Source of the DNA: Thermomicrobiales bacterium
Lineage (GTDB): Bacteria; Chloroflexota; Chloroflexia; Thermomicrobiales; UBA6265
NCBI GenBank assembly: GCA_051952485.1
Contig: JBQCJS010000151.1
Location: forward strand, 1-27,079
Length of the DNA: 27,079 nt
Direction of reading: 5' to 3'
Shown in pieces: positions 1 to 27,079 of this stretch; within the stretch, counting starts at the first letter, position 1; the number at the start of each line of letters is the position of its first letter. The notes beneath the pieces are model-generated. The model saw only the letters and a list, made by a program, of their open reading frames with translations. It ran no database searches and was not told the DNA's origin. The translations under genes were made by a program, and so were the position numbers.

Positions 1-69
1 GGGTGCAACGTTTCGGGCTCATGGGAATAGCCGAGCCGCGAAGAATCCCGATGAGGAAGTGTATCGCGA

Positions 70-101
70 ACGGGCCGCACCCCTGCAGGGATGCGGCCCG
101 T
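70..101 (-). terminator. Stem-loop downstream of topA, probable transcript 3' end
   Basis: ACGGGCCGCA(70-79)...TGCGGCCCGT(92-101) 10-bp stem with inner CCC-TGCA-GGG, about 25 nt past the topA stop; only a weak U-tract. Confidence 0.55.
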
Positions 102-125
102 CGTGCTGTGCCGAGACGTCGGGGA

Positions 126-2471
126 TCAGTCCCCGGCCTTCGCGAGCTGGGGCAGGGATTGCTCGGAGACGAGGGTGCTGCAGACGGGGCACTTCAACTG
201 GCCGTTGCGTCCGACCTCCATCATCCACGGCGAATCCCCGTTCGGGCACGGATGTTCCACCGGCTTGTTCCAGGAAACGAAATCGCACTCCGGGTAGCGC
301 TCGCACCCGTAGAACTTCCGCCCCTTCTTCGAGCGGCGCTCCACGACCTCGCCCTGATGGCAGGTCGGGCACTCGACGCCGATCCGGGTCAGCAGCGGGC
401 GTGCGTTCCGGCAGTCCGGGAACCCACTGCAGGCCAGGAACTTGCCGAAGCGCCCCAGCTTGATCACCATCGGGCGGCCGCACAGCTCGCAGACCTCATC
501 GGTCGGCTCGTCCTTGATCTGGACGCGCTCCATGGTCTGTTCGGCATTCTTGAGCGTCGCGGCGAACGGCCCGTGGAACTCCTGCAGAGTCGGCACCCAC
601 TTCCGCTCCCCGGAGGCGATGTCGTCCAGCTCGTTCTCCAGCTGGGAGGTGAAGCTGACATCGAAGAGATCCGGGAAGTGCTCCACCAGCAGGTCGTTGA
701 CCACGAACCCGAGCTCGGTCGGGATCAGCTTCCGCTCCTCGACGGCCACGTAGCTCCGGGCCTGGAGGGTCGCGACCGTGGAGGGGTAGGTGCTCGGCCG
801 GCCGATCCCCTGCTCCTCCAGCGCCTTCACGAGGGTCGCCTGGGTGTAGCGCGGCGGCGGCTGCGTGAAGTGCTGCTCCGGCAGGAGCTTCAGCAGGTTC
901 AGCGGGTCGCCCACCGCGACGTCCGGCAGGGCGCCAGCATCGAGCTCGTCCGTCTCGCCCTCGTCGCGGCCCTGCTGGTAGACGGCCATCCACCCCTGGA
1001 ACTTCACGATGGAGCCGTTCGCCCGGAAGAGATAGGGCTTCTCGCCCGCCTCGACCGCGGCGGCGGGACCTGCCGCGACATCGACCCGCGTGTTGTCGAG
1101 CAGGGCATCCGCCATCTGGCTCGCCATGAAGCGCTGCCAGATCAGCTGGTACAGCCGGAACTGCGGCGCGCTGAGGAGCGACTTCACCGATTCCGGGGTC
1201 CGCGCGGGGCTGGTCGGGCGGATCGCCTCGTGGGCTTCCTGTGCACCCTTCGACTTCTTCGTGTAGACCGGCGGGCGGGCCGGGACGAACTCATCACCGA
1301 AGCGGCCCGCGATCACGCTGCGGGCGGCCTGCTGCGCGCTCACCGCCACGTTCGTGGAGTCGGTGCGCATGTAGGTGATGAGGCCCTGCACGCCCTCGGC
1401 GCCAAGGTCGATGCCCTCGTAGAGCTCCTGCGCCATGCGCGTCGTGCGGCCAACCTGGAAGCCGAGCTTGCGCGACGCCTCTTGGAGCATGGTGCTGGTG
1501 GTGAAGGGCGGCTGCGGGCGACGGCGGCGTTCGCTGCGCACGACATCCGCGACCTTCCAGGCCGCGCCGTCCAGCGCCTTCACGATGGCGTCGGTCGCCT
1601 CCCCTGTGCCGAGCTCGGCCTTCTTGCCCGCGATCTGGTGGAGGCTGGCCCGGAACTGGTCGCGCTTGGTCGGTTCCTTGCCGGTCACCTTGGCCAGGTC
1701 GGCCTCCAGCGACCAGTATTCGACCGGAATGAACTGCTCGATCTCGCGCTCGCGCTCCACCACGATCCGGAGCGCGGCTGTCTGGACGCGCCCGGCGGAG
1801 AGACCGCGCTTGACCTTCTTCCATAGCAACGGACTGATGCTGTAGCCCACGAGGCGATCGAGGATGCGCCGCGCCTGATAGGCATCGACGAGGTCCATGT
1901 CGATATCGCGAGGATGGTCCATCGCGGAGACGACGGCCTCCGGCGTGATCTCGTGGAAGACCACCCGATGCACGGGCTTGTCCTCGGCATCCGTCGCGTG
2001 GAGCAGGTGCCAGGCGATGGCCTCGCCCTCGCGGTCGGGGTCGGTGGCGAGGTAGATCTCCTTCGCCCCGGCCACGCTGTCCTTCAGCTCCTTCACGACC
2101 TTGTTCTTGTCGCGGGGGATCAGGTATTTCGGATGGAAGTCGGCCTCGACGTCAACGCCCAGCGTGCTCTTCGGCAGGTCGCGGATATGGCCCATCGAGG
2201 CCTTAACCGTGTAGCCGGAGCCGAGGTAACGGCCGATGGAACGCGCCTTCGCCGGCGACTCGACGATCACCAGCTTGCCGCGTGGCGTCTTCGGCCTGGC
2301 CGCGGCCTTCTTCTTCGCGGCCGTTCCGGAGGAAGGTTTCCGCGTCGTCGCGCTCGTGGTGGATGTGGATGTGGATCGGGTTGCCCGGGGTTTGGATGCC
2401 TTGGGGGCTTCACTGCCCGCCTCGGCCGCCTCGTCAACGACGGCGGTGGCGGCAGTCTCCTGGAGTGCCAT
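126..2471 (-). CDS. topA: DNA topoisomerase I (type IA) with a ~65-aa basic/Ser-Thr N-terminal extension and C-terminal zinc ribbons
   Basis: TOPRIM start KLVIVESPAKA, LATDPDREGEAIAWH, SAGRVQT, catalytic LITYMRTD, GIGRPSTY; C-terminal CELC/CSGFPDC, CPTC/CERYPEC and CPNG/CPVC motifs; CAGGAA RBS-like sequence upstream of the ATG. Confidence 0.98.
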   Translation of the reverse strand: MALQETAATAVVDEAAEAGSEAPKASKPRATRSTSTSTTSATTRKPSSGTAAKKKAAARPKTPRGKLVIVESPAKARSIGRYLGSGYTVKASMGHIRDLPKSTLGVDVEADFHPKYLIPRDKNKVVKELKDSVAGAKEIYLATDPDREGEAIAWHLLHATDAEDKPVHRVVFHEITPEAVVSAMDHPRDIDMDLVDAYQARRILDRLVGYSISPLLWKKVKRGLSAGRVQTAALRIVVEREREIEQFIPVEYWSLEADLAKVTGKEPTKRDQFRASLHQIAGKKAELGTGEATDAIVKALDGAAWKVADVVRSERRRRPQPPFTTSTMLQEASRKLGFQVGRTTRMAQELYEGIDLGAEGVQGLITYMRTDSTNVAVSAQQAARSVIAGRFGDEFVPARPPVYTKKSKGAQEAHEAIRPTSPARTPESVKSLLSAPQFRLYQLIWQRFMASQMADALLDNTRVDVAAGPAAAVEAGEKPYLFRANGSIVKFQGWMAVYQQGRDEGETDELDAGALPDVAVGDPLNLLKLLPEQHFTQPPPRYTQATLVKALEEQGIGRPSTYPSTVATLQARSYVAVEERKLIPTELGFVVNDLLVEHFPDLFDVSFTSQLENELDDIASGERKWVPTLQEFHGPFAATLKNAEQTMERVQIKDEPTDEVCELCGRPMVIKLGRFGKFLACSGFPDCRNARPLLTRIGVECPTCHQGEVVERRSKKGRKFYGCERYPECDFVSWNKPVEHPCPNGDSPWMMEVGRNGQLKCPVCSTLVSEQSLPQLAKAGD

Positions 2472-2719
2472 GAATGTCTGTTCCTGTTCGCTCGAAATGA
2501 GGGCGCGTCAGGATCGCATCCTGGCTCGCCAGTGTCCCTACAGCAGGCGGATTCGTCGTGCGGGGATCGAAAGCATAGATGGTGATCGCCCCGCCTTCCA
2601 CCGTATGCAGGTGGCCATCGTCGCGATGGCCTGGTCCGGATTCCGGATCGGTGATGCGCTTGCGATGTCGTACGTGCGGTGGCCGCGCTCGGAAGCGAGG
2701 CTCGTGCAACCGCTTTTCT

Positions 2720-2749
2720 AAAGTAGAGAGCAACCGGCGGCGCTGTCAA
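2720..2749 (-). promoter_or_regulatory. sigma70-type promoter for topA
   Basis: Minus strand TTGACA (2749-2744), 18-nt spacer, TACTTT (2725-2720); perfect -35; implies a ~240-nt 5' leader. Confidence 0.65.
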
Positions 2750-2813
2750 GCAACCAGCCCGCGGTCCCCGAGCGTCCTGCCTCGGCGGTGCCATCCGCAG
2801 GCCCGCTTTTCGG

Positions 2814-3917
2814 CTATCGCCCCTTGCGGACGTAGTGCCCGACACCGACCTCCTCCACCAGTCCCTGCAGCATCAGTTGCATCAGCAACCCCGCAACCTG
2901 CGACATCGGGAGGTTCGCCGCATCGCAGATGTCATCGATGTGTCGCGGTTCCCCGGACATCACGCCAAGCACCACCCGCTCCGGCTCGCCGAGGGGTAGC
3001 GCCTGCTGCACCGCGAGTTGCTCCGGCGTCTTGCCGATCCCGAGGTCATCCAGGACATCCTGCGCCGACCGCACGAGAAAGGCGCCATTCCGGATCAGCT
3101 GGTTGCATCCGGCGCTCTTGCTTGCCCCGATCGGGCCTGGCACGGCGCAGACATCGCGCCCTTGGTCGGCGGCGAAGTCGACCGTGATGAGCGCCCCGCT
3201 CTTCTCCGGCGCTTCGGTCACCACCACACCGCGGGACATGCCGGAGATGATCCTGTTCCGGGCCGGGAAGTTGCGGGCATCCGGTTTCGTGTCGGGGAGA
3301 TAGTCCGAGATCACGGCGCCCTGTTCCGCAATGCGGTCGGCCAACCGCCGATGCTCCGCCGGATAGATCTGGCGCAGGCCGCTGCCCAGCACCGCGATGG
3401 TCCGGCCACCGGCGTCCAGCGCCGCCTGGTGCGCGACCCCATCGACGCCGATGGCCATGCCGGAGACGACCGTCACCCCAGCCTGGGCGAGTCCGGTCGC
3501 GATGTCTCCGGTGACGCTGCGCCCATAGGGCGAGATCTGGCGCGTGCCGACGATGGCGACCGCATCACGATCCGCATCGAGCAGCGATCCGCGCACGAAC
3601 AGCACCGGCGGCGGCAGGTGAATCTGCCGGAGCAACTCCGGATAGGTCGCGTCGTCGATGGTGACGGCCTCGATCCCATGCCGGTCGAGATCCGCCATCA
3701 CTCTATTTACGTCAAGTTCCTTGCGAACGGATTCCAGCGAGGCAACCGCTCGCTCCGGAACCACGGCGCGCAGGCGACGCCCATCGGTCTTCCACGCCGC
3801 TTCGGCGGAGCCGAAGGCCTCCCGCAAACGGCCCAGCGCGAAGGGTCCGAGGTACGGCACATGCTGGAACGCGACGAGATACGCCCGCTCGGCATCGAGG
3901 ACATCCTGCTCGCTCAC
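2814..3917 (-). CDS. dprA: DNA-processing protein DprA (Smf)
   Basis: YPELLRQIHLPPPVLFVRG, VAIVGTR, VVSGMAIGVDGVAH, FPARNRIISG, SGALIT and a C-terminal winged-helix-like tail; GTG start with AGGAG upstream; conserved adjacency to topA. Confidence 0.97.
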   Translation of the reverse strand: MSEQDVLDAERAYLVAFQHVPYLGPFALGRLREAFGSAEAAWKTDGRRLRAVVPERAVASLESVRKELDVNRVMADLDRHGIEAVTIDDATYPELLRQIHLPPPVLFVRGSLLDADRDAVAIVGTRQISPYGRSVTGDIATGLAQAGVTVVSGMAIGVDGVAHQAALDAGGRTIAVLGSGLRQIYPAEHRRLADRIAEQGAVISDYLPDTKPDARNFPARNRIISGMSRGVVVTEAPEKSGALITVDFAADQGRDVCAVPGPIGASKSAGCNQLIRNGAFLVRSAQDVLDDLGIGKTPEQLAVQQALPLGEPERVVLGVMSGEPRHIDDICDAANLPMSQVAGLLMQLMLQGLVEEVGVGHYVRKGR

Positions 3918-3955
3918 CAGCGCTCCTGACCAACACTCACCTGGATCACGATCGC

Positions 3956-3985
3956 ATTATCCGGAGCGAGGGCATTCCGGGACAA
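3956..3985 (-). promoter_or_regulatory. Possible sigma70-type promoter for dprA
   Basis: Minus strand TTGTCC (3985-3980), 18-nt spacer, GATAAT (3961-3956), about 40 nt upstream of the GTG. Confidence 0.4.
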
Positions 3986-4073
3986 GACGCTTGCCCGTAC
4001 AATCGCCGCATGGGCGGGTCGACCGCACGGCCAGCCACGGTTCGTATGGGACACACAGGAAGGATCGCCCCGC

Positions 4074-4856
4074 ATGGTGAACGGAAACCCGGTCCGCGAG
4101 AAGATGGCGCGCGGCGAGGTCGTCCTCGGCTGCTTCGTGCAGACACCGACGCCCCAGATGGTGGAGGTGCTGGCCCTCACCGGTTTCGATTTCGCGCTGA
4201 TCGACGCCGAGCACAGTGCGCTCCAGCCGGACACGGTCTACCCGATGATCCTGGCAGCGGAGGCGCGGGGCATCTCCCCGGTCGTGCGCGTCGGGGAGCT
4301 CGATCCCAAGGTCGTGCTCAAGTACGTCGACCTCGGGGCCGAGGGCATCATGGCGCCGCAGATCGACACCCCGGAGCAGGCCGAACTCGTGATCTCCGCC
4401 ACGAAGTTCCTTCCGCGCGGCAACCGGGGACTCGCCGGTGGCCGCATCTTCGACTTCGGGATGCGGGATACGGCGTCGGCCATGGCCAGCGGGTTGTCCG
4501 ATCGCGTCCTCACCATCGTGCAATTCGAGCACGTCGATACGCTGGGCCAGCTGGACGCCATCCTCGACACCCCCGATCTCGATGTCCTCTTCGTCGGCCC
4601 GAACGACCTCGCCCAGTCGCTCGGCCTGCACGGCCAGCCGGCGCACCCGGAGGTCGCGAAGGTGGCGGACGAGGTGGTGGCGCGCTGCAAGGCAAAGGGA
4701 ATCAGGACGGGGACCACGTTCCTGAATGTCGCGCACGCCCAGGAGACGGTCGATCGCGGCTTCGACATGCTCGTCTGCAATTCGATGTCGATGTTCGCCA
4801 ATGCGGCCCGCGCCATCGGGGACGGGGTCGCGCCGTTCCTGCGACGCCAGGCGTAG
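4074..4856 (+). CDS. HpcH/HpaI family class II aldolase (substrate unknown)
   Basis: GFDFALIDAEH, VVRV, DLGAEGIMAPQI, PRGNRG, LDVLFVGPNDLAQSLG are typical of the HpcH/HpaI/GarL family; AGGAAGG RBS; -10-like TACAAT at 3998-4003. Confidence 0.9.
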   Translation: MVNGNPVREKMARGEVVLGCFVQTPTPQMVEVLALTGFDFALIDAEHSALQPDTVYPMILAAEARGISPVVRVGELDPKVVLKYVDLGAEGIMAPQIDTPEQAELVISATKFLPRGNRGLAGGRIFDFGMRDTASAMASGLSDRVLTIVQFEHVDTLGQLDAILDTPDLDVLFVGPNDLAQSLGLHGQPAHPEVAKVADEVVARCKAKGIRTGTTFLNVAHAQETVDRGFDMLVCNSMSMFANAARAIGDGVAPFLRRQA

Positions 4857-5177
4857 CCGCCGGGCCATCGTGCGCGTTGCACATCCCGGTGAATGCCGAA
4901 CCCGGGCGCAGGCATGTTTTTGCACGGAATGACCAAAGACCGTGACACTGTTTTGTATCCGGCCGGTGTCGTCGCTGACGGTTCTGCACGGAATCGGCAC
5001 ATGAGTCCTGTTTTCGCCCCCCTATGAGCCGGCAGGATCATGCATGGTGGACGCGGACAGGGCATACTAGCGATGTCGCGTCACCGCCGGCCCCAATGTT
5101 CCGGCGTTGCGCACGATGGACGTTCCCCCTGCACCGCGCGGAGCGAAGGAGTCTCACTCGCGATTTGTGCAGAACTG

Positions 5178-5186
5178 TGGTAATGT
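5178..5186 (+). promoter_or_regulatory. Possible extended -10 promoter for oppD/oppF
   Basis: TG-G-TAATGT (TGnTAnnnT) with no good -35; would give a ~210-nt leader. Confidence 0.4.
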
Positions 5187-5404
5187 CCTGCCCCAGAACC
5201 GCGCCATGATGCTGGTGAACCTCGGACGCGACGCAGCGTCCACAAGGGACGGGATCTTCCCTCCCTTCGATATCGGCATCCGGCGAACGCGCCAGGTGCT
5301 TCGGGATTGAACGGCTCCGGTGCGGACGCACCATCACAGCCGGCAACCAACCAGTCGGACCCCGGTCCGATCCGTGTGTCTCAGTCTGGGCGAGAGGAGC
5401 CAGG

Positions 5405-6565
<1,161 letters not shown>

Positions 6566-6586
6566 CCGGAACGCCGGAGGAAAGAC

Positions 6587-7627
<1,041 letters not shown>

Positions 7628-7677
7628 CGGCATCGGACAGGCGGACGCCGATCGGCGTATCATTGCCACAGCAATCG

Positions 7678-7712
7678 GGAAGGCGGGTTGCCACACAGGT
7701 GACCCGCCTTCC
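7678..7712 (+). other. Intercistronic stem-loop between oppF and the site-2 protease gene
   Basis: GGAAGGCGGGTTGCC-ACACA-GGTGACCCGCCTTCC: 15-bp stem with two G.U pairs on the sense strand; no U-tract. Confidence 0.6.
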
Positions 7713-7773
7713 GCATCACACTCGTCCACCCGAGCCACCGCCACTGCCACCGCCGCCACCAAACGGAGACCGC

Positions 7774-8445
7774 GTGGGAACGATCACCCGCTCACCCGAA
7801 GAGATCATCGCCATCCTGCTGTCGTTCGTGATCGCGACCACGATCCACGAGTGCGCGCACGCCGTGACGGCACTGCGGCTCGGCGACCCTACTGCCCGCG
7901 ACATGGGCCGGGTCACGCTGAACCCGATCGCCCACTTCGAGCCATTCGGTTTCTTCGGGATGGTGCTGATCTCGCTCGGGTACGGCTTCATCGGCTGGGG
8001 CAAGCCTTGCCCGGTGAATCCGTCGCGTTTCCGGTACTCGTTCGGGGGGCGGCGGAACCTCGGCATGGCGATCGTCGCGCTGGCCGGGCCGGTCTCGAAC
8101 GTCCTGCAGGCGCTGATCGTCGCGATTCCCTACCAGATCGCGCTGAAGAACGACGTCATCATCAATCCCGACGTCCGGCTCTTCATCGAGTACTTCATCT
8201 GGGTGAACATCCTGCTCGCCTCGTTCAACATGATCCCGATCCCCCCGCTGGACGGCTACAAGATCCTCACCGGCGTCCTGCCCAACTTCTGGGGACCGGT
8301 CCTGCAGCCGCTGGAACGCTACGGCTTCATGATCCTGATCGTGATCTTCTTCATCGGCGGCAGCATCGGCGGGTCGCTGGTCGGCGGCATGATCGATCCC
8401 GTCCGCCAGAGCCTGACCGATCTCGTCTACTTCATGATCCGATGA
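7774..8445 (+). CDS. Site-2 protease family (M50) intramembrane zinc metalloprotease, small YwhC-like type
   Basis: HECAH zinc motif, GDPTA..GRVTLNP..H, IGWGKP.PVNP, VALAGPVSN, NMIPIPPLDG; start reassigned to GTG 7774 behind a GGAG RBS (the ORF track start at 7663 adds a proline-rich non-coding stretch). Confidence 0.93.
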   Translation: MGTITRSPEEIIAILLSFVIATTIHECAHAVTALRLGDPTARDMGRVTLNPIAHFEPFGFFGMVLISLGYGFIGWGKPCPVNPSRFRYSFGGRRNLGMAIVALAGPVSNVLQALIVAIPYQIALKNDVIINPDVRLFIEYFIWVNILLASFNMIPIPPLDGYKILTGVLPNFWGPVLQPLERYGFMILIVIFFIGGSIGGSLVGGMIDPVRQSLTDLVYFMIR

Positions 8446-9071
8446 CGACCTTCCACCTCACCCCTGCCGGCACGATCCACCGACTCCTGGACACCTGCGC
8501 CTACCGGCTGGGACAGGCCGTCGCATTCGCGCGGCCCCAGTCGAGGCCGGAGATGCCGCCCGAAATCGCGCTCTGCCTCCTTCCGGGCACCGTCGAGCGA
8601 TTCCGCCAGCTCCCCGCCGCGGACCAGCGGCATTTGCTCGCGGTCGGCGCCTCCCTGCGTGAGACCGGCGCCGCGCAGGACCTCTGGATCGCCGGCCTGC
8701 TCCACGATATCGGGAAGTGCCATCGCGGCAGGCACGTCCACCTGCTGGATCGCGGTGTCTGGGTGTTCTCCTCGCATATCCGGCCACTGGCACGGCGCAT
8801 CCGCGAGCTGCCCGACATGCCCCGCGCCGGTAGCGGCCTCTGGATCGCCGCGCACCACGCCGCGCTTGGGGCAACCACGCTGCGGGAGCTGGGCTACAGC
8901 GAGCGCATCTGCACGCTGGTCGCCGCGCATGAGGATGCGGTCCTGGCCCAGACCGATCCCGAGCTGGCGTCCCTGCGGCTGGCCGACGACGCGCGCCATT
9001 CGGTTCCTTCCCCCGTCAGGACCTATCTACCAGCACGCCTGCGGAAGGACGCTCATGGTCACGCAGGCTGA
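8442..9071 (+). CDS. HD-domain metal-dependent phosphohydrolase
   Basis: 3' part of track ORF 7539-9071; ATG 8442 overlaps the protease stop (ATGA); motifs DQRH, GLLHDIGK, AHHAALGA, AAHE, LRLADD. Confidence 0.85.
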   Translation: MTTFHLTPAGTIHRLLDTCAYRLGQAVAFARPQSRPEMPPEIALCLLPGTVERFRQLPAADQRHLLAVGASLRETGAAQDLWIAGLLHDIGKCHRGRHVHLLDRGVWVFSSHIRPLARRIRELPDMPRAGSGLWIAAHHAALGATTLRELGYSERICTLVAAHEDAVLAQTDPELASLRLADDARHSVPSPVRTYLPARLRKDAHGHAG

Positions 9072-9897
9072 GCACCTATCCCATGACAACGCCGGACTCA
9101 GCCTCGCCAATTACCAGCTGCGCCTCCCGGACTTCGAGGGGCCACTGGACCTGCTGCTGCGCCTGATCGAGCGGAGCCAGATGGCGATCGCCGATGTCTC
9201 CCTGGTGGCCGTCACGGACCAGTTCCTGGAGCGCGTCGCCGCGATGCGCGACGCCGGCACCACACCGGACGAGACGATCGCCGAGTTTGCCGCGGTCGGG
9301 ACCCGGCTCACCCTGCTGAAGAGCCGTTCCCTGCTTCCCCGGCCGCCCAAGGCCGACGAGGAAGAACCGCTGCAGGGCGATCTCGCCGCCGAGCTGGCCC
9401 AGTACAAGCAGATGAAGACCGTCGCGCTGCACCTGGGGGAACTCCACGCGGCGGGCAACGCCATCTTCCCGCCATCGGCGCGGATATCCGTCGCCATTCC
9501 CGCGACCCCGGCGCAGGACATCCGGCTCATTCCGTACGAGGCCTCGGTACTTCTGCGTTCGATCCGGCGGCGGTTGACGGTGACGGCAAAACCGATCGAA
9601 CTCATCAAGCAGCGCAAGGTGGTCAGCATCCGCGAGATGATCGACCGCGTGATCGATCTCACGGCTCGCCTCAGCCATCGACCGGTCAGCTTCACTTCCA
9701 TGACCCAGGCGTACCGGCAGCGCAGCGACGTGGCGACGGCGTTCCTGGCCGTGCTCGTCCTGGTGCGCCGAAATGCGCTGGAAGCCGAACAGGACGGCCT
9801 CTTTGGCGATATCCGCTTCCAGCGGGCGGCCGCCACGCCCGCCGACGGCGAGGTGGACGTTTCCTCGGAAGAGCTCGCCAACGAGTTCCTGAACTAG
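9055..9897 (+). CDS. scpA: Segregation and condensation protein A (kleisin)
   Basis: FEGPLDLLLRLIE signature, LLKSRSLLP, C-terminal VATAFLAVLVL...EQDGLFGDI; ATG 9055 with GGAAGGA RBS, overlapping the HD gene end by 17 nt. Confidence 0.93.
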   Translation: MVTQAEHLSHDNAGLSLANYQLRLPDFEGPLDLLLRLIERSQMAIADVSLVAVTDQFLERVAAMRDAGTTPDETIAEFAAVGTRLTLLKSRSLLPRPPKADEEEPLQGDLAAELAQYKQMKTVALHLGELHAAGNAIFPPSARISVAIPATPAQDIRLIPYEASVLLRSIRRRLTVTAKPIELIKQRKVVSIREMIDRVIDLTARLSHRPVSFTSMTQAYRQRSDVATAFLAVLVLVRRNALEAEQDGLFGDIRFQRAAATPADGEVDVSSEELANEFLN

Positions 9898-9946
9898 CGG
9901 GGGCCACGGCCAACGCCACAAGCCCAATCGCCTCCACAACCACCGG

Positions 9947-10666
9947 ATGCCCATGACCGACACCGCACATGTCCAAGCGACCGATTCGACGGCAACCGAC
10001 GAGACCAGCGCCGGCCAGCTCGCGCTGCCCGGTGCGGCGTTGCGGTCGATCACGCTGCCCGAACTCGCGGCCCTGATGGAAGCCTTCCTGCTCGTCACGA
10101 CCGAGCCCCCGACCATCGACGATCTTGCCAAGGGCGCCGGGGTGGAACCCGACCAGGTGGCCGCGGCCCTGGATCTCCTGAACGAGGACGCCGGGCGGGG
10201 CTGGGTCGTCCAGCGGCATGGCAAGCGGGTCCAGCTGGCGACGGCGCCGCGCTTCGCGGAGCGCGTGCGCACGTTCCTCGGCCTCGACCGGGAGACGCGC
10301 CTCTCGTCCGCCGCGCTGGAGACGCTTGCCATCGTCGCCTACCAGCAGCCCGTCACGCGGGCGGAGATCGACGCCGTCCGCGGCGTGGACAGTTCCGGCG
10401 TCCTCGCGACCCTTCACGCGCGGGAACTGATCGAGCCGGTCGCCCGCCTGCAGACGGTGGGCAACCCGATCCAGTACGGCACGACGACGGCCTTCCTCCA
10501 GCACTTCGGCCTCCGTTCGCTCGCCGACCTTCCGCCGCTCGGACAGATCGACGGCACGGATGCCCGCGCGGCGCTCGATGCCGCGGCGGCGGCCGGCCGG
10601 CCCACGCACGAGGATGCTGCACCCCAGGATGCGGTGGCAGAGCCGGCGATAAAGGAGACACTGTGA
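9947..10666 (+). CDS. scpB: SMC-Scp complex subunit ScpB
   Basis: LSSAALETLAIVAYQQPVTRAEIDAVRGVDS and YGTTTAFLQHFGLRSLADLPPL; follows scpA. Start could be 9953. Confidence 0.95.
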   Translation: MPMTDTAHVQATDSTATDETSAGQLALPGAALRSITLPELAALMEAFLLVTTEPPTIDDLAKGAGVEPDQVAAALDLLNEDAGRGWVVQRHGKRVQLATAPRFAERVRTFLGLDRETRLSSAALETLAIVAYQQPVTRAEIDAVRGVDSSGVLATLHARELIEPVARLQTVGNPIQYGTTTAFLQHFGLRSLADLPPLGQIDGTDARAALDAAAAAGRPTHEDAAPQDAVAEPAIKETL

Positions 10667-11664
10667 CAGCCCAGGCCGACATCCCCCTCCGCGACGGAGC
10701 GATCCTCCCTGGCACGACGATCGAGGAGATGTTGAGCCACGCCGATACCCGCAACAGCCGCGCGTGGTTCGAGTCGCTGCCCGGGATGGTCGACGCATGG
10801 TGCGATCGCTGGGAGATCAGGCTGCACCCGGAGGTTCCACACCTCACCTACAACGTGGTGCTGTTCGGCAGCAGTGCGACGGAGGGCGAGGTCGTGCTCA
10901 AGCTGGCGCCACCGGGCATGGAGTTCGCGTCGGAGGTCGCCGGCATTCGCGCCTTCCAGGGGCCGGAGTTCGTGCGCCTGATCCACGCCGATTCGGACGC
11001 GGCCGGGATGCTGATGGAGCGCATCCTGCCCGGGACACCCCTCCGTGCCTTCGACGACCGCATCGACGACACCGCCGCCACGACGATCGGCGCGTCGATG
11101 CTGAAGCATCTCTGGCGCCCGGCACCAGCCGATCCGGGCGACCTGATCCCGCTCCAACGCTGGTTCCGTGACCTTTTCCGGCTTCGCGACCAGCTCCGGG
11201 ACGGCCGCGCCGACCTCCCGATCAGCCGCGATTCGGTCGAATATTCCGCGACGATAGCGGAGGACCTGCTGGGGACGCCCGATCCGGTGGTCCTGCACGG
11301 CGACATGCACCACGGCAATATCCTCGAGAACGCGGCGGGCAGCTGGACCGTGATCGACCCGAAGGGCCTGATCGGGGATCGCGCCTACGATGTCGGGACG
11401 TGGATGCTTAACGGTTGGCCGACGAATGAACCGGGGGATCAGGATTCGATCCAGCGTCGCCGGGTGGATAGCTTCGCGGACGGGCTGGACCTGCCGCGCG
11501 AGCGCGTCGTCGCTGGCGCGCTCGTGCACGCAACCCTGGTCATCGCGTGGGCCTGTGTCGAATCGACCGCCGAGGAGTTCACGCGTGACCCGTGGTTGCA
11601 GGGCACGCTGAAGGCGCAGGCGATCTTCGAGCGCATGGCGATCGAGGCAGGGATATTGGCCTGA
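10663..11664 (+). CDS. Aminoglycoside/hydroxyurea-resistance-type kinase (APH(6)-like phosphotransferase)
   Basis: VVLKL (ATP-binding Lys), MLMERILPG, catalytic LHGDMHHGNIL, VIDPKGLIGDRAYD; GTG start overlaps the scpB stop (GTGA), AAGGAG RBS. Confidence 0.88.
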   Translation: MTAQADIPLRDGAILPGTTIEEMLSHADTRNSRAWFESLPGMVDAWCDRWEIRLHPEVPHLTYNVVLFGSSATEGEVVLKLAPPGMEFASEVAGIRAFQGPEFVRLIHADSDAAGMLMERILPGTPLRAFDDRIDDTAATTIGASMLKHLWRPAPADPGDLIPLQRWFRDLFRLRDQLRDGRADLPISRDSVEYSATIAEDLLGTPDPVVLHGDMHHGNILENAAGSWTVIDPKGLIGDRAYDVGTWMLNGWPTNEPGDQDSIQRRRVDSFADGLDLPRERVVAGALVHATLVIAWACVESTAEEFTRDPWLQGTLKAQAIFERMAIEAGILA

Positions 11665-11671
11665 GCCCAGG

Positions 11672-12856
11672 TCAGACCGCGCTGAGCTGCCTGATCCGCG
11701 CCACCACGGACGCCAGGGTATCCACCGCGTCCTCGATCTCGTCCAGGGAATTGCCACGGCCCACGGTGAGGCGCAGGCTAGCCCGCGCCTCCTGTTCGGA
11801 GAGGCCCATTGCCAGCAGGACGTGACTCGGTTCCGAATTGCCGGTCGTGCAGGCCGAGCCCGCCGAGCCCTCCACTCCATCCATATCCAGGGCCAGGAGC
11901 GCCGTCTCCCCCTGCACGCCCCGAATCGAGATGTTGAGATTGTTGGGCAACCGGTCGCCATCGAGTTCGGGGCCGTTCAGCGTGACATCGGGGATCGCGC
12001 CGCGGATGCCGTCCCACAGCGCGTCGCGCAGCGCCCGGGTATGGGCGTTGTAGGCATCGCGGGCGACATCGGCGCGCTGCAGGGCCTCCGCCATGCCCAC
12101 GATGAGGGGCACATTCTCGGTGCCGCCGCGTCGCCCCGACTCCTGGCCTCCGCCGTCCTGCTGGAAGCGGAGGGGCGTCCCCTTCCGCACGTAGAGGATG
12201 CCCACGCCCTTCGGCCCGTAGAACTTGTGCGCCGACAGCGCGAGCAGGTCGACGCCCACTGCCTGGACATCGAGGGGGAGCGCCCCTGCGATCTGCACGG
12301 CGTCCGTATGGAACGGGATGCCCCGCTCTCGCGCGATGGCGGAGATCGCTTCGATCGGCTGGATGGAGCCGACCTCGTTGTTCGCGGCCATCACCGAGAT
12401 GAGGCAGGTCTCCGGACGGATCGCGGCGGCCACCGCCTCGGCGCTGATGATCCCCCGGGCGTCGCAGCAGACACGTGTGACCGCGAACCCCTGCTCCTCC
12501 AGCGCATCCGCGGCGTGAAGCACCGCATGATGCTCGATAGCGGTGGTCACGATGTGCGGCATCGGCCCGTCAGGATGCGCCAGGCGCGCCGCCCAGGCGA
12601 CCCCTTTCAGCGCGAGGTTGTCGCTCTCCGTCGCGCCGCTCGTGAAGACAATCTCGGAAGGGCGACAGGCGAGGACCCGCGCGACCGTTTGCCGGGCGCG
12701 GTCCAGGGCAGCGCGTGCATCCTGGCCCACCCGGTAGATACTGGATGGGTTACCGAACGTCCCCGAGAAATAGGGGATCATCGCCTGGACGACGGCAGGA
12801 TCGACCGGCGTGGTGGCCGCGTGATCGAGGTAGATGAGGTCGCTTCCGTAGGTCAT
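11672..12856 (-). CDS. iscS: Cysteine desulfurase, IscS/NifS (group I)
   Basis: YLDHAATTP, FTSGATESDN, TAIEHHAVL, FHTDAVQ, PLP lysine SAHKFYGPKG, catalytic SAGSACTTG. Confidence 0.96.
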   Translation of the reverse strand: MTYGSDLIYLDHAATTPVDPAVVQAMIPYFSGTFGNPSSIYRVGQDARAALDRARQTVARVLACRPSEIVFTSGATESDNLALKGVAWAARLAHPDGPMPHIVTTAIEHHAVLHAADALEEQGFAVTRVCCDARGIISAEAVAAAIRPETCLISVMAANNEVGSIQPIEAISAIARERGIPFHTDAVQIAGALPLDVQAVGVDLLALSAHKFYGPKGVGILYVRKGTPLRFQQDGGGQESGRRGGTENVPLIVGMAEALQRADVARDAYNAHTRALRDALWDGIRGAIPDVTLNGPELDGDRLPNNLNISIRGVQGETALLALDMDGVEGSAGSACTTGNSEPSHVLLAMGLSEQEARASLRLTVGRGNSLDEIEDAVDTLASVVARIRQLSAV

Positions 12857-12888
12857 GCTGATCCAGCCTCACGGCATGAGAACGACAA

Positions 12889-12924
12889 AGCCACCCATCT
12901 CACCGGACCGGGAGACGGGTGGCT
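12889..12924 (-). terminator. Stem-loop with U-rich tail between the Rrf2 gene and iscS
   Basis: Minus strand AGCCACCCGTCTC...GAGATGGGTGGCT: 13-bp stem whose single mismatch is a G.U pair only on the sense strand, followed by TTGTCGTT. Confidence 0.6.
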
Positions 12925-12936
12925 GGCAGGCAGGCG

Positions 12937-13404
12937 TCAGGAGACGGCGGTGGACGCCGGCATCAGCGGCTCGCTCGCCGGAGCCCCGGCTCCCTTGCGG
13001 GCGATGAGGTCCGCCAGGGTGGTGGAATCGAGCGCCTCCGCGATCGAATCGCGGACCTTCAGCCAGATCGGCCGGGTCTCGCAGCCATCGATCAGCGGGC
13101 ATGTCTGCTCCGTCAGGTCCTCGGAGACGCATTCCATCGGCGCGACGGGCCCCTCCATCACGCGATAGACATCCCCGATGCGGACCTCCTCCGGCTTGCG
13201 CGAGAGCGTGTAGCCGCCGTGGGCTCCGCGCTTGCTTTCCACAAGCCCGGCCCGGCGCAGCGGCGCGATCAGTTGTTCGAGATACGCGGTAGGAACCGAC
13301 GATTCCTTGGCAATTTCGGTGATGGACATCGGACCGTCGCCGTAGTGGTGGGCGAGCGCCACCATTGCCCGTACTCCATATTCACCCCGCGTCGAGACTT
13401 TCAT
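12937..13404 (-). CDS. Rrf2 family transcriptional regulator (IscR/CymR-like) with three C-terminal Cys
   Basis: MKVSTRGEYGVRAM start behind GGAGG, YLEQL, GLVESKRGAHGGY, EGP; C92, C102, C108. Track start 13479 is too far upstream and lies in the promoter. Confidence 0.95.
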   Translation of the reverse strand: MKVSTRGEYGVRAMVALAHHYGDGPMSITEIAKESSVPTAYLEQLIAPLRRAGLVESKRGAHGGYTLSRKPEEVRIGDVYRVMEGPVAPMECVSEDLTEQTCPLIDGCETRPIWLKVRDSIAEALDSTTLADLIARKGAGAPASEPLMPASTAVS

Positions 13405-13450
13405 GCTGTGGACCTCCGGAGGGGGCGAGACGGCGGATATATTCCCTGCA

Positions 13451-13479
13451 ACATTACTCGGGATTGGCCGATCCGTCAA
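13451..13479 (-). promoter_or_regulatory. sigma70-type promoter for Rrf2-iscS with an overlapping imperfect inverted repeat
   Basis: Minus strand TTGACG (13479-13474), 17-nt spacer, TAATGT (13456-13451); AATCCC-N13-GGGAAT straddles the -10. Confidence 0.7.
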
Positions 13480-13497
13480 TGGTCCTGAGAATCATTC

Positions 13498-14751
13498 CTA
13501 TCTTCCCGGGCGCGGACGGAACGTGTCGGCGATGGCCTGCTTCCAGTCGTCGGGCAGGCTCGCCCGCTGCGAGAACGGTCCGGGAGCGATCTGCCGATAC
13601 AGGTGCACAAAGCGATCGGCGGTGAAGATGCCCCGATACAGGCCATCCTCCGTCACCGGCACCGCCCAGCGATTGGTTTCGTTCATCTGCTTCTGCACAT
13701 CGTAGATCGAATCGTCGATATCCGCGACATGGATGGCGGAATCCATCAGGTCCCCCACCAGGGCATCGCTGTTGCCCCCCCGCAGCGCCTCCAGCAGGTC
13801 GGTCCGCCACAGCATCCCGAGCACGTAGCCGTTCTCGGTGACGACGATGTCGCGCGGACCGCCCCGCAAGGCGAACGTGACCGGACGTTCCGGTGAGATG
13901 CCTCCCATGTCCCACAGGGCGTAGGACCCTACCCGCAGCTTCCGCATCGCGGTCTCGACCCGCACGACGCGGCCCTCCGCCTGGGCTGCGATCAGCACGA
14001 AGATGCCCATCGCGCCGACCGGGATCGAGCGTGTCCAGACCCCGATCCCGATCATCACGATCGCGAGGCCGGTTCCCAGCAGGACTGCCACGCGGGTGGC
14101 GCGCTGGCGCCCCATGGATGGACTCAGCGCCGCCCGGAGGACCCGGCCACCATCCATCGGAAAAGCCGGGAAGAGATTGAACGCGAAGAGAAAGAGATTC
14201 GTCAGCGCGAGGTAGCTTACGAAGGAGGCCGGGGTCATCGCCCCGTACAGCTCGCCATCCGGCACGAGCGCGTCCATTCCCAGCGTGGTTCCGAGCAGCA
14301 CCATCGCCGGCAGCAAGGCGACAAAGAGCGCCAGGTTCATCGCCGGGCCGGCAAGGGAGACCATGAGTTCCGCGCGCGGGGTCTCCGGTGCCTGTTCGAT
14401 GCGGGCGACCCCGTTGAATGGCCAGAGCGTGATGTCGAGCACCCGGATGCCGTACTGCTGGGCCATCGCGCAGTGCCCGAGTTCGTGGAGCAGCACCGAG
14501 AAGAAGATCGCCACGACGAACAGGCATCCGAGCACAAATGCGCCGATCCCGCCGTGCGGCCCGAATCCCCACTGGTAGACGACCCAGAGGAAGACGAGCA
14601 CGAACGTGGGATGGACGTTGACATCGACGCCGAAGAGTCGGCCGATATGGTAGGCGCGGAAGATGCCCAGCCGGAGACTCGCTTGCCCACGAGGGCGACG
14701 GAAGAACGAACGACCGGTGCGGCGAGCCTTCGTGTCGCCACTGACGACCAT
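13498..14751 (-). CDS. Site-2 protease (M50) with C-terminal CBS-like domain pair
   Basis: IGRLFGVDVNVHPTF, SVLLHELGH, TLWPFNGVA, VSLAGPAMN, FNLFPAFPMDGGRVLRA, then a soluble CBS-like region (VGDLM...VPVTEDG). Start uncertain (ATG 14751 or slightly downstream); track start 15039 overlaps rpoN. Confidence 0.92.
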   Translation of the reverse strand: MVVSGDTKARRTGRSFFRRPRGQASLRLGIFRAYHIGRLFGVDVNVHPTFVLVFLWVVYQWGFGPHGGIGAFVLGCLFVVAIFFSVLLHELGHCAMAQQYGIRVLDITLWPFNGVARIEQAPETPRAELMVSLAGPAMNLALFVALLPAMVLLGTTLGMDALVPDGELYGAMTPASFVSYLALTNLFLFAFNLFPAFPMDGGRVLRAALSPSMGRQRATRVAVLLGTGLAIVMIGIGVWTRSIPVGAMGIFVLIAAQAEGRVVRVETAMRKLRVGSYALWDMGGISPERPVTFALRGGPRDIVVTENGYVLGMLWRTDLLEALRGGNSDALVGDLMDSAIHVADIDDSIYDVQKQMNETNRWAVPVTEDGLYRGIFTADRFVHLYRQIAPGPFSQRASLPDDWKQAIADTFRPRPGR

Positions 14752-14815
14752 GGTACCAAGATTGCGTGGACATCCGGGAACCCACGCCTTCACAACCACT
14801 ACCCACTGGCATTTG

Positions 14816-14829
14816 TTTCTGTACAGAAA
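14816..14829. repeat. Perfect 14-bp palindrome TTTCTGTACAGAAA, candidate operator
   Basis: Exact self-complementary AT-rich sequence in a GC-rich genome, 5 nt from the sigma54 motif. Confidence 0.6.
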
Positions 14830-14834
14830 TGGAT

Positions 14835-14850
14835 AGCAAGACGCTTGCCA
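14835..14850 (-). promoter_or_regulatory. sigma54 (-24/-12) promoter motif oriented toward the S2P-CBS gene
   Basis: Minus strand TGGCAAGCGTCTTGCT versus consensus TGGCACG-N4-TTGC(A/T): one mismatch, correct GG-N10-GC spacing. Confidence 0.7.
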
Positions 14851-14874
14851 TCGTGGTCGGGCGACACCTATACT
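14845..14874 (+). promoter_or_regulatory. sigma70-type promoter for rpoN
   Basis: TTGCCA (14845-14850), 18-nt spacer, TATACT (14869-14874), about 100 nt upstream of the rpoN ATG. Confidence 0.7.
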
Positions 14875-14981
14875 CTGCTCATGCCGGACGACACCACACC
14901 TGCCCCCATTCCGACACACCCAGCCTTGCGGCCCGCTGATGCGATCGCTCGTTCCAGCTCCGCGTCTCCAAGGAGCATTCG

Positions 14982-16460
14982 ATGAGTTGGATGGAAGCGA
15001 GCTACGAGTATGGCCAGGAAATGCGGGCCTGGGTTTCACCGAGCCTGATCGAGGCCAATTACATCCTCAGCCTTTCCCAGCAGGAGTTGCAGCAGGTGAT
15101 CGCGCAGGAGATGGCCGGCAATCCTGCCCTCGAGATGGATGACCGCCCGACCTGCCCGACCTGCGGCGGGGTGCTCGATGGCTCGTGGTGCTCCACCTGC
15201 ATGATCGATGTGCGCGTCCGCAACGAGGAATCGACCTACGACTCCTGGGAGGACTTCCCCGAGCAGGCCATCACGTCGGTGGCGAGCGGTCAGGACGACT
15301 CCGACTTCGATCCCATGACGCTGGTGGCATCCAGCGAATCCCTCATCGACCAGATCCTCTCCGATGTTCGCACCATCCTCGACGACCGGGGCGCGGCGAT
15401 CGCCGAATACCTGCTGGAATCGCTGGACGAACGCGGGTTTCTCACCCATTCCCTCGACGAGATATCCGGCCTCACCCGGATCGAAGAGGACGAGCTTCAG
15501 GCCGTGCTCGACGTCATTCGCGATGTCGCGCCGGTGGGAGTCGGCGCCCACGACCTGCGGGAATGCCTCCTCCTCCAGACCTCCTACCTCATCGCGACCG
15601 GCTATGAGGTGCCACCCGCGACGATCCCGATCATCGACCGGGCCCTGACGGAATTCGGCTCCCACAAGTACGGCCAGATCTCACGGGATCTGGGGATCTC
15701 GATCGAGGAGATCGAGACGGCCCGGGACTTCATCCGCGAGCATCTCAATCCGTTCCCGCTCCAGTCCGGGCAGGGGCGGACCTGGCGCAGCCCTTCCGAA
15801 TCGGCCTACGTCGCTCCCGATGTGGTGATCTCGCTCAAGGACGGCGAGCTGTCCGTGGAGGTGATCGACAGCAAGTACTTCCACCTCCGCACGAACGCCC
15901 TCTACGACCAGCTTTCGGGCCAGTTCGCGCGCCGCAAGTCGATTCCCCAGCGGACGGCCCCGGTGCCGGAAGCCGTCCGAGATGCCGCCACCACGGTCTC
16001 GAGCGAGGACAAGGATCACGTCCGGCTCTACACCAACCGTGCGCGCATGTTCATCTCCAACATCCAGCAACGGCGCGACACCCTGCTCCGCATCAGCCAG
16101 TGCATCTGCGAGCTTCAGGAGAGCTTCCTGCGCGGCGGCGTGCGCGAGCTGCGTCCCCTGACCCGCGCCGTGGTCGCGCAGCAGGTCGGTGTGCACGAAT
16201 CGACGGTCAGCCGGGCGACGGCGAGCAAGTACGTGATGCTGCCGAACCGCAAGGTCATTCCCTTCTCGGACTTCTTCACGCCATCGCTGAGCACGAAGGA
16301 CATCATCAAGGAACTGATCGTGGAAGAATCGCGGAAGGGCACCTCGCTCACCGACCGCAAGATCTGCGACCTGCTGCTCCAGCGCGGGGTCCGCATCGCC
16401 CGCCGGACGGTGGCGAAGTACCGGGCCGAACTGGGCATCCTGCCCTCGACCATGCGGTAG
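14982..16460 (+). CDS. rpoN: RNA polymerase sigma-54 factor
   Basis: LSQQEL..NPALE region I end, ESLDERGFL, GVGAHDLRECLLLQ, HTH PLTRAVVAQQVGVHESTVSRA, intact RpoN box ARRTVAKYR; AGGAG RBS. Confidence 0.97.
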   Translation: MSWMEASYEYGQEMRAWVSPSLIEANYILSLSQQELQQVIAQEMAGNPALEMDDRPTCPTCGGVLDGSWCSTCMIDVRVRNEESTYDSWEDFPEQAITSVASGQDDSDFDPMTLVASSESLIDQILSDVRTILDDRGAAIAEYLLESLDERGFLTHSLDEISGLTRIEEDELQAVLDVIRDVAPVGVGAHDLRECLLLQTSYLIATGYEVPPATIPIIDRALTEFGSHKYGQISRDLGISIEEIETARDFIREHLNPFPLQSGQGRTWRSPSESAYVAPDVVISLKDGELSVEVIDSKYFHLRTNALYDQLSGQFARRKSIPQRTAPVPEAVRDAATTVSSEDKDHVRLYTNRARMFISNIQQRRDTLLRISQCICELQESFLRGGVRELRPLTRAVVAQQVGVHESTVSRATASKYVMLPNRKVIPFSDFFTPSLSTKDIIKELIVEESRKGTSLTDRKICDLLLQRGVRIARRTVAKYRAELGILPSTMR

Positions 16461-16471
16461 CGGCTGGACGC

Positions 16472-16513
16472 AACGGGGCGGCGGCAGGACTCCCATCCTA
16501 CCGCCGCCCCGTT
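16472..16513. terminator. Stem-loop between convergent rpoN and livF
   Basis: AACGGGGCGGCGG...CCGCCGCCCCGTT 13-bp stem plus AGGA/TCCT; continuous 18 bp with one G.U pair on the minus strand; no U-tract either way. Confidence 0.65.
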
Positions 16514-16542
16514 CTGCCCCCACCCCGGGCGATCCGCCGCGA

Positions 16543-17340
16543 TCATCCTTCGCCGAGATACGCCTTCCGCACCAGGTCGTTCTGCATCAGCGCCCTGCCC
16601 GTATCTGAAAGGACGATCTGCCCGGTCTGGATCACGTAGCCGCGATCGGCGATCGCGAGCGCCATCAGGGCGTTCTGCTCGACCAGGAGCACCGGCGTCC
16701 CCTGCTGGTTCACCTGCTTCACGATCTCGAAGATCTGTTCCACCAGGATCGGGGCAAGACCCATCGAAGGTTCGTCCAGCAGCAGCAGGCGGGGCTTTGC
16801 CATCAGCGCCCTGCCGATCGCCAGCATCTGCTGCTCACCCCCCGACAGCGTACCCGCCTTCTGGGCGACGCGCTCCTTCAACCGTGGAAAGAGATCGAAG
16901 ACCCGCTCCAGGTCGGCCGGATCGACCTTGCCGTGCACGAAGGCGCCCATCTCCAGGTTCTCCAGCACGGACATACGCGGGAAGACCCGGCGCCCCTCCG
17001 GGGACTGGGCAATGCCGGTGGCCGCGACCTTGTGCGCGGGCAATCCGTTGATCTTCTTCCCCTCCAGGGCTATCTCCCCGTTCCGCGGCGAGAGCAGTCC
17101 GGAGATCGTCTTCAGCGTCGTACTCTTGCCCGCGCCGTTCGCCCCGATCAGGGTCACGATCTCGCCCGCGTTCACCGTGAGCGAGATGCCCTTCAAGGCG
17201 TGGATCTGCCCGTAGTAGGTGTGGACGTCGCGCAGTTCCAGCATCGGTGCGACACCCGACGAGGACACGTCCGGGGTGCCAGGGGGCTGGATGGGAGCCG
17301 TGGAGCCGGTCGGGGTGGCTGTGGTCGAGGACGCGCTCAT
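16543..17340 (-). CDS. livF: Branched-chain amino acid-type ABC transporter ATP-binding subunit
   Basis: GANGAGKST, PEGRRVFP, LSGGEQQMLAIGRAL, LLLDEPSMGLAP, VEQNA; ATG overlaps the livG stop. Confidence 0.96.
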   Translation of the reverse strand: MSASSTTATPTGSTAPIQPPGTPDVSSSGVAPMLELRDVHTYYGQIHALKGISLTVNAGEIVTLIGANGAGKSTTLKTISGLLSPRNGEIALEGKKINGLPAHKVAATGIAQSPEGRRVFPRMSVLENLEMGAFVHGKVDPADLERVFDLFPRLKERVAQKAGTLSGGEQQMLAIGRALMAKPRLLLLDEPSMGLAPILVEQIFEIVKQVNQQGTPVLLVEQNALMALAIADRGYVIQTGQIVLSDTGRALMQNDLVRKAYLGEG

Positions 17341-18236
17341 GCCGCACCTCCTTCGCCCTGGGCGGCCGGCGCGGCGTCGCCTTCCTCGAGGATGGCCGCT
17401 GCGCCTTTGCCGAGATAGGCCTCCACCACTCTCGGGTTGCGCTGGACCTCGGAGGGAAGCCCTTCGGCGATCTTGGTGCCGTGGTCGAGCACCGTGACGT
17501 AGTCGGAGATGCCCATCACCATCTTCATGTCGTGCTCGATCAGCAGGATCGTGAGGTTCAGGTCGGTGCGGATCTGTTCGATGAACTGGCGGAGCCCATC
17601 GGTCTCGCGGGGATTCATGCCGGCGGTCGGCTCATCGAGCAGGAGCAGCCGGGGATCGCTCGCCAGGGCGCGGGAAATCTCCAGCCGTCGCTGGTCGCCA
17701 TAGGAGAGGTTCCTGGCCGTGACATCGGCGAAGCGGCCAAGGTTCACGTAGTCGAGGATCTCGTAGGCGCGGCTGCGCGCCGCCAGCTCCTCGCGCATCA
17801 CGCCCCCGCCCCGGATCATCGCCATGATGGGGTTCGTCTTCAGGCGGCTATGCATGCCCACCATGACATTCTCGAGCACTGACATGTTGCCGAAGAGCCG
17901 GATGTTCTGGAACGTCCGCGATATGCCCAGCTGGGTGATCTGGTCCGGCCGCAGCGAGCCGCCAAGGATGCCGGAGCTCTCGCGATGGATCGACCGGCCC
18001 TCGAAGACGATCTCGCCGGCCGTGGGCCGGTAGATACCGGCGATCATGTTGAAGAAGGTCGTCTTGCCGGCGCCGTTCGGACCGATCACGCTGGAGATGC
18101 TGCCTTGCGGGATCGCCATCGACACCGAATCCACAGCCACGAGGCCGCCGAACCGCATCGTCACGTTGCGCGCCTCGAGCACCGTCGGGTTGTCGAGCAC
18201 CGACGGCCGCGCGACCGCAGGGGCGATGGTCACCAT
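17337..18236 (-). CDS. livG: Branched-chain amino acid-type ABC transporter ATP-binding subunit
   Basis: FGGLVAVD, IGPNGAGKTT, RTFQNIRLF, LSYGDQRRLEISRAL, LDEPTAGMN, IEHDM, VVEAYLG. Confidence 0.96.
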   Translation of the reverse strand: MVTIAPAVARPSVLDNPTVLEARNVTMRFGGLVAVDSVSMAIPQGSISSVIGPNGAGKTTFFNMIAGIYRPTAGEIVFEGRSIHRESSGILGGSLRPDQITQLGISRTFQNIRLFGNMSVLENVMVGMHSRLKTNPIMAMIRGGGVMREELAARSRAYEILDYVNLGRFADVTARNLSYGDQRRLEISRALASDPRLLLLDEPTAGMNPRETDGLRQFIEQIRTDLNLTILLIEHDMKMVMGISDYVTVLDHGTKIAEGLPSEVQRNPRVVEAYLGKGAAAILEEGDAAPAAQGEGGAA

Positions 18237-18238
18237 AC

Positions 18239-19477
18239 CTACTCTCCCCTTCCGTCGACGGCGAGCCCGCCGGCGCGCGCATCCACCAGTTCCTCGTTCG
18301 CCAGGGCGGGATCGTCCTCGTCGCCCGACATCTCGGCGGCGCGTTGCGCCGACGGGAACAGGCCGCCCGGCCGGATGAGCATCACCAGCACCAGGGCGAG
18401 GCCGAAGATCAGGAAGCGATCGGACGTCACATCGTGGTTCTGGATCGGATCGCCGAGAAAACCGAGGCCGATATCGGACAGTCGCTGGCCGATCCAGTGC
18501 AGCGGCTCGTTCAGCTCGCGCGCCAGGATGCGATCGAAGAACCCGATGATCAGGGCACCGCCGATCACGCCGTAGACGTTCCCCAGGCCACCGAGGATCA
18601 CCATCGCCAGGATCATGGTGGAGACGGAGAACTGGAACTGGTCAGGGTACACCACCCGTACATACCCAGAATAGACCGCCCCGGCGAACCCGGAGAACGA
18701 CGCCCCCAGCGCGAACGCCCAGAGCTTCGTGCTGGTGAGGCTGATGCCCATGCTGGACGCGGCGATCTCATCCTCCCGGATGGCCTGCCAGGCGCGGCCG
18801 ATGCGCGAATCGTAGAGCCGGGTGATCAGCCAGAGCGAGAAGAGCACCACGATGATGATCAGCCAGTACCAGTTCCGCTGGTGGTTGGCGTCGAAGACGA
18901 TGGAGTGTCCTCCCGGCAGGGGGATATCCGGTGGCCGGGCGATCTGGCCGATGCCCTGGGGACCCCGGGTGATCGTCTGCGCGTTCGTGAAGAAGGCGGG
19001 CACGATCTCGCCGAAGCCGAGCGTCACGATCGCGAGGTAGTCGCCCCGCAGGCGAAGGGTGGGTGCACCGAGCAACACCCCGAAGATGGCGGCCACGATC
19101 CACGCGATGATCATCGCGGGCCAGAAGTGCTGCAGGAAGCCGGGAACGACGCCCTTCTGCACGAAGAAACTGTTCGGCGACGTGAGGAACGCCGTGGTGT
19201 ACGCGCCGATCACGAAGAAGGCGACGTAGCCGAGGTCCAGCAGGCCGGCGTAGCCGACCACGATGTTCAGGCCCATCGCCAGGATGACGAAGACCATCAT
19301 CGGCACGAAGGCGCCCAGCTGGTTGAACCCGAAGAACGAATCGATGAACGGATAGAGGGCGGCGATCAGCGTGGCGATCGCGATCCACTTCAGGCGCTGG
19401 CGTTCGCCCTCCTTGCGCCTCGCCAGCCAGGCCTCGGCCTTCGAGAGTCCACTGGATGATGTCACGACTGCGGCCAT
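18239..19477 (-). CDS. livM: Branched-chain amino acid-type ABC transporter permease
   Basis: GLNIVVGYAGLLDLGYVAFF, LRLRGDYLAIVTLGFGEI, GRAWQAIREDEIAA, VILGGLGN. Confidence 0.96.
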   Translation of the reverse strand: MAAVVTSSSGLSKAEAWLARRKEGERQRLKWIAIATLIAALYPFIDSFFGFNQLGAFVPMMVFVILAMGLNIVVGYAGLLDLGYVAFFVIGAYTTAFLTSPNSFFVQKGVVPGFLQHFWPAMIIAWIVAAIFGVLLGAPTLRLRGDYLAIVTLGFGEIVPAFFTNAQTITRGPQGIGQIARPPDIPLPGGHSIVFDANHQRNWYWLIIIVVLFSLWLITRLYDSRIGRAWQAIREDEIAASSMGISLTSTKLWAFALGASFSGFAGAVYSGYVRVVYPDQFQFSVSTMILAMVILGGLGNVYGVIGGALIIGFFDRILARELNEPLHWIGQRLSDIGLGFLGDPIQNHDVTSDRFLIFGLALVLVMLIRPGGLFPSAQRAAEMSGDEDDPALANEELVDARAGGLAVDGRGE

Positions 19478-19499
19478 ACGGTTCCCTCCCCGGCCTTGG

Positions 19500-20489
19500 T
19501 CATACCTTCTCGGAGGTAGTCTGTCCGAAGAGTCCCGACGGCTTGAAGATCAGCACGATCACCAGGATGCCGAAGATGACCGTTCCGGTCCACTGGCTTC
19601 CCCAGCCGCTGATGTACTCGCCCATGAAGCCATCGCTGAACGACCAGATCATGCCGATGATGTATCCCCCCACCACGGCGCCGCCGAGGTTCCCGATACC
19701 GCCGAGCACCGCCGCGGTGAAGGCGAAGAGCCCGTACTGGAATCCCATCTGGAAGCGGCCGGAGTTGTTGTAGAAGATCGCCACCATGCCTGCCGCGCCG
19801 GCGAGGCCACCGCCGAGCAGGAAGGCCGTGGCGATGGTGCGGTTGATGTCGATGCCCATCAGCGCCGAGGCTTCGCGGTCCTGGGCGGTGGCGCGCATGG
19901 CGGTGCCGATCCGGGTGCGATAGACGAACCAGGAGAGCAGGATGAGCAGGGGAATGGTGACCCCGATCACGAAGACATCGAGCAGGCGCAGGCGCAGGGT
20001 CGAGTCCGCGAAGATGTCGCGCAGGATCGGCCATTCGTGCAGGACGTTGTACGTGCGGAACTTGCGGGGGATGAGGTCCGGACCGGAGAACGGCCGCGAA
20101 CCCTTCCAGTAGATCGCGATGTTCTGGAGGATGAAGCTGACCCCGATCGCGGCGATGAGGGGCGCGAGCCGGGGAGCGTTGCGCAGGCGTCGATAGGCGA
20201 GCGTATCGATGGTGACGTTCAGCAGCCCGCTGAAGAGGATCGACCCGACAAGACACAACCCGAGGACCAGCAGGATGGCGCCATACGATGATTCGGAGGT
20301 CACGCCGGAGACGCCAGCCACCGTCGCGGCGAAGAAGGCCCCCATCATGAAGACTTCGCCGTGCGCGAAGTTGATCAGCTCGATGATTCCGTAGACGAGG
20401 GTGTATCCGAGAGCAATCAGCGCAATCAACGATCCGGTCGCCAACCCGATGATGACGAACTGGAAGAAGAACGTCCAGTCAATATGCAT
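19500..20489 (-). CDS. livH: Branched-chain amino acid-type ABC transporter permease
   Basis: LIALGYTLVYGIIELINFAHGE, GTAMRATAQD, AAVLGGIGN, FKPSGLFG. Confidence 0.96.
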   Translation of the reverse strand: MHIDWTFFFQFVIIGLATGSLIALIALGYTLVYGIIELINFAHGEVFMMGAFFAATVAGVSGVTSESSYGAILLVLGLCLVGSILFSGLLNVTIDTLAYRRLRNAPRLAPLIAAIGVSFILQNIAIYWKGSRPFSGPDLIPRKFRTYNVLHEWPILRDIFADSTLRLRLLDVFVIGVTIPLLILLSWFVYRTRIGTAMRATAQDREASALMGIDINRTIATAFLLGGGLAGAAGMVAIFYNNSGRFQMGFQYGLFAFTAAVLGGIGNLGGAVVGGYIIGMIWSFSDGFMGEYISGWGSQWTGTVIFGILVIVLIFKPSGLFGQTTSEKV

Positions 20490-20572
20490 GGTTCACACCT
20501 GGCAGTGAACGATCCGTGCCAGACCCGATCAGGCCCGGACCCCGTTTCCCCCGACGGACCGCCCCGAACGAA

Positions 20573-20604
20573 CGAGCGGCCGGACGATGACGCCCGGCCG
20601 CTCG
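20573..20604 (-). terminator. Stem-loop after the substrate-binding protein gene (partial terminator or mRNA stabiliser)
   Basis: Minus strand CGAGCGGCCGGGCG-TCAT-CGTCCGGCCGCTCG, 14-bp stem with one G.U pair, followed by TTCGTT. Confidence 0.6.
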
Positions 20605-20615
20605 CAGTCGGCGAC

Positions 20616-22007
20616 TTACTCAGGAGCGCCGATGACCTTCTGGAAGACGATCTTGCCGTCCTTGATCTCGTTGAGGGAGATCGTGGTGGCGGTGGTATCG
20701 CCCGTCGGGCCGAAGCTCCAGGTGCCGATCAGGCCGCGGAAGTCCTTGGTGCCCATACCGGCCTCCAGGACCTTCGCGCGATCCTTCTCGCCGACCTTGT
20801 CGATCGCCTGCAGGACCGTGATCGCGCACTCGAAGGAGTAGACCGCGTAGGGGTCCGGATCGTGACCGAGGCGATCGGCCATGGCCTTGTACCAGTCGGC
20901 GCCGACGCCTTCGAGGGCCGTCGGCGGGAGGCCGCCGAAGGTGACGAACGATCCCTCGGCCGCGTCCCCGGAGCCGTCCACATACGCCTGGTTGGCGATG
21001 CCGTCCGGCCCCATGATCGTCGCGTCGTCGACGGAGAGGACATCGCGGAGGTCCTGGACCAGCTTCGGCACGTTCTGGTCGACGATGGCGCCGATGTAGA
21101 TGAAGTCGACCCCGGCGTTGGCGATCTTGGTGGCGAGGGCCTGGTACTCCGGCGCCTTCGCGTCGTAGGCCTCGAATCCGGCCACCGTGCCACCGAGCTT
21201 GATGAACGTATCCTGGAATACGCTCGCCACGCCCTTGCCATAGGTCTGGTTGTCGTGGAGGACGTAGGCGTTCTTCGCGCCCTTCTCGTTGATCGCCCAG
21301 TTCGCGGACGCCGAACCCTGGATATCATCCGCCGGCACCAGCCGGGCGAAGTTCCGCTTGCCCGTCGCCGAGTAGAGGACGTCCGGATAGCCTTCCGGAT
21401 TGGTGTCGCTCTCCTTGGTGAGCCGGACGGCCGTGGCCGCCGGAGAAATCTGGAACATGTTGGCGGCGTTGGTGATCGGGATGGAGACCTCGGCCGCGCC
21501 GGAGTTGTAGGTCGCGATGTAGGCCACCGCATCCTTGTCGTTCACCACCTCGGTGGCATTCTGCGACTCGGTGGTGGCATCCCAGGACCCGTTGTTGGCG
21601 GCGACACCGTCATCCATCGCGGTGTAGTTGATGGCGAACCCGCCGGCCGCACCACCCCAGATCTCGACGGCGTACTTGACGGCCTCGGCGGAGTCGGCGC
21701 CGATCTGCTCGTTGGCGCCGGACATCGGCCAGGACGAGTAGAGGTTGATCGTGCCCTTGCTGGTGTCGGTGGAGTGCGCGACCCCGGCGACGCCGAGCCC
21801 CTCGACCGTCAGGCCCGTGGCGCCCGGAGCGTCGGACGACGCGGCCGGAGACGCCGCGGGCGTCCCTTCCTGGGCGAAGGCGGACCCCGCCTGCAGGACT
21901 GCTGCTGCCCCAACGCCGAGCGCCGACGCCCGCACGAGGAACGTGCGACGGTCGATGGAGCCGCTGCGGAACTGCCGGACCAGCATATCGAAACGCGAAT
22001 CAGTCAT
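20616..22007 (-). CDS. livK: Branched-chain amino acid-type ABC transporter substrate-binding protein with Tat signal (LivJ/LivK-like)
   Basis: IDRRTFLVRASALG twin-arginine signal, YNSGAAEVSIP, FARLVPADDIQG, LHDNQTYGKG; first gene of the liv operon; ATG 22007 with AGGAGG upstream. Ligand not determinable. Confidence 0.9.
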   Translation of the reverse strand: MTDSRFDMLVRQFRSGSIDRRTFLVRASALGVGAAAVLQAGSAFAQEGTPAASPAASSDAPGATGLTVEGLGVAGVAHSTDTSKGTINLYSSWPMSGANEQIGADSAEAVKYAVEIWGGAAGGFAINYTAMDDGVAANNGSWDATTESQNATEVVNDKDAVAYIATYNSGAAEVSIPITNAANMFQISPAATAVRLTKESDTNPEGYPDVLYSATGKRNFARLVPADDIQGSASANWAINEKGAKNAYVLHDNQTYGKGVASVFQDTFIKLGGTVAGFEAYDAKAPEYQALATKIANAGVDFIYIGAIVDQNVPKLVQDLRDVLSVDDATIMGPDGIANQAYVDGSGDAAEGSFVTFGGLPPTALEGVGADWYKAMADRLGHDPDPYAVYSFECAITVLQAIDKVGEKDRAKVLEAGMGTKDFRGLIGTWSFGPTGDTTATTISLNEIKDGKIVFQKVIGAPE

Positions 22008-22258
22008 CTTCCCGATGCCTCCTGCTGACACCCCGGCCGCTGTGGCCGGAACCCAAGACCGTGCGGGCGATCACGCGATCGTCCTGTTCCACACGCTGCG
22101 GATGCGGGAGCACCTCCGTCGGCTCCCATCGTTCCTGTGGGTATCCCGGAGTCTGGAGAAGACCAGCGCGATCGCGCAGGACCACGAGATGGTTTTCCCC
22201 AACAGAAACCGGAGTACCCGTGGACCAAGGTTGGTTGTATGACGTACGTTGATGCAGG

Positions 22259-22288
22259 ATGGTAAACGACGCCCGTGTGCATCGTCAA
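22259..22288 (-). promoter_or_regulatory. sigma70-type promoter for the liv operon
   Basis: Minus strand TTGACG (22288-22283), 18-nt spacer, TACCAT (22264-22259); implies a ~245-nt leader. Confidence 0.55.
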
Positions 22289-22658
22289 CGGCAGACCGCA
22301 ACGCGATCATGGCGGAACGCCCAACCGACTCCCCATCGGTATCAAGATGGCACAAGAATCGGGCCGCATCCCTGTACGTTGTGCTCACTTTCGCACCCGA
22401 TCCATGGTCAGGCTGCACAGAACATTCGCGATTGATGGTCGCTGCGCAGGTGGGAAGCGATGGGATGGGGCGAAGCGCACAATCCCCGGTGATGCGACCT
22501 GACCGGCCACGGCGTTTTCGACCGTCGTGCGTGATTGTCGGACATGACTCGGGAACTCCCGAACATCCTGGAAGAAGGCCGCCCGGACGGACTGGCTCGA
22601 CCGATGATGGAGCGGCAATCATGAAAACTAGGCGCCCGGCTACGACCGATGCGCACGG

Positions 22659-23141
22659 TCAGCGATCGATCTCGACCAGGATCACCCATGCCTCCACCAT
22701 GGTGGCGAAGTACGTGACCATGTAGGCCCGGACCATCCACTGCAGGCCATCGTCGTTCCCGAGGGTGAGGATGGCGCCGGCGACGACCAGCAGGAGGGTC
22801 GCGACCTGGCGCAGAACCAGGAAGCCCCTCGCCTTCCCCTGGTACTCCGGCGGCTGGCCGCGCACGGCCGTGACGCTGAACACCGTCACGAGTCCCCAGA
22901 TCACTCCTGCCACGAGGAGCACCTGGACACCCGCGGACCGGAGCGACTGGTCGGGAACGAGCATCAGGGACGAGGTGACCAGCACCCCGAGCAGCATCAG
23001 GAGCGCCGCCGCGGTGCGGGCCAGCACGGCCGAGAGCTTCAGGATGCGGTCCAGGTTGATGGAGAGCCCCACGAAGATCAGGCCCGCGAGCGCCGCTGAC
23101 GCGCCCGCCTGGGCGGTCATGAAGTCATGCCAGCCGTCCAA
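22659..23141 (-). CDS. Uncharacterised small multi-pass membrane protein (160 aa)
   Basis: TTG start behind AAGGAG; DGWHDFMTAQAGASAALAGLIFVGLSIN followed by 4-5 hydrophobic segments; 3' part of track ORF 22659-23453. Confidence 0.85.
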   Translation of the reverse strand: MDGWHDFMTAQAGASAALAGLIFVGLSINLDRILKLSAVLARTAAALLMLLGVLVTSSLMLVPDQSLRSAGVQVLLVAGVIWGLVTVFSVTAVRGQPPEYQGKARGFLVLRQVATLLLVVAGAILTLGNDDGLQWMVRAYMVTYFATMVEAWVILVEIDR

Positions 23142-23411
23142 CGCCGACTCCTTGCACGTCCGTGTGTGGATGCCGATAGGGACCCAGCGCCATTCTACCC
23201 GCGGAGGCGCCTCCCCCTCACGCACTCCGCGCGCCGGATGTGAACTCCTGGGTTTGGGAACGGTCCTACGCAGGCCCACCGCGCGTAGGCCGGAGATGGC
23301 CTCGGGCGGGCGAACGCGGTACAATGGACGCTGCGAACGGCGCTCTCGGGCGTCGCCGCGTTCCGGAATCCGCGAAGTCGGCCCGAAGCTGGTCCACCTT
23401 CGCACCCATAC

Positions 23412-23487
23412 GCGCCCGTAGCTCAGCGGATAGAGCGCTTGCCTCCGGAGCAAGAGGCCAGAGGTTCGAGTCCTCTCGGGCGTACCA
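23412..23487 (+). tRNA. tRNA-Arg (anticodon CCG)
   Basis: GCGCCCG acceptor stem/CGGGCGT, D-arm GCTC..GAGC, anticodon arm CTTGC-CT CCG GA-GCAAG (CCG at 23445-23447), T-arm AGAGG-TTCGAGT-CCTCT, encoded CCA; 76 nt; -10-like TACAAT at 23320-23325. Confidence 0.98.
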
Positions 23488-23544
23488 CACTGGTCTTACT
23501 CAAGATATTGCCCAACGGATAACGATCCAGGGCCAGGACACGAG

Positions 23545-23582
23545 ACCCACCGGGCGCACGCCCGGTGGGTTCTTCGGTTTTC
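23545..23582 (+). terminator. Intrinsic terminator downstream of tRNA-Arg
   Basis: ACCCACCGGGCG/CGCCCGGTGGGT inverted repeat followed by TCTTCGGTTTT. Confidence 0.8.
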
Positions 23583-23829
23583 CGTACGTGCTGCGCCGAC
23601 TCCTCGAGACGGGCGACGACCGGTTGTGCTTTGGAAGCCACATCCCTGATGTCCCCCTGGGACACCGGGCCATCAAGCGCCCGCATCGACACCGTTGGAT
23701 ATGGCCACGTTACGTCGATCAACCACATCGCATGCGCGATGTGCCAGAACCTCCAGGTGCCTTGCCGTCGGCACCAGACGCGAGCGTCCCAACAGCACTC
23801 GGTCCCCTCGTGTGCCGACACAGACGCTA

Positions 23830-25227
23830 CTACAACGAGTCCTCGTAGCCGATGAAATCCCGGACGACCCGCTGCAGGGTGTTCGCCGTGTCGCCGGCAA
23901 TCCGGTAGCTGCGGTAAGCCAGCCAAAGGACGGGGATCAGCGCGATGATGGGGGCAAGGACGAAGACAGGACGCAATCCGACGCGCGTGGAGACAATCCC
24001 CAAGGCGAGGATCAGACCGAGCGACGCGACGTTGTCGAGGGCCTCTTGCAGTCCAAACGTCGCTCCCTGATCAGCCAGCGCGACGTGCCTGTTGATGTGC
24101 GCCTGGACGGCTGCAGCAGCAGCGGTCGACCCGAAGTTGGCGGGAAGCGCGATCACGCTTGCCGCCAACACGTGATCATTGATCGGCACGGCGAGGATCC
24201 ACCCGACGAGTCGGAGTGGACTCACGGGAGCGACGAACGGCGCGAGCACATCGATCAGGCCAAAGGCGGCCATCGAGATCGTCATGAGCAGGACGGACCA
24301 CACGGCAATCTGACGCGAGCCGAAGCGATCGATCAGGCGGGGCGCGGCCAACATCGCTGCCAGAAACGCGACACCGGCCGGTGCAAAGATATAGATGGCA
24401 TTCGTCGGGTTGCTATCGAGGACGTCACGCACGAACACAGGAATCATCGTCGCGAACGCCTCGTACAGGGAAACGGCGACGGCTCCGGCCAGAACCACCA
24501 CGCCGGTCGAACGATGGGTGCCGATCCATCCTGCTATCCCATTCATCGAGAAGCCGTTGTCGCGCCACCGCACATCACGGACGATCACAAGGGGATGCTT
24601 CGACGCGATGGTGTCCTCCGTGGGCAGGGTAAGAACACGCAACCCACCCAGGACCATGAACCCGGCCGCGATCACGAGCAGCGCTTCGAGACCAGCCCAT
24701 TTGATGAGCACAGGCGCCAGAATGGATGCTCCAATGCCGGAGGCAATCGCCCCGGAGATCGTGATCGAGGTCGCCACCACCGCCACGTCTTTCGGGTGAG
24801 AGACCAACGAAACCGCTGACTTGATCGACGGGGTCACCACCTGCATGATGATGTTCGACACGAACATCATGATCATGAGTGACGCCACGCCTGTGCCGAA
24901 CAGGATGGGCACGGTGAGATAGCACGCCGCGATGGCGAAATCGCCCGTCGCAATAGCGATGCGGCGGGGCAGGGAGTCGGCAAGCATGCCGCCTTGAACG
25001 CCAAAGAGCACGGCAGCCAGATACGTCGAGGCAGAGACGACCGAGATCTGCCACTGGGCACTCCCGAGCGCGGCAAGATAGACCATCGTGCCATACGAGA
25101 CAGTGGACATCGCCACACGTGAAGCGGCCCGGGCAAACATCAGGCGCGAGACATCGGGGATGCGGGCAGCGTCGATGAACCCGAGAGCAGGATCCTCGCC
25201 CGGAGCTGCCGAGTCACGCCGACCCAT
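23830..25227 (-). CDS. Major facilitator superfamily transporter
   Basis: About 12 hydrophobic segments, motif-A-like GGMLADSLPRR and PRLIDRFGSR; start reassigned to ATG 25227 behind AGGAGGAAAGG. Confidence 0.88.
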   Translation of the reverse strand: MGRRDSAAPGEDPALGFIDAARIPDVSRLMFARAASRVAMSTVSYGTMVYLAALGSAQWQISVVSASTYLAAVLFGVQGGMLADSLPRRIAIATGDFAIAACYLTVPILFGTGVASLMIMMFVSNIIMQVVTPSIKSAVSLVSHPKDVAVVATSITISGAIASGIGASILAPVLIKWAGLEALLVIAAGFMVLGGLRVLTLPTEDTIASKHPLVIVRDVRWRDNGFSMNGIAGWIGTHRSTGVVVLAGAVAVSLYEAFATMIPVFVRDVLDSNPTNAIYIFAPAGVAFLAAMLAAPRLIDRFGSRQIAVWSVLLMTISMAAFGLIDVLAPFVAPVSPLRLVGWILAVPINDHVLAASVIALPANFGSTAAAAAVQAHINRHVALADQGATFGLQEALDNVASLGLILALGIVSTRVGLRPVFVLAPIIALIPVLWLAYRSYRIAGDTANTLQRVVRDFIGYEDSL

Positions 25228-26251
25228 ACACCTTTCCTCCTGCCACACTCGTGAACGCCCACCGCCCGCCTGCAGAGGACATGATCGTCCCGATCGCGAT
25301 GCCCACCGTCCTCTCGGGGCGTCCTGATCAGGGCCGGTCGTGTCCCTGACGCACCCTCCTGGGTTCAGGTACTGCTTCACGCTGTCGCATCGCCAGCGAG
25401 CGTCGCCCACGGCGAGTGAGCGTCCTCAGTGGACTGTCTCGCCTAACCTGTCCTCTTCCTGCATGGTCGGGCCGCCATGAAGGCCGCAGCGCGACGGGCC
25501 ACCATAAACGGCCGGACTGCCAAGCGATTCGGTCGGACCACAACCACTACGTAGGGCGAACCCTCGCAGTGGTTGCTGCGGCCGGTGGTTCGCCGAGATC
25601 TCAGCGCAATGCCACGTTAGCTGAGTTGGTCCACTCAGCGCATCACTGCGTGTCATCGAGAGGACAGCCGCTCACCTGTCGGGAGGTCGGGGTTGTCGTG
25701 GTGTCTGCATACGGGTGGGGTCGAACACTCCCCGCTTCCACCGATACGACGAATTCCCCCCGTTCCAGCATCCCTTCTTCCATACAACCACCCGATTCCC
25801 TCGATCGGATTCGGACCGTCACATCCGACGCTACGGGTGTCTCGCCATCCGCCGGAACGTCGCAGACACCCATCGAGGATGCAAGTCCCACCAACACGCT
25901 CTCGAGGGGAATGGTCCGGTCCGGGCGAGATGACAATGCTGGCCAGGCGTCGAAGAAGATGAAACCCACGATTGTCTTCGCGGGTCATGTCCTGCAAGCT
26001 GGTGATTTCGATCGAACCGTGGATGACAACCACGCCGGTAAGGAGCTGGAGAATCGGAACGCCTGGCTCCCTCGGGCGCGAATCATCCGCCCCTCTCCGG
26101 GTCGAGACATACCCTATCTCCGGCTTATTGGCGGCGTGGCGGGCGGTATCCACCGGAGATAGGCATCGGGTGGAGTACCTTCCCGGCGACTGAGAGCGAG
26201 ACGGTGCGCGTGTCCCCCTGAACGCCCGGACCGCCGACGTGCTGGTCCAAA

Positions 26252-26282
26252 CCGCCCGGAGGCAAAGAGCGCCTCCGGGCGG
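26252..26282 (-). terminator. Probable terminator of the DUF1269 gene
   Basis: CCGCCCGGAGGC/GCCTCCGGGCGG 12-bp stem; on the minus strand followed by TTT, about 60 nt after the stop. Confidence 0.65.
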
Positions 26283-26344
26283 ATTCCAGGACCGTTGCCG
26301 GGAAAGTCGGCTCCCCGATAGCGCGGCCTTGCTTGTCGCTGCCG

Positions 26345-26839
26345 TTACTCCTCAGTCGCGAAGATTTCCTTGAGCCGGGCCTCTTCCTCATTGGTGAGGT
26401 TGCTTGCGATGAGCTCGAACGGGGGGAGCCCCTTGAACGCTTCCGCGACCCGTTCGGTCACGGCGTTCTGGCTCAGGAGGAAGAGCGCGGACGTCCCCGG
26501 TGTCACCTTCTCCCGCGTTTGCTTGATGAAATCATCGTTGATGCCGACGTCGGTGAATGCCCCGCCGATGGCACCGGCGGCGGCACCGATCGCCGCACCG
26601 AAGAGGGGCACCAGGAAGATCAACCCGAAGAGCATGCCCCAGAAGGCGCCGCCCAGGGCGCCCGCGCCGACCGTACTGGTCAACTGACGCGTCTTGGGCT
26701 TCTTCGCATTCGCTGGCCAGGACACGACCGCGGCGTCGATGACGGTCAACAGGTTCTGCTTGCGCAACCCGTCGAGAATGCCCAGCGCCTGATCGGCGCC
26801 CTCCGCCGTCGCGAATTTGACCGCTGTCAACGTTGCCAT
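26345..26839 (-). CDS. DUF1269-family membrane protein
   Basis: DAAVV, glycine-rich GAGALGGAFWGMLFGLIF..GAAIGAAAGAIGG, D.GI.DDFI, PGTSALFLL, IASNLTNEEEARL; AAAGGGAG RBS. Confidence 0.88.
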   Translation of the reverse strand: MATLTAVKFATAEGADQALGILDGLRKQNLLTVIDAAVVSWPANAKKPKTRQLTSTVGAGALGGAFWGMLFGLIFLVPLFGAAIGAAAGAIGGAFTDVGINDDFIKQTREKVTPGTSALFLLSQNAVTERVAEAFKGLPPFELIASNLTNEEEARLKEIFATEE

Positions 26840-26896
26840 AACGCTCCCTTTCCAGAGGCATCGGAACCCCGCGCTCCTGTGCAGAGGGGTTCCCTG

Positions 26897-26925
26897 AATC
26901 TATCGGGCCGCTCGCCGGGTGTAAA
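26897..26925 (-). promoter_or_regulatory. sigma70-type promoter for the DUF1269 gene
   Basis: Minus strand TTTACA (26925-26920), 17-nt spacer, TAGATT (26902-26897). Confidence 0.6.
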
Positions 26926-27079
26926 TGGTACATTCTGCCTAATCAGCCCCGGCCCGAGCACAGCGAAACCCGAGTGACGATCGCGAACCGCGCCGCAACG
27001 ACGTTGCAGCGAAGCACGGCGCGCCGGTGCGATGGCTGTTGATCGCGGAATGCCATGACCACCGCCCTGGCTCCGGTGC

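Follow-up and report, generated by a model that had tools for sequence, protein, structure and literature searches.

The rpoN gene of a soil Thermomicrobiales bacterium (Chloroflexota) was studied in a window of 27,079 nucleotides, by which we mean the whole stretch of DNA that was analysed. A spacer of 230 bp separates rpoN from a divergent metalloprotease gene, and the genes and predicted elements of this region are as follows:

13498-14751, - strand: M50 site-2-type metalloprotease with a C-terminal CBS domain, 417 aa (Pfam Peptidase_M50 and CBS)
14751-14766, + strand: weak sigma54-like site TGGTACCAAGATTGCG, 11 bits, directed toward rpoN
14816-14829: perfect 14-nt palindrome TTTCTGTACAGAAA, on the predicted sigma54 start site
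14850 to 14835, - strand: predicted sigma54 -24/-12 element TGGCAAGCGTCTTGCT, with GG at 14849/14848 and GC at 14837/14836
14845-14850, + strand: TTGCCA, -35 box of the predicted rpoN promoter, complement of sigma54 positions -26 to -21
14869-14874, + strand: TATACT, -10 box of the predicted rpoN promoter
14982-16460, + strand: rpoN (sigma54, 492 aa; Pfam Sigma54_AID, Sigma54_CBD and Sigma54_DBD)

Among the best 120 matches of a protein search, the homologues of the rpoN product are named sigma-54 and come from Thermomicrobiales MAGs, and an AAGGAG sequence (14970-14975) lies 6 nt 5' of the rpoN ATG. The divergent product scores 78.5 bits for Peptidase_M50 and 36 bits for CBS, and its translation contains HELGH and NLFPAFPMDG, which correspond to the HExxH and NxxPxxxxDG motifs. 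Its start, the ATG at 14751, was picked by codon-usage scoring, with alternative in-frame GTG codons at 14798 and 14792. In its domain architecture, which joins an M50 core that has both motifs to CBS, the divergent gene resembles M50 proteases of the SpoIVFB type that carry a CBS domain. In the metatranscriptome, short assembled contigs fell inside rpoN at 90-98% identity, and none lay over the spacer or the protease gene.

A hexamer shared by two predicted promoters

On the rpoN side, TTGCCA-N18-TATACT (14845-14874, + strand) agrees with the sigma70 consensus at 10 of 12 positions and is the only sigma70-like site that our promoter scan returned in 13000-17000; as shuffles gave 0.6, this match is not significant alone. 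The predicted start lies near 14881-14883, leaving a leader of about 100 nt. TATACT dominates among the intergenic -10 hexamers of the genome, with 163 copies (152 intergenic, and 109 facing a gene start at a distance of at most 300 nt), whereas TATAAT has only 34.

On the opposite strand, TGGCAAGCGTCTTGCT matches the sigma54 -24/-12 consensus (TGGCAC-N5-TTGCW) at 15 of 16 positions, with the canonical 10 bases between GG and GC and, as the sole mismatch, A for C at -21. The element is intergenic, lies on the same strand as the protease gene and 84 nt 5' of its ATG, and would start transcription near 14824, toward that gene. Using a PWM whose weights approximate the published consensus, we obtained 17.1 bits for this site, compared with 19.1 for the consensus itself, which places it seventh in the genome. 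The bare motif TGGCA-N6-TTGC has 18 copies in the genome, close to the roughly 24 calculated from base composition, and so proves nothing alone; PWM score, location and spacing controls were used in place of bare motif counts. The PWM gave 12 matches of at least 16 bits in the genome, and 11 of the 12 are intergenic, although intergenic DNA is only 21% of the genome by our own gene calls. Intergenic matches of at least 15 bits numbered 18 when the two blocks stood at their canonical distance, and 4-11 when that distance was shifted. The genome also encodes at least one activator, a protein with Response_reg, Sigma54_activat and AAA_lid domains (PF00158, 247 bits, at C36), together with a fragment of a second enhancer-binding protein, an AAA_lid piece at a contig end. 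Searching with exact words, we found no activator-binding dyad above background that was common to the 18 best intergenic sigma54 sites, and no conserved word where an activator site would be expected.

The initial annotation had read the six base pairs 14845-14850 both as TTGCCA, the -35 of TTGCCA-N18-TATACT on the + strand, and as the -24 end of TGGCAAGCGTCTTGCT on the - strand, and a direct reading of the letters confirms this. The hexamer is thus common to the predicted sigma54 -24 element and the rpoN -35 box, and coding for both elements demands each of its two departures from consensus: without the A at sigma54 position -21 the -35 box would lack its TTG, and the C in fourth place of the -35 box supplies the GG of the -24 element. 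Among relatives, where the base at -21 is A, a -10 box stands 17 or 18 nt away in 57 of 62 loci; with another base at -21, this is the case in 0 of 19. Loci that have no -10 box at 17 or 18 nt return to the canonical TGGCAC/T in the sigma54 site.

A few further sequences in the spacer deserve mention. The weak + strand site TGGTACCAAGATTGCG may be a decayed distal promoter; families f3 and f4 have stronger + strand sites, ending in GATTGCG, at the matching place, about 85-110 nt from the - strand site. As for the palindrome at 14816-14829, about six other genera have words like CCTGTACAGG on the side of the protease gene, 90-160 nt from the sigma54 site.

Conservation of the overlap among Thermomicrobiales

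The decisive support for the predicted sigma54/-35 overlap is its conservation in relatives. Our survey covered 108 rpoN upstream regions from the order, whose genomes are related and are not independent samples. The initial annotation had pointed to orthologous rpoN loci as the place to look for a divergent M50-CBS gene and a GG-N10-GC motif over the -35 box, and this is what we found there: the composite of a sigma54 site over a -35 box, followed by a -10 box, is present at 59 of the 108 loci, in 27 genera and 3 families, and the protease gene is divergent in 55 of these 59. The -10 box stands 17 nt from TTGCCA in 47 of the composite loci and 18 nt in the other 12; it reads TATACT in 49, and TATAAT, TATAGT, TACACT or TAGACT in the rest. 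The sigma54 site itself occurs as 28 distinct 16-mers among the 59 loci, with TGGCA and TTGC invariant. At the first 14 syntenic loci, all keep a TGGCAAG-N4-CTTGCT-like site on the same strand and in the same register, with a variable spacer.

When each of 26 genera is represented by a single locus, the three boxes reach up to 2 bits per column, and the -35 box TTGCCA has 2.0 bits in each; the spacers and flanks carry mostly 0.1-0.4 bits, and the spacer within the sigma54 element 0.3-0.7. In the rpoN and protease leaders of these genera, the only conserved words were the rpoN start (ATGGA) and the recurrent CTGTACAG. Genome-wide, the -35 box is weak, TTG being found at 17 or 18 nt in only 16 of 149 intergenic TATACT sites. 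As most TATACT promoters do without it, the -35 box may be less important than we have supposed; if so, it would be chiefly sigma54 that keeps TTGCCA invariant.

The arrangement is also tied to the rpoN context. In genome G096 the composite lies 181 nt 5' of rpoN, as TGGCAAGAATCTTGCG with TTGCCA-N17-TATACT. Of 19 other places in the relatives that were examined for their copy of AGCAAG-N4-TTGCCA, only one adjoins an M50 gene, on a contig that ends before rpoN (genome G184); the remaining places have neither a TATACT box nor an M50 gene, which shows that the -10 box goes specifically with rpoN. When the criterion is relaxed to a sigma54 site of at least 12 bits, 101 of the 108 rpoN loci have one. 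These include a different configuration in the more divergent rpoN lineages of the order, where a site of 18-19 bits lies on the same strand as rpoN at 27 loci, and the divergent gene often encodes an activator. By chance, a match of at least 16 bits would be expected about 0.001 times per 450-nt region (calculated from the 12 matches in 7.9 Mb scanned), yet most of the 108 loci have one.

The protease gene and other readings of the site

The site could serve just the protease gene, as its activator-dependent promoter, and overlap the -35 box only because the divergent region is compact, with no effect on rpoN. The protease gene is indeed the divergent neighbour in nearly all composite loci (55 of 59), its ATG is 84 nt from the site, and that strand offers no TATACT-like box. 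In genus g4, which lacks rpoN, TATACT or TATAAT stands upstream of the protease gene instead. Nevertheless, we consider this reading rather unlikely. The register of the overlap, with 17 or 18 nt to the -10 box, is fixed in 27 genera while its surroundings drift. Furthermore, the site remains beside rpoN where another gene has taken the place of the protease: in three genera the composite is kept and the protease is replaced by a co-directional hydrolase, leaving no divergent gene to transcribe, and in one other genus the sigma54 site faces MoeA. Protease orthologues that are unlinked from rpoN, or that belong to genomes without rpoN, have no site. The persistence of the site without the protease, and its absence from unlinked proteases, argue that the conserved core is a sigma54 site on the rpoN promoter, of which the protease gene is, on this comparison of loci, a usual but dispensable passenger. 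The initial annotation had proposed a feedback switch that couples sigma54 level to the protease; the architecture behind that proposal holds in the 59 loci, but the hydrolase, MoeA and unlinked cases show that the coupling to the protease is looser than it implied.

A second possibility is that AGCAAG and CTTGC form a palindromic operator, so that a dimeric factor on the -35 box regulates rpoN and sigma54 does not bind. The core of the element is quasi-palindromic, with perfect 5-bp arms here (GCAAG-N3-CTTGC, in 14835-14850) and 6-bp arms in many relatives (GCAAGA-W-TCTTGC), and the G at -20 and the C at -16 hold about 1.1-1.8 bits, above what we expected for sigma54 promoters. However, a GCA...TGC dyad is inherent in the sigma54 consensus, and the arm pair -20/-16 varies on one side without compensation, whereas TGGCA and TTGC never vary. 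A symmetric factor would leave the one-ended TGG unexplained. Moreover, relatives have the same core with an asymmetric TGGCAC end, in either orientation and without a -35 overlap, at 18-19 bits, and a site of at least 12 bits is found at the 101 loci mentioned above. We therefore regard an operator in place of a sigma54 site as improbable. It is scarcely credible that we are dealing with a hairpin or bidirectional terminator at the inverted repeat, or with a chance match: a scan does give a 9-pair stem (14852-14832, - strand) followed by a T-rich tail, but the stem has no compensatory changes among relatives, the terminator was rejected because both flanking genes diverge from the hairpin and there is nothing to terminate, and the chance rate is far below the number of loci that have a site.

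A putative feedback on rpoN and its relation to known systems

Based on these results, the reading that we favour, and hold to be probable, is that of a composite back-to-back promoter, in which a sigma54 closed complex holds down rpoN and activator firing clears the site. The sigma54 element would direct sigma54-RNA polymerase toward the protease gene on the - strand, and the housekeeping-sigma promoter TTGCCA-N18-TATACT would transcribe rpoN. Because both holoenzymes would need the same six base pairs, they could not occupy the DNA together, and since a sigma54 closed complex is stable and silent in the absence of an activator ATPase, it would hold down rpoN transcription. This repression would grow as sigma54 accumulates, which is negative feedback. 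Once an enhancer-binding protein of the response-regulator type fires the complex, the site would be vacated, the protease gene transcribed and the rpoN promoter freed for a moment. The overlap thereby probably lets sigma54 throttle its own synthesis. From the arrangement of the two sites we infer binding, the start sites and mutual exclusion, as well as how strongly and in which sense rpoN would be affected.

We also put forward, more tentatively, an extended form of this composite promoter, in which the sigma54 complex plugs the rpoN promoter until an activator releases it, and in which the orientation of the site flipped during the radiation of Thermomicrobiales. The idle complex would cap sigma54 synthesis, and each firing would both transcribe the divergent gene and open a window for rpoN, so that sigma54 supply would track demand. 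With a core as nearly palindromic as GCAAGA-W-TCTTGC, a few mutations in the flanks may have sufficed to turn the site round. If this is true, lineages switch between a sigma54-driven rpoN, with the site on the rpoN strand and a divergent activator gene, and a sigma54-occluded rpoN, with the site on the opposite strand and over the -35 box. The difference in orientation of rpoN-linked sites between lineages offers a case for studying how regulatory logic changes sign. More generally, the locus could serve as a compact, testable example of a sigma factor that senses the level of its own holoenzyme, and mutations should be able to separate its two functions, since the sigma70 promoter does not include the -12 GC and the sigma54 site does not include the -10 box. 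The survey is also a first outline of sigma54 promoters in Thermomicrobiales.

Several known systems share parts of this arrangement. In promoters of the glmY type in Enterobacteria, sigma54 and sigma70 promoters overlap perfectly, run in the same direction from a common start and serve one gene. The two promoter classes share bases in Thermomicrobiales as well, but the pair is divergent and serves two genes. Negative autoregulation is known for rpoN1 of R. etli and rpoN2 of B. japonicum. In R. leguminosarum, too, rpoN is reported to be negatively autoregulated, according to the part of PMC3538637 in which the observation is cited. As in these rhizobia, the level of sigma54 in Thermomicrobiales is predicted, from the cis architecture, to feed back negatively on its own gene. 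Unlike in the rhizobia, which are Alphaproteobacteria and in which the observations are genetic, this architecture is explicit and conserved, and the neighbours of rpoN are not lptB, hpf or ptsN. A survey that mentions neither Chloroflexota nor Thermomicrobia (PMC12316311) reports sigma54 promoters before rpoN, indicating positive autoregulation, as more frequent than expected in groups that include Bacilli, Clostridia, Planctomycetia and Proteobacteria. The site in the window likewise adjoins rpoN, and the 27 loci of the more divergent lineages do have theirs on the rpoN strand; in the window, unlike in those cases, the site points away from the gene and overlaps a sigma70-type promoter, so that the predicted sign is negative.

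The closest parallel is found in E. coli. Unlike other sigma factors, sigma54 forms a stable silent complex on DNA. Zafar and co-workers (PNAS, in 2014) reportedly described how sigma54-RNA polymerase occludes sigma70 promoters that overlap its sites in E. coli. Such repression by binding competition was demonstrated in vitro and in vivo for argT, chaC, mdfA and patA (Schaefer et al. 2015, PMC4551910), and experimental proof of occlusion comes only from that species (PMC4551910). As in E. coli, a -24/-12 site with the consensus GC at -12 lies over the footprint of a -35/-10 promoter, and a silent closed complex would compete for it. The Thermomicrobiales promoters differ in standing back to back and sharing exactly the -35/-24 hexamer, and whereas the E. 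coli cases are scattered in one species, this arrangement of predicted sites is kept across an order of Chloroflexota. Furthermore, the gene that would be occluded is rpoN itself, unlike in E. coli, so that the circuit would close on the sigma factor. Sigma54 has been proposed to have begun as a repressor of RNA polymerase (PMC4551910); in this little-studied phylum, the rpoN promoter appears to incorporate that silent complex.

The shared hexamer between rpoN and the protease gene

In the fragmented metagenome-assembled genome under study (G000, order Thermomicrobiales, phylum Chloroflexota; 813 contigs, 86% complete, 67.6% G+C), rpoN and a protease gene diverge from a 230-bp spacer on contig C151. 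The region comprises the following features:

11672-13365, minus strand: Rrf2-family regulator and class-V aminotransferase (cysteine desulfurase-like), by Pfam; 132-nt gap after the protease gene
13498-14751, minus strand: M50 metalloprotease with CBS domain, by Pfam; HELGH and NLFPAFPMDG motifs intact
14982-16460, plus strand: rpoN (sigma54), with all three sigma54 Pfam domains; AAGGAG 6 nt 5' of the ATG

The Rrf2 regulator and aminotransferase genes may be co-transcribed with the protease gene. On the plus strand of the spacer, TTGCCA (14845-14850) is followed after 18 bases by TATACT (14869-14874), and the reverse complement of 14835-14850 reads TGGCAAGCGTCTTGCT. The initial annotation, which had placed a sigma54 site for the protease on the -35 box of rpoN, was exact in its bases: TTGCCA-N18-TATACT and TGGCAAGCGTCTTGCT overlap in the shared hexamer, and a promoter scan recovered the former as a sigma70-like site. 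TTGCCA/TGGCAA strikes a compromise: it stands between TTGACA and the TGGCAC of the opposite strand. The C in position four of the -35 box provides a G of the -24 GG, and the A at sigma54 position -21 provides the first T of the -35 TTG.

Other elements were observed in this region. The start predicted for the sigma54 promoter falls within a perfect palindrome, TTTCTGTACAGAAA (14816-14829), perhaps an operator or a hairpin in the leader; in six genera (g3, g7, g18, g32, g36 and g41), words resembling CCTGTACAGG are found on the protease side, at 90-160 nt from the sigma54 site. A weak sigma54-like site, TGGTACCAAGATTGCG (11 bits; 14751-14766, plus strand), is directed at rpoN and borders the start codon of the protease gene. 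It could be the decayed remnant of a second promoter for rpoN; at the corresponding place, families f3 and f4 show sites of 12-17 bits that end in GATTGCG. Within sigma54 itself, 15153-15200 (residues about 58-73) encode a zinc-ribbon-like CxxC-N8-CxxC insertion C-terminal to region I. Its four cysteines occupy the identical position in 120/120 of the best homologues (57-93% identity); judging from these alignments, the insertion is fixed in the sigma54 clade concerned.

Conservation and linkage of the site across the order

In a first set of 40 relatives, a divergent protease gene was found at 14 of 28 rpoN loci. All 14 had a TGGCAAG-N4-CTTGCT-like site on the protease strand, with differing spacers, and most also had TTGCCA-N17/18-TATACT. 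For 192 genomes of the order Thermomicrobiales, we then compared the positions of exact-pattern matches with those of rpoN, and added 80 upstream regions for a total of 108. The check proposed with the initial annotation, namely a conserved divergent M50-CBS gene together with a motif over the -35 box, bore out the proposed architecture: the composite is present at 59/108 loci (27 genera, 3 families), 55 of them with the divergent protease. At 49 of the 59, the -10 box reads TATACT, and at the remainder TATAAT, TATAGT, TACACT or TAGACT; the spacing is 17 nt (47 loci) or 18 nt (12 loci), and the sigma54 site itself occurs as 28 distinct 16-mers. With one representative for each of 26 genera, information content reaches 2.0 bits at all six bases of TTGCCA, 1.8-2.0 bits per column in GCAAG, and 2.0 bits at four bases of TATACT (1.4-1.5 at the other two), against mostly 0.1-0.4 bits per column in spacers and flanks. 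Among loci with a protease-facing site of at least 12 bits, 57 of the 62 with A at -21 have a -10 box 17/18 nt away, as against 0 of the 19 carrying C, T or G there. Genus g23 has a canonical TGGCAC or TGGCAT site next to rpoN; it faces MoeA, and the nearest TATACT is 28 nt away. Two genomes (G013, G036) are unpublished; published congeners (G151, G032 and others) show the same pattern, and no claim therefore depends on those two alone. Based on these comparisons, we regard the predicted composite promoter architecture as real and conserved.

That the site is a promoter for the protease only, with rpoN unaffected, is possible but unlikely. The protease orthologue persists in five genomes without rpoN (96-99% complete, no Sigma54_DBD), where it lacks a conserved site; in one genus among these, g4, TATACT or TATAAT stands upstream of the protease gene instead. 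In four genomes (G015, G021, G029, G032) with the protease gene and rpoN on separate contigs, a strong sigma54 site is absent at the protease gene. In G037 (contig C25), 3.5 kb separate the protease gene from rpoN; upstream of the protease gene stands TGGCATAATTCTCGCG, a 10-bit degenerate copy of the MoeA-facing site adjoining rpoN in g23, which may be a relic of rearrangement. Three f2 genera (G037, G042, G043) have the full composite downstream of a co-directional alpha/beta hydrolase gene ending 17-115 nt from the site, which leaves the sigma54 element without a gene to transcribe. Kept with rpoN and missing at protease genes that are unlinked from it or lie in rpoN-less genomes, the site travels with rpoN, and we consider this the strongest comparative argument for an action on rpoN itself.

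A sigma54 site of at least 12 bits lies within 450 nt of rpoN at 101/108 loci. In rpoN lineages 42-54% identical to that of the window, the rpoN strand carries a site of 18-19 bits, typically TGGCACGATTCTTGCT, at 54-410 nt upstream of the gene (L019, L022, L025, L135, L142, L147, L153 and others, in f1 and f5), often beside a divergent gene for an activator with response-regulator and Sigma54_activat domains. This orientation predicts sigma54-dependent rpoN, that is, positive autoregulation, in these more divergent lineages. Eight loci of g33 and g39 (L088-L094, L097) have face-to-face sigma54 sites on opposite strands, 33 nt apart, with nearly coinciding predicted start sites and no sigma70 composite, and in family f4 the composite is accompanied by another, rpoN-directed site some 100 nt farther out. 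The shared core, GCAAGA-W-TCTTGC, comes close to a perfect palindrome, so that, speculatively, a few flank mutations would suffice to change its orientation. The same symmetry could be that of an operator for a dimeric regulator, but we find this reading improbable: variation in the arms is one-sided and uncompensated, and relatives have canonical asymmetric TGGCAC versions in either orientation. In the promoter scan, the inverted repeat was additionally flagged as a hairpin; that the site is just a hairpin, a terminator or a product of chance is hardly credible.

Sigma54 sites and -10 boxes in the genome

Genes of G000 were called with a self-trained codon-usage model, and the whole genome was scanned with a sigma54 weight matrix, its weights only approximating the consensus in the literature. 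On its own, the pattern TGGCA-N6-TTGC shows no enrichment (18 copies, against roughly 24 calculated from composition). The window site scores 17.1 bits, seventh in the genome. Eleven of the 12 matches of at least 16 bits are intergenic, compared with 21% of the genome by our gene calls, and intergenic matches of at least 15 bits number 18 at canonical spacing versus 4-11 with the -12 block moved by 1-5 bases. This bias and spacing dependence suggest roughly ten genuine sigma54 promoters, the window site being one of the best. Behind the best intergenic sites (contigs C311, C487, C396, C637, C705, C42, C153, C63 and C304; L031-L040) lie genes for a pentapeptide-repeat protein, an S41 peptidase, DUF892, a Cu/Zn superoxide dismutase, a PLD-family protein, DUF2382/DUF2171, a cupredoxin, a solute-binding protein and a response regulator; the candidate regulon appears to concern stress or the envelope. 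Another site of the TGGCAAG...CTTGCA type, scoring 17.6 bits, falls within a called gene close to a contig end (C590, 2451-2466; L043). The genome encodes one response-regulator-type enhancer-binding protein and a fragment of a second. Exact-word searches of the 18 best intergenic sigma54 sites and of the leaders in 26 genera found no activator-binding site.

TATACT, the dominant -10 hexamer, is clearly the -10 box of this organism: 152 of its 163 copies fall between genes, 109 are directed at a gene that starts within 300 nt, and TATAAT occurs only 34 times genome-wide. TTG -35 boxes are uncommon across the genome: just 16 of the 149 intergenic TATACT sites have one 17/18 nt upstream, a spacing that is modestly favoured, and promoters of this genome seem to rely on the -10 box.

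Proposed control of rpoN and its precedents

Most likely, the sigma54 and sigma70-type holoenzymes would compete for the shared hexamer and exclude each other, which would hold rpoN under negative feedback until an activator, by firing the sigma54 promoter, released the rpoN promoter. We infer these consequences from the properties of the sigma54 closed complex and from experiments in E. coli, and consider them plausible for rpoN; the one RNA run yielded only short contigs, all inside rpoN. In E. coli, sigma54-RNAP represses overlapping sigma70 promoters through binding competition (PMC4551910), and in R. leguminosarum, rpoN is reported to be negatively autoregulated (PMC3538637). A 2025 survey describes sigma54 promoters preceding rpoN in several classes and mentions neither Chloroflexota nor Thermomicrobia (PMC12316311); in the papers searched, we found neither sigma54 promoter occlusion nor rpoN autoregulation described for Chloroflexota. 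The composite represents a variant that joins two known themes, promoter occlusion by sigma54 and the autoregulation of rpoN.
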